From positions 577,171 to 641,170 of the forward strand of contig JBMOLI010000001.1 of NCBI GenBank assembly GCA_049325515.1: a stretch of DNA of 64,000 nt. Reading direction: 5' to 3'. Within the stretch, counting starts at the first letter, position 1, and every line of letters begins with the position of its first letter. Below are positions 1 through 64,000 of this stretch, one piece after another. Made by a program: the position numbers and the translations under genes. The notes beneath the pieces were generated by a model, which did no database searches, had not been told where the DNA came from, and saw nothing but the letters and a program-made list of their open reading frames with translations. The DNA comes from Actinomycetota bacterium (lineage in GTDB: Bacteria; Actinomycetota; Acidimicrobiia; Acidimicrobiales; VFJN01).

Positions 1-1221
1 CAGCTCTCCAAGTCGATCTGCTGCCTCTTCCGCGGTGGCGACGTCCTCGCCTCCGTAGGCGGGTGCACCCACGGTGATCAGGCGGATGCCCTGCCGCCGG
101 GCCTGCTCGCCGATGGCCGCGTGGGCCTCATCGCTACCCTCACCGAGCTCCGCCATGACACCGAGCACTGCGAAGCGGCGCTCGGCTTGGAGGGCGGACA
201 ACGAGTCAAGGGCAGCCGCCACCGAGGTGGGGTTGGCGTTGTAGGCGTCGTTGAGCACGAGGCATCCGTCGGGTGCGGTGGTCAGCTCCATCCGCCAGGG
301 CGACAGCACGGCGCCGGCCAGGCCCGTGGCGACCTCGTCGACGGTCAAGCCGCACGCCAGCGCGGCCGCGGCCGCGGCCAGCGCGTTGTCCACCTGGTGC
401 ACGCCCCGCACCGCGAGCCGCACCTCCGCCTCGCCCCATGGCGAGCGCAGGCCGAAGTGAGCCCTCAACGAGTGGTCGAGCGAGATGTGCTCAGCACCTA
501 CATCGCCACCTTCGCCGAACGTCAGCACCGCTGCTCTCGTCTCGGATGCCATCGCGGCGACCCGGTGATCGCCCGCGTTCAGCACCGCGGTGCCCGAGGC
601 CGGGAGGTGATGCACCAGCTCGGCCTTGGCGGCGGCGACGGCCTCTATCGATCCGAACACCTCCGTGTGGACCTCTGCCACGCGCGTGACGATGCCGATG
701 GTCGGCGTGGCGATGTCGCACAGCGCCGCGATGTGTCCCACATCGCGCGCTCCCATCTCGACGACCACTGCCTCGGCATCGGCGGGAGCGTCGAGCAAGG
801 TGATCGGTACGCCGAGCTCGTTGTTGAACGATCGCAGGCTCGCCGCGGTCCGCATTCGCTCGGAGAGAACGCTGGCGACCATGTCCTTCACGGTCGTCTT
901 GCCGACCGAACCGGTGATGCCGATGACGGGGCATGACAGCGTCGAGCGAGCGTGCCGTCCAGCCGCCTGCAGCGCCTGGACGGTGTCATCAACGACGATC
1001 GCGCTGCCTCCGACGGGTTGGCCGCTGGTCAGGTAGGCCACGGCTCCCGCGGCGAGAGCGTCGGCGATGAAGCTGTGCCCGTCTCGATCCGCGACCACCG
1101 GCACGAAGAGCTGGCCGGTCCGCACGGATCGCGAGTCGATCGATGCTCCGTCGATCACGAGGTCGGGGCCGTCGAGGCGGCCAGCGACGGCGGTGGCGAG
1201 CTCGGAGCAGCGCAGCTTCAT
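1..1221 (-). CDS. murF: UDP-N-acetylmuramoyl-tripeptide--D-alanyl-D-alanine ligase (MurF); 3' end cut by the window edge
   Basis: Absent from the ORF track because there is no stop inside the window. My reverse-strand translation from the ATG at 1221 reads MKLRCSELATAVAGRLDGPDLVIDGASIDSRSV. It contains the Mur-ligase P-loop CPVIGITGSVGKTTVKDM (about 890-935). The gene is divergent from ddl. Confidence 0.85.
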   Translation of the reverse strand, partial: MKLRCSELATAVAGRLDGPDLVIDGASIDSRSVRTGQLFVPVVADRDGHSFIADALAAGAVAYLTSGQPVGGSAIVVDDTVQALQAAGRHARSTLSCPVIGITGSVGKTTVKDMVASVLSERMRTAASLRSFNNELGVPITLLDAPADAEAVVVEMGARDVGHIAALCDIATPTIGIVTRVAEVHTEVFGSIEAVAAAKAELVHHLPASGTAVLNAGDHRVAAMASETRAAVLTFGEGGDVGAEHISLDHSLRAHFGLRSPWGEAEVRLAVRGVHQVDNALAAAAAALACGLTVDEVATGLAGAVLSPWRMELTTAPDGCLVLNDAYNANPTSVAAALDSLSALQAERRFAVLGVMAELGEGSDEAHAAIGEQARRQGIRLITVGAPAYGGEDVATAEEAADRLGEL

Positions 1222-1270
1222 GGTTGGCAGAGTCTCTCAGGCGGACGCGACCCGCCCGTACACTTCGCGC

Positions 1271-2368
1271 ATGGCCTCCCCCGACAGGATCCGGCTCGTC
1301 GTGCTCTTCGGGGGCCAGTCGGCTGAGCACGAGGTCTCGTGCGTCTCGGCCTACCACGTGCTGCGGGCCGTCGATCCGGCCCGCTACGAGCTGGAAGCGA
1401 TCGGGATAACCCGGGAAGGCCAGTGGGTGCGGGCCGACGACGCGATCGCTGCCTTGCAGGCGGGCTCGAGCGCCCTACCTCAGGCGCAGGGCGGCGATCG
1501 CTTGGAGGCCGTCGGCACGGCGGTCGAGCCGCTGCCGACGGTGCGACCCGCCACCACCGACGATCTGCCCGTCGTCGTCCTCCCGCTGCTGCACGGCACG
1601 CGCGGCGAGGACGGCACCGTCCAGGGCATGCTCGAGCTGGCCAACGTTCCCTTCGTCGGCTCAGGCGTGCTCGGCTCCGCCTTGTGCATGGACAAGCTGA
1701 AGGCCAAGGACGTCCTTGCCGCACATGGGCTGCCGCAGGTTCCGTGGACAGGCGTGCGCGACGTCGACCTCGACGACGTCATCGGTCGCGTCACCGAGGC
1801 GGGCCTTGTGCACCCCTTGTTCGTCAAGCCCGCCAACCTCGGGTCGTCCGTGGGGGTCTCACGCGTCGTCGACGACGCCGAGCTGTTGCAGGCGTGCCAT
1901 CTCGCTGCCCTGTACGACGAGTGGGTCATCGTCGAGCAGGCTTCGACCGGCCGAGAGATCGAGGTGGCCGTGCTCGGCAACGAAGCCCCGCGCGCATCTG
2001 TGCCGGGCGAGGTTCGCCCCAGCCACGACTTCTACGACTACGAGGACAAGTACCTCGATGGCGCGGCAGATCTGGTGATCCCAGCGGAGCTGCCCGCAGA
2101 CGTAGTCGCGCATCTGCAAGACCTCGCTGTCCGAGCCTTCACCGCTCTGCGGTGCGATGGCATGGCGAGAGTCGACTTCTTCTACGAGGCGGACGGTGCC
2201 GGGGTGCTGATCAACGAGGTCAACACGATCCCCGGCTTCACGCCGATCTCGATGTACCCCAAGCTCTGGGACGCGAGCGGTCTCCCCTACGGCGCTCTGA
2301 TCGACGAGCTGGTCCGGCTGGCCCTCGAGCGCCATGAGCGGCGCGGCCGCCTCTCCACCAAGCGCTAG
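1271..2368 (+). CDS. ddl: D-alanine--D-alanine ligase
   Basis: This is the internal ATG (residue 69) of track ORF 1067..2368. The protein starts MASPDRIRLVVLFGGQSAEHEVS and carries the ATP-grasp C-terminal motif LINEVNTIPGFT. Length is 365 aa. Confidence 0.93.
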   Translation: MASPDRIRLVVLFGGQSAEHEVSCVSAYHVLRAVDPARYELEAIGITREGQWVRADDAIAALQAGSSALPQAQGGDRLEAVGTAVEPLPTVRPATTDDLPVVVLPLLHGTRGEDGTVQGMLELANVPFVGSGVLGSALCMDKLKAKDVLAAHGLPQVPWTGVRDVDLDDVIGRVTEAGLVHPLFVKPANLGSSVGVSRVVDDAELLQACHLAALYDEWVIVEQASTGREIEVAVLGNEAPRASVPGEVRPSHDFYDYEDKYLDGAADLVIPAELPADVVAHLQDLAVRAFTALRCDGMARVDFFYEADGAGVLINEVNTIPGFTPISMYPKLWDASGLPYGALIDELVRLALERHERRGRLSTKR

Positions 2369-2389
2369 GGCGCGGTCGTTTCGAGCAGC

Positions 2390-2998
2390 TCAATCTGCGG
2401 CTGTGCCTCCCGCTCGTTCGGCTTCCCTGATGATCTGGGCGATGTGCTCGCGCTCGCGCTCGGCGAGCACCGTCCATCGGGCACGCACGAGCGGTGCTCC
2501 GGCGATCGCCTCGGCTTCGCCTGTCACAACCTGACCATCCGGCAGGGTGAGGCGCACTCCCAGGCGGTCGCCCGCCACCACCCCGATCGGCGGCACCTGG
2601 GCCGCGAACCCGTCCGCGGAGACGTCGACCGTCTCGCCCTCGACCCAGCCGGGCGGCTCGCCCTCGGCTTCCGATACGTCGACGTGCAGCAGGAGGTTCA
2701 CGCGGTGCGAGGCGCGGCGCTGCGAGATCCGCAGCTCGGGCGCGGTGGTGACGATGCCGTGCGCTCCGCGCTGCGCCACGACACGAACCTCGCCGGTCAC
2801 CCATCCTTTCGGATCGGGTACGCCGATCGAGATCAGCTCGCCGATCTCCGGGTCGGCGGCATGATCGCCGTCTTGCACGTCGAGCACCAGACGGTCCCAC
2901 GCTGCCAGCGTGGCGTGGTAGCGCCCGCTTCCTCGCTCGCCGCAAACCGTCACGGGCGCCCGATAGAGCGCGTCCAGATCGACTTCGTCCCTGCCCAT
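2390..2998 (-). CDS. PilZ domain protein (putative c-di-GMP receptor)
   Basis: 202-aa ORF with the two PilZ signature elements RRxxxR (SQRRASHRV) and DxSxxG (DVSADGF). Confidence 0.7.
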   Translation of the reverse strand: MGRDEVDLDALYRAPVTVCGERGSGRYHATLAAWDRLVLDVQDGDHAADPEIGELISIGVPDPKGWVTGEVRVVAQRGAHGIVTTAPELRISQRRASHRVNLLLHVDVSEAEGEPPGWVEGETVDVSADGFAAQVPPIGVVAGDRLGVRLTLPDGQVVTGEAEAIAGAPLVRARWTVLAEREREHIAQIIREAERAGGTAAD

Positions 2999-3035
2999 CT
3001 CGCCCCTCCCTCAACTCCCGTATCGCTCTAGTTCA

Positions 3036-3644
3036 TCACTCCACGACGAGCGATGCGCGCAGCAGCGCCAACAGCTCGTCGCGGCGGCGCACCAGCGACG
3101 CCAGGCTGCGCTCCTCGCCGAAGGCGCGCAGCACCTCCACCTCCGTCGCCAGGCCGGCAACCATCGAGTAGGCGGCGAGCAGCAGCAGGCGCGGATCGTG
3201 GCGCCTCATGCGGCCGGCGTCCATCTCATCTTCGAGGTAGCCGGCGGCGCGGTCGACCAGCGGCTGGAGCTGCGTGAGCAGGCGACTGGATGCTGGCGGG
3301 CCCAGCCTCGTCACCTCCCGCATGAAGCCGAGCATGGTGGGGTGGCGCGCCGCGAGCCTGAACATCACCCGCACGATCGCCTCGACGCGGTCAAAGCCCT
3401 CACCCGCCCGAGCCAGTCCTCGCTCGAGTCGCCCCGTCACCTCTTCGCCGCAACGATCGACGACGGCCTCGAGCAGCGCCTCCTTCGACGGGTACCAATA
3501 GAGGATCGTCTGCTTGCGGATGCCGAGCAGGCGAGCAAGGTCGTCCAGGGAGGTGGCCTCGTATCCGCGGGTGCCGAACTCGGCCATCGCTGCAACGAGG
3601 ATGCGGTCGGCCGTCGCTCTCTTCGTCTCCCCACCCGAGGCCAT
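3036..3644 (-). CDS. TetR family transcriptional regulator
   Basis: N-terminal TetR helix-turn-helix: ILVAAMAEFGTRGYEATSLDDLARLLGIRKQTILYWYPSKEALL. Divergent from the lipid-type operon that starts at 3668. Confidence 0.9.
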   Translation of the reverse strand: MASGGETKRATADRILVAAMAEFGTRGYEATSLDDLARLLGIRKQTILYWYPSKEALLEAVVDRCGEEVTGRLERGLARAGEGFDRVEAIVRVMFRLAARHPTMLGFMREVTRLGPPASSRLLTQLQPLVDRAAGYLEDEMDAGRMRRHDPRLLLLAAYSMVAGLATEVEVLRAFGEERSLASLVRRRDELLALLRASLVVE

Positions 3645-3659
3645 CTACCAGATGGTAGA
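3644..3659. promoter_or_regulatory. Candidate TetR operator: inverted repeat TCTACCA-GA-TGGTAGA
   Basis: Perfect 7-bp arms with a 2-nt spacer. The site lies in the 23-bp gap between the divergent TetR start (3644) and the reductase start (3668), overlapping the first base of the TetR start codon. Confidence 0.45.
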
Positions 3660-3667
3660 CAGATGCG

Positions 3668-6022
3668 GTGATCCCCGACGTCCTAGCGGGCAAGCGCATC
3701 GCCATCACCGGCGGAACTGGCTTCCTCGGCACCGCACTGATCGAGCGGCTGCTCCGAAGCGTCCCCGGCTGTGAGCTCGTGCTGCTGATACGCCCGGGCA
3801 AGCGAGCGACGGTCGAGCAGCGTGCCAAGCGGGAGATCTTCAGCAACAACGCCTTCGACCGGCTGCGCTCCGAGATGGGCAAGGACGGCTTCACGGCCAT
3901 GGTCGCGGAGCGGGTCACGCCCATCGCCGGTGACGTGGGCACCGACGGCCTGGCGCTCGAGGATGCTGGCAGCGAGCTGCTGGCGGCGTGCGACCTCGTG
4001 ATCCACTCGGCCGCCACGGTCTCGTTCGACTCGCCGCTAGACAGCGCCGTCGAGGTGAACCTGCTCGGCCCCAGCCGGATCGTCGCCGCACTTCACGACT
4101 TGGGCGTTGCGCCACACCTCATCTCGGTGTCCACGTGCTACGTGGCGGGGAACCGTCGGGGCGCTGCTCCGGAGATCCCCGTGCACGAGAGCCCCTTCTT
4201 CGTCGACGTCGACTGGCGCACCGAGGTCGATGGCGCGCGCCGTGCCCGCTCCAACGCAGAGGCTGACAGCCGCCGCCCGGCCGCGCTGACCGGGTTCCGC
4301 AAGGAGGCACACACGGAGATCGGTGCTGCCGGCGTGCCCGCCCTGGCCGCCAAGACCGAGCAGCGAAGGGCGGCGTGGGTTCGCGAGCAGATGGTGGAGG
4401 CGGGCCGCGCTAGAGCGGCGTCGCTCGGCTGGCCCGACGCCTACGCGTACACCAAGGCGCTCGGCGAACGAGCCCTGCTCCAGAACAGAGGCGCTGTGCC
4501 GGTCACGATCGTGCGGCCCTCGATCATCGAGTCGTCCATCCAAGAGCCGTACCCAGGCTGGATCCGCGGCTTCCGCATGGCCGAGCCCGTCATCATCTCC
4601 TACGCCCGCGGGCTCCTGAAGGAGTTCCCCGGCGTGCCCGAGGGCACCATCGACGTCATCCCCGTCGACCTCGTCGTCGCAGCGATCATCGAAGCCGCCG
4701 CATCGCCGGCGCCCGCCGAGCCGGCCATCACCCAGGTCGCCTCGGGGTCGATCAACCCGCTGCGCTACCGGCACCTGGTCGACATGGTGCGCGCCTTCTT
4801 CACCGAGCACCCCATCTACGACGCCGAGGGCCAGCCGATCATCGTGCCCGAGTGGTCGTTCCCGGGTCGTGGGCGAGTGCAGCGCCAGCTCGAGCGGGCC
4901 AAGTCAGCCATAGAGCGAGGCGAGACCGCCCTCCAGTCGCTCCCGCTTCGTGGCAAGCAGGCGTCGTGGGCAGCCACGCTGGAAGAGAAGCGCGAGGAGG
5001 TCGAGCGAGCGCTCGCCTACGTCGAGCTCTACGGCGCCTACGCCGAGTGCGAGGCGATCTACGGCGTCGACAACCTCCTGGCCCGATGGGAGCGGATGGC
5101 CCCCGAGGACCAGGCCACGTTCTGCTTCGACCCGCGTGTGATCGACTGGGATCACTACGCACCGAGCGTTCACCTGCCATCGGTGGTCGAGCACTCCCGC
5201 GTGCGAACGACGCCGGGTGGCCGAGCCGGTGAGCGCCGCGAAGACCGCCTTCGCCGCCAGGTGCTCGACCCGGCGCGCCACTTCGCCGCCTTCGACCTGG
5301 AGAACACCCTGATCGCGTCGAACGTGGTGGCCTCCTACTCCTGGCTGGCGACGCGACGGCTGCCACGCGAAGACCGCGTCCGCTTCGTGGCGCAGACGCT
5401 CCGCGAAGCACCCCGCCTGCTCGCGCTCGATCGTCGCGACCGGAGCGACTTCCTGCGCCACTTCTACCGCCGCTACGAGGGCGCCGACATCGAGCAGCTC
5501 GAGGCCGACGCTGTGGAGATGTTCAGCGACCTCATCCTCACCAAGTCGTTCCCTGCCGCGATCCGGCGAGTGCGGGAGCACAAGCGCCTCGGCCACCGCA
5601 CGGTCCTGATCACCGGCGCGCTCGATCTCGCCATCAAGCCGCTCCGACCGCTGTTCGATGATGTGGTCGCACCGTCGCTGGCACGCCGAGCGGATGGCAC
5701 CTACCGCGGCGAGCTGACCGACGTTCCCCCGACCGGTGAGGCGCGCGCGTCGGCCCTGTTCGACTACGCAGCCGAGCACGGCTTCGATCTCGCGGAGGGC
5801 ATCGCCTACGCCGACTCCACCTCCGACCTGCCGATGCTGGAGGCGGTCGGCTTCCCCGTCGCCGTCAACCCCGAGACCCGCTTGGCCGCCTTGGCCCGCA
5901 AGCGCGGCTGGCTCGTCGAGCACTTCGACAAGGCCAAGGGGGGCCCCAACCCGCTTCTGCCGATCGGCCCGGAGTGGGGACGCCCGCGCCGCCGCCACGT
6001 CGGCAAGGTGGCGACCAGATGA
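3668..6022 (+). CDS. Fusion protein: fatty acyl-CoA/ACP reductase (NAD_binding_4 type SDR) + HAD-IB hydrolase domain
   Basis: GTG start. The N-terminus has ITGGTGFLGTALIERLL (GxxGxxG) and YAYTK (YxxxK), as in fatty acyl reductases. The C-terminal third has HAD motifs FDLENTL (motif I, with Glu in place of the second Asp) and YADSTSDLPML (motif IV). Confidence 0.85.
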   Translation: MIPDVLAGKRIAITGGTGFLGTALIERLLRSVPGCELVLLIRPGKRATVEQRAKREIFSNNAFDRLRSEMGKDGFTAMVAERVTPIAGDVGTDGLALEDAGSELLAACDLVIHSAATVSFDSPLDSAVEVNLLGPSRIVAALHDLGVAPHLISVSTCYVAGNRRGAAPEIPVHESPFFVDVDWRTEVDGARRARSNAEADSRRPAALTGFRKEAHTEIGAAGVPALAAKTEQRRAAWVREQMVEAGRARAASLGWPDAYAYTKALGERALLQNRGAVPVTIVRPSIIESSIQEPYPGWIRGFRMAEPVIISYARGLLKEFPGVPEGTIDVIPVDLVVAAIIEAAASPAPAEPAITQVASGSINPLRYRHLVDMVRAFFTEHPIYDAEGQPIIVPEWSFPGRGRVQRQLERAKSAIERGETALQSLPLRGKQASWAATLEEKREEVERALAYVELYGAYAECEAIYGVDNLLARWERMAPEDQATFCFDPRVIDWDHYAPSVHLPSVVEHSRVRTTPGGRAGERREDRLRRQVLDPARHFAAFDLENTLIASNVVASYSWLATRRLPREDRVRFVAQTLREAPRLLALDRRDRSDFLRHFYRRYEGADIEQLEADAVEMFSDLILTKSFPAAIRRVREHKRLGHRTVLITGALDLAIKPLRPLFDDVVAPSLARRADGTYRGELTDVPPTGEARASALFDYAAEHGFDLAEGIAYADSTSDLPMLEAVGFPVAVNPETRLAALARKRGWLVEHFDKAKGGPNPLLPIGPEWGRPRRRHVGKVATR

Positions 6023-6035
6023 CAGTGCTCAGCTC

Positions 6036-7190
6036 ATGAAGGCGCTCGTCTTCTCCCGCAAGCCGGTGAAGTTCGCCGCCGCCATGGTCGCCGGTCGCGT
6101 CTCACCCGGGGCCGGCGCGCGGGTCGGACCGCTTGCGCTGCGGGACACGGACCCTCCGGAGCTACCAGGGCAGGGCTGGGTCAGAGTGCGACCGCGGCTG
6201 GCGGGCATATGCGGATCCGACCTGGCAACGATCGACGGCACCTCGTCCCGGTGGTTCGAGCCGATCGTGTCGTTCCCGTTCACGCCCGGCCACGAGATCG
6301 TCGGCGAGCTCGACGACGGCGCTCGCGTCGTCGTCATCCCGGTGCTGAGCTGTGTGGCGAGAGGCATCCAACCTCCCTGCGAGGCCTGCGCGGACGGCCG
6401 CATCAACCACTGCGAGCGCCTGGGCCACGGGCAGCTCGAGCCGGGCTTGCAGTGCGGGTTCTGCGAGTCGACCGGTGGGGGCTGGTCCACCTTGATGGTG
6501 GCTCACGAGTCCCAGCTCATCAGCGTGCCCGACGGGATGTCCGACGAGGCCGCCGTGATGGTCGAGCCGACCGCCTGCGCGGTCCACGCGGCCACCCAGG
6601 TGGAGGCCACTCGAGTCGCGGTCATCGGTGCCGGCACCCTCGGCCTGCTCACCATCGCGGCCCTGAGAGCTGTGCGCCCCGACATCGAGCTGCTCGCAAC
6701 CGCCAAGCACCCGCACCAGCGCGCGCTGGCGCTCGAGCTCGGCGCGGACGCGGTCGTCGCTCCCGGCGAGCTCGAGCGGTCCGTTCGGGCTCGCACAGGC
6801 TCGATGCGGCTCGACTCTGGTCAGCTGACGGGCGGGATCCCAGCGGTTGTCGACTGCGTCGGCTCGGCCGACTCCATCGCCCAAGCGCTGCGCATAGCGG
6901 CACCGGGCGGCAGGATCCACGCAGTCGGCATGCCTGGTGTGACCACCGTCGATCTGACCCCGCTGTGGCAGCGGGAGGTCTCGTTGCGCGGCACCTACGC
7001 CTACGAGCGCGGCGACTTCGAGCGGGCGATCGGCCTCGTCGAGGCGCTCGACCTCGGCAGGCTGGTCAGCGCCACCTACCCGTTGCGCCGCTATGAGGAC
7101 GCCATCGCGCACGCAGCGTCAGCTGGCTCGCGCGGGGCCGTCAAAGTCGCCTTCGACCTCCGGCCGGAGAAGGAGAGGGAGAGCATCTGA
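6036..7190 (+). CDS. Zinc-dependent alcohol dehydrogenase family (MDR) oxidoreductase
   Basis: Internal ATG (residue 101) of track ORF 5736..7190. Motifs seen: MKALVF, GICGSDL, PGHEIVGEL, structural-zinc cysteines (CEACADGRINHC) and a Rossmann VIGAGTLG. Confidence 0.85.
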   Translation: MKALVFSRKPVKFAAAMVAGRVSPGAGARVGPLALRDTDPPELPGQGWVRVRPRLAGICGSDLATIDGTSSRWFEPIVSFPFTPGHEIVGELDDGARVVVIPVLSCVARGIQPPCEACADGRINHCERLGHGQLEPGLQCGFCESTGGGWSTLMVAHESQLISVPDGMSDEAAVMVEPTACAVHAATQVEATRVAVIGAGTLGLLTIAALRAVRPDIELLATAKHPHQRALALELGADAVVAPGELERSVRARTGSMRLDSGQLTGGIPAVVDCVGSADSIAQALRIAAPGGRIHAVGMPGVTTVDLTPLWQREVSLRGTYAYERGDFERAIGLVEALDLGRLVSATYPLRRYEDAIAHAASAGSRGAVKVAFDLRPEKERESI

Positions 7191-8785
7191 TGCCCCGCCC
7201 AGGGTTCGTCCTCGAGGTCGATCGATCGACCCCACCGATCCTGTTCCACCACGGTGAGTCGCTGCGGCTCGAGCGGCTGCCTGCCGGGCGCTCCCGGGTG
7301 CTGTACCCCGGAGAGCCCCTCGACGAGCTCGACGACGTCGACGGCGAGATCCGCCACGCGCTCGACAACCCGCTCGGCGACAGCGCGCCGCTGAGGGCGC
7401 TGCTGCACCCCGGGATGAAGCTGACGATCGCGTTCGACGACATCAGCCTCCCCCTCCCGCCGATGCGCCGGCCCGACGTCCGCCAGCGCGTCATCGAGGC
7501 GGTGCTCGATCTGGCCGCCGCAGCGGGAGTCGACGACGTCCACCTCATCGCAGCACTCGCACTGCACCGGCGCATGACGGAGGCCGAGCTGAGGCATGCG
7601 GTCGGAGACCGCGTGTACGACGCCTTCGCACCGCACGGCCTCCTCTACAACCACGACGCGGAAGACCTCGAGAACCTGGCCTTCCTCGGCACGACGCGCC
7701 ACGGGGAAGAGGTGGAGATCAACAAGCGTGCCGCCGACAGCGACCTCATCGTCTACGTGAACATCAACCTCGTGTCGATGGACGGCGGCTGGAAGTCGAC
7801 CGCCACCGGTCTGTCGTCGTACCGCTCGCTCCGACATCACCACAACGTGAGGACGATGGAGCAGTCGCGAAGCTTCATGGATCGCCACGCCAGCGAGCTG
7901 CACTCGAGCAACTGGCGCATGGGTGAGGTGCTCCGCGACGCGGGCGTGAAGGTCTTCCAGATCGAGACGACGCTCAACAACGACACGTTCGGCACCTCTG
8001 GGCCGATGTCGGTGCTGCAGAAGCGCGAGTGGGAGTGGACGGCGCGCGACCGCGCCACGTTCATCGGGATGAAGGCCGGCCTCGACCGCCTCCCGATGAA
8101 GGCACGCCGCAAGATCTTCAACTCCTGGCTGGCGCCCTACGGCGTGACCTCGGTGCAGGCGGGCGAGGTGGAGGCGGTGCATGAGGTGACGACAGCCAAC
8201 GTCTTCGCCCAGCAGCTCGTGCCGGTCGAAGGCCAGACCGACATCCTGACGATGGGCCTACCCTACATCTGCCCGTACAACGTCAACTCCGTGATGAACC
8301 CGATCCTCGTGATGTGCCTGGGCCTCGGCTACTTCTTCAACATGTACCGCGGCCGGCCCCTCGTGCGTGAGGGCGGTGTGCTGATCATGAGCCACCCCAC
8401 GCCGTGGGAGTTCAACCCGGTCCACCATCCCAGCTACATCGACTTCTTCGAGCAGGTGCTCGCCGACACGACCGACCCGGCCGAGATCGAAGCCCGCTAC
8501 GAGAAGCAGTACGCCGAGGACGAGTGGTACCGCCACCTCTACCGCACCAGCTACGCCTACCACGGGGTCCATCCGTTCTACATGTGGTACTGGGGCTGCC
8601 ACGGCATGGCCCACGTCGGCAAGGTGATCATCGTCGGCGGCGAGCCGCGCGCGGTCCGGCGCCTGGGGTTCACGCCGGCCTCCACCCTCACCGACGCGCT
8701 GGAGATGGCATCCGACGTGGTCGGCCGCGACGCCACCATCACCCACCTCCACAACCCTCCGATCGTCATGGCAGACGTCCGATGA
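7190..8785 (+). CDS. LarA-like (lactate racemase N-terminal domain / DUF2088) protein
   Basis: 531 aa. The ATG overlaps the ADH stop (TGATG). By-eye colinearity with LarA as I recall it: LDNPLGDSAPL, KLTIAFDDISLPLP, LIAALALHRRMTEAEL, INKRAADSDLIV, MDGGWKS. Confidence 0.6.
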   Translation: MPRPGFVLEVDRSTPPILFHHGESLRLERLPAGRSRVLYPGEPLDELDDVDGEIRHALDNPLGDSAPLRALLHPGMKLTIAFDDISLPLPPMRRPDVRQRVIEAVLDLAAAAGVDDVHLIAALALHRRMTEAELRHAVGDRVYDAFAPHGLLYNHDAEDLENLAFLGTTRHGEEVEINKRAADSDLIVYVNINLVSMDGGWKSTATGLSSYRSLRHHHNVRTMEQSRSFMDRHASELHSSNWRMGEVLRDAGVKVFQIETTLNNDTFGTSGPMSVLQKREWEWTARDRATFIGMKAGLDRLPMKARRKIFNSWLAPYGVTSVQAGEVEAVHEVTTANVFAQQLVPVEGQTDILTMGLPYICPYNVNSVMNPILVMCLGLGYFFNMYRGRPLVREGGVLIMSHPTPWEFNPVHHPSYIDFFEQVLADTTDPAEIEARYEKQYAEDEWYRHLYRTSYAYHGVHPFYMWYWGCHGMAHVGKVIIVGGEPRAVRRLGFTPASTLTDALEMASDVVGRDATITHLHNPPIVMADVR

Positions 8786-9723
8786 CGACGTCTGTGAACC
8801 GCAGCGTCCGCTATGCGAGCGCGGTGCTGCACAGACGTCGTTTGTCGTTCCCGTATGCGGCGCCGACGGTGCCGGGCGGGGTCGAGGCACCACCGAAGGC
8901 ACGCAAGCTGGGTGCCGACTACGACACGGACTGGGCCCGCCGCTTCCCAGCGCGCTTCGCACGCCTCGCGCTGCTCGAGGGCGTGATGCGTCCGGCCGTG
9001 GCGGCGCTGGGCGCGCCCGAGCGCGACGGCATCGACCGGCTCGCCGGCCTCACCGACGGTCCCGTGATCTTCGCCGGGAACCATCACAGCCACCTCGACA
9101 CACCCGTCGTGCTCACGTCGATACCGGAGCCGTGGCGCCACCGCGTCTTCGTCGGCGCTGCGGCCGACTACTTCTTCCGCACGAGGATCACCTCCGCGCT
9201 GTCCGCCCTCGTCATAGGCGCCATCCCGATCGAGCGCTCGAAGGTGACGCGCCGGTCAGCAGACCAGGCGGCGTCGCTCATCCTGCACGGCTGGTCGATG
9301 TTGATCTTCCCCGAGGGCGGCCGCTCACCTGACGGCTGGGGCCAGCCGTTCCGCGGGGGTGCCGCATACCTCGCGAGTCGCTGCGGGGTCCCCGTCGTTC
9401 CGCTTCACATCGAGGGCACAGCACGCATCCTGCGCAAGGGAGCCAAGGTCCCGACGCCCGCCAACGTGCGCATCACCTACGGTCTCCCCCTCCACCCTGC
9501 CGAGGGCGAGAGCGCGGCCCGCTTCGCCGAACGGATCGAGCGAGCGGTAGCCGAGCTGGCGGACGAGGCGACCACCGACTGGTGGCAGGCACGGCAGCGG
9601 GCCGCTGCCGGCGCCACGCCCCCGCTCACCGGCCCGGCTGCTCCAGCGTGGCGGCGTTCTTGGGCGCTTGGTGACCGGAGCCGGAAGCGGCGTCGGCAGG
9701 CTCGTGCGTGGCCGAAGCTCTGA
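8782..9723 (+). CDS. Lysophospholipid (PlsC-family) acyltransferase
   Basis: Internal ATG (residue 127) of track ORF 8404..9723, in an ATGA overlap with the upstream stop. HX4D motif (NHHSHLD) and FPEGGRS motif are present. Confidence 0.85.
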   Translation: MTTSVNRSVRYASAVLHRRRLSFPYAAPTVPGGVEAPPKARKLGADYDTDWARRFPARFARLALLEGVMRPAVAALGAPERDGIDRLAGLTDGPVIFAGNHHSHLDTPVVLTSIPEPWRHRVFVGAAADYFFRTRITSALSALVIGAIPIERSKVTRRSADQAASLILHGWSMLIFPEGGRSPDGWGQPFRGGAAYLASRCGVPVVPLHIEGTARILRKGAKVPTPANVRITYGLPLHPAEGESAARFAERIERAVAELADEATTDWWQARQRAAAGATPPLTGPAAPAWRRSWALGDRSRKRRRQARAWPKL

Positions 9724-9874
9724 CTGGCGGGCTGATCGGCCGCGGTGAGCCTGACAGCAGCCATGCGATGAGCCCGAGCGCGACTGCCGTCACACCCATC
9801 AGGAACACAGCGCCGACCACCGAGACCGCAACCATCAGACGGTCTGACGCACGCACCCGCGGATCGGTTCCCGC

Positions 9875-11146
9875 GTGATCCGCTCCCCTGACGAGCACGG
9901 CGGCGAGAGCGGGCCGCGCCTAGCGCTGGCAACGACGGTCGCTGTGGTCGCAGCCTCGCTCCTCACCGCGGTTGGAACGGTCCCGCTGACCGCTGTCGGC
10001 GCCGGCGGCCCTACGTCGAGCCGCCAGGCGACGGACCGTCCTTGCGACCCGACACCTCAAGAGCCCTCGAGCGCCACACGCCCGGCGCGAGTCATGGCCA
10101 GGCGGGTTGCGACGGCGGACCAGCCCGTCGACCTCGCTCTGGCACCGGACGGGGGAGGCAGCGGAGTGCTCGCCGAGCGCGCGGGCCGCCTGCTGCGAGT
10201 CGAGCTCGGTCGGCTCACGAGCCAAGTCGTCGTCGATCTGACGGCCGACACCTCGGGCGAGGGAGATGGGGGGCTGCTCGGCGTGGCGTACCAGCCGGAT
10301 GGCCGATGGCTCTACGTGTACCGCACGACGGCACGGAAGGACGACGAGATCACCGCCTACCCGGTGGATGCCCGTGGTCGAGCAGACGTCGAGCGCGGGC
10401 GCGTGATCCTGCATGTGCCACGCACCCCGTCGAAGCAGCACCACGGTGGATCGGTCGCCTTCGGTCCCGACGGAATGCTCTATGTGGGCCTGGGTGACGG
10501 TGGCGGCCTCGGAGACCCGATGGAGAACGCGCAGGATCCCTCCACGCTGCTCGGCAAGGTGCTGCGCATCGAGCCCACCCCATCGGCGCGCCGCCCCTAC
10601 CGAGTGCCATCCGACAACCCTTTCGTCGGGCTGCACGGCTGGTCGCCCGAGATCTGGGCGCTCGGCGTGCGCAACCCGTTCCGGATGAGCATCGATGCGG
10701 CGACCGGGGACATGTGGTTGGGCGACGTAGGGCAGTCTTGCCACGAGGAGATCGACCAGCTGAGCACCGGTTCCGGCGCGGGCGGGGCAAACCTCGGCTG
10801 GGACCGCTACGAGGGCCACTCGGTGTTCGAGGGCGGCACGCTGCGAGGCCGCGAGGTGCGGCCGGTGCACACCTACAGCCACGATGGCGGTCGCTGCGCC
10901 ATCGTGACCGGTCCCGTCCTGCGCGGTGACGCGCTGCCGCAGCTCGACGGGTGGCTCCTGTTCACCGACTACTGCGGAGGACGGCTCCACGGCCTGCAGA
11001 CAACGAACCCTTCGCCCGATGGCTCCCTCATCGCCGTCGACCTCGGGCTCCGCTTCGAGCGACCCGTTGCCATCGTCGCGGGGCCGTTCGGGCTTCCTTG
11101 GGTGCTCGGCCTCGATGGGGTGATCTACGAGCTGGCGGGGTTCTGA
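9875..11146 (+). CDS. PQQ-dependent sugar (glucose/sorbosone) dehydrogenase family beta-propeller, secreted
   Basis: N-terminal hydrophobic signal-like segment. Family-typical blocks: GGLLGVAY, HHGGSVAFGPDGMLYVGLGDGG, LLGKVLRI, YRVPSDNPF, EIWALGVRNPFRM. Confidence 0.8.
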   Translation: MIRSPDEHGGESGPRLALATTVAVVAASLLTAVGTVPLTAVGAGGPTSSRQATDRPCDPTPQEPSSATRPARVMARRVATADQPVDLALAPDGGGSGVLAERAGRLLRVELGRLTSQVVVDLTADTSGEGDGGLLGVAYQPDGRWLYVYRTTARKDDEITAYPVDARGRADVERGRVILHVPRTPSKQHHGGSVAFGPDGMLYVGLGDGGGLGDPMENAQDPSTLLGKVLRIEPTPSARRPYRVPSDNPFVGLHGWSPEIWALGVRNPFRMSIDAATGDMWLGDVGQSCHEEIDQLSTGSGAGGANLGWDRYEGHSVFEGGTLRGREVRPVHTYSHDGGRCAIVTGPVLRGDALPQLDGWLLFTDYCGGRLHGLQTTNPSPDGSLIAVDLGLRFERPVAIVAGPFGLPWVLGLDGVIYELAGF

Positions 11147-11181
11147 GCCCTGGCCCGAGCGAGACCGATTCGATTGCGTCT

Positions 11182-12828
11182 CTAGGCGGGAGGCTGTGCG
11201 TCGGGCAGCCACACGCAGACCGCGGTGCCGCCCTCGAAGCCGTCCTCGATCCAGATCCGGCCTTCGTGGTGCTGCACGACCTTGGCGCACGTCGCCAACC
11301 CGATGCCACTGCCCTGGAACTCATCGTCCGGGTTGAGGCGAGTGAAGACGGCGAAGACATCGGCCCGCGAGCGAGGGTCGATCCCGATCCCGTTGTCCCG
11401 CACCACCACCTCGACCCCACCCCGCTTGTGCGATGCCTCGATCGCGACCAGCGGTTCGCGGTCCGGCCGGGTGAACTTGACGGCGTTGTCGAGCAGGTTC
11501 TGCAACAGCTGGCCCAAGAGGGGGCGGTGACCTCGAACGGTCCCCAAGGAGCCGCGCTGCACGTGGACACCACGCTCGGCGATGGTCGGCTCCAGATCGC
11601 TGAGCACCTCCGCCAGGAGCAGGTCGAGGTCGACCGACTCATGCCCGCCGACGGGCGAGCCGGCCGCCGCGAACGTCAGCAGATCCTCGATCAGCTGGCG
11701 CATGCGCGAGGCGGCACGCCGAGCGATGTCGAGGAGCTCGTCGGCCGGTGGACCGACGCGTGGTGTGGCGGACAGCGCCATCTCGACCCGCGCGAGCGGC
11801 GCCTTCAGGTCGTGAGCGGCCGCGTACGCGAAGCCCTCGAGCTCCTCGTTCGAGCGCACCAGAGCAGCGTTCTGCAGCTCGAGCTGGCGCTGCGCCTCAT
11901 TCAGCGCGATCGCATCGTCGCGCTCAGCGATCGCGGTCATGAAGCACTCGCCGGCGAGCCGCAGCATCGCGCTGGCGTCGTCGCTGAAGGTGACCTGGTC
12001 GCGCACCGCCACCATGGTGAGGAAGCCCCAGTGCCCGCGGTGGGCGGAGAGCGGCACGTGCAGCAGCGAGCGCACGTTGTCGTCACGCAGGGCCTGCACG
12101 ACGTGCGGCGCCTCCTCGGACAGCTCCTCGACGTCATCGAGACGGAGCAGGCGCTGCGCGCGCAGCGCCGCGCGCCACCAGCGCTGCACCTCCGGGTCTG
12201 GGTCGGGCGTGTGCTCGGCCTCCACGGGGTCGGGGTTGCGCCACTCGACGTAGGTGGTGTTCTCCGTGCGCCGCCGACCCCGCAGGAAGTGGCCCCTATC
12301 GGCGCCCATGGCGCGAGCGAGCTCGGCCATCCCACGCTCGATCTCGGCAGTCACGTGCTCGTGGTCGGCGCCGATGAGCCTTGACGCGATCGACGCGACC
12401 AGCTCCTCGAGGTTGAGGTGCAGGCGCAGCGCCTCCTCGAGCGCCATGCGCTCGGTTATGTCGGCCCCCGTCACGAAGATGCGTCCGGCTTGAAGGTCGG
12501 ACCGCGCGTTGCCTTGCACCCAGCGATAGGCCTCATCGCTCCCGCGCATGCGGACGACCACCGCCACCGCGTCCTCACCCGCCAGCAGGCCAGCCAGCGA
12601 GGCCTCGATCAAGGGCATGTCGTCTGGGTGGAACAGATCCAGCAACGGACGGCCTATGAGGGACTCCGGCGACCAACCCAAGGTCCGCTCGAAGGACTTG
12701 CTGGCTTCGAGGATCTTGGTCTCGAGATCCACGACGGCCAGGAGGTCGATCGAGAGGTCGAAGACGCGCTGCATCGACATGGCGCCCTCCGTGCCTGTCG
12801 GTGCCTCCCCGTCACTCCCGTGGTCCAC
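11182..12828 (-). CDS. Sensor histidine kinase with PAS and GAF domains (no adjacent response regulator)
   Basis: PAS-like N-terminus, a central GAF-like region, the H-box AAAHDLKAPLARV, and HATPase_c boxes (LLDNAVKF, DNGIGI, GSGIGLA). Confidence 0.9.
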   Translation of the reverse strand: MDHGSDGEAPTGTEGAMSMQRVFDLSIDLLAVVDLETKILEASKSFERTLGWSPESLIGRPLLDLFHPDDMPLIEASLAGLLAGEDAVAVVVRMRGSDEAYRWVQGNARSDLQAGRIFVTGADITERMALEEALRLHLNLEELVASIASRLIGADHEHVTAEIERGMAELARAMGADRGHFLRGRRRTENTTYVEWRNPDPVEAEHTPDPDPEVQRWWRAALRAQRLLRLDDVEELSEEAPHVVQALRDDNVRSLLHVPLSAHRGHWGFLTMVAVRDQVTFSDDASAMLRLAGECFMTAIAERDDAIALNEAQRQLELQNAALVRSNEELEGFAYAAAHDLKAPLARVEMALSATPRVGPPADELLDIARRAASRMRQLIEDLLTFAAAGSPVGGHESVDLDLLLAEVLSDLEPTIAERGVHVQRGSLGTVRGHRPLLGQLLQNLLDNAVKFTRPDREPLVAIEASHKRGGVEVVVRDNGIGIDPRSRADVFAVFTRLNPDDEFQGSGIGLATCAKVVQHHEGRIWIEDGFEGGTAVCVWLPDAQPPA

Positions 12829-12850
12829 GCGCTGAGACTACGGCGACACG

Positions 12851-13582
12851 TCACCCCAACAGGCGCAACCCCGATGGGGCGATGCTCGGCTCTGAGACAG
12901 GGAGCTCGACGACGAACTCGGTGCGATGCGCCGGGAAGACGTGCTCTGACAGCAGCACAGGACGGCCCTCGGGTCCCGATGTCGTGCGCTCACAGCGCAA
13001 CACTGGTGAGCCCACGGGCACCTCGAGCAAGGCGGCGTCGTCAGCCGAGGCCAGAGCAGCGCCGATCGTCTGGACCGCGCCACCGAGCGGCACGTCGAGC
13101 AGCTCATAGAACGGGGCTCGCTCCACGTCGGAGCGCGAGAGGTGAGCACCGAGGTCTTCGGGGCACCACACCGTGACGCGAGCAAACGGCTCGCCGTCTG
13201 CCAGGTTGAGCCGTCGCACCTCGAGCACGGTGTCGGAGCCGAGGACCTGGCGCGCTCGGGCGGGCGCTGGCACGAAGCCGAACGCGAGGATCCGGCGGTC
13301 CGATCGGAGGCCGGAGGCCGCCAGCTGCCCTTCGATGGTGCCGAGCCGGCCGAGCGACTGCCGCAACGGGTCGACCGCGGCGAACCACCCGAACCCTTGC
13401 CGGGCGTCGACCAGACCCTCGTCGCGAAGCACCTCCAGCGCCTTGCGGACCGTGATCCGGCTCGCTGCGTAGGATGCCGAGAGCTCGGACTCGCTGGGGA
13501 GCAGCCGGCCCGCCGCGAACTCCCCGGCGCCCACCCTCTGGCGCAGGTCGTCTGCAATCGCTCGGTAGCGGATCTCGCGCAC
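12851..13582 (-). CDS. GntR/HutC family transcriptional regulator (UTRA effector domain)
   Basis: Helix-turn-helix [29 protein letters not shown] prefer the in-frame GTG at 13582, which is preceded by AGGA. The ATG at 13630 would overlap the divergent aconitase start by 2 nt. The track ORF extends to 13813. Confidence 0.85.
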
Positions 13583-13628
13583 TTGTCCTATACTTGTATC
13601 AATCGCAGGACGACGCAAGGGGTTCCAC
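13583..13628. promoter_or_regulatory. AT-rich divergent control region (GntR regulator / aconitase) with repeated ACTTGT and ATAC-TT-GTAT elements
   Basis: The sequence ACTTGTCCTATACTTGTATCAATCGCAGG is a conspicuous AT-rich patch in an otherwise ~70% GC window. It contains the direct repeat ACTTGT x2 and the small inverted repeat ATAC/GTAT. Confidence 0.35.
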
Positions 13629-15911
13629 ATGACCGGTCCCGGTTCCCAGCCATCAGCCACCACCCCGATCGAGCTGGTGCAGGAGGTGTACGCGCGCCTG
13701 CCCGAGCGCGCCGCGCTCGCCCGCGGTCGCCTCGGCCGTGCACTCACCCTGGCCGAGAAGATCCTCGTCAACCACATGCGAGACGCCGGGCAGGAGATCG
13801 AGCGCGCTCGCACCTACAACGACTTCGACCCGGATCGCGTCGCCATGCAGGACGCCACCGCGCAGATGGCGCTGCTCCAGTTCATGACCGCCGGCCTGCC
13901 CCAGGTGGCGGTGCCCTCCACCGTGCACTGCGACCACTTGATCCAGGCCAAGGCGGGCGCCCAGCTCGACCTCAAGTTCGCACTCGACACCAACAGCGAG
14001 GTCTACGAGTTCCTGCGCACGGTGTCCGCCAAGTACGGCATCGGGTTCTGGAAGCCCGGGAGCGGGATCATCCACCAGGTAGTGCTCGAGAACTACGCCT
14101 TCCCCGGCGGGATGATGATCGGCACGGACAGCCACACGCCGAACGCGGGCGGGCTCGGGATGCTCGCGATCGGCGTGGGCGGGGCCGACGCGGTCGATGT
14201 GATGACCGGCTTCCCCTTCAACGTCCGCTGGCCCACGCTCATCGGCGTGCACCTGACGGGTTCGCTGTCGGGCTGGTCGAGCCCGAAGGACATCATCCTG
14301 AAGGTCGCCGAGATCTTGACGGTGAAGGGCGGCACCGGCGCCATCATCGAGTACTTCGGCCCGGGCGCCGACTCGATCACCGCCACGGGCAAGGCGACGG
14401 TGTGCAACATGGGAGCCGAGATCGGCGCCACCACATCGCTCTTCGCCTACGACTCGAACATGGCGTCGTACCTGCGGGCAACTGGCCGAGCGGCCATCGC
14501 CGACGCCGCCGACGCTGTCGCGAGCGACCTGCGCGCCGATGACGAGGTCGTCGCTCGGCCGCAGGATCACTTCGACCAGGTGATCGAGATCGACCTCGAC
14601 AAGCTCGGCCCGATGATCAACGGTCCCCACTCCCCCGACCGCGCTCATCAGCTCTCCGAGGTCGGCGACCATGCTCGTGCCGAGGGGTGGCCCCTCGAGA
14701 TCTCGTCGGCCCTGATCGGCTCCTGCACGAACAGCAGCTACGAGGACATCACGCGAGCGGCGTCGATAGCGCGGCAGGCGTCTGCCAAGGGCCTGCGCGC
14801 CAAGACGCAGCTCATGATCACGCCCGGCTCCGAGCAGACGCGAGCCACGATCGAGCGCGACGGCCTCCTCGCCGATCTCGAGGCGATCGGCGGCACCGTC
14901 CTGGCCAACGCCTGCGGGCCGTGCATCGGCCAGTGGGACCGCACCGACCTCGACACGACCAAGCCCAACACGATCGTCAACAGCTACAACCGCAACTTCC
15001 CGAAGCGCAATGACGGCAACGCCAACACGCTCGCCTTCGTGACGAGCCCCGACACCGTCATCGCGCTGGCCCTGGCCGGCACGCTCGACTTCGATCCGCG
15101 CACCGACACTCTGACGAACGACGCCGGCGAGGAGGTCCGGCTCGACCCGCCCATCGGTGAGGCTCTGCCCCAGGGCGGCTTCGACCCGGGCGAGGACACG
15201 TTCCAGGCTCCCCCAGCCGACCCGACCGGCGTGGAGGTCGTGGTCGACCCGGCGAGCGAGCGGCTCCAGCTGCTCGAGGCCTTCGAGGCATGGGACGGCA
15301 ACGACTTCGACCAGCTGCCCGTCCTCCTCAAGGCGCAGGGCAAGTGCACCACCGACCACATCTCCGCGGCTGGTCCCTGGCTCCGTTACCGCGGCCACTT
15401 GGAGAACATCTCGGGCAACCTGTACCTCGGCGCGATCAACGCCTTCACAGGCGAGGCCGGCAAGGGCAAGGACCCGCTCGACGGCGACACCCGCACCTTC
15501 CCCGAGATCGCCAAGCGCCTCCACGAGGCGAGCATCGGCTGGGTGGCCATCGGCGACGAGAACATGGGCGAGGGCAGCTCGCGCGAGCACGCGGCGATGG
15601 AGCCGCGCTTCCGCAACGGCAAGGTGATCCTCGCCCGCTCGTTCGCTCGCATCCATGAGACGAACCTGAAGAAGCAGGGCCTCCTCCCCCTCACCTTCGC
15701 CGACCCCACCACCTACGACCAGATCGGCGAAGACGATCGCATCAGCGTGCACGGTCTGGCCGATCTGGCTCCGGATACCTCGGTCAGCTGCACGATCCAC
15801 AAGCCCGACGGCTCCACCGTGAGCTTCGAGGCCAACCACACGTTCAGCGACGACCAGATCGAGTGGTTCAAGGCTGGCGGTGCGCTCAACATCATCCGGC
15901 AGAAGCACTGA
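13629..15911 (+). CDS. acn: Aconitate hydratase, mitochondrial-type (about 760 aa)
   Basis: Long colinear identity with the eukaryotic ACO2 sequence as I recall it: [104 protein letters not shown]. Confidence 0.95.
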
Positions 15912-15940
15912 GCACCCGCTCAGCTGAGGCATAGCCTGCG

Positions 15941-16879
15941 GTGATGTCCGACACCGCCACTGCGCCGAGCACCCGTCGCGTCCGCATCGAGCCCTACGAC
16001 CTCGAGGCCGGTCCGCTGGCTCATCTTCAGGCCGAGCGCGAACGCTTGAGCGCGCTCACATGGCACAGCTTCGAGGCGCTACCGGTCGGCGCCACCATCG
16101 GGGCCGAGCTGCGTGGCCTCGACCTCAGCACGGATCTCCGCGACGATGTGATCGCCGAGATCCGCCAGGCGCTGCTCGACTACAAGGTCGTCTTCTTCCG
16201 CGATCAGCACCTGACGGCGGCGCAGCACGTCGCCTTCGCACGCCGCTTCGGCGAGCTCGAAGAGCACCCGTTCCTGAAGAACAACGACGAGCTGCCCGAG
16301 CTGGTTCGCTTCGAGAAGTCGCCCGAGGTCGGCGGCTACGAGAACGGCTGGCACAGCGACGTCACCTGGCGACTCGCCCCCTCGATGGGCTCGATCCTGC
16401 GAGCCGTGGAGGTCCCGACCAGCGGCGGCGACACCCTCTTCAGCGACATGTACGCCGCCTACGAAGGCCTTGACGAGTCAACCCGTGCCGAGATCGATGG
16501 CCTCACGGCGGAACACGACTTCACACAGGTCTTCGGCCCGGTGATCGCGCCCGACAAGAAGGCCGAGATGCGCGCCAAGTACCCGATCGTCGAGCACCCC
16601 GTGGTCCGCACCCATCCAGAGACCGGACGCAAGCTGCTGTTCATCAACCGCTTCTTCGGCCGCCGGATCGTCGGCCTGCCCGAGGACGAGAGCCACGCTC
16701 TGATCGACCGCCTGTGCCGGCGGGCAGAGATCGTGGAGTACCAGTGCCGCTTCCGCTGGGCGCCCGGTTCGGTGGCGTTCTGGGACAACCGAGCCGTGCA
16801 GCACTACGCGAGCAGCGACTACTGGCCGGCCAGGCGCGTGATGGAGCGCGCCACCATCATCGGCGACCGCCCCTACTGA
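15941..16879 (+). CDS. TauD/TfdA family Fe(II)/2-oxoglutarate dioxygenase
   Basis: 312 aa. WHSDVTW (the His-x-Asp facial-triad region), RTHPETGRK, and the FWDNRAVQH C-terminal motif. The start could be the ATG one codon later (15944). Confidence 0.85.
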   Translation: MMSDTATAPSTRRVRIEPYDLEAGPLAHLQAERERLSALTWHSFEALPVGATIGAELRGLDLSTDLRDDVIAEIRQALLDYKVVFFRDQHLTAAQHVAFARRFGELEEHPFLKNNDELPELVRFEKSPEVGGYENGWHSDVTWRLAPSMGSILRAVEVPTSGGDTLFSDMYAAYEGLDESTRAEIDGLTAEHDFTQVFGPVIAPDKKAEMRAKYPIVEHPVVRTHPETGRKLLFINRFFGRRIVGLPEDESHALIDRLCRRAEIVEYQCRFRWAPGSVAFWDNRAVQHYASSDYWPARRVMERATIIGDRPY

Positions 16880-16898
16880 GACCGCAGCCTCGACCGCG

Positions 16899-18326
16899 TC
16901 AGTCGGTGCCGGGGCGGCGCTCGACCTCAGCCTCCGGATCGCCCTTGTAGCTCGAGGGATAGGTGCGTGCCAGCTCCTCGGCGGTCGGCGTGCGCCGCTT
17001 GCGGGCCTCCGGGGGCAGCAGCTTGGTGATCGCCGCCATGATCTTCCTGGTGTCGGCGTCGGGCGACCGGCCGGTGAGGCCTTCGATCGCCGCGCCGACT
17101 CGCACCGTCACGAGAGGCGGGTTGCGCAGCGCCAGCACGTTCGGCAGGCGCTCGCTGCGCGGCCACACCTTCTCGGTGCCCCAGAGGCCGACCGGTATGA
17201 CGGGTGCACCGGTGAGCGCCGCCAGGCGCGCCGCGCCCCATCGTCCCTTCAGCACAGGATCGAAGAACGCGGGCCCGCGCGGGATGGTGCCCTGCGGCAT
17301 CAACGCCACGATCTCGCCCATCTCGAGCGCCGCCGCGGCGGCTGCGAGGGGCTCGTCTGATCCCGTGCCGCGCTCCACTCGGATGCCGCCCATGGCACGA
17401 GCCAGCTGGCCCACGACCGGGGCGTCGAAGACCTCCTTCTTCCCGAGGAACCGCACGGGGCGGCCTCGCTTGGCGAGGGCGAACCCGAGCGCCAGCGGAT
17501 CGAAGTAGCTGCGATGGTTGCCGACGACGATGGCCGGGCCTTCGGCTGGGATGTTCTCGACGCCGGAGACGTCGAAGCGCGCGTAGGGGAACAGCTCGGG
17601 TCGTGCCAGAGCCATGACGGCCTTCTGGGGTTCGAGCCCGAGTACCGGCAGCTTGGGAACGCCAGCGGGCACGTCGAGGTGCACGACGGGCCAGCGGCGC
17701 AGCAGCGCGACGACGAGCATGCGCGGGTCGGGGTTGACCACGATCGGGTGCTTCACCGCACTCAACATCGGGAGGTCGTAGAAGCTGTCCGAGTAGGCCC
17801 AGCTGTCGGCTAGGTCGTGCCCGTGCTCACGTGCCCATTCCTGGATCGCGCGCAGCTTGCCAGCGCCCCAGACGAACTCGCCGTCGAGGGTGCCGTCGTA
17901 GAAGCCATCGGTCTCGCCATATCGGGTGGCGACGACGTCGTCGAAGCCCAGCGCGTCGGCGAGAGGCTTGACGAGGTCATACGGCGTCGTGGTGGCCAGC
18001 ACCAGCGCTCGCCCCGCGGTGCGGTGCTCGTCGATGATCGGGCGCGCGAACGGCTGGATGGTCAGTGCCAGCGTCTCGGCCGCGATCTTGCCGGCCTCCT
18101 GCACGGACGACCGCGCCCAGCCCGAGGCGAACCGGACAGCGCGACGCGTGAGCTCCATGCTCGGTCGGTTCTCACCGAAGATGTCGTAGAGCCGGTAGAC
18201 GATCTGCTCACCGGGGATGCTGCGGTCGGTGACCCCCGCCTGCTTCAGCGCCGCACCGATCACGGGACCAGACGCACCTCGCAGCAAGGTCCGGTCGAGG
18301 TCGAAGAACACGGCACCGTTGCTCAC
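16899..18326 (-). CDS. Bifunctional HAD-IB phosphatase / PlsC-type acyltransferase (M. tuberculosis Rv2483c-like architecture)
   Basis: HAD motif I FFDLDRTLL near the N-terminus, YSDSFYDLPML, then the acyltransferase HX4D motif (NHRSYFDP). The start is uncertain: I use the GTG at 18326 (VSNGAVFFDLD), while the track ORF runs to 18458. Confidence 0.82.
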   Translation of the reverse strand: MSNGAVFFDLDRTLLRGASGPVIGAALKQAGVTDRSIPGEQIVYRLYDIFGENRPSMELTRRAVRFASGWARSSVQEAGKIAAETLALTIQPFARPIIDEHRTAGRALVLATTTPYDLVKPLADALGFDDVVATRYGETDGFYDGTLDGEFVWGAGKLRAIQEWAREHGHDLADSWAYSDSFYDLPMLSAVKHPIVVNPDPRMLVVALLRRWPVVHLDVPAGVPKLPVLGLEPQKAVMALARPELFPYARFDVSGVENIPAEGPAIVVGNHRSYFDPLALGFALAKRGRPVRFLGKKEVFDAPVVGQLARAMGGIRVERGTGSDEPLAAAAAALEMGEIVALMPQGTIPRGPAFFDPVLKGRWGAARLAALTGAPVIPVGLWGTEKVWPRSERLPNVLALRNPPLVTVRVGAAIEGLTGRSPDADTRKIMAAITKLLPPEARKRRTPTAEELARTYPSSYKGDPEAEVERRPGTD

Positions 18327-18540
18327 GAACGGGACCGTACACGGCACCCGGAGGGGCTGTGGCGGGACGCGGAAACGCCGACCCGGGGGGAGGGTCGGCG
18401 TCCCGCTACTTGCGGCGGGCCGGAGGGGGGATCCGGCCTCTGCACGCTTGGAGGGCACCTAGGGGTGCTGCCTCTTGTGAGCAACACGGTAAGCCTCCGC
18501 AAGCAATCCGTCAAACAGTTGTTACCGATGGGTACCATCT

Positions 18541-19470
18541 GTGCTCACGATGGACATGCGCCAGCTGACGGCACTTCTGGCGGTGGCCGAGGCGGGAAGC
18601 TTCTCCGCTGCGGCCCGCGCGCTCCACACGGTGCAATCGAATATCTCCACGCACATCGCCCATCTCGAGCGCGAGCTGGGCGTGACCTTGGTCGACCGCG
18701 CCAGTGGCCGGCTCACCCACGAGGGCCAGGTCGTCGCCGACCGTGCGCGCCACATCCAAGTCGAGATGGAGGCCATCTCCGCCGACGTTGCCGCGTTGCG
18801 CGACGTCGTCACCGGGAGCGTGCGCCTCGGCTGCATCGGTACGGTCGGGCGCTGGCTGGTACCGCTCGTGCTCGACCGCCTCACCAACGAGCACCCCAGG
18901 ATCCACCTCGTGATCGTCGATGCCACGACCACCTCACTCGTCCCGCAGCTGCTCACCGACAACCTCGACCTGGCTGTGGTGAACCTTCCTGTCGGCGACC
19001 CAGGCCTCGTATCCAGACCGCTCTTCGACGAAGACCGCGTGGTGATCGCACCCACCGGCCACCCGCTCGCCGGGCGGGGCACGGTCTCGCTGCGCGAGCT
19101 GAGCGAGCACGACCTTCTGCTCGAACCGGTCGGCACCTCGTTTCGCGACGAGCTCGATGCCGAGGCAGCCGCGGCCGGCACGACCCTCAGGGCCTTCGCC
19201 GAGGTAGACGGCCTCCGGTTGATCGCCAGCCTCGCCTTCCAGGGGTTCGGCGCCGCCATAGTGCCCTCCACGGCCGCGCCGCCCTGGCTCGAGGGCGACT
19301 GGGATCGCGTCGCTGTCAGCGATCTCACCCGGCGCTCGGTCGGCCTGGCGCAACGTCGCCGCGGGTTGCCATCAGCGCCCGCTCGCGCGGTTCACGACAT
19401 CATCACGCGCGTGGTCGCCGAGGAGGCGGACGGGATCGAGGGCCTCCACCCAGTCGCCGCCGCTCGCTGA
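18541..19470 (+). CDS. LysR family transcriptional regulator
   Basis: MDMRQLTALLAVAEAGSFSAAARALHTVQSNISTHIAHLERELG. The ATG at 18550 (MDMRQL) is the more typical LysR N-terminus than the GTG at 18541. Confidence 0.9.
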   Translation: MLTMDMRQLTALLAVAEAGSFSAAARALHTVQSNISTHIAHLERELGVTLVDRASGRLTHEGQVVADRARHIQVEMEAISADVAALRDVVTGSVRLGCIGTVGRWLVPLVLDRLTNEHPRIHLVIVDATTTSLVPQLLTDNLDLAVVNLPVGDPGLVSRPLFDEDRVVIAPTGHPLAGRGTVSLRELSEHDLLLEPVGTSFRDELDAEAAAAGTTLRAFAEVDGLRLIASLAFQGFGAAIVPSTAAPPWLEGDWDRVAVSDLTRRSVGLAQRRRGLPSAPARAVHDIITRVVAEEADGIEGLHPVAAAR

Positions 19471-19524
19471 CCCTTGCGCTGGCGCGCCGTAACAAACGCG
19501 GCGCTTTGCGGGTCGCAGGGCTGC

Positions 19525-20880
19525 ATGCCCCCCGCGTCCCCGCTGGTACCGATCGCCGCCGACCACCCGGGTTCGCTCTCAGCCGAGCTCGCGACGATCG
19601 CAGGCCGTCAGGTCGTCCTCGTCGAGATCGCGTCGGGCGCACACCGCGGTGCGATCTCGGAAGCCGACGGACACACGTTCGCGGCCGCGGCAACGCACGC
19701 TCTTCGAGCGGGCATCCCCCTGCTCGGCCTCATCTCGTCGAGTGGCGCTGACGTCAACGACGGAGTCGCTGCCCTTCACGGGTGGGGCTCGGCTGCAGCG
19801 GCCCTGGCCCGCTGCTCCGGACGGGTTCCGATCCTGCTGGCGGCGACGGGGCCCGTGCTCTCTGGCCCGGCCTTGCTGCTGGGTCTCGCCGACCAGGTCG
19901 TGATGACCGATGACGCTCACGCCTTCGTGAGCGGTCCTCGCATGGTCGAGACGTTCACTGGGGAGGCGGTCGACGCCACGGATCTGGGAGGCGCAGCGGT
20001 CCATGCCACCTCCACCGGTGTCGCGGCGCTCGTCGTGCCCGACCGAGATGCCGCTCTTGCGGCGCTGGGCGACATCCTCGCCTTCCTCCCGGCCAACGTG
20101 GACGAGGAACCGCCCCGATGGTGGACTGACGACCCGACCGATCGCCCCACCCCAGAGGCGGGCGAGTGCATCCCCGCCTCGCCGACGGGTGGCTACGACG
20201 TGAGGTCGGTCGCTGCAGCCGTCGTCGACGATGGCGAGATCCTCGAGCTGCGCGCGCAGTGGGCACCCAACCTCGTCACCGCGCTGGCGACCGTCGGCGG
20301 TCGCCCCATCGGTGTGCTGGCCAACCAGCCGGTGTCGATCGCCGGGACGCTCGACATCCCGGCATCGCAGAAGGGCGCTCGGTTCGTGGCGTTCTGCGAC
20401 GCCTTCGGCATACCGATCCTCACCCTCATCGACACGCCGGGCTTCTATCCCGGCAAGGACCTCGAGTGGCGCGGGATGATCCGCCACGGGGCTCAGCTGG
20501 CCTTCGCGTACGCGCGAGCCACGGTGCCACGGGTGGCGGTCGTGCTGCGGAAGGCGTACGGCGGTGCCTACATCGTCATGGACTGCCGAGCCCTCGGCAG
20601 CGACCTGTACCTCGCCTGGCCCTCCGCCGAGATCGCGGTGATGGGGGCGAAGGGCGCCGTCGAGGTGCTGCACCGCCGCGAGGCACCGGAGCGCAGGGCC
20701 AAGCTCGAGGCCGAGTACGAAGAGCGGTTCCTCAACCCCTACGTGGCGGCGGACCGCGGGTTCGTGGACGCGGTCATCGACCCTGCCGACACGCGGCGCC
20801 ACATCGCAGCCGCCTTCGAGATGCTCTCCACCAAGCGAGAGACCCTCGTCAGCCGCGCGCACGACAACACTCCGCTGTAG
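19525..20880 (+). CDS. Acyl-CoA carboxylase carboxyltransferase (beta) subunit family protein
   Basis: Internal ATG (residue 18) of track ORF 19474..20880. Carboxyl-transferase blocks: GGAAVHATSTGVA, GVLANQP, LIDTPGFYPGKDLEWRGMIRHGAQL, KAYGGAYIVM. No biotin carboxylase or BCCP gene is nearby. Confidence 0.85.
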   Translation: MPPASPLVPIAADHPGSLSAELATIAGRQVVLVEIASGAHRGAISEADGHTFAAAATHALRAGIPLLGLISSSGADVNDGVAALHGWGSAAAALARCSGRVPILLAATGPVLSGPALLLGLADQVVMTDDAHAFVSGPRMVETFTGEAVDATDLGGAAVHATSTGVAALVVPDRDAALAALGDILAFLPANVDEEPPRWWTDDPTDRPTPEAGECIPASPTGGYDVRSVAAAVVDDGEILELRAQWAPNLVTALATVGGRPIGVLANQPVSIAGTLDIPASQKGARFVAFCDAFGIPILTLIDTPGFYPGKDLEWRGMIRHGAQLAFAYARATVPRVAVVLRKAYGGAYIVMDCRALGSDLYLAWPSAEIAVMGAKGAVEVLHRREAPERRAKLEAEYEERFLNPYVAADRGFVDAVIDPADTRRHIAAAFEMLSTKRETLVSRAHDNTPL

Positions 20881-20950
20881 CCCTGGTCCTGAGTGAGGCC
20901 GAGTCGGGCCGGGCCGGGACCAGCGCGGGGTCGGACTAGCCTCGATCCAC

Positions 20951-22222
<1,272 letters not shown>

Positions 22223-22257
22223 GCATCGCTACGACGCTTTGATGCGAGGCTGAGCGG

Positions 22258-23202
22258 ATGCACGCCGTCACCATCGTCGATGCCGCCCTTGTGTGGACGG
22301 AGCACCCCGATCCTCTGCCTGGGCCCGGCGAGGTGCTGATCGACGTCAGAGCGGCCGGCGTCAGCAACGCCGACCTGCTCCAGCGAGCGGGCTTCTACCC
22401 CCCGCCGCCCGGCGCTCCCATGGACATCCCAGGGCTCGAGGCCGCCGGCGAGGTCATCGCCGTCGGTCCCGGTGCGACACGGTTCGCCGTCGGCGATCGC
22501 GTGATGGCCGTGCTGGCGGGCGGCGGGCAGGCCGAGCGCGTCGTCGTGCACGAGCGCGCAGCGATGCCGATCCCCGCCGGAGTCTCCTGGGAGCAGGCCG
22601 GCGCGCTGCCCGAGAACGTCACGACTGCGCACGACGCCCTGTTCACGCAGTGCGGCCTCGCCATGGGCGCACGCCTCTGCGTGCACGGCGCCGCGGGTGG
22701 CGTCGGGACGGCCGCGGTCCTGCTCGGCAGTCTGGCGGGATCCACCGTGGTCGCCACCGTGCGCGACCCGGCCAAGCGCGACGGGGTGGCATCGCTCGCC
22801 CCGGGCGTGACGGCTCTCGCGCCCGACGCGTTCGTCGCCCATGGACCCTTCGACGTCATCCTCGAGCTGGTCGGCGGCCCGAACCTCCCCTCCGACATCG
22901 ACGCTCTCGCCACCGGTGGCCGCATCTCGATCATCGGCGTGGGGGCGGGAGGCAAGGCAGAGATCAACCTCCTGGCGCTGATGGCCAAGCGCGCGCGCAT
23001 CGTCGCGTCAACCTTGCGCGCTCGCCCGCTCGAGCAGAAGGCGGACGCCGCACGGGCGGTCGAGTCAGCTGTTCTCCCGATGCTGGAGGACGGTCGGCTG
23101 CGACTCCCGATCGCTGCGACCTTCCCCATGGCGGAGGCATCCGCTGCGTACGAGCACTTCGCCAGCGGCGGCAAGCTCGGCAAGATCGTCCTCACCCGCT
23201 GA
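22258..23202 (+). CDS. NAD(P)H:quinone oxidoreductase (MDR, PIG3/zeta-crystallin type)
   Basis: GEVLIDVRAAGVSNADLLQRAGFYPPPPG, VHGAAGGVGTAAV, GKIVL. Confidence 0.85.
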   Translation: MHAVTIVDAALVWTEHPDPLPGPGEVLIDVRAAGVSNADLLQRAGFYPPPPGAPMDIPGLEAAGEVIAVGPGATRFAVGDRVMAVLAGGGQAERVVVHERAAMPIPAGVSWEQAGALPENVTTAHDALFTQCGLAMGARLCVHGAAGGVGTAAVLLGSLAGSTVVATVRDPAKRDGVASLAPGVTALAPDAFVAHGPFDVILELVGGPNLPSDIDALATGGRISIIGVGAGGKAEINLLALMAKRARIVASTLRARPLEQKADAARAVESAVLPMLEDGRLRLPIAATFPMAEASAAYEHFASGGKLGKIVLTR

Positions 23203-23219
23203 CCTTGTAGGTTCGATCG

Positions 23220-24332
23220 GTGGACTTCGACCTGTCGCCAGACCTGCTCGCGCTGCGAGACGAGGCGCTCGAGGTCGGTCGCACTGCGGCCGCGGCCTCC
23301 GCCCTCACGGAGGACACTTGGATCGTCGCCCCCGATCGGGCTTTCTCGATGGAGCTGGCCCGGAGGGGCTGGCTGGGCATGACGTGGCCGGTGGAGGTCG
23401 GGGGCGGCGGTCGCAGCCCCATCGAGCGCTTCGTCGTCTACGAAGCCCTGCTCAGCACAGGAGCGCCGCTCGCCTCCTCCTGGTTCGCAGACCGGCAGAT
23501 GGGCCCCACGTTGCTCCAGTTCGGCACCCGCGAGCAGCAGCAAGCACACCTGCCCAGGATCCTCGACGGCACGTCGGCCTGGAGCATCGGCATGTCCGAG
23601 CCCGACGCCGGATCCGACGTCGCATCGATCCGCACCCGCGCCGTGCTCGACGGAGACCACTTCGTCGTGGACGGCCAGAAGATCTGGAACTCCGGCGCTG
23701 CTTCGGCCGACTGGATCTACCTCGTCTGCCGCACCGACCCCGACGCTCCCGCTCATCAGGGCCTCTCGGAGCTGATCGTCGACATGCGCTCACCCGGGAT
23801 CACCATCAACCCGATCGAGGACATGACGGGCAGCAAGCACTTCTGCGAGGTGTTCTTCGAGGGCGTGCGCGTGCCGGCGGACAACCTGGTGGGCGAGCTG
23901 AACGGCAGCTTCCGCCAGCTGATGCGGCAGATGGAGCACGAGCGCGGTGGGCCCGACCGCCTGCTGTCGAACCGCAAGCTCTACGACGACTGCCTGCCCC
24001 TCGCCGATCGGGCCGACCCGAGGGTGCGCCAGGAGATCGCGGCCATCGAGAGCGGCTACCGCATCGGCCGGCTGCTCGTTCTCCGTGAGGTGCTGGGGCA
24101 GGCGCCCAAGCAGTTCTCCGCTGCGACCAAGACCTTCTGCACCGAGCTCGAGCAGCGCATCGCGCGCTTCTGCGCCGCCACGCTCGGACCGCACGCGCTC
24201 CTTTCTGAGCCCGGCCTCGGCGGGCGGGTCGCCCGAAACGTCTGCTATGCCCCGGCGTATACCATCATGGGCGGAACATCCCAGATCCTCCGGAACATCC
24301 TGGGCGAGAGAGTCCTGGGCCTGCCTCGCTGA
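23220..24332 (+). CDS. Acyl-CoA dehydrogenase family protein
   Basis: 370 aa with a GTG start. ACAD-type blocks: SIGMSEPDAGSD, DGQKIWNSGA, YTIMGGTSQILRNILGERVLGLP. Confidence 0.9.
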   Translation: MDFDLSPDLLALRDEALEVGRTAAAASALTEDTWIVAPDRAFSMELARRGWLGMTWPVEVGGGGRSPIERFVVYEALLSTGAPLASSWFADRQMGPTLLQFGTREQQQAHLPRILDGTSAWSIGMSEPDAGSDVASIRTRAVLDGDHFVVDGQKIWNSGAASADWIYLVCRTDPDAPAHQGLSELIVDMRSPGITINPIEDMTGSKHFCEVFFEGVRVPADNLVGELNGSFRQLMRQMEHERGGPDRLLSNRKLYDDCLPLADRADPRVRQEIAAIESGYRIGRLLVLREVLGQAPKQFSAATKTFCTELEQRIARFCAATLGPHALLSEPGLGGRVARNVCYAPAYTIMGGTSQILRNILGERVLGLPR

Positions 24333-24345
24333 GCGTGCCGCCGCT

Positions 24346-24363
24346 GGGTGACGGGCGTCACCC
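24346..24363 (+). terminator. Stem-loop GGGTGAC-GGGC-GTCACCC downstream of the acyl-CoA dehydrogenase
   Basis: Perfect 7-bp GC-rich stem with a 4-nt loop, 14 nt after the stop codon. A short T-containing tract follows (CGTTTGC). There is no strong U-run, so the call is tentative. Confidence 0.35.
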
Positions 24364-24414
24364 TCTCGCCCGTTTGCAGGGCAAGGCGACGACGATGGCG
24401 AAGAAGACACGACT

Positions 24415-25488
24415 GTGACACGCCGGCTTCGCTCCCCTGCCGCCCGCGCCATCCTCGCCGCAGTCACAGCGGCGTTCGGCGCGCTGCTCCTCGTGAGCGT
24501 CGCCTTCGCCGAGGCCGGCGACGGCATCTCCGCCTCAGGCGCCACCGTCGACAAGGTCGGTTGGTGGCACTCGCGCAACTCGACGACCAGCACGCCGGTC
24601 CAGAACGTCACCGTTCCGCCGCCGCCGGGGGTGCCTGCCGGCACGCTGGCGGTCGGCGCCGTCAACGGTGAGCCCGACCGCATCGCCGCCATCGGGATCC
24701 TGCCCGAGGCGACCACCGGCGACACCATCAAGTCCTTCACCATGTCGATCAAGGAGGCCGGCGCACCGGCCGCCGGGTTCAACGGCGAAGCGGCCAAGAT
24801 CCTGGCCTGCCCGATCACCGCGTTCTGGGTCGGCCGCGAGAACGGCACCTGGGACACGCGCCCCGAGTTCGACTGCGAGCTGGCAAGCGCTCCCGGCACC
24901 CGTGCGCTCGACGGCACCTGGACGTTCGACCTGCAGCCGATCGGTGAGGCCTGGGTCGATCCCGACGGCACGATCGCTCCCGACGGCGTGGTCCTCGTCG
25001 AGGACGTCGAGAGCCCCGAGGGGTTTCAGACCGTTCTCGCCACGAGCGGTGAGGGCGCGATCGTCGTCACGCTCAGCTACGAACCCGGCGGCTCCACCGA
25101 CGGCGGGGACGGCTTCACGGATGGCATCGGCGGTGGCTTCGACGCGACCTCGGGTGGCTTCGACACCCCGTCGTTCGGTTCGGGTGACATCCCGGTGGGG
25201 GGCCTGCCCGATCCCGCGGTCTCGACGCCCCCGCCCGGCGAGACGCCGCAGGATGGAGATCCGGTCGCTCCCGATGTCATCGGCTACACCAGCCCCAACA
25301 TCCTCGGCAACCTGCCCGGCGGGCTCGTGCTCGCCGTCCCCTCGTTCCTCGTGCTGCTCGGCTTGCTGACCTACTCGCTCGGCCCCGCCGGCGAGCCGGC
25401 AGCAGCCACGCGCCAGCGCGGCGTCAGCCGTGCTCTCGCCGCCCGGGCGCGCGCCGCTCATTCCCCCACCTCAACGGAGACCGTGTGA
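24415..25488 (+). CDS. Secreted hypothetical protein with C-terminal membrane anchor; first cistron of the liv-type operon
   Basis: GTG start. Signal peptide (AILAAVTAAFGALLLVSVAFAEA), a Gly/Asp/Thr/Pro-rich stalk and a C-terminal TM (GGLVLAVPSFLVLLGLLTY). Its stop overlaps the next start (TGATG). Confidence 0.6.
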   Translation: MTRRLRSPAARAILAAVTAAFGALLLVSVAFAEAGDGISASGATVDKVGWWHSRNSTTSTPVQNVTVPPPPGVPAGTLAVGAVNGEPDRIAAIGILPEATTGDTIKSFTMSIKEAGAPAAGFNGEAAKILACPITAFWVGRENGTWDTRPEFDCELASAPGTRALDGTWTFDLQPIGEAWVDPDGTIAPDGVVLVEDVESPEGFQTVLATSGEGAIVVTLSYEPGGSTDGGDGFTDGIGGGFDATSGGFDTPSFGSGDIPVGGLPDPAVSTPPPGETPQDGDPVAPDVIGYTSPNILGNLPGGLVLAVPSFLVLLGLLTYSLGPAGEPAAATRQRGVSRALAARARAAHSPTSTETV

Positions 25489-26903
25489 TGAAGAGCACCC
25501 GAACCCGCATCGTTGCGCTGCTGCTTGCGCTGCTGTTCGTCGCTGCAGCCTGTGGCCAGAAGCCCAACGTGGCGCAGGTGGCTGCCGGAGGGGGACTCGG
25601 GCCGGGTGGGGTCATCGATCCAGACACAGGCGAGGTCATCGACCCGAGCACCGGAGAGGTGATCGAGGGTGGCACTGATGGAGGGACCACAGGCGGAAGC
25701 ACCACTGGCGGCAGCGGCGGCACGACCGGCGCCACCGGCGGAACGACCGGAGGAACGGGTTCGACCGGAGGCACCGGAACGGCACCCGGCGCTGGAGATC
25801 GCACCGGTATCACCGACACGGAGATCCGCATCGGCATCCACGCCCCTGTCACCGGGGCGGCCCCCATACCGCAGAGCGCCTTCGAGGAAGGTCGCGAGGT
25901 CTACTGGAAGACGCCGGAGGGCAAGGTCTTCGGGCGCACCGTGAAGGTGTTCTTCGAGGACGACAAGTTCGATCCGTCAACAGCGGTGCAGAAGTGCAAG
26001 AAGATGGTCGAGCAGGACAAGGTGTTCCTGCTGATCGGAGGTGGCGGCGCCGATCAGATCACGGCGTGTGCCAAGTACGCCCAGAGCGTCGGCGTGCCCT
26101 ACCTCTCGGCCGGCGTCAACGAGGCCGGTCTGTCGAACCTGCGCTCCTACTTCGCGCTCTCCACCTCGTACGCGCAGCAGTCGCCGATCCTCACGCAGCT
26201 CATCCAGAAGCGATTCGCCGGCAAGAAGGTCGGCATCGCCGTGGCGGATTCGGGGTCCTTCAACGATGCCTACGCCAGCATCAAGCAAGCCTTCGACCAA
26301 GCCGGCTTCACGATCGCCTACAACCAACGCATCCCCAAGAGCGCCAATGCAGGCGACGGAGCCAACATCGCCGAGGCGATGCGCCAGAGTGGCGCCGAGG
26401 TCATCTACTTCCTCTCCAGCCCCACCACGTTCCTCTACGTGGCTTCAGCCCTCAACCCGACCTACAGCCCGCAGTTCGTGGGCCCGGGCATCACGAGCGG
26501 CTTGCAGACCGTCGCCGAGATCGGCTGCGAGGGCCGCGGCGGTGTCGACAAGGCGATCTTCCTCAGCCCCTTCCCGCAGCTCGACAAGATCGACCAAGTC
26601 GATCCCGGCTACCAGAAGGCCTACCGGGAGCAGCTGGGCGAGGACGGCGGGGATCTAGGGCTCGCCCTGTGGGGCCTGAGCAAGCAGCTCAAGACGATGT
26701 TCGACGCCGCTGGCAAGGACATGACCCGCGAGAGCTTCGTCACCACCGTCGAGAGCGGCGCGAAGTTCGCGGGCGGCGTCTACCCGCCCGTTGCCTACTC
26801 GTCACGCAACCACTTCGGTGGGTCTCAGGTCTGGGCGCTGCAGGCCGACTGCGGCTCGTCAACCTTCAAGACCATCACCCCGGCCCCGGTCAGCGGCTTC
26901 TAG
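25488..26903 (+). CDS. ABC transporter substrate-binding lipoprotein (branched-chain amino acid / LivJ family)
   Basis: Lipobox (LLFVAAACGQ), a long Gly/Thr linker, then periplasmic-binding type I blocks (IGIHAPVTGAA, VFLLIGGGG). The ATG at 25488 is preferred over the GTG at 25485. Confidence 0.9.
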   Translation: MKSTRTRIVALLLALLFVAAACGQKPNVAQVAAGGGLGPGGVIDPDTGEVIDPSTGEVIEGGTDGGTTGGSTTGGSGGTTGATGGTTGGTGSTGGTGTAPGAGDRTGITDTEIRIGIHAPVTGAAPIPQSAFEEGREVYWKTPEGKVFGRTVKVFFEDDKFDPSTAVQKCKKMVEQDKVFLLIGGGGADQITACAKYAQSVGVPYLSAGVNEAGLSNLRSYFALSTSYAQQSPILTQLIQKRFAGKKVGIAVADSGSFNDAYASIKQAFDQAGFTIAYNQRIPKSANAGDGANIAEAMRQSGAEVIYFLSSPTTFLYVASALNPTYSPQFVGPGITSGLQTVAEIGCEGRGGVDKAIFLSPFPQLDKIDQVDPGYQKAYREQLGEDGGDLGLALWGLSKQLKTMFDAAGKDMTRESFVTTVESGAKFAGGVYPPVAYSSRNHFGGSQVWALQADCGSSTFKTITPAPVSGF

Positions 26904-27808
26904 TGGTCATCGCGATCGCGCTGAGCGAGCTCAGCAGCATCCTCGTGCTGGGCGTCACCAATGGCGCCATCTACAGCCTCGTCGCGATCGGACTCGTGCT
27001 CGTCTACAAGGCGAGCGGCGTCTTCAACTTCGCGCAAGGCGAGTTCGGCACCGTGGCGATCTACGGCGCCTACGCGACCTTCTCGATCTTCCACCTGCCA
27101 TACGGCCTGGGCCTCGTTCTCGGGCTGGCGGGCGCGGTGGCCATGGGGCTCCTCACAGAGCGCTTGGTGATCCGTCCGCTGTTCGATGCGCCACGCGTCA
27201 CGCTGCTGGTGGCCACCGCCGGCGTGGCGCTCCTCGCCATCGGCGTGCAGTTCTGGCGCACGGCGAACAGCCCGCTCAAGTACCTCGACAGCATCGTGAA
27301 CAGCTCCGGCAGCCTCGATCGCGTCTCGCCCTTCGGCGTCGCAGTCTCCGACCAGAAGCTGATCACGCTCTTCGTGCTCGTGGTCGCGGCGGTCCTGCTC
27401 TTCCTGTTCTTCCGCTCGCCCCTCGGCCTGGCCGTGCTGGCTGCAAGCCAGGAACCGGTGGCCTCCGAGCTCGTCGGGGTGAGCGTGAAGCGCGTCTCGA
27501 CGATCACCTGGGGCTTGGCGGCCCTCCTCGGTGGCGCGGCGGGGTTGCTCTACGCAGGCGGGTCCCAGTTCAGCCCCGGCGTCATCACCGCCGCCGTGCT
27601 GATCCCTGGGTTCACCGCTGCGATCGTGGGCGGCATCACGAGCCTTCCCGGCGCAGCGGCTGGAGGGATCCTCATCGGGATCCTTCAAGCCCTCGGCGGG
27701 CTGAGCACCTTCGAGTCGATCAAGGGAGCGTCGTTCGTCTCGGTCTTCGTCGTGCTCCTCGTCGTGCTGCTCGTACGCCCCCAGGGCCTGTTCGCGAGTC
27801 GCAGCTGA
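26903..27808 (+). CDS. livH: Branched-chain amino acid ABC transporter permease (LivH type)
   Basis: In-frame GTG at 26903 overlaps the upstream stop. NGAIYSLVAIGLVLVYKASGVFNFAQGEF is the LivH N-terminal signature. The long N-terminal extension of track ORF 25994..27808 is spurious. Confidence 0.9.
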   Translation: MVIAIALSELSSILVLGVTNGAIYSLVAIGLVLVYKASGVFNFAQGEFGTVAIYGAYATFSIFHLPYGLGLVLGLAGAVAMGLLTERLVIRPLFDAPRVTLLVATAGVALLAIGVQFWRTANSPLKYLDSIVNSSGSLDRVSPFGVAVSDQKLITLFVLVVAAVLLFLFFRSPLGLAVLAASQEPVASELVGVSVKRVSTITWGLAALLGGAAGLLYAGGSQFSPGVITAAVLIPGFTAAIVGGITSLPGAAAGGILIGILQALGGLSTFESIKGASFVSVFVVLLVVLLVRPQGLFASRS

Positions 27809-28953
27809 TGGCGATCCAAGAGAAGACCGACGCACCGACGAGCGCGTCCGAGGTCGACGACACGGTCCTCGAGTCGGCTCTCGCTACCTCCGGTCCTACG
27901 ACCGCCGGCTGGGTGGGACGCGTGGCGGCCGGCCTCCTGATCGCCTGGGTGGTGCTCTGCTACCCGACCAACGTGCTCTCGCCCTTCACGGTCGGGGGCG
28001 TGGAGGCCAACGCAGCAAGCGAGGCGGTCATCTTCGCCGTCATCGGCCTCTCACTGAACGTGCTGATCGGCTACGTCGGCACGATCTCGTTGGGGCACCA
28101 GGCGTTCGTGGGCATCGGAGCGTTCACCTCGGCCTACGTCGTCACCGAGATGGGTCAGGAGTTCCTGATCGCGGCGCTGGTGGCCGCGCTCGTGGGCGCG
28201 GCGCAGGCGGCGCTGCTCGGCGCTGTGTCGTTGCGCGTCACCGGGTTGTACTTCGGTCTGATCACGCTCAGCTACGGGATCATGACCCAGGAGAGCATCT
28301 TCCAGGTCGAGTCCCTCACGGGCGGCACCGCTGGACAGGCCGCGCCCCGGCCACTCGGCTTCGAGAGCGACTTCCGCTACTACTACCTGTGCCTCATCGT
28401 GCTGGCGCTCGTCATCTTCCTCGACTGGCGCCTCATCGCCACCAAGGGCGGCCGGGCGCTGCTCGCTCTCCGGGAGAACCCGCGCGTCGCGGCCACCTGG
28501 GGCATCAACGTCAAGGCCTACACGGTGCTCGCCTTTGGCGTCTCGGGGCTGTTCGCCGGGCTGGGCGGCGCCCTGCTCGCGCACCGCGACCTCAACGTCG
28601 TCGCCAACCCCTTCGACTTCCGGCTCGCCCTCGTCTTCATCATGATGACGGTGATCGGGGGCCTGAGGAACCGGGCAGGCGTGGTCGCCGGAAGCGCCTT
28701 CTTCGCGCTGCTCCGCAACGGCGAGCTGCTCGAGATCTTCCACGTCGACAACCTCTTCGCCAAGGAGCCGATCAGCCTCACTGCCGAGGTGCTGCCGCTG
28801 GTGCTCGGCCCGGTGCTGCTGCTCCTGACGATCACACTGTTCCCCGGCGGCTTCGGCCAGCTCACGAACACCGTCGGGCGCTGGCTGCGCGGAGGCCCCT
28901 TCCGGTTCGTGAAGGCCGAGAAGGAGGTGCAGGTCACAGATGTCCGTGCCTGA
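27808..28953 (+). CDS. livM: Branched-chain amino acid ABC transporter permease (LivM type)
   Basis: The ATG at 27808 overlaps the livH stop (TGATG). The protein is polytopic, with GYVGTISLGHQAFVGIGAF. The N-terminal part of track ORF 26791..28953 is spurious. Confidence 0.9.
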   Translation: MAIQEKTDAPTSASEVDDTVLESALATSGPTTAGWVGRVAAGLLIAWVVLCYPTNVLSPFTVGGVEANAASEAVIFAVIGLSLNVLIGYVGTISLGHQAFVGIGAFTSAYVVTEMGQEFLIAALVAALVGAAQAALLGAVSLRVTGLYFGLITLSYGIMTQESIFQVESLTGGTAGQAAPRPLGFESDFRYYYLCLIVLALVIFLDWRLIATKGGRALLALRENPRVAATWGINVKAYTVLAFGVSGLFAGLGGALLAHRDLNVVANPFDFRLALVFIMMTVIGGLRNRAGVVAGSAFFALLRNGELLEIFHVDNLFAKEPISLTAEVLPLVLGPVLLLLTITLFPGGFGQLTNTVGRWLRGGPFRFVKAEKEVQVTDVRA

Positions 28954-29761
28954 CGCCCTGACAGCGGCTCCCTCCGACGACCGCACCACGCTCCTCCAGA
29001 CCGACGACGTCTCGATCCGCTTCGGCGGCGTGCAGGCGCTGCGTGACGTCAACATCCGCATCGACGAGTGGGAGATCGTCGGGATCATCGGCCCCAACGG
29101 CGCCGGCAAGACGACCCTGTTCAACTGCATCACCGGGTTCTATTCACCCACGTCCGGGCGGGTCCGGTACCGGGGCCAGGACGTCACCGACCTTCCCGTC
29201 CACAAGCGGGCCAACCTCGGGATGGGCCGCACGTTCCAGAACGTCGGGCTCGTGAAGGGCTCCACCGCCGGGCAGAACCTGAAGACCGCGCAGCACCTCG
29301 AGGTTGGCTACGACCCGCTGGCCGGGATCTTCGGCTCACCCAAGACCTTCGAGGTGGAGCGCCACATCACCGAGCGGGCACGAGCGATCCTCGACCTCAT
29401 GGGGCTCTCCCACCTCGAGGACACCCGCGTGCAGGGCCTCCCCTACGGCGTGCTCAAGCGCCTCGAGCTGGCGGCCGTGCTGGCCACCGACCCCGACATC
29501 CTGCTCCTCGACGAACCGGGTTCGGGGATGGGACCCGAGGAGGCTGAGGATCTGGGCGATCTGCTCCTGAAGCTGCGCGAGGAGTTCGAGCTCACGATCG
29601 TGATGATCGACCACCACGTGCCGCTCGTGACGCGCATCTCCGACTACGTGTACTGCCTCAACTTCGGCGAGGTGCTGGCGGAAGGGCTGCCCGACGAAGT
29701 GCGGCGCCATCCCGAGGTCGTGCGCGCCTACCTCGGCGACGATCCGGACCAGGTGGCCTGA
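28940..29761 (+). CDS. livG: ABC transporter ATP-binding protein (LivG type)
   Basis: Walker A GPNGAGKTT, Walker B LLLDEPGSGM, and the LivG-specific C-terminal region. Confidence 0.93.
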   Translation: MSVPDALTAAPSDDRTTLLQTDDVSIRFGGVQALRDVNIRIDEWEIVGIIGPNGAGKTTLFNCITGFYSPTSGRVRYRGQDVTDLPVHKRANLGMGRTFQNVGLVKGSTAGQNLKTAQHLEVGYDPLAGIFGSPKTFEVERHITERARAILDLMGLSHLEDTRVQGLPYGVLKRLELAAVLATDPDILLLDEPGSGMGPEEAEDLGDLLLKLREEFELTIVMIDHHVPLVTRISDYVYCLNFGEVLAEGLPDEVRRHPEVVRAYLGDDPDQVA

Positions 29762-30465
29762 TGGCGCTGCTCGAGGTCGGCTCCCTCAGCGTCGGCTACG
29801 GATTCCCCGTGCTGCTCGGCATCTCCTTCGAGGTGCAAGAGGGTGAGACGGCCGTCCTGTTCGGGCTCAACGGAGCCGGCAAGACGACGACAGTGGCCAC
29901 CATCGCCGGCCTGCTGTCCCCTGACAGCGGATCGATCCGCTTCGACGGCCAGGAGATCGCCGGCCGCTCCCCCGCCGGTCTCGTCGCCGACGGCATCTCC
30001 CTGTCGCCCGAGGGTCGCCGCGTGTTCCCTCGGCTGTCCGTCTCGGACAACCTTCGCATGGGGGCATGGGTGCGACGCCATGACAGCACCGTGATCGACC
30101 AGCAGCGCGAGCTCGTCTACGACTACTTCCCGCGGCTCAGCGAGCGTGCGGGGCAGATGGCCGGCACGCTGTCCGGCGGCGAGCAGCAGATGCTCGCGAT
30201 CGGCCGAGCCCTCATGTCTCGGCCGCGCCTCCTGCTGATCGACGAAGCCTCGCTCGGGCTGAGCCCCACGCTGGCTCGCACGGTCTTCGAGGTCGTCAAG
30301 CGCATCAACGACGATGGGGTGACGGTGCTCATCGTCGAGCAGAACGTGGGCGTGCTGCCGTACGCCGACCGGGCCCTGATCATGGAGAAGGGCACTCTCA
30401 TCTACACGGGCGTCGGCGACGAGATCCGCAACGCCAACCTCCGCGAGACCTATCTGGGAGCCTGA
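29761..30465 (+). CDS. livF: ABC transporter ATP-binding protein (LivF type)
   Basis: Walker A GLNGAGKTT, signature LSGGEQQML, Walker B LLLIDEAS. There is a 1-nt start/stop overlap with livG. Confidence 0.93.
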   Translation: MALLEVGSLSVGYGFPVLLGISFEVQEGETAVLFGLNGAGKTTTVATIAGLLSPDSGSIRFDGQEIAGRSPAGLVADGISLSPEGRRVFPRLSVSDNLRMGAWVRRHDSTVIDQQRELVYDYFPRLSERAGQMAGTLSGGEQQMLAIGRALMSRPRLLLIDEASLGLSPTLARTVFEVVKRINDDGVTVLIVEQNVGVLPYADRALIMEKGTLIYTGVGDEIRNANLRETYLGA

Positions 30466-30466
30466 C

Positions 30467-30958
30467 ATGGACAACGACAAGACCGGCAGCAGCATGGCGA
30501 AGCCGAGGCTGATCTGGAGCCGCTTGGGCGGGCAGCTCGGCGTGGGCCTCTGCGCCATCGGCTTCCTGCTCGTGTTCCTCGGTTGGAACGGCGCTGCCAG
30601 CGTGGACAGGATCCCCAGCCAGTTCCCGTACCTGATCTCCGGTGGCGTTGCCGGGCTGTGCTTCGTGGTGCTCGGCGTCGGCATGCTGGTCGTGCAGAAC
30701 CAGCGGGCCGACCGCGCCGCTCTGCAGGCAACGCTGCGCGAGCTTCAGGAGTCGCTCGAGCGGGCCGGCCTGGCACAGGGCACGGGTGAGCAGCGCAAGG
30801 CGTTCGCCAAGCCCGGCCCGCGGCCACCGGCGCCCGCTCCTGCTGACGTGCCCGCGGACCTCACCCAGGAGATCGAGCTGCCCGACCTCGAGCCCGTCGT
30901 CACCGATGCCAAGCCTGCCGGCCCGCGGCGGGCGCGCAAGAAGCCGCTCAAGGCCTGA
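30467..30958 (+). CDS. Hypothetical membrane protein (2 TM, Pro-rich tail) trailing the liv operon
   Basis: Starts 1 nt after the livF stop. Two hydrophobic helices (LGVGLCAIGFLLVFLGW, GGVAGLCFVVLGVGMLVV), then a coiled, Pro-rich tail. Confidence 0.6.
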   Translation: MDNDKTGSSMAKPRLIWSRLGGQLGVGLCAIGFLLVFLGWNGAASVDRIPSQFPYLISGGVAGLCFVVLGVGMLVVQNQRADRAALQATLRELQESLERAGLAQGTGEQRKAFAKPGPRPPAPAPADVPADLTQEIELPDLEPVVTDAKPAGPRRARKKPLKA

Positions 30959-31250
30959 CGTCTTCTCCGCGATCGTCTCGAGCCCGGCGGGCCTGCCGTG
31001 TGAGGTGCACCGCTGAGCCGCCGATTGCCAGGATCACCAGACCGAGCACTGCGAGCTGGAGCGCTCCCCCACGGTCGCCCGCCTCGGCGGGAGCTGAGCC
31101 GGAGTTGGGCTTCGGCACGATGTCGGGTGCGGGCACCGCGGTCGTTGGGGCCTCTTGCCCCAGCAGCGGCGCCTGCTGGCCTACGACCACCACCACCGAC
31201 AACCCGAGGGCCAGCACGAAGGTGAGCAGGCAACGACGCATGGGTGGCAT
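30948..31250 (-). CDS. Small secreted/anchored hypothetical protein (100 aa)
   Basis: Internal ATG (residue 109) of track ORF 30948..31574, preceded by GGAAGGGGAG. Signal peptide MPPMRRCLLTFVLALGLSVVVVVG and C-terminal TM LQLAVLGLVILAIGG followed by an Arg-rich tail. Confidence 0.5.
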   Translation of the reverse strand: MPPMRRCLLTFVLALGLSVVVVVGQQAPLLGQEAPTTAVPAPDIVPKPNSGSAPAEAGDRGGALQLAVLGLVILAIGGSAVHLTRQARRARDDRGEDVRP

Positions 31251-31261
31251 CTCCCCTTCCG

Positions 31262-31729
31262 CTAGCGGGAGCGGCGACGGCGGCGAGCCGAGTCGGTGGA
31301 CTTTGCCGCTGCGGCGCCCGCCGCGTCGATCGTGACGCTGCTGTCGAGGTCCCAGATCCAGCGTCCACTGTCGTTGCGAAGACGGCCTAGCGGGACGTCG
31401 GCCAGTGCCCGGTCGGTGAAGGCGACTACGTGGTGCCCGGCGGCGAGGCCACGCTTGGCGGCCTGTTCCAGGAACCCGATCGTGCCGTCGAGCGCACCGG
31501 CTGGCGCGCAGACGACGACCTGCGCCACGACGTCGCCCTCGAAGGCCGCCTGCTCCGGGCCGCTCAGGTCCCACTTCACAGAGGGGTCCGCGACGACCGC
31601 GACCATCGCCTCCGGGTGCTGGTGGTGCAGGTGGACGAGCGCCTGGTGCAGCTGGGCCAAGGAGAGGTTGGCCCGCCGGAAGCCGGCAACCATGCCGGCG
31701 TCCACGAGCACGAGGGTTGAGGCGGCCAT
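31262..31729 (-). CDS. Hypothetical protein, possibly NYN/PIN-like (Zc3h12a-type) fold
   Basis: 155 aa. LVLVDAGMVA, AVVADPS, LDGTIGFLEQAAKRG and VVAFTDRALAD loosely resemble the acidic-residue blocks of NYN ribonucleases. The fold assignment is by eye only. Confidence 0.45.
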   Translation of the reverse strand: MAASTLVLVDAGMVAGFRRANLSLAQLHQALVHLHHQHPEAMVAVVADPSVKWDLSGPEQAAFEGDVVAQVVVCAPAGALDGTIGFLEQAAKRGLAAGHHVVAFTDRALADVPLGRLRNDSGRWIWDLDSSVTIDAAGAAAAKSTDSARRRRRSR

Positions 31730-31857
31730 GAGATGACGACGCTAGTGCGCGACCCTTACGGGCCGGAGCGCTGGTGCGACTGTCTCGGGACCTTTGTCAC
31801 ACGCGCCTGGGCCCGCAGACCCTGCCCGCCCCGTCGGCCGTCGACCACGATCAGGCC

Positions 31858-32481
31858 ATGACACGCCCTCTCGATGTCCTCGTCCTGGAGAACCGCCGCA
31901 ACGGCGCACGGATCGCTGCCGAGGAGCTGGAGGCCGCCGGCTACCGGGTCCACCGCTGTCACGAGCCCGACGACCCGTCCTTTCCGTGTCGCGGCGTTGT
32001 CGACCCGAGCGACTGCCCGCTGGAGGGACCGATCGACGTGGCGCTCGTGGTGCGCCAGCACATCCACCCGAACCCCTCCTCGCTGGAGGATGGCGTCGCC
32101 TGCGCGATACGCGCCGGCGTGCCGGTCGTCGAGGATGGGTCCAGCATCCTCGACCCCTTCGAGCCTTGGATCACCGCGCGCGTGGAGCACGACCCGTTGA
32201 CAGTCACCTGCCACCAGGCAGTCGACATGGCGTTTCAACCCATCGTGAACGACGTGCTGCGCCGCTGTCGCCCGCTGCTCGACGCGGCGAGAATCGACCC
32301 CGCCGAGGTGACATGCCGTCTCGAGATGCGCTGGCCGAAGCTGCAGGTGCACGTCGAGGTGCCCGGTCCCGTGTCGGCAGGGATCCGGGAGGCGCTCGCG
32401 GTGCGAGCTCTGGACGCGGTGCGCTCCGATCGCCGCAAGTTCGAGAAGGTCAACGTGCAAGTGCACGAGACCGGAGGCTGA
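31858..32481 (+). CDS. Hypothetical protein (Cys-containing, flavodoxin/receiver-like N-terminus)
   Basis: Internal ATG (residue 29) of track ORF 31774..32481. The protein starts MTRPLDVLVLENRRNGARIAAEELEAAGYRV. I recognise no family. Confidence 0.55.
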   Translation: MTRPLDVLVLENRRNGARIAAEELEAAGYRVHRCHEPDDPSFPCRGVVDPSDCPLEGPIDVALVVRQHIHPNPSSLEDGVACAIRAGVPVVEDGSSILDPFEPWITARVEHDPLTVTCHQAVDMAFQPIVNDVLRRCRPLLDAARIDPAEVTCRLEMRWPKLQVHVEVPGPVSAGIREALAVRALDAVRSDRRKFEKVNVQVHETGG

Positions 32482-32484
32482 CCG

Positions 32485-32907
32485 ATGCAGCAGCAGGCCG
32501 CCAACACAGGCATCGAGCTCATCGACCGAGACGAGTGCCTCGTCCTGCTGGCGTCGGACGAGATCGGTCGCCTTGCCGTGATCGACGGAGCTCGTCCGGT
32601 CATCTTCCCCGTCAACTACGTGCTCCATGGCGAGGACATCGTCTTCCGCACCGCGCCTGGCACCAAGGTCGAGCAAGGTCCTCGCTCGCCAGCCTGCTTC
32701 GAGATCGACGCGTTCGACAGACCCCACAGAGCAGGCTGGAGCGTGCTGGTCACCGGCCGGCTCGAAGAGCTGACCCCCTACGACTCTGCTCACTTCACGC
32801 AAGCCAGCGTGCTTCCGGTGCATCCGTGGGCCGCTGGTGAGAAGAACCACCTGATGCGGCTCGTGGCAGCGACGATCACCGGCCGCAGGATCCGGGGCAC
32901 CGGGTGA
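32485..32907 (+). CDS. Pyridoxamine 5'-phosphate oxidase family (FMN/F420-binding split-barrel) protein
   Basis: ECLVLLASDEIGRLAVIDGARPVIFPVNYVLHGEDIVFRTAPGTK is typical of the Pyridox_ox_2 family. Starts 3 nt after the upstream stop. Confidence 0.8.
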   Translation: MQQQAANTGIELIDRDECLVLLASDEIGRLAVIDGARPVIFPVNYVLHGEDIVFRTAPGTKVEQGPRSPACFEIDAFDRPHRAGWSVLVTGRLEELTPYDSAHFTQASVLPVHPWAAGEKNHLMRLVAATITGRRIRGTG

Positions 32908-33269
32908 GCGCGTCGAACGACTTGGCCGCTCAGGCATCCGAGGTGGTCGCCCCGGCGAAGGTGCTTCGCCTGGCAACGATGATCGACTCGATCGTGGAAG
33001 AGCTGCGGTCGCGCCCAGTGGACGGGGACACACGGGCCCGAGTGCGGATCATGTACCGGGACGTGCTGGTAGAGGTCGGAAGCACCCTGTCGGACCCCTT
33101 GTTGGAGGAGCTGGCCCGCTTCCACCCGAGCGCTCGGGCGACCACCGACGACGTCCTGCGCGTGGACCTGGTGCTCCTCGCCGGCTGGCTGCGCGGCCTG
33201 CGCGACGGCCTCGCTGCGGCCGAGGTGCCATACGACCTCTCGGTGAGGCCGGAGCCCACGGCCGCCTGA
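32904..33269 (+). CDS. DUF2587 / bacterial proteasome activator (Bpa, Rv3780)-like protein, short form
   Basis: GTGA overlap with the upstream stop. PAKVLRLATMIDSIVEELRSRPVD...LLEELARF...LLAGWLRGL mirrors the Bpa core as I recall it (PAKVMRIGTMIKQLLEEVRAAPLD...LREELDRL...LVGWLEGL). The protein ends RPEPTAA, with no GQYL tail. Confidence 0.55.
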   Translation: MSASNDLAAQASEVVAPAKVLRLATMIDSIVEELRSRPVDGDTRARVRIMYRDVLVEVGSTLSDPLLEELARFHPSARATTDDVLRVDLVLLAGWLRGLRDGLAAAEVPYDLSVRPEPTAA

Positions 33270-33297
33270 GGACCCGACCGGACGGACCGCGCAGACC

Positions 33298-33337
33298 GAA
33301 CGGCGGCCGAGTCTCGTGATACCTTGCCGCGCCGTTC
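33298..33337. repeat. Inverted repeat GAACGGCG ... CGCCGTTC (8-bp arms, 24-nt loop) in the intergenic region
   Basis: Read directly: arms at 33298-33305 and 33330-33337, between the DUF2587 gene and the FAD oxidoreductase. It could be a terminator or attenuator. There is no U-tract. Confidence 0.3.
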
Positions 33338-33353
33338 TACGAGGGGGGTCTCA

Positions 33354-34763
33354 ATGGCGCGGGTGGCGATCGTGGGCGGAGGTGTCGTCGGCCTGTGCGC
33401 CGCGCACCTGCTGGGCAAGGACGGGCACGAGGTCACGGTGCTCGAGCGGGACGCGGCACCGCCGCCCGAGCCCGGAGCGGCCTGGAGCGAGTGGGAGCGG
33501 CGCGGCGTCAACCAGTTCCGCATGCTCCACTTCTTCGCGGCGCGCTTCGCCAACCTCATGAAGGAGAACGCGCCTGAGGTCGTCGACGCCCTGCTCGACG
33601 CAGGCGCGCTGCGGATGAACACGTTCCGCGACGCGCCGGTCGAGGTGACGGGTGGGTTTCGTGAGTCGGACGAGCAGTTCGATGCAGTCACGGCACGACG
33701 GCCTGTGGGCGAGGCGGCCATCGCTCGCGTCACCGAGGCCAACCCGAACGTCACCGTCCGTCGCGGCGTGGCGGTGCGCGGACTGCTCACGGGCGAACCG
33801 ACCGGCGCGGGCGTGCCCCACGTCATCGGCGTGCGCACGGAGGATGGCGAGGACGTGCCGGCTGACCTCGTGATCGACGCCTGCGGTCGCCGCTCGATGC
33901 TCCCCACCCTGCTGGCCGACATCGGAGCGCGCGCTCCGATCGAGGAGAAGGAGGACTGCGGGTTCATCTACTACGGCAGGCACTTCCGCTCGTCCGACGG
34001 GTCCGTGCCGTTCATGATGGGCGGCCCGCTCATGCCATATGGCTCGGTGTCGACCCTAACGCTCCCGGCCGACAACGGAACGTGGGGCGTCGGCATGGTG
34101 ACCAGCGCCAAAGACGCCGCTCTGCGAAAGCTCTCGGACGTCGACGTGTGGATGCGCACCGTCAAGAGCTTCCCGCTGGCAGCGCACTGGTTGGACGGCG
34201 AGCCGCTCGATGACGGCGTCGCCGTGATGGCCAAGATCGAGGACCGTCATCGCAGCTTCGTGGTGGACGGGCAGCCGGTTGCGACCGGCGTTCTCCCACT
34301 CGCGGACTCGTGGGCGGCGACGAACCCTTCGGTCGGTCGGGGCATCTCCATCGGCACCATCCACGCCGTCGCCCTCCGCGATCTGCTGCGCGATCTCACC
34401 GGCGACGCAGTGGAGACGGCACTGCGCTGGCACGAGACAACCGTGGAGACCGTCGAGCCCTGGTACCGGGGCACGCTCGCCTTCGACCGAGGGCGTCTCG
34501 ACGAGATCCACTCCGTGCTCGAGGACAGGCCATTCGAGCCGGAGCCCGAGTACGAGACGACCGCACGACTGCAGTCGGCTGCCATGAAGGACCCGGACCT
34601 GCTCCGCGGGATGCTGAGCATCGCGAGCGTTGTGAAGCTGCCCCACGAGGTGCTCGCCGAGCCCGGGGTGGCCGACCGCGTCGACGAGCTGGGCAAGGGC
34701 TGGCGCGACGAGCCGGCGCCAGGGCCCGATCGGCAAGAGCTGCTCGACATCGTGTCGGCCTGA
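33354..34763 (+). CDS. FAD-dependent oxidoreductase (monooxygenase/reductase-like)
   Basis: Internal ATG (residue 11) preceded by GAGGGGGG. Rossmann motif VAIVGGGVVGLCAAHLLGKDGHEVTVLERD and DLVIDACGRRS (GD-type motif). Confidence 0.8.
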   Translation: MARVAIVGGGVVGLCAAHLLGKDGHEVTVLERDAAPPPEPGAAWSEWERRGVNQFRMLHFFAARFANLMKENAPEVVDALLDAGALRMNTFRDAPVEVTGGFRESDEQFDAVTARRPVGEAAIARVTEANPNVTVRRGVAVRGLLTGEPTGAGVPHVIGVRTEDGEDVPADLVIDACGRRSMLPTLLADIGARAPIEEKEDCGFIYYGRHFRSSDGSVPFMMGGPLMPYGSVSTLTLPADNGTWGVGMVTSAKDAALRKLSDVDVWMRTVKSFPLAAHWLDGEPLDDGVAVMAKIEDRHRSFVVDGQPVATGVLPLADSWAATNPSVGRGISIGTIHAVALRDLLRDLTGDAVETALRWHETTVETVEPWYRGTLAFDRGRLDEIHSVLEDRPFEPEPEYETTARLQSAAMKDPDLLRGMLSIASVVKLPHEVLAEPGVADRVDELGKGWRDEPAPGPDRQELLDIVSA

Positions 34764-34774
34764 CAGGAGGACAG

Positions 34775-35587
34775 ATGAAGATCGATTCGAGTGGCGTCGC
34801 TCTCGACGTACAGGTCGAAGGGGAAGGGCGTCCGGTCGTCCTCGTGCACGGATTTCCTGACACGAAGCGTCTGTGGTCGAAGCAGGTCGCCCCACTGGTT
34901 GCCGCGGGGTTCCAGGTCATCACCTACGACCAGCGCGGCTACGGCGCCAGTGACAAGCCGACCGCCGTCGATGACTACGCCATACCGTTCCTGGCGCTCG
35001 ACCTGACTGCAGTCCTCGACGGGCTCGGCCTCGAGCGAGCGCACATCGTCGGGCACGACTGGGGGGCCGCGGTCGTCTGGGCCACAGCAGCGCTGGCACC
35101 TGACCGGGTCGATCACTTGGTGGCGATGTCGGTCGGCCATCCCAGCGCCTTCGGGGCGATGGACATGGCCCAGCGCGAGAGGTCCTGGTACATGCTGCTG
35201 TTCCAGTTCGCGCCGCAAGCCGAGCAGTGGCTGACCGACAATGACGGCGCCCACTTCCGCGAGTGGTGCCACCATCCCGACTTCGACGAGGTCTTCGCAG
35301 AGCTCCAGCGCGACGGCTCGCTCACACCCGGGCTCAACTACTACCGGGCCAACATCACGCCCGACGCCCTGGTCGGACCGCCACTCGAGCTACCGCCGAT
35401 CCAGGCACCCACCATGGGCATCTGGAGCTCCAACGACTTCGCCCTGACCGAACGGCAGATGGAGGCATCCGGCTCCTTCTGTGCCAACGCCTGGCGCTAC
35501 GAGCGCATCGACGGCCCTGACCACTGGGTGCAGTGGGAGGCCCCCGACGATGTGAACCGCCTCCTCATCGACTTTCTGCCCACCTGA
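34775..35587 (+). CDS. Alpha/beta hydrolase (epoxide hydrolase / haloalkane dehalogenase-like)
   Basis: Internal ATG (residue 156 of track ORF 34310..35587) preceded by AGGAGG. HGFPDTKRLW oxyanion motif and the nucleophile elbow VGHDWGA. Confidence 0.88.
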   Translation: MKIDSSGVALDVQVEGEGRPVVLVHGFPDTKRLWSKQVAPLVAAGFQVITYDQRGYGASDKPTAVDDYAIPFLALDLTAVLDGLGLERAHIVGHDWGAAVVWATAALAPDRVDHLVAMSVGHPSAFGAMDMAQRERSWYMLLFQFAPQAEQWLTDNDGAHFREWCHHPDFDEVFAELQRDGSLTPGLNYYRANITPDALVGPPLELPPIQAPTMGIWSSNDFALTERQMEASGSFCANAWRYERIDGPDHWVQWEAPDDVNRLLIDFLPT

Positions 35588-35629
35588 CCCTGTCACTCGG
35601 GCAACGAGGAGTGCGGCGCGGAGGCGACG

Positions 35630-36487
35630 TCAGGCGACGGTTGCGGTGGCGATGCGTTGCGCTCCCCCGAAGACCACATCGTCGCGTCCTGGGAAGAAGG
35701 TGGAGATCGCCTCGTCCGGAGCGAAGTGCTCGACCGCCGTGTACCCGAGCTCCCGCAGAAGCCGCTCGATCTCGGCGGGCCTGAACCGCCTGATGATGGG
35801 TTCACCCATCTCGGCGACGACCCGCCCGAGGATGCCTTGCGTCTCAGCTCCCAGCCCGCTCAATGCCTCAGACGGCAGGTCGTAGGTCAGCACCACTCGT
35901 GAGCCTGGTGCCGAGGCCCGGATCGTCGTCAACGTCGAGACGATGGCCTCGCGCGTGAGGTACATGATGACGCCGATCCACGAGAACACTGCCCGGGCAC
36001 CGAAGTCGAAGCCTGCTTCCTCGAGACCAGCCTCGAGGGTCTGCCGCTCGAAGTCGACCGGGACGTACACCACCTCGATGCCGGGATCTACCCCGAGCTT
36101 GTGCAGCCGTGAGCGCTTCCACCGCTGTGTGTCCGGATGGTCGACCTCGAACACCCGCAGCCGGCCGGCAAGATCGCCGCGCCGGTAGGCGAAGGTATCG
36201 AGACCGGCGCCCAGGATCACGTACTGGGCCGTGCCCTGAGCCAGCTCCCGCTCGACGACCTGTTCCGGCACGCGAGCCCGAACGCAACACCACCGCGTGA
36301 ACGCGAGCAAGCTCTCGGGTGGCAGCTCCGCCTTCAACCGGTCTCGTATCTCAACGCCCTGCTCACCCGCCAGCGAGATCGCGAGCGGATCGTCGAGCAC
36401 CCACGGAGATGGTTCCTCACGATGGATCGCCCGAGCTGCGGCGGTCATCATCGCCGTCCTGCTCGGACCACCAGCCTCTCGGAACAT
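35630..36487 (-). CDS. Class I SAM-dependent methyltransferase (leucine carboxyl MT-like / mycobacterial O-methyltransferase family)
   Basis: Internal ATG (residue 66). RTAMMTAAARAIH and YVILGAGLDTFAYR are hallmarks of this family. Confidence 0.8.
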   Translation of the reverse strand: MFREAGGPSRTAMMTAAARAIHREEPSPWVLDDPLAISLAGEQGVEIRDRLKAELPPESLLAFTRWCCVRARVPEQVVERELAQGTAQYVILGAGLDTFAYRRGDLAGRLRVFEVDHPDTQRWKRSRLHKLGVDPGIEVVYVPVDFERQTLEAGLEEAGFDFGARAVFSWIGVIMYLTREAIVSTLTTIRASAPGSRVVLTYDLPSEALSGLGAETQGILGRVVAEMGEPIIRRFRPAEIERLLRELGYTAVEHFAPDEAISTFFPGRDDVVFGGAQRIATATVA

Positions 36488-36607
36488 GGTCCAAACATAC
36501 GACGAGGTGAGGGACGGCGAGCACGTACTGCTACGAGGCCGTCGCAGCCGACGCTTGGGAGCCGCCTCGTGGTCACGACCCAGGCGCGGCGAAGCCCCAG
36601 ACCTAGA

Positions 36608-36631
36608 ACCTGAGGCTTCTCGGTGGGCCGT
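36608..36631. repeat. Left copy of the 24-bp direct repeat (tRNA-Val 3'-end remnant; attL/attR-like)
   Basis: ACCTGAGGCTTCTCGGTGGGCCGT is 23/24 identical to 39681-39704. A further GGGACT match follows after a short indel. Confidence 0.85.
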
Positions 36632-36642
36632 TACGACGGGAC

Positions 36643-37368
36643 TTAGCGGGCCCACTCCGCCTGCCGGCCCCCGTAGTCCCAAAGAATCGCGACCGGTTGC
36701 TGTCCCGCGGGAACGCTTAGAGTCACGTAGCCGCGCCGACAGCCGCCGCCGGCCGGGATGTCACCCGAGCTCAAGTCTGGCTCTCTGGCGGTGCCGAAGG
36801 CATCGTCGTACACCCTGTTGTCCGCCATACGTGCCGATAGTGCCAGCGAGTTGTAGGCGGCTTCTTCCTGACCCCCAGCGCATACCTCGACATCAAGCAC
36901 GCCGTACTCGAATCCTGGGTCAGGGGTGCTGTACTCGTTTGCCGGAGGCACCGGTTGCTCCCAGGTGAACACCTGGACGGAGCTTCCGTCCACGTACTCG
37001 ATCTTCTCACCCACGGTGTATCTGGGTTTGGTCGTGGTCGTGGTGGTCGGTCTTGTCGTCGTTGTTCGCTCCGCGGTGGTTGTCGTCTGTGCGGTGCTCT
37101 GTTGTCTCTCGGTAGTTGCAGATGTGGCAGCCGTTTCGCCGTTGTCCTTCGCAGGCTCTGCAGCGGACGCAGCACCGAGGGCGACGCCTGCAACCCCAGC
37201 GAGGATGAGGGTCCAAAGTGGTACGCGCCTCCTCCACCACGGCATCGGCCCATCTCCTGAAGCAGCCGGGTCCGGCACCGGCGACGGGCCCGGCTCCGCC
37301 GGGCGAGGCGGATACCACTTCCCGTCGCTGGCCAGCCACCAGCCCGGACCACCACTCTGGTCGCTCAT
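36643..37368 (-). CDS. Type II membrane protein: N-terminal WW-ASDG-WYPP motif, TM, Thr-rich linker, DUF4352-like extracellular domain
   Basis: 241 aa, ATG preceded by GGAG. MSDQSGGPGWWLASDGKWYPP, RRR + TM (LWTLILAGVAGVALGAASAA), TTTTAERTTTTRPTTTTTTKP. The C-terminal block (VGEKIEYVDG..., GVLDVEVCAGG, RGYVTLSVPAG) looks DUF4352-like. Confidence 0.75.
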   Translation of the reverse strand: MSDQSGGPGWWLASDGKWYPPRPAEPGPSPVPDPAASGDGPMPWWRRRVPLWTLILAGVAGVALGAASAAEPAKDNGETAATSATTERQQSTAQTTTTAERTTTTRPTTTTTTKPRYTVGEKIEYVDGSSVQVFTWEQPVPPANEYSTPDPGFEYGVLDVEVCAGGQEEAAYNSLALSARMADNRVYDDAFGTAREPDLSSGDIPAGGGCRRGYVTLSVPAGQQPVAILWDYGGRQAEWAR

Positions 37369-37485
37369 CTGATCTCCGCCCCTTAGCTCCCAGCCAACCT
37401 ACCCTCAGGACCACTGAACAGCTGAGCCGCGCCACAGTAGACCCGGCGTGCGGACCCGGGGCACCACGAGGAGGTCCGAAACGGG

Positions 37486-38280
37486 TCAGCAGATGCCGGT
37501 GGACTGAGCCCCGTAGCGGGCCTGCTCCGGGGTGAACTGACTGCCGTACTCCGAGGACAGCTGGTCGATCAGACCCTGGCACGAGAACGAAGAGAACTCG
37601 AGGTAGTCCTTGGCCGCACCGGCGGCCTGTTCGTTCCAGTCCGGACTGAGATAGTCCACGGCGAACGTGGCATCCGCGACGGAGAACTGGTCGCCGTACT
37701 CCGACGACAACTGGTCGATCAGGCCCTGCCGCGAGAAGTGAGTGAACGCGAGGTAGTCCTCGGCGGCGCCGACGGCTTGCGCCTGGCTGGGACTCATGGA
37801 GGGGGCGGCCTCGGTGGTGGTCGTCGTGGGGGCCGCGGTCGTGGTCGTCGGCCGTTGCGTCGTCGTGGTCGTCGCCTTCCGGGTCGTGGTTGTCTCCACC
37901 AACGCCTCCTCGGACTGGCCACCGTTCGAGCTGGCGGGCTTCGTCTCGTCCATGCTCGCAAGTGGAGCCATCACAGCCACCAGCACTACGAACGCCGCGG
38001 CGATCTGACCCCAGAGCGGCCAGGCTCGGTACCTCCCCCACACCCGCGCTGGCAGACCGAGCTCAGGCCGGGTCGGCGCCTTGGGGGCCGGCGGCGGGGC
38101 CGATGCAACAGCGCGTTCCGGCGGATACCACTTGCCATCGCTCGCGAGCCACCAACCGGGCGCAGGGGGGCGTTCACCAGGGGGCGCTAGGTACTCGGGC
38201 GGTGTCCAGGCCGATTCCGGCGGGTACCACTTCCCGTCACTGGCGATCCACCAGTCCGGGCCTTGACTGTGATCACTCAT
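37486..38280 (-). CDS. Type II membrane protein: 2x WW-ASDG-WYPP motif, TM, Thr-rich linker, 2x Ltp-like (host cell surface-exposed lipoprotein, PF07553-type) repeats
   Basis: Internal ATG (residue 142 of track ORF 37486..38703) preceded by GGGAGGGAGAG. PDWWIASDGKWYPPE and PGWWLASDGKWYPPE. Two repeats of A..DYL.F..FS.QGLIDQLSSEYG.QF match my recollection of the Ltp family. Confidence 0.8.
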   Translation of the reverse strand: MSDHSQGPDWWIASDGKWYPPESAWTPPEYLAPPGERPPAPGWWLASDGKWYPPERAVASAPPPAPKAPTRPELGLPARVWGRYRAWPLWGQIAAAFVVLVAVMAPLASMDETKPASSNGGQSEEALVETTTTRKATTTTTQRPTTTTAAPTTTTTEAAPSMSPSQAQAVGAAEDYLAFTHFSRQGLIDQLSSEYGDQFSVADATFAVDYLSPDWNEQAAGAAKDYLEFSSFSCQGLIDQLSSEYGSQFTPEQARYGAQSTGIC

Positions 38281-38489
38281 CTCTCCCTCCCTGGATTGGC
38301 GGGACCCTAACTGCGAAACGCAACGGTTGCTGAGGGACTTGAGGCGTGACTGGCAAGGACTGTGCGTCAGGGCAGGCAGAGGAGAAGTCGACAGCCGTTC
38401 GCAGGGCAGGTCGTGATTCGGTTCGCGCCAGCGGCTAGGAGCGCTACGACGTGCTCTACTTTCCATGGCTACGGAGTAGGGGGGCGGCC

Positions 38490-39251
38490 GTGAGCGAGGA
38501 GAGTAGGGGCCCCGGGTGGTGGCTCGCGAGCGATGGCAGGTGGTACCCGCCCGAGCGGCATCCCAACTACCGAGGCCAGAGCACACCGAGCGCGCCACCG
38601 CCACCGAGCGCGCCACCGCCACCGAGCGCGCCACCGCCACCGAGCGCGCCACCGCCACCGAGCGCGCCACCGCCACCGAGCGCGCCACCCCGCGCTTCCG
38701 CAATTCCCCATGGCGCTGCCAACGCGAGGTCGGCCAACACGTCTGCTGCGCCTCGCAAGGTCAGGACTCGGATCCTTATGGCGACGGCCCTCACAGCCGC
38801 TCTTGTCGCTGTGTTTGTGTCGTACGAATTGGGCAGCACATCGCAGGACACGACCACGACAGGGGTAACCAGCCCATTATCGAACCGGCAGTTGAGTGCC
38901 GCCTGGCAGGACGCGCTGGACAACCTCACAGGCGAGCTACGTGCAGCAGGCTTCCCGAACCCTCGAGACGACTCCTACACATCGACCGGTACCGAGGATT
39001 CTGTGCGCGACCTCATGGCGTCGTACCTAAGACCAGAGACTGGCTACCGGAAGCAGCTTCTGGAGTATTACGACCAGACGGAAGGCCGTCTGGCTGACCT
39101 GGACCCTCAATTGCGCGGCCAAATCGCCAAGGCCGACTCTCCGGATGAGATGTGGGCCCTAGTCTTCGAAATCACGGGCCGAGTGGTCCAGCCCCTGAAG
39201 AGCGTCGTCCCGACGACCACCTCCACTGTCGAAACTGCAGGCAGTACATAG
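38490..39251 (+). CDS. Type II membrane protein: WW-ASDG-WYPP motif, (SAPPPP)n repeat, TM, unknown extracellular domain
   Basis: I prefer the in-frame GTG at 38490 (VSEESRGPGWWLASDGRWYPPE), by analogy with the two paralogous N-termini. The track ORF starts at 38451. TM is ILMATALTAALVAVFVSY. I do not recognise the C-terminal 150 aa. Confidence 0.7.
   Translation: MSEESRGPGWWLASDGRWYPPERHPNYRGQSTPSAPPPPSAPPPPSAPPPPSAPPPPSAPPPPSAPPRASAIPHGAANARSANTSAAPRKVRTRILMATALTAALVAVFVSYELGSTSQDTTTTGVTSPLSNRQLSAAWQDALDNLTGELRAAGFPNPRDDSYTSTGTEDSVRDLMASYLRPETGYRKQLLEYYDQTEGRLADLDPQLRGQIAKADSPDEMWALVFEITGRVVQPLKSVVPTTTSTVETAGST
38586..38690 (+). repeat. Perfect 18-bp tandem repeat (CCGAGCGCGCCACCGCCA), 5 full copies + 15-nt partial, in-frame (SAPPPP)n
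   Basis: Read directly. Five identical units occupy 38586-38675, then CCGAGCGCGCCACCC. The repeat lies inside CDS 38490..39251. Confidence 0.95.
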
Positions 39252-39680
39252 GGCAAGGAAGGCCCGGAGGTTGCTACAGCGGTCAGCCCGATACAGGCCC
39301 TGACAAGTACGGAGGGCTCGACTTCTTCTGGAGGTTCGGTTCGGACGACCTGGGTGCGCCCGTGTCTGCCTCGTTCCCGAACCCGTATGAAGACGACGGC
39401 GAAGTGAAATGGAACGGTGCCGGGTCATGGATCGTGAGGCCCACGTTGACCAGAGAACGCGTTCGAGGGTGAGGCTCGGACCCCGTTCGTATGCGCCGTT
39501 GAGCACACCGGAGCCACTGTCGCCCAGGTACCGGGACCGCGCCGGAGAACGTCACACGACTACCGGAGCCGCAACGTCAAGCATCTACCGGGCCCGCACA
39601 CCCGCACCTGGGTGATAAGCACCCAACACAGCGCCCATGCTTCACGGGGCCGAACGGCCAATGTGAATTTCTATGCTCTG

Positions 39681-39704
39681 ACCTGAGGCTTCTTGGTGGG
39701 CCGT
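39681..39704. repeat. Right copy of the 24-bp direct repeat (overlaps the tRNA-Val 3' end)
   Basis: ACCTGAGGCTTCTTGGTGGGCCGT. The last 11 nt (39694-39704) are the 3' end of the tRNA, including the encoded CCA. Confidence 0.85.
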
Positions 39705-39770
39705 AAGGGACTCGAACCCCTGACCCCCTGCGCGTCATGCAGGTGCTCTAGCCAACTGAGCTAACGGCCC
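39694..39770 (-). tRNA. tRNA-Val (anticodon GAC), CCA encoded
   Basis: Manual fold of the reverse strand: GGGCCGT-TA-GCTC-AGTTGGCTA-GAGC-A-CCTGC-ATGACGC-GCAGG-GGGTC-AGGGG-TTCGAGT-CCCTT-ACGGCCC-A-CCA. All four stems pair, and there is a T-loop TTCGAGT. Total 77 nt. Confidence 0.88.
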
Positions 39771-39796
39771 CGTGAGGCGTTGACACTATCAGTGGC

Positions 39797-40729
39797 TCAT
39801 CTGACGGCCGAACTCGATGGAGTCGCGACCCGGTTGGTCAGGCTGCCGATCCCCTCGACGGCAAGCGTCACCTCATCACCCGCCTGCAGCCACGGGTAGC
39901 GATCACGACCGTGGACCGGGCCCAGCTCGAGGATGCAGCCGCTGCCGACGGTGCCGGAGCCGATGACGTCGCCGGGGCGCAGCACGGTCGACCGCGATGC
40001 GTGGGCCAGAAGGCGGCCCCATCCATGGTGCATGTCGCCCAGCTCGCCTCGGCTCCACTCCTGCCCGTTCACCGAAGCTGTCATCACGCCTCGAGCCACG
40101 CCGTCGCCTCCGACCAGCTCGTCAGGGGTCACGAGCATGGGCCCGAGAGAGGTCGCGAAGTCCTTGCCCTTGGAGGGGCCCAACCCCAGTGCCATCTCGC
40201 GCCTCTGCAGGTCGCGGGCCGACCAGTCGTTCATCACGGTGAACCCGGCGACCACGTCGAGCCACTCGCGCTCGTCCAGGTCGGCGCACTCGACGCCGAC
40301 CACCGCGGCCACCTCGAGCTCGTAGTCGAGCTCGGAGGTCGCCGGTGGGTGCAGCGCCTCACTTGGGCCGAGCACTGCCGCCGGATTCGTGAAGTAGAAG
40401 ACGGGCAGCTCGTACCAGTCGGGCTCCATCTCGAGGCCACGGGTGCGCCTCGCCGTGGCCACATGCGCTTCGAACGCGTAGAAGTCGCGGATCGAAGGCG
40501 GCTCGGGCACGGGTGTGAGGAGAGTGACGTCGGCGATCGGCTCGGGATCGTCGCAGTCCATCGAGCCCAGATCGCGCGCCATCGCCATGGCCAGCAGCAG
40601 GGACTGGCCTTCTCGGCCAGTGCCCGATCCGAGCGAGGCCACGAGCTCCACATCGTCGCGCTCGTCGACCACCACGGCGCCAACGTGGACGTGTCCGTCG
40701 CGCCCGGACCGGTACCGAGCGAGCTTCAC
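39797..40729 (-). CDS. Fumarylacetoacetate hydrolase (FAH) family protein, short (310 aa) form
   Basis: GTG start in a GTGA overlap with the hmgA stop. FAH-fold blocks: PVFYFTNP, YELEVAAVVG, VMNDWSARDLQ, GDVIGSGTVG. Confidence 0.85.
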   Translation of the reverse strand: MKLARYRSGRDGHVHVGAVVVDERDDVELVASLGSGTGREGQSLLLAMAMARDLGSMDCDDPEPIADVTLLTPVPEPPSIRDFYAFEAHVATARRTRGLEMEPDWYELPVFYFTNPAAVLGPSEALHPPATSELDYELEVAAVVGVECADLDEREWLDVVAGFTVMNDWSARDLQRREMALGLGPSKGKDFATSLGPMLVTPDELVGGDGVARGVMTASVNGQEWSRGELGDMHHGWGRLLAHASRSTVLRPGDVIGSGTVGSGCILELGPVHGRDRYPWLQAGDEVTLAVEGIGSLTNRVATPSSSAVR

Positions 40730-41850
40730 GCGTCGGGACGCCAGGAGTGGGCGTAGCCCTCGACGTCAAGATCCTTGGCGGCCTCGCCTGGCATCAGGGC
40801 GTGGCGGCTGTCGATCATCACTGCCACCTCATCGGCCATGCGACGCTCCGCCGACGGTGCGGCAGCCGCCACCGCGTCTCTGGCCCGCGCACCGGGCTGA
40901 GGCCCGTGGTGCAAGCCGAACGGATGCCACGTCAGCATCCCCTCGGAGATGTCCGCCCGCGAGAAGAACTCTCCGCGGTGGTAGAAGATCACCTCGTCAT
41001 AGTCGACGTTGCGGTGGAAGAACGGAAGGCGGAGCGCCTCCGGGTCGTCCTCCAGCGGCCGCGGAGCGAACGTGCACACCACGAAGCCGTCGGCGACGAA
41101 TGTCGTATGAGCTGACGGGGGCAGGTGGTAGCGCGCGGATGTGACTGGGCGGATGTCGTCGACGTTGAGCCGCATCGGCGCGACGTCACCCTTCCATCCG
41201 ATGACGTCACACGGGTGGAACGGATAGGTGATGCGCGTGTCGTGACCGCCGCGCTTGACGACCACGGTGAACTCACCCTCCTCCTCCACCGCTTCGGCTT
41301 CGGGCACCTCGAGCACTGCTGGGTCGAAGAGCGCGTGACGCCCCAGCATGCCCCGGTCGGGCAGGGAGAAGCGCGACTCGTAGGCCTCGACCACCAGCAG
41401 CTCGGTGCCGGTGGCCGGCTCGAAGCGGTAGGTGGCGCCGCGGGGAACGATCAGGTAGTCGCCGGGTCGGTATCGGAGCGGCCCGTACTCGGTGCGAAGC
41501 ACTCCGGTGCCGGCGTGCACGAAGAAGAGCTGGTCACCGTCGGAGTCGCGCAGGAACTCGGGGCGCCCGCCCGCCGCCACCCGGTGCCACGCGATCGACG
41601 TCTGGTGGTTGCCGAGGAGCAGCGTCGGCCAGAGGTCGCCCTGGCCACGGAGGCGACGGGTGTCGAAGGCGCGGTGCGCGGCCGGACCCTCGACGGAGGA
41701 CCAATCAGTTGGGGCGTGAAGGCGGTAGAGATGGCTGGCTGGGCCGTAGAAGCCCGACCGTCCGTGCTCCTCCTCGACCGTGCCCGGCGGCAGGCGCACG
41801 TGGGCCTGCTGGCTGGTGACGCCTCGAACCCATTGCGGAACCCCTTCCAT
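40726..41850 (-). CDS. hmgA: Homogentisate 1,2-dioxygenase
   Basis: 374 aa. GFYGPASHLY, GDQLFFVHAGTG, YLIVPRGATYRF, PFFHRNVDYDEVIFYH, and it sits between hppD and the FAH gene. Confidence 0.88.
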   Translation of the reverse strand: MEGVPQWVRGVTSQQAHVRLPPGTVEEEHGRSGFYGPASHLYRLHAPTDWSSVEGPAAHRAFDTRRLRGQGDLWPTLLLGNHQTSIAWHRVAAGGRPEFLRDSDGDQLFFVHAGTGVLRTEYGPLRYRPGDYLIVPRGATYRFEPATGTELLVVEAYESRFSLPDRGMLGRHALFDPAVLEVPEAEAVEEEGEFTVVVKRGGHDTRITYPFHPCDVIGWKGDVAPMRLNVDDIRPVTSARYHLPPSAHTTFVADGFVVCTFAPRPLEDDPEALRLPFFHRNVDYDEVIFYHRGEFFSRADISEGMLTWHPFGLHHGPQPGARARDAVAAAAPSAERRMADEVAVMIDSRHALMPGEAAKDLDVEGYAHSWRPDA

Positions 41851-41876
41851 CGAGCTCCTCTCTCCGTGCCGTACCG

Positions 41877-43016
41877 CTACAGGTTGCCGCGCCGCTCCTG
41901 AGCCCGCTCGATCGACTCGAAGAGCGCCTTGAAGTTGCCCTCACCGAAGCCCCTGGCGCCGGCCCGCTGGATGATCTCGAAGAAGACCGTCGGGCGGTCG
42001 GTGAGCGTCTCGGTGAAGATCTGCAGCAGGTGCCCGTCGTGGTCGCGGTCGACGAGGATGCCGAGCGAGGCCAGCGTGTCCCACGGGAGCTCGACCCCGG
42101 CAAGCCGGCCGCGAGCCTCCGCGTAGTACTCGTCGGGGACATCCATGAAGCGCACGCCGCGAGCGCGCAGGGCACGCACGGTCGCGACGATGTCGTCAGT
42201 GTGCAGTGCTATGTGCTGCACACCGGGCGACCCGTAGAAGTCGAGGTACTCCTCGATCTGGCTCTTGCGTCGCCCTTCCGCCGGCTCGTTGATCGGCAGC
42301 ACGACCTTGTCGTGGTTCCAGACGACGGTCGACATGAGCGCCGAGTACTCCGTTGAGATCTGGTCGTCGGTGAAGTGCGTCAGCTGATCGAAGCCGAGGA
42401 CCTCCTCGTAGTAGCTGACCCACTCGTCGAGATGGCCGCGCTCGACGTTGGCGACCACATGGTCGAGGCGTGTGATGCCCACTGCGGGCCCGACAGGTCG
42501 CACGAGGTCGCTCTTCACGAACTGAGGAGCGAACGAACCTGAGTAGGCGGAGCGGTCTAGGAACGTGTGCACGGTCTCGCCGTAGGCGCGGATGGCCGCG
42601 TGGTAGATGCACCCGTGCTCGTCGGTGTCGGTGTCAGGCACCCGCTCGGAGCCGGCGCCGCGCAGCAGGGCGGACTCATAGGCGCCCGCCACGTCGTCGA
42701 CGAGGAAGCAGATGTCGCGGATGCCATCGCCGTGGGCCCTGACGTGGGCAGCGATCGCGCTGTCCGGGCTCAGCGCACCCGTCACCATGAAGCGCACGCC
42801 GCCCTGCTGGAGGAGGTAGCTCACGCGATCGCGCCGGCCGGTCTCGGGGCCCGCGTACGCGACGACGTCGAACCCGAATGCCGACTCGAGGAACCCGGTG
42901 AACGCGCGGGCGTTGCCGACCCACCACTCGAGATGGTCGATGCCTCGCAGCACCGGTGCGGCCGGCTGGCTGGAGGGCCGGCGTGCTTCGGCCGATGAGC
43001 GGTGAACGGCGGTCAT
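41877..43016 (-). CDS. hppD: 4-hydroxyphenylpyruvate dioxygenase
   Basis: Internal ATG (residue 70 of track ORF 41877..43223), in an ATGA overlap with the upstream stop. VLPINEPAEGRRKSQIEEYLDFYGSPGVQHIALHTDDI, GHLLQIFT, GFGEGNFKALFESIE. Confidence 0.92.
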   Translation of the reverse strand: MTAVHRSSAEARRPSSQPAAPVLRGIDHLEWWVGNARAFTGFLESAFGFDVVAYAGPETGRRDRVSYLLQQGGVRFMVTGALSPDSAIAAHVRAHGDGIRDICFLVDDVAGAYESALLRGAGSERVPDTDTDEHGCIYHAAIRAYGETVHTFLDRSAYSGSFAPQFVKSDLVRPVGPAVGITRLDHVVANVERGHLDEWVSYYEEVLGFDQLTHFTDDQISTEYSALMSTVVWNHDKVVLPINEPAEGRRKSQIEEYLDFYGSPGVQHIALHTDDIVATVRALRARGVRFMDVPDEYYAEARGRLAGVELPWDTLASLGILVDRDHDGHLLQIFTETLTDRPTVFFEIIQRAGARGFGEGNFKALFESIERAQERRGNL

Positions 43017-43834
43017 CGCTCCACCCCTGACTCGTGATCGACCCAGAGGCCGTCCCAGAAGGCCTGCACGCCGTCGAGCATGCGCGCGGCGCCACCGAGG
43101 AAGCGGTGCTCGTCGAACCACGGCTGGCAGTAGGCCTCCAGCAGCTCGTCGGCGGTGTGCTCCGCGTGCTGGTCCTCCACCTTGTCGTGCCAGGTCCAGA
43201 ACGCAAGGGGAAGGTCGGCGCACTCTCGGGCCTTGAAGGTCTCGAGGCCCGCGATCAGCTCCTTCCAGAACCCGGCCGCGGCCCAGTGCTCGACCGCATA
43301 GCTGGCGCCTTCTGCGGTGGCCGCGTCATCAGAGCCGTACACCTCCAGCAGCTCATCGCAGAAGAACAGCGTGGCCGCGGTGCCGTGGCGACGCTTGCCC
43401 AGGTCGGCGAAATCGAGGCCCAGCGGCTTGGCGAAGCGCAACAACCACTCGAAGTGGGCGGCACCGAAGCGGAACCTGCCGCCGTCGACGGTGCCCTCGG
43501 TGGCGACGAGATCGGGGTCGGTGTCGACCGCACCTGTGGACCTCGACTGGCCACGCGCGTTGAACACGACACCGAGCTCGTTGAGGAGGATCTCCTTGCC
43601 CGCCCGGTAGGTGTCGAGATCGGCAGCGTTGATGACCTTGCGAAGCTGTGCTTCGACGAACAGGTGGCTGAACACGGAGAACTGGACGGTCAGGTGCCTC
43701 ACCTCGCCGCGGGTGGCTTCACCGCCGGCGAACCAACGCGTGTACCGATTGGCTGTCACGACAGGGTGTTGCGACACGAGCGCGTCTATCCTGCTGCGAA
43801 GCGCCGTGATGTCGGGTTCGGCCGTCAGCGTCAT
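43013..43834 (-). CDS. Haem-oxygenase-like fold, iron-containing redox enzyme family protein (TenA/PqqC/Haem_oxygenas_2-like)
   Basis: 273 aa, all-helical. Contains conserved-looking His/Glu (FSVFSHLFVEAQL, AVEHWAAAGFW, HDKVEDQHAEH). First gene of the hppD operon. The family call is by eye. Confidence 0.6.
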   Translation of the reverse strand: MTLTAEPDITALRSRIDALVSQHPVVTANRYTRWFAGGEATRGEVRHLTVQFSVFSHLFVEAQLRKVINAADLDTYRAGKEILLNELGVVFNARGQSRSTGAVDTDPDLVATEGTVDGGRFRFGAAHFEWLLRFAKPLGLDFADLGKRRHGTAATLFFCDELLEVYGSDDAATAEGASYAVEHWAAAGFWKELIAGLETFKARECADLPLAFWTWHDKVEDQHAEHTADELLEAYCQPWFDEHRFLGGAARMLDGVQAFWDGLWVDHESGVER

Positions 43835-43963
43835 GATCGACCCCCCTCAAGTTGGACGTGTTGTGCCCTCCAGCACAGATCAGCACCGCCAAGAGGTCAA
43901 GTACGTCGATCGCACCTGAGCAATTTGCGCACAATTAGCGCGAAGGTGCTAGACATCCTGCTC

Positions 43964-44488
43964 ATGTTGCCCAGTGGAATCGACGCGCTCGACGCCAGGC
44001 TCATCCAAGCCATGTGCGAGACGCCCAGGGCGGGTGTGATGGAGCTCGCTCGCCAGCTCGGCGTCGCAAGGGGGACGGTCCAGGCTCGCCTGGACAAGCT
44101 GCAGAAGCGAGGCATCATCAGCGGCTTCGACCCCGACCTGGATCTCCAGGCGATGGGCTACGAGGTGCTCGCCTTCGTCACGCTCGAGATCGCCCAGGGC
44201 CGGCTCGACGACGTCATCTCACATCTGCGCAGCATCCCCGAGGTGCTCGAGGCCCACGCCACGACGGGCCCCGGCGACCTCCACTGCCGCATCGTGGCGC
44301 GCACCAACGGCCACCTGCAGCAGGTCCTCGGACGTGTGTTGGAGGTTCCGGGCATCGTCAGGACGATGACGCAGATCGCGTTGAGCGAGCAGGTGCGTCA
44401 CAGGGTGCTGCCGCTCGTGGCACAGGTGATCGATGACGTCGACGAGAGCCACCTGCGGGCGAAGAGCCCGAAAGGGATGCGCGGATAG
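43964..44488 (+). CDS. Lrp/AsnC family transcriptional regulator
   Basis: Internal ATG of track ORF 43034..44488. LDARLIQAMCETPRAGVMELARQLGVARGTVQARLDKLQKRGII plus a RAM-type C-terminal domain. Divergent from the tyrosine operon. An alternative GTG lies at 43946. Confidence 0.9.
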   Translation: MLPSGIDALDARLIQAMCETPRAGVMELARQLGVARGTVQARLDKLQKRGIISGFDPDLDLQAMGYEVLAFVTLEIAQGRLDDVISHLRSIPEVLEAHATTGPGDLHCRIVARTNGHLQQVLGRVLEVPGIVRTMTQIALSEQVRHRVLPLVAQVIDDVDESHLRAKSPKGMRG

Positions 44489-44627
44489 GGAGGCCGGCGT
44501 ACTCCCCCGTGCTCCAGTGAGGGCACTGTGCTGCTGGGTCACCTCGCCTATCGGCTCGGCTCCTGAGCGCTGACGGGCCTCCCAATCGCCTGGGGCAGCA
44601 GGTCCCGGCAGCCGTATCGTCGCCGCC

Positions 44628-46466
44628 ATGTCCGACCTCAGCTCAGGCGTGAAGCTCGACAGCAACGCGGTGCCCTGGTCGCCCACGCCACCGCTCCGCC
44701 AGCTGTGGCGCCACGCCAGGCGCCATCGCGGGAAGGTCGTGTTCGCGACGGTCTTCTCTGTGCTCAACAAGATCTGCGATGTCGCTCCCGAGATACTCAT
44801 AGGCGCGGCGGTCGATGTGGTCGTCAACAGCGGGCAGTCGTTCATCGGCCGGCTGTTCGGCGTCGAAGACCGCTTCGACCAGCTGACGATCCTGGCCATC
44901 GTCACGGTGATCGTCTGGATCCTCGAGTCGATCACCGACTACATCGCCGACGTCACGTGGCGGAACCTCGCGCAGTCGATTGAGCACGACACGCGCATGG
45001 AGGCATACGCGCACGTGCAGCACCTCGAGCTGGCCTACTTCGAGGACCGCTCGTCAGGCGGCCTCATGGCGGTGCTCAACGACGACGTCAACCAGCTGGA
45101 GCGCTTCCTCGACATGGGGGCCAACGAGCTGATCCTCACGACCGCCAACGTCGTGCTGGTCGGGCTCACGTTCGCGCTGATCTCGCCGATCCTTGCGCTT
45201 CTCGCCTTCCTGCCGATCCCGATCATCGTCATGGGCTCGCTGCGCTACCAGCGCTCGTTGGAGAAGCGCTACGACGCTGTGCGCGCGGCCGCCGGACGAA
45301 TCGCTGACACGCTCACCAACAACCTCGGTGGCATCGCCACGATCAAGGCGTTCACGGCCGAGGACCGCGAGGTGGACCGGGTTGCGCTCGACAGCCTCGC
45401 CTACAGCGCCGCAAACGGAGAGGCGATCCGCTACTCGAGCGCGTTCATCCCCCTGATCCGCATGGCGATTCTCGCCGGGTTCACGATGACCCTGGTCGTC
45501 GGTGGTCAGGCGGCGCTGCGCGGCGACCTCGAGATCGGTCTCTTCTCGGTGCTCGTGTACATGACCCAGAGGCTCCTGTGGCCCTTGACGCGCCTGGGCG
45601 AGACGCTCGACCTGTACCAGCGCGCGATGGCGTCGTGCCGTCGCATCTTTGGGCTCCTCGACGTCCAGCCTTCGATCCAGCCCGGCGCCCGCGAGCTCCC
45701 CGAACCGGTGGCGGGGGCGGTGCGGTTCGAGGACGTGCGCTTCGCCTACGGAGACGGTGCGGCGGGTGAGGTGCTCAAGGGCCTCACGCTCGACATCCCA
45801 GCGGGCGAGACCCATGCCATCGTCGGGTCCACAGGGGCTGGCAAGAGCACCATCGTCAAGCTGCTCCTGCGCCTCTACGAGCCGACCTCGGGACGCATCA
45901 CGGTCGACGGCGTGCCCACGGAGGAGCTCACCTGGCATGCCCTGCGCGGCGCGATGGGATTCGTCAGCCAAGACGTCTTCCTGTTCCAGGGCACCGTGCG
46001 CGAGAACCTCACATATGGGCGGCCGGACGCCACCGAGGAGGACATCCTCCGCGCAGCGTCGCTTGCCGAGGCCCACTCGTTCATCGAGGCCCTTCCAAAT
46101 GGCTACGACACCGTGGTGGGCGAGCGCGGCCAGCGGCTCTCGGGGGGCCAGCGCCAGCGGCTGACGATCGCGCGGGCGATCCTGCGCGACCCTGCGATCC
46201 TCGTGCTCGACGAGGCCACCTCCGCCGTGGACAACGAGACCGAAGCCGCCATCCAGCGCTCGCTCGCCCGTGTGTCGGCGGACCGCACGACCATCGTCAT
46301 CGCGCATCGCCTGTCAACGGTCCGTCACGCCCACCGCATCCACGTGCTCGAGGCGGGTCTCGTGATCGAGGCCGGCACCCACGAGGAGCTGCTCGAGAAC
46401 GCTGGCCTCTACGCCGCCCTGTGGCGAGTCCAGACAGGAGAAGCCGCAGTCACCGCCACCGACTGA
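44628..46466 (+). CDS. ABC exporter, fused permease/ATPase (MsbA/ABCB-like)
   Basis: Six-TM N-terminal half. Walker A GSTGAGKST, signature LSGGQRQRL, Walker B ILVLDEATSAVD. Confidence 0.92.
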   Translation: MSDLSSGVKLDSNAVPWSPTPPLRQLWRHARRHRGKVVFATVFSVLNKICDVAPEILIGAAVDVVVNSGQSFIGRLFGVEDRFDQLTILAIVTVIVWILESITDYIADVTWRNLAQSIEHDTRMEAYAHVQHLELAYFEDRSSGGLMAVLNDDVNQLERFLDMGANELILTTANVVLVGLTFALISPILALLAFLPIPIIVMGSLRYQRSLEKRYDAVRAAAGRIADTLTNNLGGIATIKAFTAEDREVDRVALDSLAYSAANGEAIRYSSAFIPLIRMAILAGFTMTLVVGGQAALRGDLEIGLFSVLVYMTQRLLWPLTRLGETLDLYQRAMASCRRIFGLLDVQPSIQPGARELPEPVAGAVRFEDVRFAYGDGAAGEVLKGLTLDIPAGETHAIVGSTGAGKSTIVKLLLRLYEPTSGRITVDGVPTEELTWHALRGAMGFVSQDVFLFQGTVRENLTYGRPDATEEDILRAASLAEAHSFIEALPNGYDTVVGERGQRLSGGQRQRLTIARAILRDPAILVLDEATSAVDNETEAAIQRSLARVSADRTTIVIAHRLSTVRHAHRIHVLEAGLVIEAGTHEELLENAGLYAALWRVQTGEAAVTATD

Positions 46467-46479
46467 CAGAGCTCGACGA

Positions 46480-46494
46480 GCAACCTCCGGTTGC
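46480..46494. terminator. Small hairpin GCAACC-TCC-GGTTGC between convergent genes
   Basis: Perfect 6-bp stem with a 3-nt loop in the 37-nt gap between the ABC exporter and putA stops. It is weak and has no U-tract. Confidence 0.25.
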
Positions 46495-46503
46495 GATGTC
46501 GAT

Positions 46504-49500
46504 TCAGTCTGGCGCGAAGCCTTGGCGCAGGGTGTTCTCGGTCGAGGCGCGGGGGTCGAGGAAGTGGAGCAGGTAGTCGGGCCCGCCGGCCTTGGAGCCC
46601 AGGCCGCTCATTCCGTAGCCGCCAAATGGCTGGCGGCCCACGACGGCGCCGGTGATGTGGCGGTTCAGGTAGACGTTGCCGGCGCGCAGCTCGGCGGCCC
46701 CGCGGCGGAGATGGGCCGGCGACCTGGAGAAGAGCCCGGCTGTGAGCGCGTAGTCGGTGGTGTTGGCGAGCTCGATGGCGTGGTCGAAGTCACGCGCTCG
46801 CAGCACGGTCAGCACCGGACCAAAGATCTCCTCCGTCGCCATCGGCGCAGTGGGGTCATCCACCGCCACGATGGTCGGACCCACGTACCAACCGCCGTCC
46901 GGCACGTCGGTGCGATGCAGCAGCACCTCACCTTGGGACGGGGCGCGCTCGATGTAGCCGCGAACGCGCGCGTGAGCATCGGCGTCGATGACGGGCCCCA
47001 CCTGGACGCCCGGCTGCGCGGCGTGGCCGAGCAGCAGCTCGCGCGAGCAGCCGACCAGGCGCGCAACAACCTGGTCGTAGACGGAGTCGAGCACTATGAG
47101 GCGTGAAGCAGCCGAGCACTTCTGCCCGGCATAGCCGAATGCGGAGTATGCGGCGGCGGGCACTGCCTGGTCTGGGTCCGCGTCGGCATCGATGACGAGC
47201 GCGTTCTTGCCGCCGAGCTCGCAGACGACCTTCTTGATGTGGCGCTGGCCTGGCTGCGGGACTGCTGCCAAGCGGTTGATCTCCAACCCGACCGCCTTGG
47301 AGCCGGTGAAGGCGATGATCGACACGTCCGGGTGGGCGACGAGTCGTGCACCCACCTCCTCGCCCACTCCTGGAACCAGTTGGAAGACGCCGGGGGGCAC
47401 ACCTGCTGCCGTGAGCGCCTCCGCCAGACGCCACGCCACGCCGGGTGTCTGCTCCGCCGGCTTGAGGATGACGGTGTTGCCGGCCGCGAGCGCCGCTGTC
47501 GCCATCCCGCAGGGGATCGCCAAGGGGAAGTTCCAGGGCGATATGACGACGGCCACGCCCTTGCCCTGGTAAGTGAGGCGGTTGGCTTCACCGGGCGGCG
47601 ACTGCACCAGGCTGGCGGCCGCAGCCTCAAGGCGCAGCACCTCCCGCCCGTAGTACTCACAGAAGTCGATGGCCTCGCAGACATCGGCGTCGGCCTGATC
47701 CCAGGGCTTGCCCGCCTCGAAGCACTCGAGGGCGGCGATCTCATCGCGCCTCTCGCGCATCCACTGGGCGGCCCGGAACAGGAGGCCCGCCCGCACCTCT
47801 GCCGGCGCAGCCCGCCACGCCGGCAGAGCGCGGAGCGCGGCCGCCACGGCCACGTCCGCGTCGCCGACAGAGCACGAGGCGGAGGTAGCCACGACGTCGT
47901 CAAAGCGCCCGGGGTCGACCGAGATGATGGTGGTGCCCGTGCGGACGAGCTCTCCGTCGATCAGTGCCGGGACGGCGAGCCCCCTCCACGCCTCGCTGGT
48001 GGAGGGGCGCGCAACAGTGCTGGGGGCCACGCGGCCGACGGCGGCGGCAAAGGCGTCGAACGCCTCGGCGCGCCGCCACTCCCGCAGCGGTTCAGGCCAG
48101 TAGTCGCCGGGCTGGGAAGGGTCTGTCTCGCCCACCACAGGTGGGGTCGTGGGCCCCGGCAGGACCTCGACCTCGGGCGGCGCGACGAGGCTGTCCAGAG
48201 CTCGACCCTCGGCGAAGCGATGGCGCACGAAGCTCTCGTTCGATGTGTTCTCGAGCAGGCGCCTGACGAGGTAGGCCATCCCGGGCACGAGCTCGCCGAC
48301 GGGCCCGTAGACTCGCAGCCGCAAGCCGAGTCTCTTGATGGCAGCGTGAACCGGCTCGGCCATGCCGTAGAGGAGCTGCACCTCGTAGGCGTGGTCGGGT
48401 AGGCCGAGGCGGCGTGCGTAGCTCACCGCGTAGGCAAGCGACCGCAGGTTGTGCGAGCCGAAGGCGGCGCGGACCGCTCCGTGGCTGTCGTGGAGCATCC
48501 GTGCGCACGCCTCGAAGCTGGCGTCGGTCTCCTCCTTGCGCTCGAAGACCGGCGGCTGCCAGCCGGCGGCGCGGGCATGGACCGTCTCGGCGTCCCAGTA
48601 GGCACCCTTCACCAGTCGGATGGTGATCGGGCGCGCCCGCCCGCTGCCCCAGTCGATCAGGTCGGCGAGGTCGGCCCGGGCGTCCCGCAAGAAGGCCTGC
48701 ACCACGACCCCGGCGTTCACGTCAGCGAACTCATCCTCGTCGAGCAGGTCACGGAACAGCGAGAGGGTCAGGTCCTTGACGTCGTAGTGCTCCATGTCGA
48801 AGTGCACGTGGGCGCCGCGGTCGCGGGCGAGCCGCAAGATCGGGCGGATCCGCTGCTTGGCTGACTCCAGCCCGACGGAGCGGCTGAGCGGCTCGTAGTG
48901 CGTGGCGAGAGCGGTCGGCTTGATGCTGATGTTCACCCGCGGCAGGGGCCCGAGGTCGTCGTGCTCGAGGTGATCGTCGGGAGCCCAAGTCGGTGCGGCG
49001 TCGCACAGCGCCCCCATCAGATCGAGCACGCGGGCCTGGTAGCGGTCGGCCTCGCCGGCCACAACGGTCTTCTCGCCGAGCAGGTCGACGGTGGCGGCGC
49101 TGCCGCTGCGCCACAAGCCGTGCAGCTCGGACACGGCCTCGGCCGGTGTCTCGCCCACGATGAACTGCTGCGCCATCCGCGCGATGTTCTTGCGCGCGAC
49201 GCGCGCCTCGAGCGCGGCGCCGAAGGGGACGCGCTCGGCCAGGTCGACGCCGAGGTCGAGCGCCCGCGGCACATCGACGCCGTCGAAGTACTCCGAGACG
49301 TGGCGTGCGATGTCGTCGTCGCCATCGAGGGCGGGGAAGACGTCGACGAACCGGAACAGCTGCGTCTTGAAGGGCGGGCGTGACATCGCCCAGTCCATCA
49401 TGCGATCGCTCCACCACGACATGCGGTAGACGCGCGACCGCTCGCCGGTCCCCAGCTCCGCGATGCGCCTGGCGAGCGCCTGCGTGTCGCGCTCGAGGGC

Positions 49501-49515
49501 CGCGGGATCCATCAC
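46504..49515 (-). CDS. putA: Bifunctional proline dehydrogenase / L-glutamate gamma-semialdehyde (P5C) dehydrogenase
   Basis: 1003 aa. The N-terminal PRODH barrel region is followed by an ALDH domain with VCELGGKNA and GYAGQKCSAASR motifs. Confidence 0.93.
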   Translation of the reverse strand: MMDPAALERDTQALARRIAELGTGERSRVYRMSWWSDRMMDWAMSRPPFKTQLFRFVDVFPALDGDDDIARHVSEYFDGVDVPRALDLGVDLAERVPFGAALEARVARKNIARMAQQFIVGETPAEAVSELHGLWRSGSAATVDLLGEKTVVAGEADRYQARVLDLMGALCDAAPTWAPDDHLEHDDLGPLPRVNISIKPTALATHYEPLSRSVGLESAKQRIRPILRLARDRGAHVHFDMEHYDVKDLTLSLFRDLLDEDEFADVNAGVVVQAFLRDARADLADLIDWGSGRARPITIRLVKGAYWDAETVHARAAGWQPPVFERKEETDASFEACARMLHDSHGAVRAAFGSHNLRSLAYAVSYARRLGLPDHAYEVQLLYGMAEPVHAAIKRLGLRLRVYGPVGELVPGMAYLVRRLLENTSNESFVRHRFAEGRALDSLVAPPEVEVLPGPTTPPVVGETDPSQPGDYWPEPLREWRRAEAFDAFAAAVGRVAPSTVARPSTSEAWRGLAVPALIDGELVRTGTTIISVDPGRFDDVVATSASCSVGDADVAVAAALRALPAWRAAPAEVRAGLLFRAAQWMRERRDEIAALECFEAGKPWDQADADVCEAIDFCEYYGREVLRLEAAAASLVQSPPGEANRLTYQGKGVAVVISPWNFPLAIPCGMATAALAAGNTVILKPAEQTPGVAWRLAEALTAAGVPPGVFQLVPGVGEEVGARLVAHPDVSIIAFTGSKAVGLEINRLAAVPQPGQRHIKKVVCELGGKNALVIDADADPDQAVPAAAYSAFGYAGQKCSAASRLIVLDSVYDQVVARLVGCSRELLLGHAAQPGVQVGPVIDADAHARVRGYIERAPSQGEVLLHRTDVPDGGWYVGPTIVAVDDPTAPMATEEIFGPVLTVLRARDFDHAIELANTTDYALTAGLFSRSPAHLRRGAAELRAGNVYLNRHITGAVVGRQPFGGYGMSGLGSKAGGPDYLLHFLDPRASTENTLRQGFAPD

Positions 49516-49588
49516 TCGGGACGGTACCCCTGGTGCTCGTGAGAGGGGGGACGGGCCATCGGGCCCGATCCCCGCCTCACGTTGCGTT

Positions 49589-49861
49589 CTACTTGACGGC
49601 GTCCTTGAAGGACTTGCCGACCTTCACCTTCGGCACGGTGGAAGCAGCGATCTGGATCTCTGCTCCCGTCGCAGGGTTGCGGCCGGTGCGGGCGGCGCGC
49701 TCGGCCCGCTCGAAGCTCAAGAAGCCGGGGATCTGGACCTTGCCACCTCCCGCCACGGTGCTCGTGATCACGTCTTCGAACGCACCGAGGACCGCTCCAA
49801 CAGTTGCGTTGGACTGTCCGGTCTTCTCGGCTACGGCGCTGACGAGTTCGGCCTTGTTCAT
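49589..49861 (-). CDS. hup: HU family nucleoid-associated DNA-binding protein
   Basis: Internal ATG preceded by GAGGAGG. MNKAELVSAVAEKTGQS...ERAARTGRNPATGAEIQIAAS. Length is 90 aa. Confidence 0.93.
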   Translation of the reverse strand: MNKAELVSAVAEKTGQSNATVGAVLGAFEDVITSTVAGGGKVQIPGFLSFERAERAARTGRNPATGAEIQIAASTVPKVKVGKSFKDAVK

Positions 49862-49932
49862 CGGGGCCCTCCTCAAGGGTCAGATCAGGCGAAGATCACC
49901 GTAAACGCGACCCTTGCTGCGGTGGTGGATGG

Positions 49933-51126
49933 TCAGCCGTGGCCGTGGGCCACGTCGCAGAGCCTCTCCTCGCCCTCGGGGATCGTGCCACCCGCAACGC
50001 CCTCGAGCGCTGCGAAGGGCCCGCAGGGGTGGGGCTCGATCCACACGTGGATCATGGGGGTCTCAGCGCCCTTGGTGAGACCCGGCCCGCACTTGCCCTC
50101 AGCGTCGGTGAGACCAGCGACCTGAGCCCCCGCAAAGCACAGGTTGTCGTGGATGTGCCACTGCGTGAGCTTGCCGCCCAGCTCGGGCACGTCGTCGAGG
50201 GTGTCGCCCGGGTTCAGCATGAACATGGCCGCAGCCAGACGCTTGGGCGTGACCGACGTGTCGTAGACGAGCGACTCGGGGTAGTCGGGGTCGAGCAGCT
50301 TGTCGTCGTTCATGTTGGCCAGGTTGAGGTAGTGCTCGTGGCCGAGGAAGCCGTCACCGATCGACACGAAGCCGTTGGCCTCGGCGAAGGCGGGGTCAGC
50401 GAACTTGGGAAGCCGCAGGAGCGTGATCGCCAGCAGGTTCTCCGCTCTTGCCTGCTCCTGGGGGGACACGCCTTCGACGCCACTGAGATCGATGGGAAGC
50501 AACGGGTCGAAGGGCTTCGGTGGGACCACTGACGGCTCGTGGTCATCGGCCCCGGCCGTGGAACCCTCGGCGTCGGTGTGGGTCGCCCCCGCCGCGTGCG
50601 CCTCACCCTCGGAGTGGGCGTGCGTGCCGGCCGACACCATGCCGGGCACCGCCACAGCAGACACGAGCACAGCCAACGAACCCATCAGGACCGGTCGCCC
50701 GGCCCAGCGGCTCACACCAGACCAGGCCAGCCCGACAGCGGCAAGCACAGAGAAGGCGGCCAAGCCTGCGGCGAGCACGTCAGCGGTCTGGATGGCCTCC
50801 TTCTCGTCGAGGCCGTCGACGAACCAGATCCCGTTGGTCTTGGCGACGACCCATCCTGCGACGACCAACAGGTTCGCCAGCCCGCCCAGCGCGATCATCA
50901 CGCGGCCGGGCCGCGCCAGAGCGAGCGCTCCCCAGCCGATCTGCACGGCAGCGACGAGCGTGAAAGCGAGCACAGCTTGTCTGTGCTCGCTGTGGACACC
51001 GATGGCCGCGGCGTGGATGGCGCCGGCGGCCAGAGAGGCTGCGCCCGCGACCCCGAGCCAACCGAGCGAGCCGATCGCTGCGAGGGGCTGGGTCGGGTTC
51101 AGCTCACGATCTACGACGATTGCCAC
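49933..51126 (-). CDS. Hypothetical polytopic membrane protein with His-rich loop and extracytoplasmic C-terminal domain
   Basis: 397 aa with about 5 TM helices. Then GTHAHSEGEAHAAGATHTDAEG, followed by a Cys/His-containing domain (GHEHYLN, WHIHDNLCF, HVWIEPHPCGPF). I recognise no family. Confidence 0.55.
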   Translation of the reverse strand: MAIVVDRELNPTQPLAAIGSLGWLGVAGAASLAAGAIHAAAIGVHSEHRQAVLAFTLVAAVQIGWGALALARPGRVMIALGGLANLLVVAGWVVAKTNGIWFVDGLDEKEAIQTADVLAAGLAAFSVLAAVGLAWSGVSRWAGRPVLMGSLAVLVSAVAVPGMVSAGTHAHSEGEAHAAGATHTDAEGSTAGADDHEPSVVPPKPFDPLLPIDLSGVEGVSPQEQARAENLLAITLLRLPKFADPAFAEANGFVSIGDGFLGHEHYLNLANMNDDKLLDPDYPESLVYDTSVTPKRLAAAMFMLNPGDTLDDVPELGGKLTQWHIHDNLCFAGAQVAGLTDAEGKCGPGLTKGAETPMIHVWIEPHPCGPFAALEGVAGGTIPEGEERLCDVAHGHG

Positions 51127-51220
51127 GACGACGCTCTCCCGGGTTCGAGTCTCGCGAGCATACGGCTTGAGCCCCCTTGGTCACGGCTCGGGGCACAATT
51201 CGGACAGACCGCAGATGGGC

Positions 51221-52258
51221 TCAGCCAGCGGGCCGGGCCGCCACCAGCACGTCGCGCCGGATGGCCCTGTCGACGCGGTGAACGAACGAGTCGTCGTCCT
51301 CGGCTGAGCGCAGCTCGAAGCCCGCCTCGCGGAGCAGCTGAACCAAGCGGGGGCGCTTCAGCGTGTTGAGGTTCCAGGCCAGGGCAACCGCTGCGCCGGG
51401 TTGCAGCAGCTCGAACCAGACGGGCAGCGCTTCTGCCAGCAGGCCGGCGGGTCCCCGGTCGCGATGCTCGGATCCCCGGCTCGAGCCGTGCTGCACGCCG
51501 TAGGGCAGATCGCAGGCCATCAGGTCTGCGCTGCGCGCCTTCAGATGGGTGCGGGCGGCCCGGGTGTCGTCGTGGATGACGTCGATGACCCGATGCGTGC
51601 TCCGGTCCTTGCCGTGCCCGTAGGTGACCGTGATGCGGTGTGCTGGTGTGTCTCGCCCGCGGCGCAGCTTGGCCTGCTCGAGCCGATGCTTGAGTCGCTT
51701 GTCCTTGAGCCAGGTCAGGAGGAACTGCGTGTAGGCCTCCGCGTCCCGTTGGTCGAGCTCGATCCCGCACGCATCCATCCCGTACAGGGCGGCCCGGTTC
51801 AGGGTGGTGCCCCGACCGCACACGGGGTCGACCAGCGTGAGGCGGCCGCCTCGCAACAACCTCCCGAACGCGTCGTCGCTCTCGACCAGCGCCATGTTGA
51901 CCAGCAGGTGGGTGAACGCCTCGTTGGTCTTGCCGGGATAGCGCTGGATCGTGACGATGTCCTCGTCGAGGCGGGCCAGCGGAGCGATCGAGACGGGGGC
52001 GAAGCGCGCACCTTCGACTTCGAAGAGCGCGTGGAGCGAGGAGAGGTTGGACCAGAGCTCGACCTGCCGCTCGGTCAGCGGCGACGTCGATGTCGCGACC
52101 AGGTAGTCGACGCCCGCGATCTCCTCGCGGTCGATGTGCTCGACGAGAGCTCCGCTGGCCCTTGCCATGGCGAGCAGCTCCGCGCGGGCCAGGTCGAAGG
52201 CTGAGGCGCCGTAGACGCGGTTCGCGCTCGCCTTGAGGAGCAGTGCGTAGCGGGACAC
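51221..52258 (-). CDS. SAM-dependent methyltransferase (Trm11/RlmL-like, DLPYG motif)
   Basis: In-frame GTG at 52258, 17 nt after the DUF2277 stop. SAM motif I VDPVCGRGTT and motif IV ACDLPYG. The N-terminal part of track ORF 51221..52597 overlaps the DUF2277 gene and is rejected. Confidence 0.7.
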   Translation of the reverse strand: MSRYALLLKASANRVYGASAFDLARAELLAMARASGALVEHIDREEIAGVDYLVATSTSPLTERQVELWSNLSSLHALFEVEGARFAPVSIAPLARLDEDIVTIQRYPGKTNEAFTHLLVNMALVESDDAFGRLLRGGRLTLVDPVCGRGTTLNRAALYGMDACGIELDQRDAEAYTQFLLTWLKDKRLKHRLEQAKLRRGRDTPAHRITVTYGHGKDRSTHRVIDVIHDDTRAARTHLKARSADLMACDLPYGVQHGSSRGSEHRDRGPAGLLAEALPVWFELLQPGAAVALAWNLNTLKRPRLVQLLREAGFELRSAEDDDSFVHRVDRAIRRDVLVAARPAG

Positions 52259-52275
52259 CTCACGTCCGGTCAGCG

Positions 52276-52533
52276 CTAGACCGCGCGGGTGACGCTGAGA
52301 CGGCGCAGAGGCGGCAGCGTCTTCGGCGGCTGCTGACGAGGCGGCAGCTCCGCCAACAGCTCCTCGCTGGCGAGGGTGATGCGTCGCACCGCTCTCTCGA
52401 AGGCGGCCTCGGTGCGCGCCGTCGTCTTCTGCACGCCGCTGATCTTGCGCACGTACTGGCGGGCAGCCGCCTCGATCTCCTCGTCGGTCGCCTCCGGCTC
52501 GAGGCCTCGCAGGGTCGTGATGTTCCGGCACAT
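52276..52533 (-). CDS. DUF2277 family protein
   Basis: 85 aa starting MCRNITTLRGLEPEATDEEIEAAARQYVRKISG, which matches the invariant N-terminus I associate with DUF2277. Confidence 0.75.
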   Translation of the reverse strand: MCRNITTLRGLEPEATDEEIEAAARQYVRKISGVQKTTARTEAAFERAVRRITLASEELLAELPPRQQPPKTLPPLRRLSVTRAV

Positions 52534-52565
52534 GAAGCCAGAGTAGGGCGACGCCGCGCGCCGGG

Positions 52566-53012
52566 TCAGACGGCGCGATCGAGGAACTGCCGAGCACCCG
52601 TGTCGATCACCCAGTCGTGGCCGTAGCGGATGACCGGCGCGGCAAGCCGGGACACCGCACGCAGGAAGCCGTTTCCCGGCTCGAGCGACAGCAGCACGCG
52701 CGCCTCCGAGCCCTCATCGGCCTCCGTGACCTCCAGACGTGCGCTTCCCACGACGTCGCCCGAGACCGACGCCACGACCGAGCGCGGTGCGTCCACGTCC
52801 TCGAGCCGCACATCGAAGCGCACCCGATAGGGCAGCGGTGGCTGGACGAGGCAGTGCCACACCTGATCGCCGCCGAGGTGAGAGGCGTCGAAGCCACGCA
52901 GCCAAGGCCACCACAGCCGGTAGTCGTCAACCCGGCTCAGGGTCGTCCACAGCTCGACGGGCGACACCGGCAGGCGGTAGCGCCGATCCGTCTCGAACCT
53001 CACGGGAACCAC
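52566..53012 (-). CDS. SRPBCC (START/polyketide cyclase-like) family protein
   Basis: VELWTTLSRVDDYRLWWPWL and a C-terminal amphipathic helix. The start is uncertain: the GTG at 53012 is preferred because the ATG at 53072 lies only 6 nt from the divergent gene start. Confidence 0.6.
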   Translation of the reverse strand: MVPVRFETDRRYRLPVSPVELWTTLSRVDDYRLWWPWLRGFDASHLGGDQVWHCLVQPPLPYRVRFDVRLEDVDAPRSVVASVSGDVVGSARLEVTEADEGSEARVLLSLEPGNGFLRAVSRLAAPVIRYGHDWVIDTGARQFLDRAV

Positions 53013-53078
53013 CCTCTCACGGGTTGTGGGGCTGCGCGCGGGCGAGCAGCCTGCGGTCGCGCGTGCCACCATCGACGC

Positions 53079-54293
53079 ATGACGACTCGACCTGAGGATG
53101 TCGGCCTCTCCACTCAGCGGTTGGCGAACGTCGACGCGACGATGCATGCCTACGTCGACAGGGGGAAGCTCCCCGGCGTGCAGACCATGATCAGCCGGCG
53201 GGGCGAGGTGGTGCACCACGACTGCTACGGCTTCGCCGACGTCGAGGCCGAGGTCCGGGTGCAGCCCGACACGATCTACCGCATCTACTCGATGACGAAG
53301 CCGATCACGAGCGTCGGGCTGATGATGCTGTACGAGGAAGGGGTCTTCCTGTTGGAGAACCCGATCTCACGCTGGCTGCCGGAGTTCGAGGACGTGCAGG
53401 TGTGGGAGCGCGGCACGGCGGACGAGCCGGTCACGCGACCGTCCGCCCGGCCGATCACGGTCCACGACCTGCTCACACACATGTCGGGCATCACCTACGG
53501 GTTCCACTACCAGCACCCGCTCGACGAGCTGTACCGCCGCCATTCGCTCGGAGACTTCTCAGAGCCGACCTACGACCTGGCCGAGGGCGTCGGTCGCATC
53601 GCGGCGCTCCCGCTCCTGTTCGACCCGGGCTCGCGCTGGAACTACTCGCTGTCGACCGATGTGTGCGGGCGCCTGATCGAGGTGATGAGCGGCCAGACGC
53701 TCGACGCGTACCTCGAAGAGCGCGTTCTCGGTCCCCTTGCGATGGTCGACACGGGCTTCAACGTCCCCGAGTCGGAGCTCCCTCGCTGCTCCCCCCTCTA
53801 CACGCGCAAGCAGGCCGGCGGCCTCCACCGGCTGGCGGGACCAGAGGTGATGGTGCAGCCGAAGAAGTACCTGGCCGGTGGAGGCGGCCTCATGGGCACG
53901 GCGACGGACTACATGCGGTTCTGCCACATGCTCCTCCGAGGCGGCGAGCTCGACGGCGTTCGGCTGCTGAGCCCGCGCACGGTGCGCTACATGGCCCGCA
54001 ACCACCTGCCGGGAGGGCGCCTCCTGAACGAGGTGGGGCAGTCGACGTTCTCGGAGGCTGCGATGGCGGGCACCGGCTTCGGCCTGGGCTTCGCCGTGAT
54101 CGAAGACGCTGCGGCACTTCAGAACATGGCGAGCGAGGGCGAGTTCAGCTGGGGCGGCGCCGCCAGCACGGCCTTCTGGGTCGATCCAGCCGAGGAGATC
54201 TGCGTCGTGTTCATGACCCAGCTCCTGCCCAGCGACACCTACCCGCTACGGCGCCAGCTGCGGGCCACCGTGCTCCAGTCCGTCATCGACTGA
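53079..54293 (+). CDS. Serine hydrolase, beta-lactamase (class C / esterase EstB-like) family
   Basis: Internal ATG (residue 155 of track ORF 52617..54293). SxxK motif YSMTKPITS, a YSLS (Tyr-x-Asn-like) region, and the GGAASTAFWVDP C-terminal block. Confidence 0.88.
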   Translation: MTTRPEDVGLSTQRLANVDATMHAYVDRGKLPGVQTMISRRGEVVHHDCYGFADVEAEVRVQPDTIYRIYSMTKPITSVGLMMLYEEGVFLLENPISRWLPEFEDVQVWERGTADEPVTRPSARPITVHDLLTHMSGITYGFHYQHPLDELYRRHSLGDFSEPTYDLAEGVGRIAALPLLFDPGSRWNYSLSTDVCGRLIEVMSGQTLDAYLEERVLGPLAMVDTGFNVPESELPRCSPLYTRKQAGGLHRLAGPEVMVQPKKYLAGGGGLMGTATDYMRFCHMLLRGGELDGVRLLSPRTVRYMARNHLPGGRLLNEVGQSTFSEAAMAGTGFGLGFAVIEDAAALQNMASEGEFSWGGAASTAFWVDPAEEICVVFMTQLLPSDTYPLRRQLRATVLQSVID

Positions 54294-54740
54294 GGCGGCT
54301 GGCCTCGCCCGCACCCGAGAGCGGCGAGCCGAAGCCCATGCGAGGCTCGCCGCAACGACCCAGACGAGCAACAGCGCGATGGCCACCCCGCCTGCGTAGT
54401 CGCGGGGCAGGAGCGACGGGTTGCTGGAGCGCCTGCCGTAGCCGCGGATGAAGGGCCAGGCGACGAGCGCCACACAGCCGCTCGTCGCCAGCGCCCACCG
54501 CACGAACGGCCATGCCCGCTCCGGTGTGATGCGGCGGACCCCCACCGCGACGGCGAGCACCGCGGGCAGGAGCACCAGGTCGTGCACCAGTGCAGCGCCG
54601 ACGATCCAGCGAGCCAGCTCAGCTGGATGGGTGCGCGCACCCTCTATCAGCGCTCCCCTGATGCCCCAAGCGATCACGGGCAAGCCGAGAAGCAGGCCGA
54701 TCCACAGACCCGGCCGCTGGCTCGGCGAATCGGGGCTCAC
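54246..54740 (-). CDS. Hypothetical 4-TM membrane protein, last gene of the DUF2064 operon
   Basis: In-frame GTG at 54740 in a GTGA overlap with the upstream stop. Hydrophobic helices are present throughout. The 3' end overlaps the convergent hydrolase by 48 nt. Confidence 0.5.
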   Translation of the reverse strand: MSPDSPSQRPGLWIGLLLGLPVIAWGIRGALIEGARTHPAELARWIVGAALVHDLVLLPAVLAVAVGVRRITPERAWPFVRWALATSGCVALVAWPFIRGYGRRSSNPSLLPRDYAGGVAIALLLVWVVAASLAWASARRSRVRARPAASVDDGLEHGGPQLAP

Positions 54741-55876
54741 CGCACCTCCAGCTCGGCGACCCACTTGGTCTGGCCCACGCCAGGCCGGTTCGGACCGATG
54801 AGGCGCGCCGGGAACCCGTGGTCGATGTGCAGCGGCTCGCCGTCGAGGTCGAGCGCCAGGAGGGTGTCGCGATCGTGCGCCTGCAACCGGTTGAGCTCGG
54901 CCTCGCGGTACAGGCCCTGCGGCTGCAGCGATCTGACCGTCACCTCAGCGTCGTCCCGCGCGCCCGCCATCGCCAGCAGGTCGCGCACCGGCACGCCGCT
55001 CCACCGTGCCGACGCCGACCAACCCTCGACGCAAGCGATCGGCAGCTCTGCTTCGCGCTGCTCGAGCGAGCGGAGGTCGGCGAGCGACAGGGACAGCGGA
55101 CGACTGACCGCGCCGGTGACACGCAGGCGCCATCCCGGGTCGACGGCGAGCTGCTCGACGCGCGCTCCCGCCGCCGTCTTGTTGACCGGCAAGCCTTGAG
55201 GACCGAAGTCCGGGCGGCGCTGGGCCAGGAACGACACCTTCGAGAGCCACGACGCTGTGCCGCCCGCGGTCGCCACTGCCAGCAGCGCGCTGGTGGCGCT
55301 CACGCCCCCGAGGAAGGCGCGCCGGTCGGCGCGCTCCGATGCCGAGGTTGCCGGTCTGCGCAAGGAGGACCGCGCTGTCGACCACGACGCACCGATGTGG
55401 ACGATCAGCGCCCCGATGGTCACCCACGCCGCCCAGAGGTGCGCCGTTGGGAAGAAGAACGTCCACGGGTACCAGCGCGCCACGTTGGCGATGCCGGAGA
55501 CGAGCAGGAACACCGCACCGCCGACGAGCGGGAGCAGGGCGACCCGCTCGAGGGCATGGCCGATGGATCGGACCGGTGGCCACACCACCAGCTTGGGTGC
55601 AACCACCCAGAGCTTCGCCAGCAGCAGCGGTACGGACGCGAACCCGGTGACCACGTGCAGACCCTGCGTCACCCGGTAGAGACCGGCGGGACGCGGCGGA
55701 AGTGTGAGCCAGGAGGGCTCCGACTGGAGCAGGTGCGAGTAGGCGCCGGTCAGCGCGCAGATCGAGAAGGTGATGCCGAGCACCGCGCCGAGGCGAGCGG
55801 CGATCGTCTCGTCGTGCAGGCCGCTCGTGAACCGTTCGGCGAGCCGCCTCGCCAGCGCGCCCGGCCCGGTACTCAT
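54737..55876 (-). CDS. Fused membrane cytochrome-b-like domain + molybdopterin-dependent oxidoreductase (MsrP/YedY / sulfite-oxidase fold)
   Basis: Internal ATG at 55876 (ATGA overlap). The N-terminal half has about 5 TM helices with intramembrane His (YSHLL, GLHVV, TAHLW, LIVHIG). An internal twin-arginine-like DRRAFLGG follows, then PIACVEGWS (compare CVEAWS of MsrP) and DHGFPARL. Confidence 0.8.
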   Translation of the reverse strand: MSTGPGALARRLAERFTSGLHDETIAARLGAVLGITFSICALTGAYSHLLQSEPSWLTLPPRPAGLYRVTQGLHVVTGFASVPLLLAKLWVVAPKLVVWPPVRSIGHALERVALLPLVGGAVFLLVSGIANVARWYPWTFFFPTAHLWAAWVTIGALIVHIGASWSTARSSLRRPATSASERADRRAFLGGVSATSALLAVATAGGTASWLSKVSFLAQRRPDFGPQGLPVNKTAAGARVEQLAVDPGWRLRVTGAVSRPLSLSLADLRSLEQREAELPIACVEGWSASARWSGVPVRDLLAMAGARDDAEVTVRSLQPQGLYREAELNRLQAHDRDTLLALDLDGEPLHIDHGFPARLIGPNRPGVGQTKWVAELEVR

Positions 55877-56457
55877 GGCCGGGCAGCGCGGCCGAACCAG
55901 CGGCCGTCCGCAGCGTGGAAGCCCTCGGGCGCGAGGCCCGCCTGCACGGCCAGGGACGGCCAGTCGTCGACACCGACCACGGCCCAGGTGAACCACGGCC
56001 CAGCGCGCCCGTCGGCCTCCACGCGGACCGTGAGCGGGACGGTCGCCGTGCCGGGGCCTTCCACCTCCGCGACGACCCGACCACCGGGCCGGATCAGCTC
56101 CCGGCAACGGCTCAGCAGCGCGACGGGGTCGCCACCGATGCCCACGTTTCCGTCCAGCAGCAGGGCGGTCCCCCAGCGACCCTCGCCTGGCAGGGCAGAG
56201 AACACTGAGCGCTGGAGCACAGGCACCCCTCCCCGAGCCGCCTCCGCGGCAGCCGTAGGAGCCGGGTCGATGCCGAGGACGAGTCGACCCGATGCTGCAA
56301 GCGCGCGCACGACGCGACCGGGCCCGCAGCCGATGTCGAGGAGTGGATCGTCCACACCATCCAGGAGGGCGACCTCGTGCGCGTCGGCGTCGGTGCGCCA
56401 GCGCCCCACGTCGAGCGCGATCGTGGCTCCGTCCGCTGCCCGGAGCACGGTGGCCAT
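55873..56457 (-). CDS. Class I SAM-dependent methyltransferase
   Basis: 194 aa. Motif I LLDIGCGPGR, post-I LGIDP, and LIRPGGRVV. Start/stop overlaps with both neighbours. Confidence 0.8.
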   Translation of the reverse strand: MATVLRAADGATIALDVGRWRTDADAHEVALLDGVDDPLLDIGCGPGRVVRALAASGRLVLGIDPAPTAAAEAARGGVPVLQRSVFSALPGEGRWGTALLLDGNVGIGGDPVALLSRCRELIRPGGRVVAEVEGPGTATVPLTVRVEADGRAGPWFTWAVVGVDDWPSLAVQAGLAPEGFHAADGRWFGRAARP

Positions 56458-57092
56458 CAGCGGGCCCCGGCCACTGCGCGCACGGCACGCGCGAAGGCGC
56501 CCCCGGGGGCCAGCTCGGCGACGGCGACGGCATCAGCCCACGTGTCGACGTCGCGCAAGGGCGGGAGAAGATCGGTCCGAAAGCCGAGATCGCGGAGCCG
56601 CTCGAGCTGTCGAGCTCCCGTATCGGGGCGGCTCGTCGGTATACCGCTGAAGGTTCCGGGACGGGGCCGCCGCAGCCCGACCGCCCACCAACCACCGTCT
56701 TGTGCGAGCCCCAGCACGGCATCAGGACCTGCGTCCAGGCGCGACAGGGCGGCCTCCAGAGCGAAGCCGTCGACCTGAGGGGTGTCCATGCCGATCTGGA
56801 GCGCTGGTCCGTCAGTTGCTCGCCAAGCAGTCTCGAGGCGCGATGCGAGGTCACCAGAGCCTTGGTCGACGACGACGGCGCCCGCCGGGCACCACGCACC
56901 GGGTGCGCCATCGAGAGCGACGACGACGCGATCGGCGCCGCTCGCCATGGCCGCGGACAACGTGTCCGCCAGCGCTGCTTCGGCGATCAGTGCCGCTTCG
57001 TTCGGGTGGCACGGGGGCGTGAGGCGAGTCTTGACGCGCCCCGGCACGGGTTCCTTGGCGAGCACGAGCAGGTCCACGGCCCGATCGTGCAC
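56457..57092 (-). CDS. DUF2064 family (TIGR04282-type, nucleotidyltransferase-fold) protein; Rv0540-like
   Basis: In-frame GTG at 57092. LLVLAKEPVPGRVKTRLTPP is the DUF2064 hallmark. GMDTPQ and the GGWWAVGL blocks are also present. Confidence 0.75.
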   Translation of the reverse strand: MHDRAVDLLVLAKEPVPGRVKTRLTPPCHPNEAALIAEAALADTLSAAMASGADRVVVALDGAPGAWCPAGAVVVDQGSGDLASRLETAWRATDGPALQIGMDTPQVDGFALEAALSRLDAGPDAVLGLAQDGGWWAVGLRRPRPGTFSGIPTSRPDTGARQLERLRDLGFRTDLLPPLRDVDTWADAVAVAELAPGGAFARAVRAVAGAR

Positions 57093-57168
57093 GGCGATTC
57101 GGCGGCGGACACCCGATCGAGCCGCTTGTTCCGATCGTCGTAAGCACTCGTCGCCGTAGCCTGGCGAC

Positions 57169-57891
57169 GTGGCAGACGCACCGGCGCGGATCCTCGTCGT
57201 CGACGACGACCCCAACGTCTCGGAGGTCGTCGCGCGCTACCTGCAGCGAGAGGGGTTCGAGGTGGAGGCCGTCGGCGATGGCAGGGTCGCCATCGATCGT
57301 GCGCTGGCGGACCCGCCTGATCTGGTCGTCCTCGACCTCATGCTCCCGGGGATGGACGGCCTCGAGGTCTGTCGCCGCCTCCGCGCTCTGGCACCGGTGC
57401 CCGTCATCATGCTCACCGCGCGCGGCGACGAGTCCGACCGGGTCATCGGGTTGGAGCTGGGCGCCGACGACTACGTTGCCAAGCCGTTCTCGCCCAAGGA
57501 GCTCGTGGCGCGCGTGCGAGCGGTCTTGCGCCGTGCGCGGGGTCCGCTGGCGGGCACGTCTCCGGGCAGTCAGCTGGCGTTCCAGGATGGCGACCTGAGG
57601 GTGGACGTAGCCGCACGCCAAGCCTGGCTCGGCGATGCGCTCGTTCCGCTCACTGCCCGCGAGTTCGAGCTGCTCGTGTTCTTGATGCGCAACCCGCGTC
57701 GCGCCTTCCGTCGCGAGGACCTCCTGCAGCAGGTTTGGGGCACCCGCTTCGGCGACACGTCGACGATCACGGTTCACGTGCGCCGTCTGCGCGAGAAGAT
57801 CGAGCCCGACCCCTCGAACCCCAGCCGGATAGCGACCGTCTGGGGTGTGGGCTATCGGTGGGAGGGCCTGGAGCCGGTGGCTGCCTCATGA
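57169..57891 (+). CDS. OmpR/PhoB family response regulator
   Basis: ILVVDDD, DLVVLDLMLPGMDG, KPFSPKELVARV, and a winged-helix C-terminus (TVWGVGYRW). Confidence 0.93.
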   Translation: MADAPARILVVDDDPNVSEVVARYLQREGFEVEAVGDGRVAIDRALADPPDLVVLDLMLPGMDGLEVCRRLRALAPVPVIMLTARGDESDRVIGLELGADDYVAKPFSPKELVARVRAVLRRARGPLAGTSPGSQLAFQDGDLRVDVAARQAWLGDALVPLTAREFELLVFLMRNPRRAFRREDLLQQVWGTRFGDTSTITVHVRRLREKIEPDPSNPSRIATVWGVGYRWEGLEPVAAS

Positions 57892-58973
57892 GGGCTAGGC
57901 GCGACGTCACGCACTCGGCCCTTGCCGTCGGCGTCGGGCTCCTGGCAGCAGCCGGCGCTGCGGCAGCCGCATCGCTCCCCGCCGCGGACGCGATCCGCCT
58001 CATCGGCCTCTCTTTCGGCGTCGCCATCTTCGCCTACTGGCTCGGACGTGCCGCGCTGCGCCGCTCGAGCTCCCCGGTCATCGTCGCGCTGATCCCGATC
58101 ACCTCGTTCGGTCTCGGCGCCCTGGCCGCAGCGCAATCGATGTTCGTGTCGACGCACGACCTCTCGGCACTGGTGGTGGTCGTCGCCGGCGCCGGTACCG
58201 CCGGCGTGCTCGGTGCTCTCGCGCTGGCCCGAGAGCTCGAGGCGGCGGGCCGACGAGCCGACGAGGCCGCTGCACGCGAGAGGGCGCTCGAGCGCAGCCG
58301 CCGACAGCTCGTGGCGTGGGTCAGCCACGACCTGCGAACCCCCCTTGCCGGGATCCGCGCGATGGTGGAGGCGCTCGACGACGGCGTCGTCTCCGACCTC
58401 ACAGACGTGCACGAGTACCACGGCCGACTGGTGGAGGAGACGGCCAAGCTGGCTCAGCTGGTGGACGACCTGTTCGAGCTCTCTCGGATCGAGGCCGACG
58501 CGCTCGACCTGACGCTCGAGCGCGTCTCGCTGGGCGAGGTGGTATCGGATGCCGTGGCCTCCGCGAGAGCGCTCGCTGCAGTCAAGGGCGTCAGCGTCGA
58601 GGGGCAGGTTGCCGAGCGTCCGCCGCTGGTCTCCGCCTCGACGCGCGAGCTCACCCGCGTGGTCCAGAACCTCCTCGACAACGCGATCCGCCACACTCCC
58701 CCCGGCGGGGAGGTGAGAGTGCTGGTGGGCCACGAGCGCGAGCACGCCGAGCTGTCCGTGTTGGACGGCTGCGGCGGCATACCTCCGCAAGACATCGACC
58801 ACGTCTTCGATCTCGCGTATCGGGGTGATGCCGCCAGGACGCCCGGCTCCGGTGCCGGGGCAGGCCTCGGCCTGGCCATCGCACGCGGGTTCGTCGAGGC
58901 GCATCGCGGCGCCATCGCGGTTCGGAACGAAGGGGACGGCTGCCGCTTCACCGTGCGTCTGCCGCTCGGCTGA
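57888..58973 (+). CDS. Sensor histidine kinase (2 TM, HisKA + HATPase_c)
   Basis: Internal ATG in an ATGA overlap with the regulator stop. H-box SHDLRTPLAGI, N-box LLDNAIRHTP, G-boxes (DGCGGIP, GAGLGLAIA). Confidence 0.9.
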   Translation: MRARRDVTHSALAVGVGLLAAAGAAAAASLPAADAIRLIGLSFGVAIFAYWLGRAALRRSSSPVIVALIPITSFGLGALAAAQSMFVSTHDLSALVVVVAGAGTAGVLGALALARELEAAGRRADEAAARERALERSRRQLVAWVSHDLRTPLAGIRAMVEALDDGVVSDLTDVHEYHGRLVEETAKLAQLVDDLFELSRIEADALDLTLERVSLGEVVSDAVASARALAAVKGVSVEGQVAERPPLVSASTRELTRVVQNLLDNAIRHTPPGGEVRVLVGHEREHAELSVLDGCGGIPPQDIDHVFDLAYRGDAARTPGSGAGAGLGLAIARGFVEAHRGAIAVRNEGDGCRFTVRLPLG

Positions 58974-60006
58974 GTCCTCGCACGTGAGGCTCAGCGGCGG
59001 GGGCACGCGGCTCCCACGGTTCTCGAGCCGTGAAGCCAAGGTGGGTGCGCGCACGCACCGGGCTGGCCACGATGTGCCTGACGTCGCCGAGGCGACCGCC
59101 GCCCGCCACCTCCGGCAGGAGACCCGAGCCGCTGCAGATGTCCTCGGCCACCTGCAAGATCGTGCGCGGCTGGCCTGAAGCGACGTTGAGCGCCCCGTCG
59201 AAGGGCTGCTCGGTGGTCAACGCCAGCACGTTCGCGCGTGCAACGTCGCGCACATGCACGAAGTCGCGGGTCTGCCCGCCGTCTTCCAGGACCCGCGGTG
59301 GCTCACCCCGAGCGACTGCAGCACGAAAGAGCGAGGCAACTCCGGCATAAGGGGTGTCGAGGGGACACCGGGGCCCGTACACGTTGTGGTAGCGGAGCAT
59401 CGTGACGGTCACGTCGTGCTCCCGCCCGAACACGCCGCAGAGGTGCTCTTGGTGGACCTTCGTGGCGGCATAGGTGTTGCGGGGGTCGAGCGGCGCTGAC
59501 TCATCGACGGGCTGCCAGTGCAGCGGTGCGGCGCACTCGCCACAGCGGTGCTCGAACTCGCCTGCGGTCAGCTGCGCAGCGGTGCGTGGGCCGGGCCGCT
59601 GCACGCCGTGCGCCGGGCAGGCGTAGCTGCCCTCGCCGTAGACGACCATCGAGGAGGCAAGGACGATCCGGCCCTTGAAGCCCAGGTCATGGAGCGCCAT
59701 CAGACCGGCCGCCGTGCCAGCCGCGTTGTCGTCGACGTAGGCACCCATGTCGCTGAAGTCGACACCGAGACCGACACGAGCTGCTTGGTGGCACACTGCG
59801 TCGACGCCTCGCGCAGCGGTCAGCCAAGCGTTGGGATCGCGCACGTCACCGATGTGCGCCTCGACGTCGGTTCGCCACCACGACGGCGCAGCGCCTCCGT
59901 GGCCGACCAGCGAGTCGAGCACGACGACCTCGTGACCGGCGTCCGCGAGCAGGTCGACGATGTGGGACCCGATGAAGCCCGCTCCCCCGGTGACGAGGAC
60001 CCTCAC
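58948..60006 (-). CDS. NAD-dependent nucleotide-sugar epimerase/dehydratase (Rv0536 GalE3-like position)
   Basis: In-frame GTG at 60006 (GTGA overlap with the mtnP stop). VLVTGGAGFIGSH and YAATK. There is a Cys/His-containing insert (CPAHG...CGEC) between the Ser and YxxxK regions. Confidence 0.88.
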   Translation of the reverse strand: MRVLVTGGAGFIGSHIVDLLADAGHEVVVLDSLVGHGGAAPSWWRTDVEAHIGDVRDPNAWLTAARGVDAVCHQAARVGLGVDFSDMGAYVDDNAAGTAAGLMALHDLGFKGRIVLASSMVVYGEGSYACPAHGVQRPGPRTAAQLTAGEFEHRCGECAAPLHWQPVDESAPLDPRNTYAATKVHQEHLCGVFGREHDVTVTMLRYHNVYGPRCPLDTPYAGVASLFRAAVARGEPPRVLEDGGQTRDFVHVRDVARANVLALTTEQPFDGALNVASGQPRTILQVAEDICSGSGLLPEVAGGGRLGDVRHIVASPVRARTHLGFTAREPWEPRAPAAEPHVRGLSRAADAR

Positions 60007-60761
60007 GGTGCCGCCGCTGCCGTGGCCAGCACCACCGATCGCAGCCTCGGAAGGTGTCGGGCGAACACAGCGAAGACCTCGTCCTGGTGTACCGGGGCAA
60101 CCTCCGGCCTGTCTTCCAGCCCCGCATCGAAGTCGGTCACGAGACCGACCGCTGCGTACGAGAGGCCGAGCTCGCGAGCGATGACGGCCTCCGGGTACTG
60201 GGTCATGTTGATGAGGTCCGCCCCCATGGAGCGGTACCACCGCGACTCGGCGCGGGTGGCGAAGCGCGGACCGTTGATCACGACGACTGTGCCTCCGTCG
60301 CTGACGTCCTCGCCAAGCCGGCTGCCAGCCCTCACAGCTTCGCGACGAAGGTGCGCGTCATACGGATCGGCAAAGGACGCGTGCTGGGGTCCATCTGGAA
60401 AGGAGTCGTGGATGGTGTCGGCACGGCCCGTCGTCCGGTCGATGATCTGGTCGGGGACGACGAGCTGGCCGGGGGCGAGGTGGGAGACGAGGGAGCCGCA
60501 AGCGAACGACGCGATCACGGTGCGAGCGCCGAGCGACCGCAGTGCCCACAAGTTGGCGCGATGGTCGACAGCGTGAGGCGGCAGCCGGTGGCCGTCGCCA
60601 TGCCTGCTGAGGAAGGCGATCCGCCTTCCATCGACATCCCCGATGGCGACGAGCGCCGAGGGCGAACCCCACGGCGTGGGCACATCGATGAGATCGACCG
60701 GTGTCCCCAGGTCGTAGAAGCCCGATCCGCCGATGATGGCTACTTCGACAGAGGTCACCAC
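60003..60761 (-). CDS. mtnP: S-methyl-5'-thioadenosine phosphorylase
   Basis: GTG GTG at 60761/60758 overlaps the upstream stop. VAIIGGSGFYD, FLSRHG, GPRFATRAES, INMTQYPEAVIARELG. Confidence 0.88.
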   Translation of the reverse strand: MVTSVEVAIIGGSGFYDLGTPVDLIDVPTPWGSPSALVAIGDVDGRRIAFLSRHGDGHRLPPHAVDHRANLWALRSLGARTVIASFACGSLVSHLAPGQLVVPDQIIDRTTGRADTIHDSFPDGPQHASFADPYDAHLRREAVRAGSRLGEDVSDGGTVVVINGPRFATRAESRWYRSMGADLINMTQYPEAVIARELGLSYAAVGLVTDFDAGLEDRPEVAPVHQDEVFAVFARHLPRLRSVVLATAAAAP

Positions 60762-62065
60762 TTGCTCCTGAGCCCTGCCTGCAGAGCGACTGCCAGCGCG
60801 GCCTGCGCCGCGAGCCACCCGCGCCGGTTGCCTGGAGCCGCCAGCGCGAGCCACGGGATGAACGGCAGCCAGATCCGCTCGACCTCGCCCTTCGACAGCA
60901 ACGAGAGGTTGGCGAGCGCCACGGCTCCGAACGCAGCGAGGGGCAGCACGGAGGAAGCATCGCGCCAGCGGCGGATGACGGCTGCCAAGCCGACCGCCAC
61001 GGCTGGCCCGGCTGCAAGTGCCAGCGCAGCCGGGTTCCCCACGAGCGCGAAGTAGGGCGCGGGGCGATCGGCGGCGATCCCGGCGTAGTAGGCGCGGTGG
61101 GTGGCGCGCAGCCCGTCCATCCAGGAGAAGCCGGTGGCCAGGTCCACGGCGAGAAGCACGGCCAAGCCCCCGCCGGCGAGAAGTGCAAGGGAGGACCAAC
61201 GCCGCTGGGAGGCGAGCACGACGGCGGGGATGACTGCGACCGCGACCGCACCGTAGGTGAGCATCAGCGCGACGCCGAAGGCTGCGCCGGCTGCCAAGGC
61301 GCGGCGCCCGACGAGGGCGAGCGCGATCGCCACGCCCAGCACGCCGGCGAAGAGCGCGTCGGCCGACGTGCCTGCCCAGACGGCAGCTGGAAGCAGCACG
61401 AGCGCCGGCGCGGCGCGGCGGGCGGCGGCCTCACCGGCCACGTGACGAGCTGCGACGAGCGCAGATGCCACGGCCAGCCCCCAGCCGAGGATCACAACTG
61501 CGGCGAACCACCCTGCGCCGCCGAGCGCGAGGCGATCGAGCAGCCAGGGGACGAGCGGCGCGCCCGGCGGGTGTCCCTGCACGTGGATGGGGGTGGATGG
61601 CAGGCGCTCGATGAAGTGCTCGAGGAAGCCACCCGGGCTCGTGATGCTCTCGGCGAAGGGCTCGTACTCGTGTCGTGTGAGGAGCGGGGCCGTCACCCTG
61701 GCCCAGCCGTCGCTTGCCGCCAAGCTGAGCGCCCAGACCGACGCCGCCGAACCCGCCGCAAGCGGGACCCGCGCCCATCGCAGCGTGGCCGCTGCTCGCG
61801 GGCCGACGGCCACCACCAGACCGGCGACGACCACCGGTGCCAGGAGACCCCACGTCGCGTGCCAGGTCCAGCGACCCACCAGCGGCGCTGCGTCGATCCC
61901 GATCCCGTGCCCCGCGATCGAGCGGCTTCCCCACCACAGTGCCAGCGCGACCAGCAGCACCCAGGTGAGCGCAGCTGCCCGGGTTCCCCGCTCGACTTCC
62001 GCCCCATCAGATCCGGGCGGCGGCGCCGCCAGCGCTGGGCCGGACACCGCGGTCTGTACCTCCAC
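60755..62065 (-). CDS. Polytopic membrane protein, GT-C-like glycosyltransferase candidate (Rv0541c/MtxT-like position)
   Basis: 436 aa with more than 10 hydrophobic helices and a periplasmic-type loop (LTRHEYEPFAESI...HVQGHPPG). GTG start. The family call rests on context and topology. Confidence 0.65.
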   Translation of the reverse strand: MEVQTAVSGPALAAPPPGSDGAEVERGTRAAALTWVLLVALALWWGSRSIAGHGIGIDAAPLVGRWTWHATWGLLAPVVVAGLVVAVGPRAAATLRWARVPLAAGSAASVWALSLAASDGWARVTAPLLTRHEYEPFAESITSPGGFLEHFIERLPSTPIHVQGHPPGAPLVPWLLDRLALGGAGWFAAVVILGWGLAVASALVAARHVAGEAAARRAAPALVLLPAAVWAGTSADALFAGVLGVAIALALVGRRALAAGAAFGVALMLTYGAVAVAVIPAVVLASQRRWSSLALLAGGGLAVLLAVDLATGFSWMDGLRATHRAYYAGIAADRPAPYFALVGNPAALALAAGPAVAVGLAAVIRRWRDASSVLPLAAFGAVALANLSLLSKGEVERIWLPFIPWLALAAPGNRRGWLAAQAALAVALQAGLRSKW

Positions 62066-62156
62066 GGGCTGAACGTACGTCGCTACTTGGTGCGCGTGGT
62101 CGCCTGCCGCGTGGTGTTCCGCACCCTGTAAGCAGCCGTCGTGTCACGATGCGACC

Positions 62157-62822
62157 GTGCCGGCCAGCGTCGTCGATGTCGTGCTGCCTGCCCTCGACGA
62201 GGCGCTCGCCTTGCCCGACCTGCTCGCATCGCTGCCAGCCGGCTACCGCGCGATCGTGGTCGACAACGGCTCGAGCGACGGCACAGCCGACGTGGCCCGC
62301 GCGCTCGGAGCGACGGTCGTGCACGAGCCGCTGCGGGGCTTCGGCGCGGCCTGCGCGGCTGGTCTGAGCGCAGCGACCGCGGAGGTGGTGGCGTTCTGCG
62401 ACGCAGATGGATCGCTCGACCTCGGGGAGCTGCCGCTCGTGTGCGACCCCGTGCTGTCAGGCACGGCCGATCTGGTTCTCGGCTCACGCCGACCCACGAC
62501 TCGTGGCGCCTGGCCGGCACACGCGCGGCTGGCGAACCGCTACCTCGCGAGGCGGTTGCGCCGTCGCACGGGGGCGCTCGTCACCGACCTCGGCCCGATG
62601 CGAGCCGCTCGCCGCTCGGAGCTCTTGCGCCTCGACGTGCGGGATCGAAGGTTTGGCTGGCCGCTCGAGCAGGTGCTGCGCGCCGGATCGGCAGGCTGGC
62701 GCATCAGTGAGGTGCCGGTGACCTACCGCTCACGGACCGGACGCTCGAAGGTCACCGGTACCGTGCGCGGCACCCTGCGAGCCGTCCGGGACATGGGTGC
62801 GGTGCTGCGAACCCTCGGTTGA
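62157..62822 (+). CDS. Family 2 glycosyltransferase (polyprenyl-phosphate sugar synthase-like; Rv0539/MtxS-like)
   Basis: VVLPALDE, IVVDNGSSDGT, FCDADGSLD (DxD), and the C-terminal SKVTGT motif typical of Dpm1-like GT2 enzymes. Confidence 0.85.
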   Translation: MPASVVDVVLPALDEALALPDLLASLPAGYRAIVVDNGSSDGTADVARALGATVVHEPLRGFGAACAAGLSAATAEVVAFCDADGSLDLGELPLVCDPVLSGTADLVLGSRRPTTRGAWPAHARLANRYLARRLRRRTGALVTDLGPMRAARRSELLRLDVRDRRFGWPLEQVLRAGSAGWRISEVPVTYRSRTGRSKVTGTVRGTLRAVRDMGAVLRTLG

Positions 62823-62898
62823 GCCGGAATAGTTGCATGCACAAATATTGTTGAAGGGATGTGCCCGCCACACTGGCGGTCAGCCCGCAGGAGGGACC

Positions 62899-63873
62899 AT
62901 GCCCGCGATCTCCGTTGACGACATCCTCGTTCTGCCCCGGGTGGCCGAGCCCGACCCGACAGCCAGGGTTCGGCCCGTGCGCACGATCACGACCGCCCCG
63001 CGGGGCTTCGAGGGCGAGGGCTTCCCGGTGAAGCGGGCGTTCGCTGGAGTCGACCTGGCCGTGCTCGACCCATTCGTCCACATGGACCAGATGGGCGAGG
63101 TCGACTGGGAGCCCGGTGCCGCCAAGGGCACCGCTTGGCATCCGCATCGCGGCTTCGAGACGGTGACCTACATGCTCGACGGGGTCATCCAGCACGAGGA
63201 CTCCAACGGCGGCGGCGGTGTGATCACCGACGGCGACACGCAGTGGATGACTGCGGGCGCCGGCATCCTGCACAAGGAGGCGCCTCCCGCAGACGTGGTG
63301 GCGCGCGGAGGCCTGTTCCACGGCGTGCAGCTCTGGGTCAACCTTCCCTCGCACCTGAAGATGTCGCCTCCGCGGTACCAAGACATCAGAGGCAGTCAGG
63401 TGCAGCTGCTCTCGTCACACGACGGAGGCGCGCTGCTGCGCGTGATAGCCGGCGAGGTGGGCGGCTTCGGGGGACCAGGAGTCACCCACACACCCATCGC
63501 GCTGCTCCATGCGACCGTCTCCCCCGGTGCGCAGCTGCGCCTGCCCTGGCGACCCGACTTCAACGCTCTCGTGTGGGCCTTCTCGGGCCGCGGGTCGATC
63601 GGCCCTGAACAGGCGGCGTTTGCCGGCGGGCAGCTCGCTGTGCTGGGCGGGGGCGACGTGATCCTTGTGAACGCCGACGAGGCACAGGACTCCCACACGC
63701 CCGCGCTCGACCTGCTCGTGCTGGGTGGTCTGCCGATCCGGGAGCCAGTCGCCGCTTACGGCCCGTTCGTCATGAACACCCGGGCCGAGCTCCAACAGGC
63801 ATTCGACGACTTCAACGCAGGCCGCCTCGGCCGCATCCCCGCAGAACCTCAGCCCGGCCACGGGGTCCTCTGA
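62899..63873 (+). CDS. Pirin family protein
   Basis: Internal ATG (residue 23) preceded by GGAGGGA. WHPHRGFETVTYMLDG, WMTAGAGILHKE, GVQLWVNLP. Confidence 0.9.
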   Translation: MPAISVDDILVLPRVAEPDPTARVRPVRTITTAPRGFEGEGFPVKRAFAGVDLAVLDPFVHMDQMGEVDWEPGAAKGTAWHPHRGFETVTYMLDGVIQHEDSNGGGGVITDGDTQWMTAGAGILHKEAPPADVVARGGLFHGVQLWVNLPSHLKMSPPRYQDIRGSQVQLLSSHDGGALLRVIAGEVGGFGGPGVTHTPIALLHATVSPGAQLRLPWRPDFNALVWAFSGRGSIGPEQAAFAGGQLAVLGGGDVILVNADEAQDSHTPALDLLVLGGLPIREPVAAYGPFVMNTRAELQQAFDDFNAGRLGRIPAEPQPGHGVL

Positions 63874-63890
63874 GGAGCCCGAGCCCGCTG

Positions 63891-64000
63891 TCAGGGCAAA
63901 CGGGACCGTTGGCGTCGCCCGAGCAGCACCCCCATGCCCAACAGCAGCGCGGCGATGGCTGCCACTGCCACCAGTATCAGAGCCAGCGAAGGCCGGCCGG
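63891..64000 (-). CDS. 3' end of an unidentified CDS (C-terminal TM anchor); 5' part lies outside the window
   Basis: My reverse-strand translation reads ...GRPSLALILVAVAAIAALLLGMGVLLGRRQRSRLP-stop (stop at 63891-63893). This is a hydrophobic helix followed by a basic tail. Confidence 0.4.
   Translation of the reverse strand, partial: GRPSLALILVAVAAIAALLLGMGVLLGRRQRSRLP

Follow-up and report, generated by a model that had tools for sequence, protein, structure and literature searches.

Eukaryotes make ether lipids by a route that comprises FAR1, GNPAT, AGPS, alkyl-DHAP reductase, AGPAT and PA phosphatase. The bacterial counterpart closest to the locus described here is the elbABCDE operon of Myxococcus xanthus (Lorenzen et al., 2014; reviewed in PMC9131029 and PMC13012113), in which mutants of elbD, elbB or elbE lose their ether lipids (PMC9131029) and elbC is annotated as "unknown function". 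Because elbA to elbE run from MXAN_1531 to MXAN_1527 (PMC13012113), elbC is MXAN_1529, and the locus reads, in order: an SDR, a HAD protein, a Lar_N protein, a protein combining NAD_binding_4, AMP-binding, PP-binding and Acyltransferase domains, and another SDR. From a separate field, Desguin et al. (2020, Table S1) associated 88% of the members of group 14 of the LarA homologues (LarAH; Franean1_4168, Afer_1430, YM304_22240 and Rxyl_2107 among them) with PlsC, HAD and COG1063, and linked group 15 with HAD, SDR and acyl-CoA synthetase. That genes for PlsC, HAD, Zn-ADH and a reductase accompany a LarAH group is thus already known, although tabulated there without interpretation. Our literature search found no paper joining "lactate racemase" with "ether lipid", and no lipid data for any Acidimicrobiia.

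The window (the whole stretch of 64,000 nucleotides that was analysed) contains an operon of four genes, here called G1 to G4, that resembles both systems:

3036-3644, minus strand: TetR-family repressor gene, 202 aa, divergent from the operon (TetR_N match)
3645-3660, no strand: candidate TetR operator, a palindrome read from the sequence
3668-6022, plus strand: G1, 784-aa fusion of a fatty acyl-CoA reductase and a HAD-IB phosphatase-like domain (Pfam/NCBIfam)
6036-7190, plus strand: G2, 384-aa Zn-dependent medium-chain dehydrogenase of the polyol/ketose-reductase type (ADH_N and ADH_zinc_N)
7190-8785, plus strand: G3, 531-aa LarA homologue, orthologue of ElbC (Lar_N, NF052592)
8782-9723, plus strand: G4, 313-aa PlsC/AGPAT-type acyltransferase (Pfam Acyltransferase)
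16899-18458, minus strand: second HAD/PlsC fusion in the window (from sequence)

The four co-directional genes are tightly packed: the TGA of G1 (6020-6022) is separated by a 13-nt gap from the ATG of G2 at 6036, the stop of G2 (7188-7190) and the start of G3 (7190-7192) overlap as TGATG, and the start of G4 (8782-8784) and the stop of G3 (8783-8785) overlap as ATGA. These junctions, the additional HAD-IB/PlsC fusion and every motif quoted for G1 and G4 (GGTGFLG, YAYTK, DLENT, HX4D and FPEGG) had been reported in a first-pass annotation, and all were confirmed. The overlapping codons suggest that G1 to G4 are co-transcribed. The same annotation believed that similar clusters exist in other actinobacteria and proposed neighbourhood conservation as a check, which the comparison bears out: the order G1-(G2)-G3-G4 is kept in 14 genomes that represent 11 families of the order, and the cluster is syntenic at 90 Acidimicrobiia loci and occurs in other actinobacterial classes too. 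Because the same order recurs at these 90 related loci and the catalytic motifs vary little or not at all among 55-91 orthologues, the arrangement is not a product of chance. G3 is the best-conserved member of the cluster, with identities across the order of 68-92% versus 45-86% for G4. In Rubrobacter the arrangement is PlsY, FAR-HAD, ADH, LarAH (the product of one such locus, L133, is 95% identical to Rxyl_2107), and mixed ether/ester lipids are reported to be dominant in Rubrobacterales membranes (Sinninghe Damste, 2023).

The reductase part of G1 (aa 2-506, nt 3671-5185) matches NAD_binding_4 (PF07993; E 1e-55) and PDB 7eoz, "fatty acyl-CoA reductase" (E 1.6e-66), and aligns with ElbD aa 9-539 at 30% identity (E 1e-50); a match to the Sterile domain (PF03015) is weak, at 29.1 bits against a cut-off of 35.4. 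The HAD part (aa 537-755, nt 5276-5932) matches Pfam HAD (E 7e-25) and TIGR01490 (HAD-IB; 103.8 bits, cut-off 98.3), and aa 540-748 align with ElbB aa 6-215 at 35% identity (E 5.5e-30). Of the motifs in G1, GGTGFLG lies at aa 15-21, YAYTK at aa 259-263 and F-D-L-E-N-T at aa 542-547, and GxTGFxG, YxxxK, D543/E545/T547 and DSxSD (HAD motif IV) are invariant among 77 orthologues. Motif I of HAD-IB proteins, DxDxT, carries an Asp nucleophile followed at +2 by a general acid/base Asp. The replacement of this second Asp by Glu, pointed out in the first-pass annotation, is real (Glu545 in 77/77 Acidimicrobiia orthologues, with nucleophile D543 and T547 present), but alignment identifies it as a lineage-specific Asp/Glu swap: other classes have either Glu or Asp at this position, and the canonical DxDGT occurs in Rubrobacter and Frankia-like orthologues and in ElbB (D-V-D-G-T, as against D-L-E-N-T in G1).

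G4 matches Pfam Acyltransferase (E 2e-17), and its aa 100-231 align with ElbD aa 1270-1403 at 38% identity (E 3e-19); its motifs H101-x4-D106 and F-P-E-G-G (aa 176-180) belong to the HX4D and PEGGR signatures that are invariant among 85 orthologues. G2, which matches ADH_N and ADH_zinc_N, has no elb homologue (blastp against ElbA and ElbE gave no match). The solved structures closest to it are ketose reductase and the xylitol, sorbitol, L-idonate and L-threonine dehydrogenases, so that by sequence it resembles ketose/polyol reductases rather than fatty-aldehyde reductases, and 55 orthologues retain its Cys/His/Glu zinc ligands and GxGxxG. G2 is missing from about 25 of the 90 Acidimicrobiia clusters, and in both of two such genomes checked a copy 56-58% identical lies elsewhere in the genome.

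G3 had been described as having no obvious place in canonical phospholipid or wax-ester routes, but a place for it exists in the elb operon, of which its orthologue ElbC is a core gene; its identity to MXAN_1529 is 52% across 526 aa (full length, 537 bits). It matches Lar_N and scores 895.7 bits against NF052592 (LarAH14/15/16; cut-off 740), and its identity is 67% to the Frankia LarAH14 protein, which could be compared over 200 residues, and 54% to Rxyl_2107. With LarAH group 14 it shares both the residue signature (D, L/I, H, gap, gap, ..., K, H) and the neighbours PlsC, HAD, COG1063 and reductase, nothing essential differing, and by this signature it is a further member of the group.

Aligned domain for domain, three of the four genes are thus homologous to ElbB, ElbC and ElbD, and both clusters bring together, in one co-directional set, a FAR, a HAD phosphohydrolase, a LarA-like protein, an AGPAT-type acyltransferase and NAD(P) dehydrogenase. 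The two differ in how these parts are joined. The FAR is fused to HAD here and to ACS-ACP-AT in ElbD, the acyltransferase is a separate gene here and a domain of ElbD in Myxococcus, a Zn-dependent MDR stands in place of the two SDRs (ElbA and ElbE), and a dedicated TetR repressor with a predicted operator is present. AMP-binding and PP-binding domains are absent from the five locus proteins in Pfam searches, and the sole tblastn match to ElbD aa 561-1230 was a divergent locus (L138), with none in the actinobacterial clusters. At the level of sequence, the operon is an actinobacterial relative of the elb genes of Myxococcus in which the parts are rearranged.

The AlphaFold model of G3 (pLDDT 87, pTM 0.88) finds only LarA-family structures among its top Foldseek matches (E 1e-32 to 4e-21), the best being 9q3k (TM 0.77/0.85), followed by LarA structures. 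G3 residues K202, H217/H218, D84 and H126 correspond to LarA Lys184 (tethering), His200 (Ni), Asp72 (ribose) and His108 (catalytic), and to Lys195, His221, Asp73 and His115 of 9q2u; all are invariant among 91 orthologues. Model and alignment together give G3 the LarA fold and cofactor residues. Racemisation of 2-hydroxyacids requires a second catalytic His, His174, and the carboxylate-binding Arg75. In the G3 alignment there is no second catalytic His, the loop that bears it being deleted, Leu87 takes the place of Arg75 (in 91/91 orthologues), and there are no equivalents of Tyr294, Gln295 and Lys298. G3 is probably a nickel-pincer-nucleotide enzyme with a single catalytic His. The closest solved structures, LarA_Sp and LarA_Bw (9q2u/9q3k and 9q3j; profile E 2e-44, identity ~20-23%), are of similar size (~500 aa), are not lactate racemases, and share with G3 the tethering Lys, the Ni-binding His, the ribose-binding Asp and one catalytic His (PMC12611868). 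They differ in having Asn at the second His, where G3 lacks the loop, Lys at the Arg75 position, where G3 has Leu, and a genomic context of glycolysis and triose-phosphate metabolism, where G3 has lipid genes.

Genes for the cofactor are present in the same genome, away from the operon (larB/larC at C13:382469-384999 and larE at C12:98404-99171), with profile scores of 234.5, 193.5 and 297.6 bits for larB, larC and larE, all above their cut-offs. G3 is the sole LarA homologue of this genome; the larBCE pathway here serves G3 alone. The two near-complete relatives without LarAH (G030 and G032) also lack larB, larC and larE, and in two Frankia-like genomes the sole larC1-like gene sits ~1.6 kb downstream of G4. 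Among near-complete genomes with an intact LarAH cluster, larC was not detected in four (G035, G056, G115 and G157), and larB and larE were not detected either in the first of these.

The repressor (TetR_N E 4e-13, with a weak match to TetR_C_24) has an orthologue adjoining G1 in 56 of the 90 related loci; in other actinobacterial classes the orthologue is placed downstream of G4. Most of the 23-nt gap separating the TetR and G1 start codons is occupied by a perfect 16-bp palindrome, TCTACCA-GA-TGGTAGA, and 49 of the 55 orthologous TetR/G1 intergenic regions contain CTACCA-NN-TGGTAG (or TTACCA-NN-TGGTAA), some of them in two copies. The palindrome at 3645-3660 is probably the TetR operator.

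Cumulatively, the homology to ElbB, ElbC and ElbD and the conserved cluster support the earlier suggestion of a specialised lipid pathway under TetR control that follows the logic of ElbD-type alkylglycerol synthesis, and we consider it fairly likely that the operon is a TetR-repressed, rearranged version of elbB-elbE that makes 1-O-alkylglycerol (ether) lipids. In such a pathway, the G1 reductase domain would convert acyl-CoA to a fatty alcohol or aldehyde, and the nickel-pincer cofactor of G3 would abstract the C2 hydride from a glycerol-3-phosphate derivative, permitting an ether bond to form at C1; the hydride could be returned afterwards (as a surrogate for AGPS plus reductase) or passed to the alkyl carbon, leaving alkyl-DHAP. 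G2 would then reduce a DHAP-type ketone intermediate, G4 would acylate sn-2, and the HAD domain would remove the phosphate to yield alkyl-acylglycerol, with TetR, bound to its TCTACCA-NN-TGGTAGA operator, silencing the operon until a lipid ligand arrives. The needs of the AGPS route (a supply of fatty alcohol, a glycerol-phosphate acyltransferase, a ketone reductase and a lipid-phosphate phosphatase) are the same; the FAD-dependent AGPS itself is missing from the operon, and G3 is its proposed substitute. A caveat comes from Pontiella, which has elbD homologues, yet no ether lipids were detected (PMC11868695). The lack of acyl-CoA synthetase and ACP domains in the operon, the four near-complete genomes in which an intact cluster goes without a detected larC, and the inactivity of cofactor-loaded Frankia LarAH14 in seven 2-hydroxyacid reactions also count against the proposal.

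Far more tentatively, G3 and ElbC may be the missing ether-bond-forming enzyme of an aerobic, AGPS-independent bacterial pathway, in which a Lys-tethered nickel-pincer cofactor borrows the C2 hydride. Two routes are conceivable for the chemistry that we infer for this step: a transient ketone might allow acyl/alkoxy exchange with a fatty alcohol before the hydride is returned, or the hydride might go to the hemiacetal/oxocarbenium carbon formed with a fatty aldehyde, after which the polyol-type dehydrogenase would reduce the resulting alkyl-DHAP. In the published model, ElbD alone forms the ether (PMC9131029), so ether lipids might instead be made with the bond formed by reductase and acyltransferase and with G3 only interconverting or supplying a precursor, for example as a G3P/DHAP-type hydride shuttle or by stereo-inversion of the glycerol backbone, a role with which the few genomes retaining the cluster without larBCE would agree. 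We regard this as unlikely, given that no acyltransferase or reductase chemistry yielding an ether is known, that G3/ElbC, the best-conserved member, stays linked where PlsC is swapped for PlsY or MDR for SDR, and that a single-His LarA is ill suited to stereo-inversion.

Rather than ether lipids, the operon might make fatty alcohols and esterify them into wax-ester-like or unusual acylglycerol storage lipids, with side roles for the LarA-like protein and the dehydrogenase. G1 is indeed close to alcohol-forming fatty acyl-CoA reductases, an acyltransferase lies in the operon, and the host is a Microthrixaceae-like member of the Acidimicrobiales, related to the lipid-storing Microthrix. However, acyltransferases of PF01553 use glycerol-phosphate-type acceptors and that of the Rubrobacter cluster is PlsY, which acts on glycerol-3-phosphate; no WS/DGAT-type wax synthase was found in the operon, its LarA homologue is more conserved than its acyltransferase, and the homologous elb operon is linked genetically to ether lipids, not waxes (PMC9131029), all of which makes storage lipids an improbable product. 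Least plausible of all is that G3 is a 2-hydroxyacid racemase or epimerase and the operon attaches or modifies a hydroxy-acid, such as glycerate or a 2-hydroxy fatty acid, in some unusual pathway for a lipid or 1,2-diol: the NCBIfam name of NF052592 is "NPN-dependent hydroxyacid isomerase" and characterised LarA homologues all use 2-hydroxyacids, but G3 lacks the Arg75 (carboxylate/phosphate-binding), second-His and Tyr294/Gln295/Lys298 features set out above, cofactor-loaded Frankia LarAH14 was inactive in all seven 2-hydroxyacid reactions tried in published assays, groups 14 and 15 are listed as "unknown function" (Desguin et al., 2020), and the nearest solved relatives, 9q3k/9q3j, have triose-phosphate gene neighbours and appear to bind a phosphorylated polyol (PMC12611868).

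How the ether bond is formed in aerobic bacteria without AGPS has been a standing question since the 2014 description of the elb operon, and the gene-context data joining the LarA and ether-lipid fields have been an uninterpreted supplementary table (Desguin et al., 2020, Table S1). A conserved LarA with a single His and no carboxylate site, together with a larBCE pathway serving G3 alone, makes this question directly testable. If the proposed role of G3 is true, it would bring nickel-pincer enzymes into lipid metabolism for the first time and would be the first of them shown to use a substrate other than a 2-hydroxyacid. Acidimicrobiia are abundant in soils, lakes, oceans, sponges and activated sludge. 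The prediction that they make ether lipids, with a requirement for nickel, would bear on which organisms are credited with the non-isoprenoid alkylglycerols used as environmental biomarkers.

Because the genes flanking the cluster (encoding a D-Ala-D-Ala ligase, a PilZ protein and a PQQ-type glucose/sorbosone dehydrogenase) look unrelated to it, we took the unit to span the TetR gene through G4, with the following coordinates and domain-search assignments:

TetR gene: 3036-3644, minus strand; TetR_N domain
G1: 3668-6022, plus strand; NAD_binding_4 (fatty acyl-CoA reductase, FAR), a weak Sterile match and a HAD-IB domain
G2: 6036-7190, plus strand; Zn-dependent alcohol dehydrogenase (Zn-ADH)
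G3: 7190-8785, plus strand; LarA homologue (LarAH) with a Lar_N domain
G4: 8782-9723, plus strand; Acyltransferase domain (PlsC type)

Related contigs place the window, which has a G+C content of about 70%, in Acidimicrobiales, near Microthrixaceae. The tight packing described in the first-pass annotation could be read directly in the sequence (G1 and G2 lie 13 nt apart, G2 and G3 meet at TGATG, and G3 and G4 at ATGA), and the motifs quoted there were all found, being invariant or nearly so across 55-91 orthologues.

Since elbA to elbE of the Myxococcus xanthus ether-lipid operon are MXAN_1531 to MXAN_1527 (PMC13012113), elbC is MXAN_1529, a member of LarAH group 15 whose product has been termed "a protein of unknown function" (PMC9131029). 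Its locus is ordered SDR, HAD, the Lar_N protein MXAN_1529, a 1470-aa multidomain protein (NAD_binding_4, Sterile, AMP-binding, PP-binding and Acyltransferase) and SDR. In pairwise comparisons, full-length G3 matched ElbC (52% identity, 537 bits), residues 2-506 of G1 matched residues 9-539 of ElbD (30%, 1e-50), residues 540-748 of G1, its HAD part, matched ElbB (35%, 5.5e-30), and residues 100-231 of G4 matched residues 1270-1403 of ElbD (38%, 3e-19), which bears out the ElbD-type logic proposed earlier for the reductase and acyltransferase; G2 found no partner among the elb proteins. Based on these matches, the operon is, in its predicted content, elbB-elbD re-partitioned. Its architecture is a variant: the acyl-CoA synthetase and ACP module is missing, an MDR dehydrogenase takes the place of the elb SDRs, and further differences are the FAR-HAD fusion, the free acyltransferase and the predicted TetR control. 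Within the literature library searched, there was no text joining "lactate racemase" with "ether lipid", no mention of MXAN_1529, and nothing relevant on DUF2088 with lipid or on Acidimicrobiia with ether lipid.

The window also contains, as the first-pass annotation had noted, a HAD-IB/PlsC fusion of the Rv2483c type (16899-18458, minus strand), probably a housekeeping enzyme, of which the operon had been proposed to be a specialised paralogous pathway. A close paralogy is ruled out: G4 is only 26% identical to the PlsC domain of the fusion, and the HAD domains, although 41% identical, align over only 138 aa.

Conservation of the cluster, predicted earlier for other actinobacteria and proposed for a gene-neighbourhood survey, proved extensive. 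Fourteen genomes, representing 11 families of the order, keep the arrangement G1-(G2)-G3-G4. Of 90 Acidimicrobiia loci, all 90 have G3, 85 have G4, 81 G1, 56 the TetR gene and 55 G2, with contig ends accounting for many of the misses. Among cultured strains, Aquihabitans sp. G128 and Salinilacustrithrix flava EGI L10123 carry both the cluster and larC, and Ilumatobacter coccineus is another carrier of the cluster. Other classes of the phylum retain FAR-HAD, ADH, LarAH and PlsC, often with the TetR gene downstream, and 36 of the 151 near-complete genomes sampled from the phylum encode a LarAH of this family above cut-off. About 25 Acidimicrobiia clusters lack G2, with G1 abutting G3, and because both of the genomes with such clusters that we checked carry a copy elsewhere (56-58% identical), the dehydrogenase is apparently unlinked rather than lost. 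The surroundings of the relocated copies (G035, G039) were uninformative, offering only a radical-SAM/SPASM gene in one genome.

The NCBIfam model NF052592 ("LarAH14/15/16") scored G3 at 895.7 bits (cut-off 740). These groups were defined by Desguin et al. (2020; PMC7583248), who entered group 14 (Frankia Franean1_4168, Acidimicrobium Afer_1430, Ilumatobacter YM304_22240 and Rubrobacter Rxyl_2107) as "unknown function"; the cofactor-loaded Frankia protein showed no activity in any of seven 2-hydroxyacid assays. Their Supplementary Table S1 records COG0204 (PlsC), COG0560 (HAD) and COG1063 (Zn-dehydrogenase) beside 88% of group 14 members each, and COG3320 (thioester reductase) beside 50%; the neighbours of the myxobacterial group 15 are HAD (100%), long-chain acyl-CoA synthetase (75%) and NAD-epimerase-type SDRs (150%, i.e., more than one per locus). 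We set aside a gluconate epimerase named LarAH15 (PMC11770544), because that name denotes a Phytophthora protein in a later paper, whose numbering apparently differs from that of the 2020 groups, and so carries no information on the function of group 14 or 15.

Two Rubrobacter loci, encoding proteins 95% (L133) and 73% (L134) identical to Rxyl_2107, are ordered PlsY, FAR-HAD, Zn-ADH, one to three inserted genes and LarAH; in one Rubrobacter species, inserted genes for a protoglobin and a MarR-type regulator (L133:10811-12069, minus strand) separate the Zn-dehydrogenase gene from that of the LarA homologue. PlsY is the glycerol-3-phosphate (G3P) sn-1 acyltransferase, and its place as acyltransferase partner in these clusters points to a putative G3P-based substrate. 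A putative 1-O-alkylglycerol phosphate operon, like that of other aerobic ether-lipid producers, has reportedly been described in work on Rubrobacterales. The cluster occurs in an order in whose membranes mixed ether/ester lipids dominate, as Sinninghe Damste et al. (2023) state in their title.

G3 is probably a nickel-pincer enzyme. A profile of its orthologues matched the single-catalytic-histidine LarA-like structures 9q2u/9q3k and 9q3j at E 2e-44, as against only 1e-10 for classical LarA (5huq), and its AlphaFold model (pLDDT 87, pTM 0.88) superimposed best on 9q3k (TM 0.77/0.85), with further LarA structures ranking next. By alignment to LarA_Sp (PMC12611868), D84 corresponds to Asp73 (cofactor ribose binding), H126 to His115 (catalytic), K202 to Lys195 (covalent cofactor tether) and H217/H218 to His221 (nickel ligand), all at positions invariant across 91 orthologues. 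Leu87 occupies the position of Arg75 and the loop with the second catalytic histidine is deleted, matching the signature given by Desguin for groups 14 and 15.

The genome carries larB and larC (C13:382469-384999) and larE (C12:98404-99171), each above the curated cut-off, and because G3 is its only LarA homologue, the nickel-pincer cofactor pathway appears to be retained for G3 alone. The two near-complete relatives without LarAH (G030, G032) also lack larB, larC and larE. Two Frankia-like genomes each have a single gene of the LarC1 (nickel-insertion) type, situated about 1.6 kb downstream of G4 (L127:4645-5499, minus strand; G094:C1:135560-135997). Corynebacterium glutamicum, used as a control, has larC. 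Intact clusters also occur where cofactor genes went undetected: larB, larC and larE in G035 (98% complete; FAR-HAD/LarAH/PlsC at locus L023), and larC in three near-complete genomes of one family (G056, with locus L139, G115 and G157). These genomes may scavenge the cofactor, make it with genes that escaped recognition, or use the cluster in a way that does not depend on it. In the window's own genome, the next gene downstream of larC encodes a MOSC domain, as called by reading the translation (C13:381392-382375, minus strand), and at a Rubrobacter locus a Pfam-confirmed MOSC gene is the immediate upstream neighbour of the LarA homologue (L133:9569-10240, minus strand); the MOSC protein may be a sulfur-handling helper for the cofactor, or a coincidence.

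The G1 reductase matched a solved fatty acyl-CoA reductase (7eoz, E 1.6e-66), and its predicted product could be either an aldehyde or an alcohol. The Glu reported at the second Asp of HAD motif I (D-L-E-N-T) was present in all 77 Acidimicrobiia orthologues; several other classes have FDMEGT or FDVEGT, and Frankia-like genomes, Rubrobacter and ElbB have the canonical FD(L/V)DGT. Distributed by lineage in this way, the Glu is probably a conservative lineage-level swap at the acid/base position and does not in itself indicate an altered reaction. The closest characterised relatives of G2 are ketose reductase and xylitol, sorbitol, L-idonate and L-threonine dehydrogenases; these enzymes convert secondary alcohols to ketones, and back, beside a CH2-O group, which is the chemistry that an acyl- or alkyl-DHAP reductase would require. 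A full-length G2 paralogue (37% identity) is encoded elsewhere in the genome (C4:289654-290877, minus strand).

A perfect palindrome, TCTACCAGATGGTAGA (half-sites TCTACCA and TGGTAGA around a central GA; 3645-3660), takes up most of the 23 nt that separate the TetR start codon from that of G1, and because 49 of the 55 orthologous intergenic regions carry the motif too, some of them twice, it is likely the TetR operator. Its right half stops 8 nt short of the G1 GTG, a start site that is itself conserved (GTG or ATG, then ATC). This suggests that the transcript is leaderless or nearly so, with its -10 region within the putative operator. Scans for consensus promoters and terminators gave nothing above chance. 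With only 23 nt between the predicted start codons (3644-3668), at least one of the divergent transcripts must be leaderless, or promoters must lie inside coding sequence.

Homologies, synteny, cofactor residues and cofactor genes are established, and from them we infer what the pathway yields and how its steps contribute: the operon is reasonably likely to make alkylglycerol ether lipids. The CarF plasmalogen desaturase (PF10520) had no match in 21 relatives, although control genomes gave none either, and with no such desaturase detected, alkyl rather than alkenyl ethers are expected. Much more tentatively, G3/ElbC might be the enzyme that forms the ether bond, temporarily taking the C2 hydride from a glycerol-phosphate derivative, an idea with which the single histidine, the missing carboxylate site, the PlsY/PlsC linkage, the polyol-type reductase and the modelled ligand in the closest relative of solved structure, which resembles a phosphorylated polyol, would all fit without proving it.

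The elb kind of ether-lipid cluster was already known, and the 2020 supplement tabulates the genes that surround LarAH group 14. The present locus is a variant architecture in which a FAR-HAD fusion, a free acyltransferase and an MDR dehydrogenase come under predicted TetR control with no ACS-ACP module. Our analysis adds cluster-bearing genomes without larC, one of them (G035) also without larB and larE, copies of the ADH gene that lie away from the cluster, a larC-type gene close to it in Frankia-like genomes, the exchange of Asp and Glu in HAD motif I, the conserved operator, and the link to Rubrobacter and PlsY.

Follow-up and report, generated by a model that had tools for sequence, protein, structure and literature searches.

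An integrase-less islet at the 3′ end of tRNA-Val(GAC) in an Acidimicrobiales genome: a probable decayed integrative element with putative phage-exclusion genes

A short islet carrying three genes (P1, P2 and P3) lies at the 3′ end of the tRNA-Val(GAC) gene within a 64-kb stretch of Acidimicrobiales DNA, referred to here as the window. The islet is best explained as a decayed integrative element that has kept genes for envelope-level phage exclusion, a reading to which we assign a probability of about 0.65 and in which the exclusion function is suggested by homology. Since two of the three proteins belong to phage-blocking families and the islet has no recombinase of its own, it would be a fairly ordinary mobile-element remnant. 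The original prediction had proposed the islet as a place to find an undescribed accessory function; judged by sequence comparison, this holds for P3, which is new, and fails for the other two proteins, P2 being an Ltp-type homologue and P1 resembling DUF4352 proteins such as Mpr.

Results

Features of the islet and its borders are as follows, with positions numbered from the first nucleotide of the window.

36591..36619, minus strand: ancestral tRNA-Val terminator hairpin with an 11-bp stem (RNA fold; homologous to hairpins in the relatives L004 and L085)
36608..36631: distal att copy, P-O-B′ type junction, 23/24 identical to the proximal copy, with CCG instead of CCA (repeat comparison)
36632..36643, minus strand: element-side arm adjoining the distal core (read from the sequence)
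36643..37368, minus strand: P1, 241 aa, with GWW motif, transmembrane (TM) helix, Thr-rich stalk and DUF4352-like ectodomain (Pfam, PHROG)
37486..38280, minus strand: P2, 264 aa, with two GWW motifs, TM helix, Thr-rich stalk and two Ltp repeats (Pfam, PHROG, structure)
38281..38489: region between the divergently oriented genes P2 (minus) and P3 (plus), presumably a promoter region (ORF layout)
38490..39251, plus strand: P3, 253 aa, with GWW motif, (SAPPPP)n spacer, TM helix and short Thr stalk (ORF, AF2)
38584..38689, plus strand: perfect tandem repeat of 18 nt × 5.9, encoding the SAPPPP repeats of P3 (TRF, 100% matches, score 212)
39252..39680: non-coding spacer of 429 nt from P3 to the proximal att copy, with the lowest G+C of the islet (63%)
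39681..39704: tRNA-proximal att copy, B-O-P′ type junction, ACCTGAGGCTTCTTGGTGGGCCGT (repeat comparison)
39694..39770, minus strand: intact tRNA-Val(GAC) with encoded CCA (ARAGORN; Rfam RF00005, 64.1 bits)

The direct repeat and the tRNA gene

The two 24-mers at 36608-36631 and 39681-39704 share their orientation and are identical but for a single base, just as the original prediction had them. A search of the whole window allowing up to three mismatches recovered these two copies alone, with none expected from 100 shuffles, and the concern that the 24-mer might be a dispersed repeat is thereby answered within the 64 kb. Because tRNA-Val occupies 39694-39770, the proximal copy is made up of 13 nt of flank and the last 11 nt of the tRNA (39694-39704), a composition, CCA included, that had been read from the sequence and agrees with the ARAGORN coordinates. 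The distal copy ends in CCG and, as had also been noted, is followed after a short indel, here counted as 4 nt, by a further GGGACT match. The arm next to it is a degenerate match to the tRNA T-arm, reading AGTCCC + GTCGTA versus AGTCCC + TT in the tRNA, and position 36643, with which it ends, doubles as the final nucleotide of the stop codon of P1.

Comparison with four relatives (L003, L004, L067 and L085) showed an identical tRNA-Val through position 75, with C at position 76. It is at this position that the two repeat copies differ, with A in the proximal and G in the distal copy, where the relatives have C-G and one extra base; the mismatch bears on the direction of the crossover. Both copies in the window contain a lineage-specific T (GCCTCAGG versus GCCCCAGG in the relatives). 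By ARAGORN, by Rfam and by this comparison, the tRNA-Val gene was regenerated intact beside the insert.

Empty-site-like loci and a displaced terminator

The gene order HPPD-HGD-FAH-tRNA-Val is conserved on the 5′ side of the tRNA in eight related Acidimicrobiales/Microthrixaceae genomes, none of which contains P1, P2 or P3. Immediately after the identical tRNA, L004 and L085 have a hairpin, GAAGCCCCAGG-N6-CCTGGGGCTTCGTCGCGC, an arrangement resembling an empty site of the kind that the original prediction had proposed to look for. The homologous sequence is split in the window: the 5′ arm is found within both repeat copies, the 3′ arm together with CGCCGCGC is present only outside the distal copy, and on the islet side of the proximal copy unrelated DNA takes the place of the 3′ arm. 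The hairpin at 36591..36619 accordingly combines a 5′ arm in the distal repeat with a 3′ arm that is host DNA outside the islet, and it now lies 3′ of the P2-P1 pair. Since the terminator is contiguous with the tRNA in L004 and L085 and lies beyond the far repeat in the window, the insertion separated the 3′ end of the tRNA from this terminator. Sequence comparison also supports the view that the inserted DNA rebuilt the 3′ end of tRNA-Val. The proposed attL/attR footprint is thus upheld by empty-site-like loci at genus or family distance, these being in distant relatives of different species (FAH of L004 is 69% identical). A search for an empty allele in the same species found none, the only carriers of the islet being this genome and one read set of the same organism. 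The neighbourhood downstream of tRNA-Val is variable among the relatives in any case.

Base composition

The islet interior has 65.8% G+C versus 69.2% for the window and is the lowest 3049-bp stretch in it (the standard deviation among 3049-bp windows is 1.4%). The low values (60-64%) are restricted to 38800-39700. At third codon positions P1 (0.71) and P3 (0.72) fall about four standard deviations under the local norm of 0.854 ± 0.035 (35 typical genes), and P2 (0.83) is normal. The deviation is therefore real yet modest, and it is carried by P1, P3 and the 429-nt spacer. The lower G+C that had been claimed stands, and its size, given as 57-60% against 70% or more, was overstated.

Absence of mobility genes

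No recombinase family was detected in P1, P2 or P3 by Pfam, PHROG, NCBIfam and PADLOC searches, none at E≤10 when 39230-39700 was searched as fragments in six frames, and no recombinase motif in a crude scan of the whole window in all six frames, bearing out the claim that the islet has no integrase. Relaxase and transfer domains were likewise missing from the three islet coding sequences (CDSs), as were structural, lysis, replication and immunity genes (ORF list, Pfam, PHROG). No gene remnant, RNA family or arm-type repeat was recognised in the 39252..39680 spacer, arm-type repeats being none above chance. Since no pseudogene debris was detected in these 429 nt either, decay of the islet is an assumption and was not seen. 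The searches recovered no integrase-bearing autonomous relative: IMG/VR lacked the att cores as well as relatives of P1 and P3, no element sharing the att core of the islet appeared in IMG/VR or in one metagenome scan, and neither P1 nor P3 had a match in 50,697 GenBank phage records.

A common architecture with differing ectodomains

The islet had been described as holding three CDSs of one unusual architecture, and it does. P1, P2 and P3 each consist of a cytoplasmic GWWxASDGxWYPP hairpin, a single TM helix, a Thr-rich stalk and an ectodomain that differs from protein to protein. From the positive-inside rule, all three are predicted to be N-in, C-out (type II) single-pass membrane proteins. 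The GWWxASDGxWYPP module has no Pfam entry, and the domains to which it is fused are many and unrelated, RDD among them. Because GWW-motif proteins were found in ordinary chromosomal neighbourhoods as well, the architecture is not a marker of mobility or defence. No match to PADLOC defence models reached a convincing level for any islet protein. The region between the divergent P2 and P3 genes presumably acts as a promoter, and no match to the sigma-70 consensus was found within it.

P2 matched PF07553 over two stretches (E=5e-34, 116.6 bits; cut-off 23.2) and a PHROG family annotated "superinfection exclusion" (E=4.7e-40), and its ectodomain aligned over the solved domain of the TP-J34 Ltp structure 4EQQ, residues 16-103 (E=2.5e-6). 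Matches were found in 139 phage records, several annotated as superinfection exclusion or lipoprotein, and an Ltp relative of P2 also adjoins a Prim-Pol/AAA_25 mobile-element gene. Like Ltp, the superinfection-exclusion lipoprotein of S. thermophilus phage TP-J34, P2 has both helix-turn-helix-like Ltp repeats, predicted surface exposure and a gene near att on integrated foreign DNA. It differs in being TM-anchored, with a 95-aa cytoplasmic N-terminus that carries the two GWW motifs ahead of the TM helix, in its long Thr-rich stalk, and in having no adjacent int or repressor; no lipobox or lipoprotein signal peptide was seen on reading the sequence. P2 is most likely to block siphophage genome injection in the manner of TP-J34 Ltp, as predicted from these matches. 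In the TP-J34 prophage itself, ltp is the immediate neighbour of int at the att end (PMC3952083). A position of this type beside att is of the kind that survives internal decay.

P1 fell 0.3 bit short of the PF11611 cut-off (E=1.6e-5, 25.6 bits; cut-off 25.9) and matched phrog_806 (E=1.9e-11). Mpr (multicopy phage resistance) of Mycobacterium smegmatis, which confers phage resistance, consists of a TM segment, a low-complexity region and an extracytoplasmic DUF4352 domain (PMC9262609, PMC12596739). The parts of P1 come in the same order, namely a short cytoplasmic N-terminus, one TM helix, a low-complexity stalk and a DUF4352-type domain, a likeness drawn from the layout in PMC9262609. P1 differs in its N-terminal GWW motif, which is not reported for Mpr, and in its Pfam score just below the curated cut-off. 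Its most likely role, as predicted, is one like that of mycobacterial Mpr.

The P3 ectodomain (aa 126-240) is a rare five-helix domain modelled by AF2 with pLDDT 91. It received no family assignment in Pfam, PHROG, NCBIfam or PADLOC, a fold search gave no match (E≥1), and among 1.84 billion representatives no more than three clusters of true homologues turned up. The helical domain being new, P3 may be put forward as a candidate for a third exclusion factor.

A second islet at tRNA-Cys

In another metagenome (L087-L089), a perfect 49-nt repeat of the 3′ part of tRNA-Cys, spanning the anticodon loop to CCA, is present in two copies 3,388 bp apart. The interior of this islet (∼3.4 kb) encodes a homologue of P3, placed and oriented as in the tRNA-Val islet, together with a further GWW-anchored protein; neither an integrase-sized ORF nor a Pfam recombinase was found in it. 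DNA similarity between the tRNA-Val and tRNA-Cys islets is limited to the motif-coding segments and part of P3.

Discussion

Taken together, these findings suggest the following course of events. A circular element would have inserted at the 3′ end of tRNA-Val(GAC) of an Acidimicrobiales/Microthrixaceae bacterium as a unit of 3,073 bp, by site-specific recombination of the tyrosine-integrase type. Its attP would have been common to the host over 24 bp, that is the last 11 nt of the tRNA and 13 nt of the terminator 5′ arm, with crossover inside ACGGCCCACC. The tRNA would have been rebuilt with element DNA, now encoding CCA, and the original tRNA 3′ end and terminator shifted 3 kb away, where the P2-P1 gene pair would come to end at the former tRNA terminator. 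The element would since have been left without integrase, excisionase, replication or transfer genes, with both att sites remaining and three genes of the lysogenic-conversion type retained. In their products a cytoplasmic beta-hairpin comes first, then a Pro-rich spacer and the TM helix, with the surface-exposed domain borne on a Thr-rich stalk. What the sequences show directly is the repeat, the insertion as compared with relatives, the intact tRNA, a missing recombinase, the domain content and the topology signals; we infer an integrase mechanism, loss of the integrase and an anti-phage function.

Decayed prophage and AICE remnants at actinobacterial tRNA genes are flanked by direct repeats, are lower in G+C and keep conversion genes. 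The islet shares these traits as well as the location at a tRNA 3′ end; it differs in being unusually small and clean, with no structural, lysis, replication or regulatory fragment, and in having a look-alike at a different tRNA in another organism. In structure it is of the type of the CIMEs (cis-mobilisable elements) defined in the Streptococcus ICE/IME systems (PMC5704250), with attL and attR at the 3′ end of a conserved gene, accessory genes only, and integration and transfer genes absent. In contrast to CIMEs, it is found in Acidimicrobiales and not in Firmicutes, at tRNA-Val, and has no tandem partner. No related autonomous ICE, IME or phage was found, so that derivation from such an element, like cis-mobilisation by accretion, is hypothetical.

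How the DNA arrived, and whether it is dead, could be explained otherwise. The 24-mer might be a chance or dispersed repeat in native DNA, with which the small G+C deviation would agree; this has hardly any probability, however, since the shuffles predict no match where two copies exist in 64 kb, one of these copies extends into the 3′ end of the tRNA and the second adjoins the ancestral terminator in its displaced position, and the codon usage of P1 and P3 is far from the local norm. The shuffles, the sites in the relatives and the displaced terminator effectively refute it. A single RecA-dependent (Campbell-type) crossover between the chromosome and circular DNA with ∼24-35 bp of tRNA-like sequence would, by sequence alone, leave the same repeat and intact tRNA as an integrase, and would suit the lack of an integrase gene. 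We consider it very improbable: 24 bp is at or below the usual RecA minimum, insertion at a tRNA 3′ end that leaves the tRNA regenerated is the hallmark of tyrosine integrases, and the 49-nt core of the second islet is of the classical integrase att type. Rather than a dead remnant, the islet could also be a complete miniature integrative element, satellite-like or mobilisable in cis or trans, with nothing but cargo and att sites, for which a helper phage or ICE, resident elsewhere in the genome or arriving later, supplies the integrase for excision and integration. Two independent islets of like size (3.07 and 3.39 kb), with repeats of 23/24 and 49/49, both lacking an integrase and both with an identically oriented P3 homologue next to the tRNA-proximal att, speak for this, as does the lack of pseudogene debris; the lineage-specific T in both copies would fit cycling of the attP within this host lineage. 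It is nonetheless unlikely, as the islets differ both in tRNA and in sublocation (from the anticodon loop to CCA versus last 11 nt plus flank) and would therefore need different helpers, they lack DNA similarity outside the segments named above, arm-type repeats do not exceed chance, and neither a helper nor a circular junction nor a second site of integration came up in IMG/VR or one metagenome scan. Two cases are also too few for a family, and we give rather long odds to the broader proposal that the tRNA-Val and tRNA-Cys islets represent an undescribed family of helper-dependent, integrase-less satellites that spread GWW-anchored phage-exclusion cassettes among Acidimicrobiia-like hosts, with P3 as a new superinfection-exclusion module.

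With regard to the cargo, the three genes might encode ordinary envelope proteins of a lineage-specific family, serving the cell wall, adhesion or signalling, that merely reside on acquired DNA. The GWW module occurs on many unrelated domains and in ordinary neighbourhoods, P3 has no homologue of known function, no PADLOC match was convincing, and genes outside phages widely encode DUF4352 and Ltp domains. Against this, two of the three ectodomains match best to families with experimental anti-phage roles, Ltp relatives of P2 are found in phage genomes (some annotated superinfection exclusion) or beside a Prim-Pol/AAA_25 gene, and the genes sit on integrated foreign DNA. We regard an envelope role unrelated to phages as somewhat doubtful and favor the decayed element with phage-exclusion cargo.

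The locus provides a clean, well-delimited case of integration at a tRNA gene in an order of actinobacteria that has received little study and is largely uncultured. The grouping of Ltp and DUF4352/Mpr types with P3 gives guilt-by-association grounds for viewing P3 as a candidate new exclusion factor. Should the second islet not be a coincidence, genes of this sort may travel repeatedly on small att-flanked, cargo-only elements. The islet further draws attention to a short, conserved cytoplasmic module, GWWxASDGxWYPP, on diverse ectodomains. Public gene calls shorten P1 and P2 and so lose the common N-terminal architecture; automated annotation would therefore miss the shared GWW pattern.

Insertion of the islet at the 3′ end of tRNA-Val

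The repeat was re-read in the sequence, and both 24-mers lay at the positions given in the original prediction, with a shared orientation and a single base of difference. The features of the islet are as follows.

36608-36631, distal copy of the 24-mer
36643-37368, minus strand, P1, with a DUF4352-like ectodomain
37486-38280, minus strand, P2, with an ectodomain of two Ltp repeats
38490-39251, plus strand, P3, with an ectodomain outside any family
39681-39704, proximal copy of the 24-mer
39694-39770, minus strand, tRNA-Val(GAC) (ARAGORN; Rfam, 64.1 bits)

When up to three mismatches were allowed, the 24-mer had exactly two matches in the 64-kb window and none in 100 dinucleotide-preserving shuffles of it, which served as the chance control. 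From the ARAGORN and Rfam position of the tRNA, the proximal copy is made up of the gene's final 11 nt, encoded CCA included, and 13 nt of downstream flank. The distal copy has CCG where the proximal copy encodes CCA, and on its inner side a 4-nt indel is followed by an additional AGTCCC match to the T arm. In each of these details the original prediction was correct. Rfam gave no RNA gene in the islet other than the tRNA. A 98-nt "tRNA-Thr(cgt)" called by ARAGORN at 40582-40679, inside the fumarylacetoacetase ORF, lacks Rfam support at the gathering threshold and is probably a false positive.

Relatives were found via the adjacent fumarylacetoacetase gene and fetched from 80 species-representative genomes, the closest being Microthrixaceae/Acidimicrobiales MAGs (62-79% protein identity). 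The order HPPD-HGD-FAH-tRNA-Val is kept in eight relatives, and in none of these eight does P1, P2, P3 or the LCM methyltransferase lie downstream of the tRNA. A metagenome scan with a pattern covering the occupied or the empty site returned one match, contig L085, which is of the empty type. In L085 and in the relative L004, GAGAAGCCCCAGG-N6-CCTGGGGCTTCGTCGCGC stands directly 3′ of an identical tRNA and forms a strong hairpin (z = -3.5 and -4.7, respectively). Both repeat copies in the window contain the 5′ arm of this hairpin (AGAAGCCTCAGGT), and the 3′ arm, followed by CGCCGCGC, is found solely beyond the distal copy (36591-36601 and below), where the displaced hairpin still forms an 11-bp stem. 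The DNA beyond the proximal copy is unrelated to the relatives' flank. The original prediction had read the repeats as an attL/attR footprint, and the empty sites, seen at genus/family distance, bear this out: since tRNA and terminator hairpin are contiguous in L004 and L085 and split by the islet in the window, 3,049 bp entered after the 3′ end of the tRNA and ahead of the terminator's second half, accompanied by a 24-bp duplication. We consider this comparison decisive for reading the locus as an insertion.

The single mismatch between the copies agrees with the classical integration scheme. The mismatch base is A in the proximal copy, giving the encoded CCA that is absent from the relatives, and G in the distal copy, where the relatives show C-G with one extra base. 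This difference places the crossover 5′ of tRNA position 76, within ACGGCCCACC. A lineage-specific T is common to both copies (GCCTCAGG, versus GCCCCAGG in the relatives). The expected empty attB is the tRNA followed by GAGAAGCCTCAGGTTCTAGGTCTGGGGCTTC, and the expected circular attP is ...GCTAAGTCCCGTCGTA + core + CAGAGCATAGAAATTC....

The flank of tRNA-Val is variable among relatives. Genes for an FAD-dependent oxidoreductase, an alpha/beta hydrolase and an LCM-family methyltransferase occupy 33270-36607, between the ancestral tRNA terminator and a block syntenic with the relatives L001 and L002; they are missing at this site in L001, L002 and L085. We weighed and discarded a larger island with its boundary near 33270, as these three genes lie outside the ancestral terminator, have normal codon usage and are not accompanied by a further tRNA fragment.

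Composition and search for a recombinase

The islet interior has 65.8% G+C versus 69.2% for the window, so the lower G+C originally described was right in direction and overstated in size. No other 3-kb stretch in the window is as low in G+C (sd among 3-kb stretches, 1.4%), and values of 60-64% are confined to 38800-39700. Third-position G+C is 0.71 in P1 and 0.72 in P3, versus 0.854 ± 0.035 in 35 typical genes; that of P2 is ordinary (0.83).

The predicted lack of an integrase in the islet held: scans of P1-P3 against Pfam, PHROGs, NCBIfam and PADLOC yielded no family of recombinases, transposases or excisionases. No integrase debris was detected in 39230-39700, which includes a 429-nt spacer, when all six-frame fragments of 65 aa or longer without a stop were searched against Pfam at E≤10. 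For the spacer itself, neither blastn against GenBank phages and PLSDB plasmids nor Rfam gave a match. Short arm-type repeats near the att copies were not in excess over shuffles. A crude motif scan covering the window in all six frames, which is weak evidence, showed no ORF of at least 150 aa with a signature of tyrosine or serine recombinases. A parent element or attP was sought in IMG/VR, and neither the two att cores nor P1 nor the P3-family alignment had a match there; by reading, only ordinary genes and no integrase-like ORF were found downstream of tRNA-Val in L004 and a further relative, L005. Promoter and terminator consensus scans were uninformative.

A second islet at tRNA-Cys and the proposed origin

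One P3 homologue was present on three ENA contigs (L087-L089, 99.9% identical), 257 nt from the 3′ end of tRNA-Cys(GCA), on which it converges as P3 does on tRNA-Val. At a distance of 3,388 bp, 49 nt of this tRNA, spanning the anticodon loop through CCA, recur as a perfect copy.

L087 1627-5063 (also L088 and L089), tRNA-Cys islet, a perfect 49-nt direct repeat enclosing 3.34 kb

This islet holds the P3 homologue, a zinc-ribbon membrane protein anchored by the same N-terminal GWW motif as P1-P3, and a Pro-rich membrane protein; between the repeat copies no ORF is large enough for an integrase and Pfam shows no recombinase. About 600 nt beside its distal copy are without a recognizable gene. 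On a short contig (L086, 106-1771), a P3 homologue is followed after 14 nt by a GWW-anchored DUF4352-like gene, so that P3-type and P1-type genes are found together, though ordered differently, in a second organism.

For the tRNA-Val islet, the best-supported explanation is that a tyrosine-type integrase inserted an element at the tRNA 3′ end and that all but the att-proximal conversion genes would later have been lost. The resulting structure is that of a CIME as defined in PMC5704250. The prophage of TP-J34, the phage in which Ltp was first characterized, has ltp as the immediate neighbour of int at its att end (PMC3952083), which makes survival of such genes through internal decay plausible. 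The displaced tRNA terminator now closes the P2-P1 gene pair. As the main rival, both islets would be complete mini-elements mobilized by a helper integrase. The existence of two similar, clean islets, each without an integrase, speaks for this reading; the difference in their tRNA targets speaks against it, and neither a helper nor a circular form was seen. A Campbell insertion mediated by RecA rather than by an integrase, which would look the same in sequence, is an unlikely route to this arrangement. Islands flanked by att sites and lacking an integrase are already known, as are exclusion proteins of the Ltp and Mpr types; the novelty lies in the host lineage, in the GWW anchor that the proteins have in common, in the rare P3 domain and in a cargo-only islet recurring at a second tRNA.

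Shared plan and ectodomains of the islet proteins

The three CDSs share one architecture, as originally described. Its parts, in order, are an N-terminal GWW motif, a Pro-rich spacer, one hydrophobic helix, a Thr-rich stalk and a distinct C-terminal domain. The helix is preceded by basic and trailed by acidic residues, and by the positive-inside rule the proteins would be N-in, C-out. The motif reads in full M-S-D/E-x-S-x-G-P-G-W-W-L/I-A-S-D-G-K/R-W-Y-P-P-E, occurs twice in P2 and is absent from Pfam; structure prediction gives it the form of a small beta-hairpin, with a pLDDT of about 88 for residues 11-20. Within the window it is confined to the three islet genes, in the following segments.

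37307-37370, 38120-38183, 38219-38282 and 38511-38557, GWW-motif-encoding segments, 81-89% identical between the three genes

Such identity despite unrelated ectodomains looks like module shuffling or gene conversion. The motif-coding DNA is also about 86% identical to genes of L087, from another organism. The motif was rejected as an islet marker: GWW proteins with other ectodomains (P0003, P0004 and P0007) occur in housekeeping contexts without tRNAs, making it a lineage-wide module. In the public annotation of the source contig (683,910 nt), P2 is shortened to 103 aa and P1 to 200 aa, so that the motif and transmembrane helix are omitted; a length of exactly 103 aa is also that of many database Ltp homologues, which suggests that these are systematically truncated in the same way.

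P2 matched PF07553 (5e-34) over its two Ltp repeats and the PHROG "superinfection exclusion" (4.7e-40), and aligned across the solved TP-J34 Ltp domain (4EQQ, 2.5e-6). Relatives occur in 139 phage records, several labelled superinfection exclusion or lipoprotein. The contexts of close homologues are mixed: one adjoins Prim-Pol/AAA_25, one is 3.5 kb from a tRNA-Val, with no repeat there, and the rest are chromosomal. The first of these (L102, 1261-4646), 74% identical to the P2 ectodomain and about 0.9 kb from the Prim-Pol/AAA_25 gene, has a DUF4190 gene and small divergent ORFs nearby; the region resembles a small element of integrative or replicative type, on a contig too short for its ends. 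P1 matched DUF4352 at E=1.6e-5, 0.3 bit below the curated cut-off, and phrog_806 at 1.9e-11. Its layout of transmembrane helix, low-complexity region and extracytoplasmic DUF4352 is that of mycobacterial Mpr, which gives resistance to phage D29 (PMC9262609, PMC12596739). With two of the three ectodomains as the basis, we infer that the islet may act in envelope-level exclusion of phage genome entry.

P3 could be assigned to no protein family. The full-length query was swamped by low-complexity words and a word-indexed search with the ectodomain gave no matches, so an exhaustive search of 1.84 billion representatives was required; it yielded just three true homologue clusters. AlphaFold confidently predicts a five-helix domain (pLDDT 91), with no significant fold match in PDB or BFVD. 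The cytoplasmic spacer of P3 is encoded by a perfect 18-nt tandem repeat of 5.9 copies (38584-38689) specifying (SAPPPP)n. This organism also has a public short-read assembly, which breaks within the repeat (L082 starts at 38613), and the repeat could be variable in copy number.

Follow-up and report, generated by a model that had tools for sequence, protein, structure and literature searches.

Three adjacent genes encoding putative membrane proteins, denoted A, B and C, lie among housekeeping genes in the window, that is, the whole 64 kb stretch of DNA that was analyzed. The encoded proteins share a tryptophan-rich sequence of 14 residues, P[GD]WW[LI]ASDG[KR]WYPP (hereafter the motif), which occurs in four copies, once each in A and C and twice in B. 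The features are as follows.

36643..37368, (-) strand: gene A, an open reading frame (ORF) of 241 aa with the motif, a Pro-rich linker, RRR, a predicted transmembrane (TM) helix, a Thr-rich stalk and a DUF4352-like ectodomain
37306..37347, (-) strand: motif copy in A, residues 8-21, PGWWLASDGKWYPP; pattern match, 36.6 bits with the motif HMM
37168..37224, (-) strand: predicted TM helix of A, about residues 49-67, preceded by RRR; Kyte-Doolittle value of 1.94 in a 19-residue window
37486..38280, (-) strand: gene B, an ORF of 264 aa with two motif copies, a predicted TM helix, a Thr-rich stalk and two Ltp domains
38218..38259, (-) strand: motif copy 1 in B, residues 8-21, PDWWIASDGKWYPP; pattern match and AlphaFold2 (AF2) model
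38119..38160, (-) strand: motif copy 2 in B, residues 41-54, PGWWLASDGKWYPP; pattern match and AF2 model
37957..38016, (-) strand: predicted TM helix of B, residues 89-108; AF2 helix with a pLDDT of about 90 and hydrophobicity profile
38490..39251, (+) strand: gene C, an ORF of 253 aa with a GTG start, the motif, a (PPPPSA)n linker, a basic patch, a predicted TM helix, a short TTTT run and an orphan ectodomain
38511..38552, (+) strand: motif copy in C, residues 8-21, PGWWLASDGRWYPP; pattern match, 40.4 bits with the motif HMM
38584..38689, (+) strand: perfect in-frame tandem repeat in C, 18 bp x 5.9, encoding the (PPPPSA)n of the putatively cytoplasmic linker; TRF, 100% matches, score 212
38772..38828, (+) strand: predicted TM helix of C, about residues 95-113; Kyte-Doolittle value of 1.85

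The three proteins and their shared N-terminus

The sequence-only reading of this DNA had reported four near-invariant 14-mers in three neighbouring proteins, and these are well beyond chance: the degenerate DNA pattern for WWxAxDGxWYPP gave four matches in the window versus 0.00 expected from 100 shuffles. In a six-frame scan of the window with a motif HMM made from 272 motif instances, the four copies scored 36.6-40.4 bits and the next match scored 8.9 bits. The further statement of nucleotide-level conservation was misleading, as the four copies differ synonymously at 9 of the 14 codons and show just three non-synonymous changes; conservation lies at the protein level, which indicates that the peptide, rather than the DNA, is under selection. 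An RNA- or DNA-level element was considered as a candidate and was ruled out by this synonymous variation. A scan for promoters and terminators gave no signal exceeding the shuffle expectation. As had been proposed, the proteins diverge outside the motif region, with BLASTP similarity among A, B and C limited to the N-terminal ~110-125 residues.

Each of the three proteins has a single hydrophobic segment C-terminal to the motif, with 3-5 K/R just upstream, in agreement with the basic patch and single TM helix described earlier. The K+R count is three upstream and one downstream of the helix in A, and five within 15 residues upstream and none downstream in C. No signal peptide was seen when the N-termini of A, B and C were inspected by eye. 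Beyond the TM helix, the Thr-rich linker, for which O-glycosylation had been suggested as a possibility, is long in A and B and is reduced to a short TTTT run in C, also as first described. A, B and C are thus predicted from their sequences to be type II (N-in/C-out) single-pass proteins, which would present a Thr-rich stalk and unrelated, fast-evolving ectodomains on the outside.

The C-terminal domains differ, as had been proposed, with a family match that is clear for B, borderline for A and absent for C. The ectodomain of B matches Lipoprotein_Ltp (PF07553) in two stretches (116.6 bits, 5e-34; cutoff 23.2 bits), and a Foldseek search with the B model ranks the phage TP-J34 protein Ltp first (4eqq; probability 1.00, E 1.4e-3, TMt 0.54, 33% identity). 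Residues 143-226 of A align with positions 25-108 of the 122 in the Pfam DUF4352 profile (PF11611) at 25.6 bits (E 1.6e-5), which is just below the gathering score of 25.9 bits; PF11611 is also included in the precomputed annotation of a 200 aa version of A (P0173). A search for homologues of the A ectodomain retrieved only itself. C matches no family in Pfam or NCBIfam, its ectodomain has no homologue among 5.8 billion proteins, and full-length C gave only motif-level matches covering 8-17% of the query.

The 200 aa version of A is the source gene call; its length is that expected for a start at M42, which would exclude the motif. At least one source gene call thus appears to lose the motif through a later start. 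GGAG is found 6-9 nt upstream of the ATG of A used here. The 38490 start of C places the motif at residue 10, in agreement with the family consensus MSDxSQGPGWW.

A motif family expanded in Acidimicrobiia

An exhaustive profile search recovered 2527 representative proteins with a threshold of E<=1e-3 and 166 with E<=1e-10, and 2-7 copies of the motif are present in many of these proteins; a word-indexed profile search with a 40 aa motif alignment, using an index ill-suited to short queries, gave three short proteins from five candidates. The family consensus is MSDxSQGPGWW[LQ]ASDG[KRN]WYPPE. Among 312 instances W3, D8 and G9 never vary, and conservation is 97-99.7% for W4, A6, W11, Y12 and P14. 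The motif is located near the N-terminus in most proteins, with the first W at residue 10, and occurs singly or in tandem with a common period of 22 residues. More than 120 genome loci contain the motif, about 98 of them from Acidimicrobiia. The window itself was placed taxonomically by this distribution and by another of its genes, which matches an Iamiaceae MAG at 72% DNA identity; exact look-ups of P0173 and HgmA gave no match. Members are annotated in their sources solely as 'hypothetical protein' or 'RDD family', and the motif in A, B, C, the isolated N-terminal peptides and the family members scanned is not matched by any model of Pfam or NCBIfam. The earlier reading had likewise named no characterised function for it. 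Literature searches with motif strings or 'DUF2510' returned nothing, and those with DUF4190, RDD or GYF returned unrelated plant work. The motif is a widespread, so far uncatalogued small module that is expanded in Acidimicrobiia.

Prophages and islands had been named as contexts with which the motif might be associated. Such an association was rejected in view of the housekeeping flanks and of the presence of the motif in only two of 2.9 million viral contigs searched.

More than 30 partner Pfam families were found alongside the motif, including DUF4190 (21/102), RDD (7/102), SHOCT, DUF4234, Zn ribbons, DUF4352 and Ltp. At one locus (L031), two adjacent paralogues are 92% identical over their first 86 residues and unrelated beyond, with different ectodomains. 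These observations support the suggestion that interchangeable modules stand behind a common N-terminus, and the motif is a promiscuous module on many unrelated proteins. No conserved neighbour gene was found across 120 loci, the largest non-motif cluster being present in 11. P0004, with five motif copies, matched none of the Pfam families and its neighbourhood was uninformative; in both P0004 and P0012, five predicted hairpins are spaced along long, disordered Pro-rich chains.

The cytoplasmic N-terminus originally predicted for A, B and C was strengthened by the family as a whole, for which TM and topology calls were made using hydrophobicity and charge heuristics. The motif precedes TM1 in all 79 complete genome ORFs with a TM helix and in 85 of the 87 top representatives, and K+R is higher before TM1 than after (100 proteins versus 37, p=1.5e-7). 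In addition, the motif is fused to a TM-less MoxR AAA+ ATPase (AAA_3), AIM24 and LPG_synthase_C. The positive-inside bias and these TM-less fusions together imply that the motif is cytoplasmic. The linker from motif to TM helix ranges from 7 to 351 residues (median 54) and contains 24% Pro, and the motif neighbourhood is acidic and Pro-rich. The sequences therefore support a location of the motif on the cytoplasmic side, where a flexible Pro-rich linker would tether it to a TM anchor or to a soluble domain.

The predicted hairpin and its possible functions

In AF2 models every motif copy forms a separate two-strand beta-hairpin, with pLDDT values of up to 94. Residues 1-20 of B reach a pLDDT of 93-94 and beta bridges pair 11-12 with 18-19, and in copy 2 the strands are 44-45 and 51-52 (pLDDT about 87). 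A tandem array was modelled, with moderate confidence (pLDDT about 72, pTM 0.26), as three separate hairpins without inter-hairpin or solenoid packing. The 14-mer is thus predicted by modelling to be the core of a small, independently folding Trp-rich beta-hairpin. A PDB sequence search with the motif gave no significant match or solved structure; a look-alike, the SH3-derived 'GDGWWIAKD', was returned at E=1.8 and is a lead only.

On balance, we infer that the hairpin module is probably a promiscuous cytoplasmic protein-interaction handle heading proteins with swappable ectodomains. Such a hairpin would not be catalytic, but would act as a specific protein-protein interaction handle through which a large set of membrane and soluble proteins, otherwise unrelated to each other, would be connected to a single conserved partner in the cytoplasm, with tandem copies providing avidity. 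It occupies the architectural slot of DUF2510, and that of the Zn-ribbon modules found ahead of DUF4190, RDD and SHOCT. The near-invariance of exposed residues that include Ala and Ser points to a specific partner and argues against generic hydrophobic stickiness. The lack of a conserved neighbour gene, the absence of a solved structure or significant PDB match and the moderate AF2 confidence for the tandem array count against a handle. Strict conservation of the motif could also, in part, reflect the folding needs of so small a hairpin, and not recognition.

A Trp/Tyr-rich hairpin could alternatively lie in the cytoplasmic leaflet as a membrane-interface anchor, tethering soluble enzymes and folding N-termini back to the membrane, with avidity again arising from tandem copies. 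The composition of the motif (three Trp, one Tyr and one Leu per 14 residues), a Wimley-White interfacial sum of about -3 kcal/mol per motif, and TM-less partners such as AIM24, MoxR and the lipid-modifying LPG_synthase_C, which needs access to the membrane, are in its favour, as is the lack of a conserved protein-partner gene nearby. However, interface binding normally tolerates exchange among W, F, Y and L, whereas Trp is retained in 306-312 of 312 instances at three sites of the motif, alongside near-invariant Ala, Asp, Gly and Pro. Furthermore, a hairpin anchor would be redundant because most carriers are already TM-anchored, and the motif contains Asp, Lys and flanking Glu within acidic, Pro-rich surroundings. 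We consider an interface anchor unlikely.

It is somewhat less probable still that the motif is a divergent, truncated DUF2510 or WW-like subfamily and thus effectively catalogued. DUF2510 is typically N-terminal, preceding TM helices or small membrane domains such as DUF4190 and RDD, and the motif occupies the same type of slot with common partners (DUF4190, RDD, SHOCT and Zn ribbons). The signature 'GWYP[PD]P' is common to both, both occur in P0142, and five loci have DUF2510-like genes at a distance of 0.1-0.9 kb from motif genes. Nevertheless, the DUF2510 HMM (PF10708; gathering score 24 bits) gave no match to A, B, C or the isolated N-terminal peptides even at E<=10, yet it found the canonical domain at residues 85-112 of P0142 (33.2 bits), used as a positive control, while skipping both motif copies. 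Alignment of the motif with six DUF2510 sequences using hhalign gave a probability of 4.4%, with DG.WYPP aligned to aGWYPDP. The full signature of about 35 residues, GW[YF]xDP ... [RK][YF]WDGxxW[TS], is absent from the window by regular-expression search, and the motif lacks the third strand carrying WDGxxW, with two strands only in AF2. The first description of the motif as resembling DUF2510 without being identical to it is therefore upheld.

A more speculative idea, to which we give little weight, is that a 'tryptophan-zipper' mini-domain has arisen in nature in this hairpin, which would fold autonomously and bind Pro-rich (PPII) linkers within its own family, producing a multivalent network or condensate at the cytoplasmic face of the Acidimicrobiia membrane. 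Single-hairpin membrane proteins and many-hairpin soluble proteins (P0004 and P0012) would then cluster unrelated surface proteins, as a minimal bacterial analogue of eukaryotic WW/SH3-proline-rich scaffolding.

It is improbable that the motif is a short linear tag read by a dedicated enzyme or machine for sorting, processing, modification or degradation. Its extreme, fixed N-terminal position and its near-invariance over unrelated proteins of one lineage recall known sorting signals, but tandem and internal copies are common (up to seven per protein), the distance to the TM helix varies from 7 to 351 residues, soluble cytoplasmic and membrane proteins carry it alike, AF2 predicts a folded hairpin with high confidence and no conserved processing gene was found next to it. 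An extracytoplasmic cell-wall-binding repeat, suggested by a likeness to the choline-binding CW_binding_1 hairpins (GWxKxNGKWYY, period about 20 residues) and by the 22-residue tandem period, is already disfavoured and very improbable, given that the CW_binding_1 HMM of Pfam does not match the motif, that no signal peptide was seen in A, B or C, that the motif lies before TM1 with a positive-inside bias and is fused to an ATPase without a TM helix, that Ltp, DUF4352 and the Thr stalk are on the opposite side of the TM helix, and that no solenoid packing appears in AF2.

Significance and relation to known systems

Thousands of proteins carry the motif in a class that has received little study, is mostly uncultured and includes Microthrix of activated sludge. 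Domain libraries are now blind to it, and defining the family would improve annotation. The motif also offers a bait for the putative cytoplasmic partner linking many unrelated membrane proteins and, if it folds as predicted, a natural minimal Trp-rich hairpin for protein biophysics. A, B and C exemplify a single N-terminal cassette joined to swappable ectodomains, that of B being like a phage-exclusion domain (Ltp).

The latter resemblance is to the Ltp superinfection-exclusion lipoprotein of phage TP-J34 (PF07553, PDB entry 4eqq), with which B shares an ectodomain of two Ltp repeats that is predicted to be surface-exposed. TP-J34 Ltp is a lipoprotein anchored via an N-terminal signal peptide and a lipobox Cys, whereas B has neither an N-terminal signal nor a lipobox; its sole hydrophobic segment (89-108) follows both motif copies, and it would be held by this internal TM helix, leaving the hairpin-bearing N-terminus in the cytoplasm. 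Furthermore, B is chromosomal, amid housekeeping genes and outside any prophage.

The CW_binding_1 repeats (PF01473) are similar in having aromatic GW...G.WYY hairpins of ~20 residues in tandem arrays, but these form an extracellular solenoid that binds teichoic-acid choline, whereas the motif is probably cytoplasmic and its copies are split by Pro/acidic spacers. The predicted hairpin resembles the WW domain (PF00397; for example, loop 1 of FBP28, 'TADGKTYYY') and the designed tryptophan zipper trpzip2 (SWTWENGKWTWK) in its [AS/N]-[DN]-G-K turn between Trp-flanked strands, in the pairing of aromatic residues across the strands and in having a Pro near Trp. WW domains are promiscuous cytoplasmic adaptors for Pro-rich peptides (PPxY/PPLP) and are eukaryotic, and trpzips are synthetic; the motif differs from the WW domain in having neither a third strand nor a second conserved Trp 20-22 residues downstream, and the Pfam WW model does not match it. 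DUF2510 is likewise a short Trp-rich module of Actinomycetota of unassigned function, usually N-terminal and with a GWYP-type signature, but it extends over ~35 residues with a third element, RYWDGxxWT, whereas the motif is a predicted two-strand hairpin of 14-16 residues ending in WYPPE. Short Trp-rich N-terminal modules such as DUF2510 are already known as a general kind, and what is new is the uncatalogued family described here.

Genes A, B and C and their motif copies

The three adjacent ORFs and four motif copies that had been proposed from the sequence alone were recovered at the same positions by an ORF and motif scan.

Genes, motif copies and neighbouring features (window coordinates, strand, feature)
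36643-37368, minus: gene A, ORF of 241 amino acids
37306-37347, minus: motif copy in A, 14-mer P[GD]WW[LI]ASDG[KR]WYPP
37486-38280, minus: gene B, ORF of 264 amino acids
38218-38259, minus: motif copy 1 in B, same 14-mer
38119-38160, minus: motif copy 2 in B, same 14-mer
38490-39251, plus: gene C, ORF with a GTG start, 253 amino acids
38511-38552, plus: motif copy in C, same 14-mer
38584-38689, plus: (PPPPSA)n tandem repeat in C, perfect 18-bp unit x 5.9, 100% matches, TRF score 212
39694-39770 (Rfam 39697-39770), minus: tRNA-Val(gac), found by ARAGORN and by Rfam at the gathering threshold

A chance origin of the four copies is excluded, as the degenerate DNA pattern for WWxAxDGxWYPP matched the window four times, whereas 100 shuffles gave an expectation of 0.00. 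With an HMM made from 272 instances of the family, the copies scored 36.6-40.4 bits, and nothing else in the six-frame translation of the window exceeded 8.9 bits. The further suggestion that the motif is conserved at the nucleotide level was contradicted by the DNA alignment: nine of the 14 codons differ synonymously among the copies (Pro8, Gly9, Leu12, Ala13, Ser14, Asp15, Gly16, Tyr19 and Pro21), with only three non-synonymous changes (G9D, L12I and K17R). The conservation thus reflects old purifying selection on the peptide, and the synonymous divergence rules out that the likeness stems from recent copying of DNA or from an element acting at the nucleotide level.

A and B each have a Shine-Dalgarno-like sequence (GGAG/GGAGG) upstream of their long start. 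The sole database entry with the ectodomain of A (P0173) is a 200-residue gene call, the length expected from a Met42 start, with which the motif would be lost; a Logan contig carries the 241-residue call. That the motif escaped family curation may in part be due to gene callers systematically choosing starts too far downstream.

On one side, the three genes are flanked by FAD oxidoreductase, alpha/beta hydrolase and LCM methyltransferase genes; on the other, tRNA-Val(gac), 443 bp downstream of gene C, is followed by a contiguous homogentisate (tyrosine catabolism) cluster (39797-43223, minus) encoding an FAA hydrolase, homogentisate 1,2-dioxygenase (HgmA) and a 4-hydroxyphenylpyruvate-dioxygenase-like protein (HPPD), which is an ordinary housekeeping context. 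Of the flanking genes scanned, none was recognisable as belonging to a phage or mobile element, and the window flanks showed no integrase. The GC content of the window is 66-72%, and another of its genes shows 72% DNA identity to an Iamiaceae MAG, which makes an origin in Acidimicrobiia probable. A 96%-identical tRNA-Val (positions 2-78) adjoins another motif gene (122-1528, 468 amino acids) in an Acidimicrobiales MAG (locus L058), which could be a coincidence or a recombination hot spot. ARAGORN also called a tRNA-Thr(cgt) of 98 nt at 40582-40679 (minus), within the FAA-hydrolase ORF; Rfam did not confirm it, and it is probably a false positive.

Size, conservation and distribution of the motif family

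Pfam gave no match to the motif, either in the full proteins or in isolated N-terminal peptides, even at E<=10, and no NCBIfam model covered it in A, B or C at the same threshold. When 1.84 billion cluster representatives were searched exhaustively by HMMER with a four-sequence profile, 2527 motif carriers were found at E<=1e-3, of which 166 reached E<=1e-10; many of the 2527 had 2-7 matched stretches each. At 50% identity the family thus amounts to 2527 clusters or more, and it is in neither Pfam (2025 copy) nor NCBIfam (2026). No Pfam family lay over the motif in the best 150 proteins, no PDB chain matched it significantly, a literature search found no paper on the motif strings or DUF2510, and members are named 'hypothetical protein' at best in the source databases. 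Across 312 instances from the best 150 of the 2527 proteins, the logo reads P-G-W-W-[LQIV]-A-S-D-G-[KRN]-W-Y-P-P-[EQ]; W3, D8 and G9 are invariant, and W4, A6, W11, Y12 and P14 are 97-99.7% conserved. Copies are frequently tandem, most commonly spaced by 22 residues.

A scan of genomes and their contexts placed the carriers mostly in Acidimicrobiia. The degenerate pattern matched at least 120 genome stretches and two of 2.9 million viral contigs. By record title, approximately 98 of the genome matches listed are Acidimicrobiia (Acidimicrobiales, Acidimicrobiaceae, Microthrixaceae, Iamiaceae, Ilumatobacter and Rhabdothermincola), and a few are other or unspecified Actinomycetota, such as Mycobacterium sp. 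E3198, Nocardioidaceae and Pseudonocardiaceae. Several MAGs among these matches hold 3-4 separate loci each, so that motif genes occur several times in a genome, at scattered places. Clustering of ORFs from the 120 loci listed gave no neighbour family common to more than 11 loci, which indicates that there is no conserved operon partner. At five of the 120 loci (L029, L041, L048, L115 and L123), genes with a DUF2510-type signature (GWYPDP...RWWDGxxW) lie 0.1-0.9 kb from motif genes; this echoes the three-gene clustering in the window and is not clearly above expectation from gene density.

Membrane topology and exchange of partner domains

Each of A, B and C has a single hydrophobic segment C-terminal to the motif (A, 49-67; B, about 89-108; C, 95-113), with 3-5 Lys/Arg in the 15 residues ahead of it and 0-1 behind. 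The Thr runs after the TM helix are as described previously: A and B have long ones, C a short one. In the genome sample, where 113 of 126 motif ORFs carry a single copy, every copy precedes TM1 in each of the 79 complete ORFs for which a TM helix is predicted, as does the motif in 85 of the 87 TM proteins of the best-150 set. Lys and Arg near TM1 average 2.47 on the N-terminal side versus 1.42 on the C-terminal side in 163 TM-containing members (higher in 100, lower in 37; Wilcoxon p=1.5e-7). Linkers from the last motif to TM1 have a median length of 54 residues and a Pro content of 24%, versus 11% overall. Most telling for the side on which the motif lies are N-terminal fusions to TM-less families that work in the cytoplasm, namely a MoxR AAA+ ATPase (L110), AIM24 (L121) and LPG_synthase_C (L081). 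Together with the Thr stalks and Ltp, which is an extracellular domain, these features support the N-in/C-out topology predicted for A, B and C.

The mutual BLASTP similarity of the three proteins is confined to the N-terminal ~110-125 residues. Beyond this, A scores 25.6 bits with DUF4352, just under the 25.9 cutoff; B carries two Lipoprotein_Ltp repeats (5e-34), and the best structural match of its AF2 model is Ltp of phage TP-J34 (4eqq; 33% identity, probability 1.00); C has no Pfam family match, and NCBIfam added nothing for any of the three. In a search of 5.8 billion proteins, the ectodomains of A (residues ~117-241) and C (~114-253) matched only themselves, whereas the cytoplasmic motif ranks with the best-conserved peptides of its family, which suggests a fixed cytoplasmic handle carrying rapidly diversifying surface domains. 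The (PPPPSA)n repeat of C is placed in the cytoplasmic linker, between motif and TM helix; as it is in frame, a change in copy number would alter linker length only, and its perfection suggests recent expansion or slippage.

The idea of interchangeable surface modules gained direct evidence from adjacent paralogues in an Acidimicrobiaceae MAG (L031; 2038-3195 and 3320-5050, both plus). The first 86 residues of the two, comprising motif, linker and basic patch, are 92% identical, and the remainder is unrelated, with Cys-rich repeats in one ectodomain; this has the appearance of a cassette-style swap at the TM boundary. A B-like protein (L025) combines motif, TM helix and Thr stalk with three Ltp repeats. 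Partners in 102 genome ORFs were DUF4190 (21), RDD (7), SHOCT (3), DUF4234 (2) and DUF7847 (2), with singletons including Ltp, DUF4352, fn3, PQQ_2, SNase, Zn_peptidase, Septum_form and a Zn ribbon; those in the best 150 proteins were SHOCT, DUF4190, DUF4328, PQQ_2, RDD, DUF2510, TM2, DUF4352, Zn ribbons and DUF805.

Four TM-less proteins of 426-561 residues (P0004, at L124:8001-9341, P0005, P0012 and P0013) bear five hairpins in long Pro-rich, apparently disordered chains and could be soluble multivalent scaffolds. Their conserved N-terminus, 'MAELHGWQxDPFGVHEQRYFSQGQPTKLVRD', is DUF2510-like by eye and had no Pfam match. A well conserved three-hairpin subfamily with 22-residue spacing (10/32/54) was also observed (L045, L049, L074 from Microthrixaceae; P0020-P0130), with a conserved soluble region after the hairpins, a weak C-terminal SHOCT match and no TM helix.

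Predicted hairpin, possible role and relation to known modules

AlphaFold (AF2) models of B and P0010 gave one hairpin per motif copy. In full-length B (37-sequence alignment), residues 1-20 have a pLDDT of 93-94, with beta bridges between W11-I12 and W18-Y19 and a further one at Ser2; in the second copy 44-45 pair with 51-52 (pLDDT about 87), and the TM helix spans 89-108. The three-copy array P0010 formed three separate hairpins (pLDDT about 72), with no packing between them (pTM 0.26). From these models, the module is predicted to be a beads-on-a-string series of two-stranded hairpins around an A-S-D-G-K loop.

The motif is a strongly selected, lineage-restricted, promiscuous N-terminal module, predicted to form a hairpin that the indirect topological evidence places in the cytoplasm. 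Since every exposed position, including Ala and Ser, is near-invariant across thousands of unrelated proteins, we infer that the hairpin would act as a specific interaction handle for one conserved partner; tandem copies may add avidity, and the Pro-rich linker may serve as a flexible tether. The main rival, binding of the Trp/Tyr hairpin to the membrane interface, would explain the fusions to soluble enzymes, but it predicts more tolerance of aromatic substitution than was observed and would be redundant for TM proteins; the near-invariance fits co-evolution with one partner better than generic stickiness. A multivalent hairpin/proline-rich scaffold network beneath the membrane is a further, unlikely reading. 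A divergent DUF2510 is a weaker reading: the motif resembles DUF2510, as had been remarked, and is not identical to it, with no DUF2510 HMM match and an hhalign probability of 4.4% between six DUF2510 sequences and the motif profile, only 'DG.WYPP' aligning with 'aGWYPDP'. As an internal control, the DUF2510 HMM matched residues 85-112 of P0142 (33.2 bits) and skipped two upstream motif copies. Also weaker are the readings as a sorting tag that is recognised and as a wall-binding repeat outside the cell. The WW, SH3 and CW_binding_1 HMMs did not match the motif.

Possible structural parallels of the predicted hairpin are strands 1-2 with loop 1 in WW domains (FBP28 'TADGKTYYY') and designed tryptophan zippers. 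The partner repertoire is the same as that behind DUF2510, GYF_2 and N-terminal Zn ribbons in Pfam architectures. A small aromatic N-terminal module of unassigned function on diverse actinobacterial membrane proteins is a familiar kind, as exemplified by DUF2510; what is new here is a family that is absent from Pfam and NCBIfam, falls outside DUF2510 and WW by membership tests and is unusually conserved.
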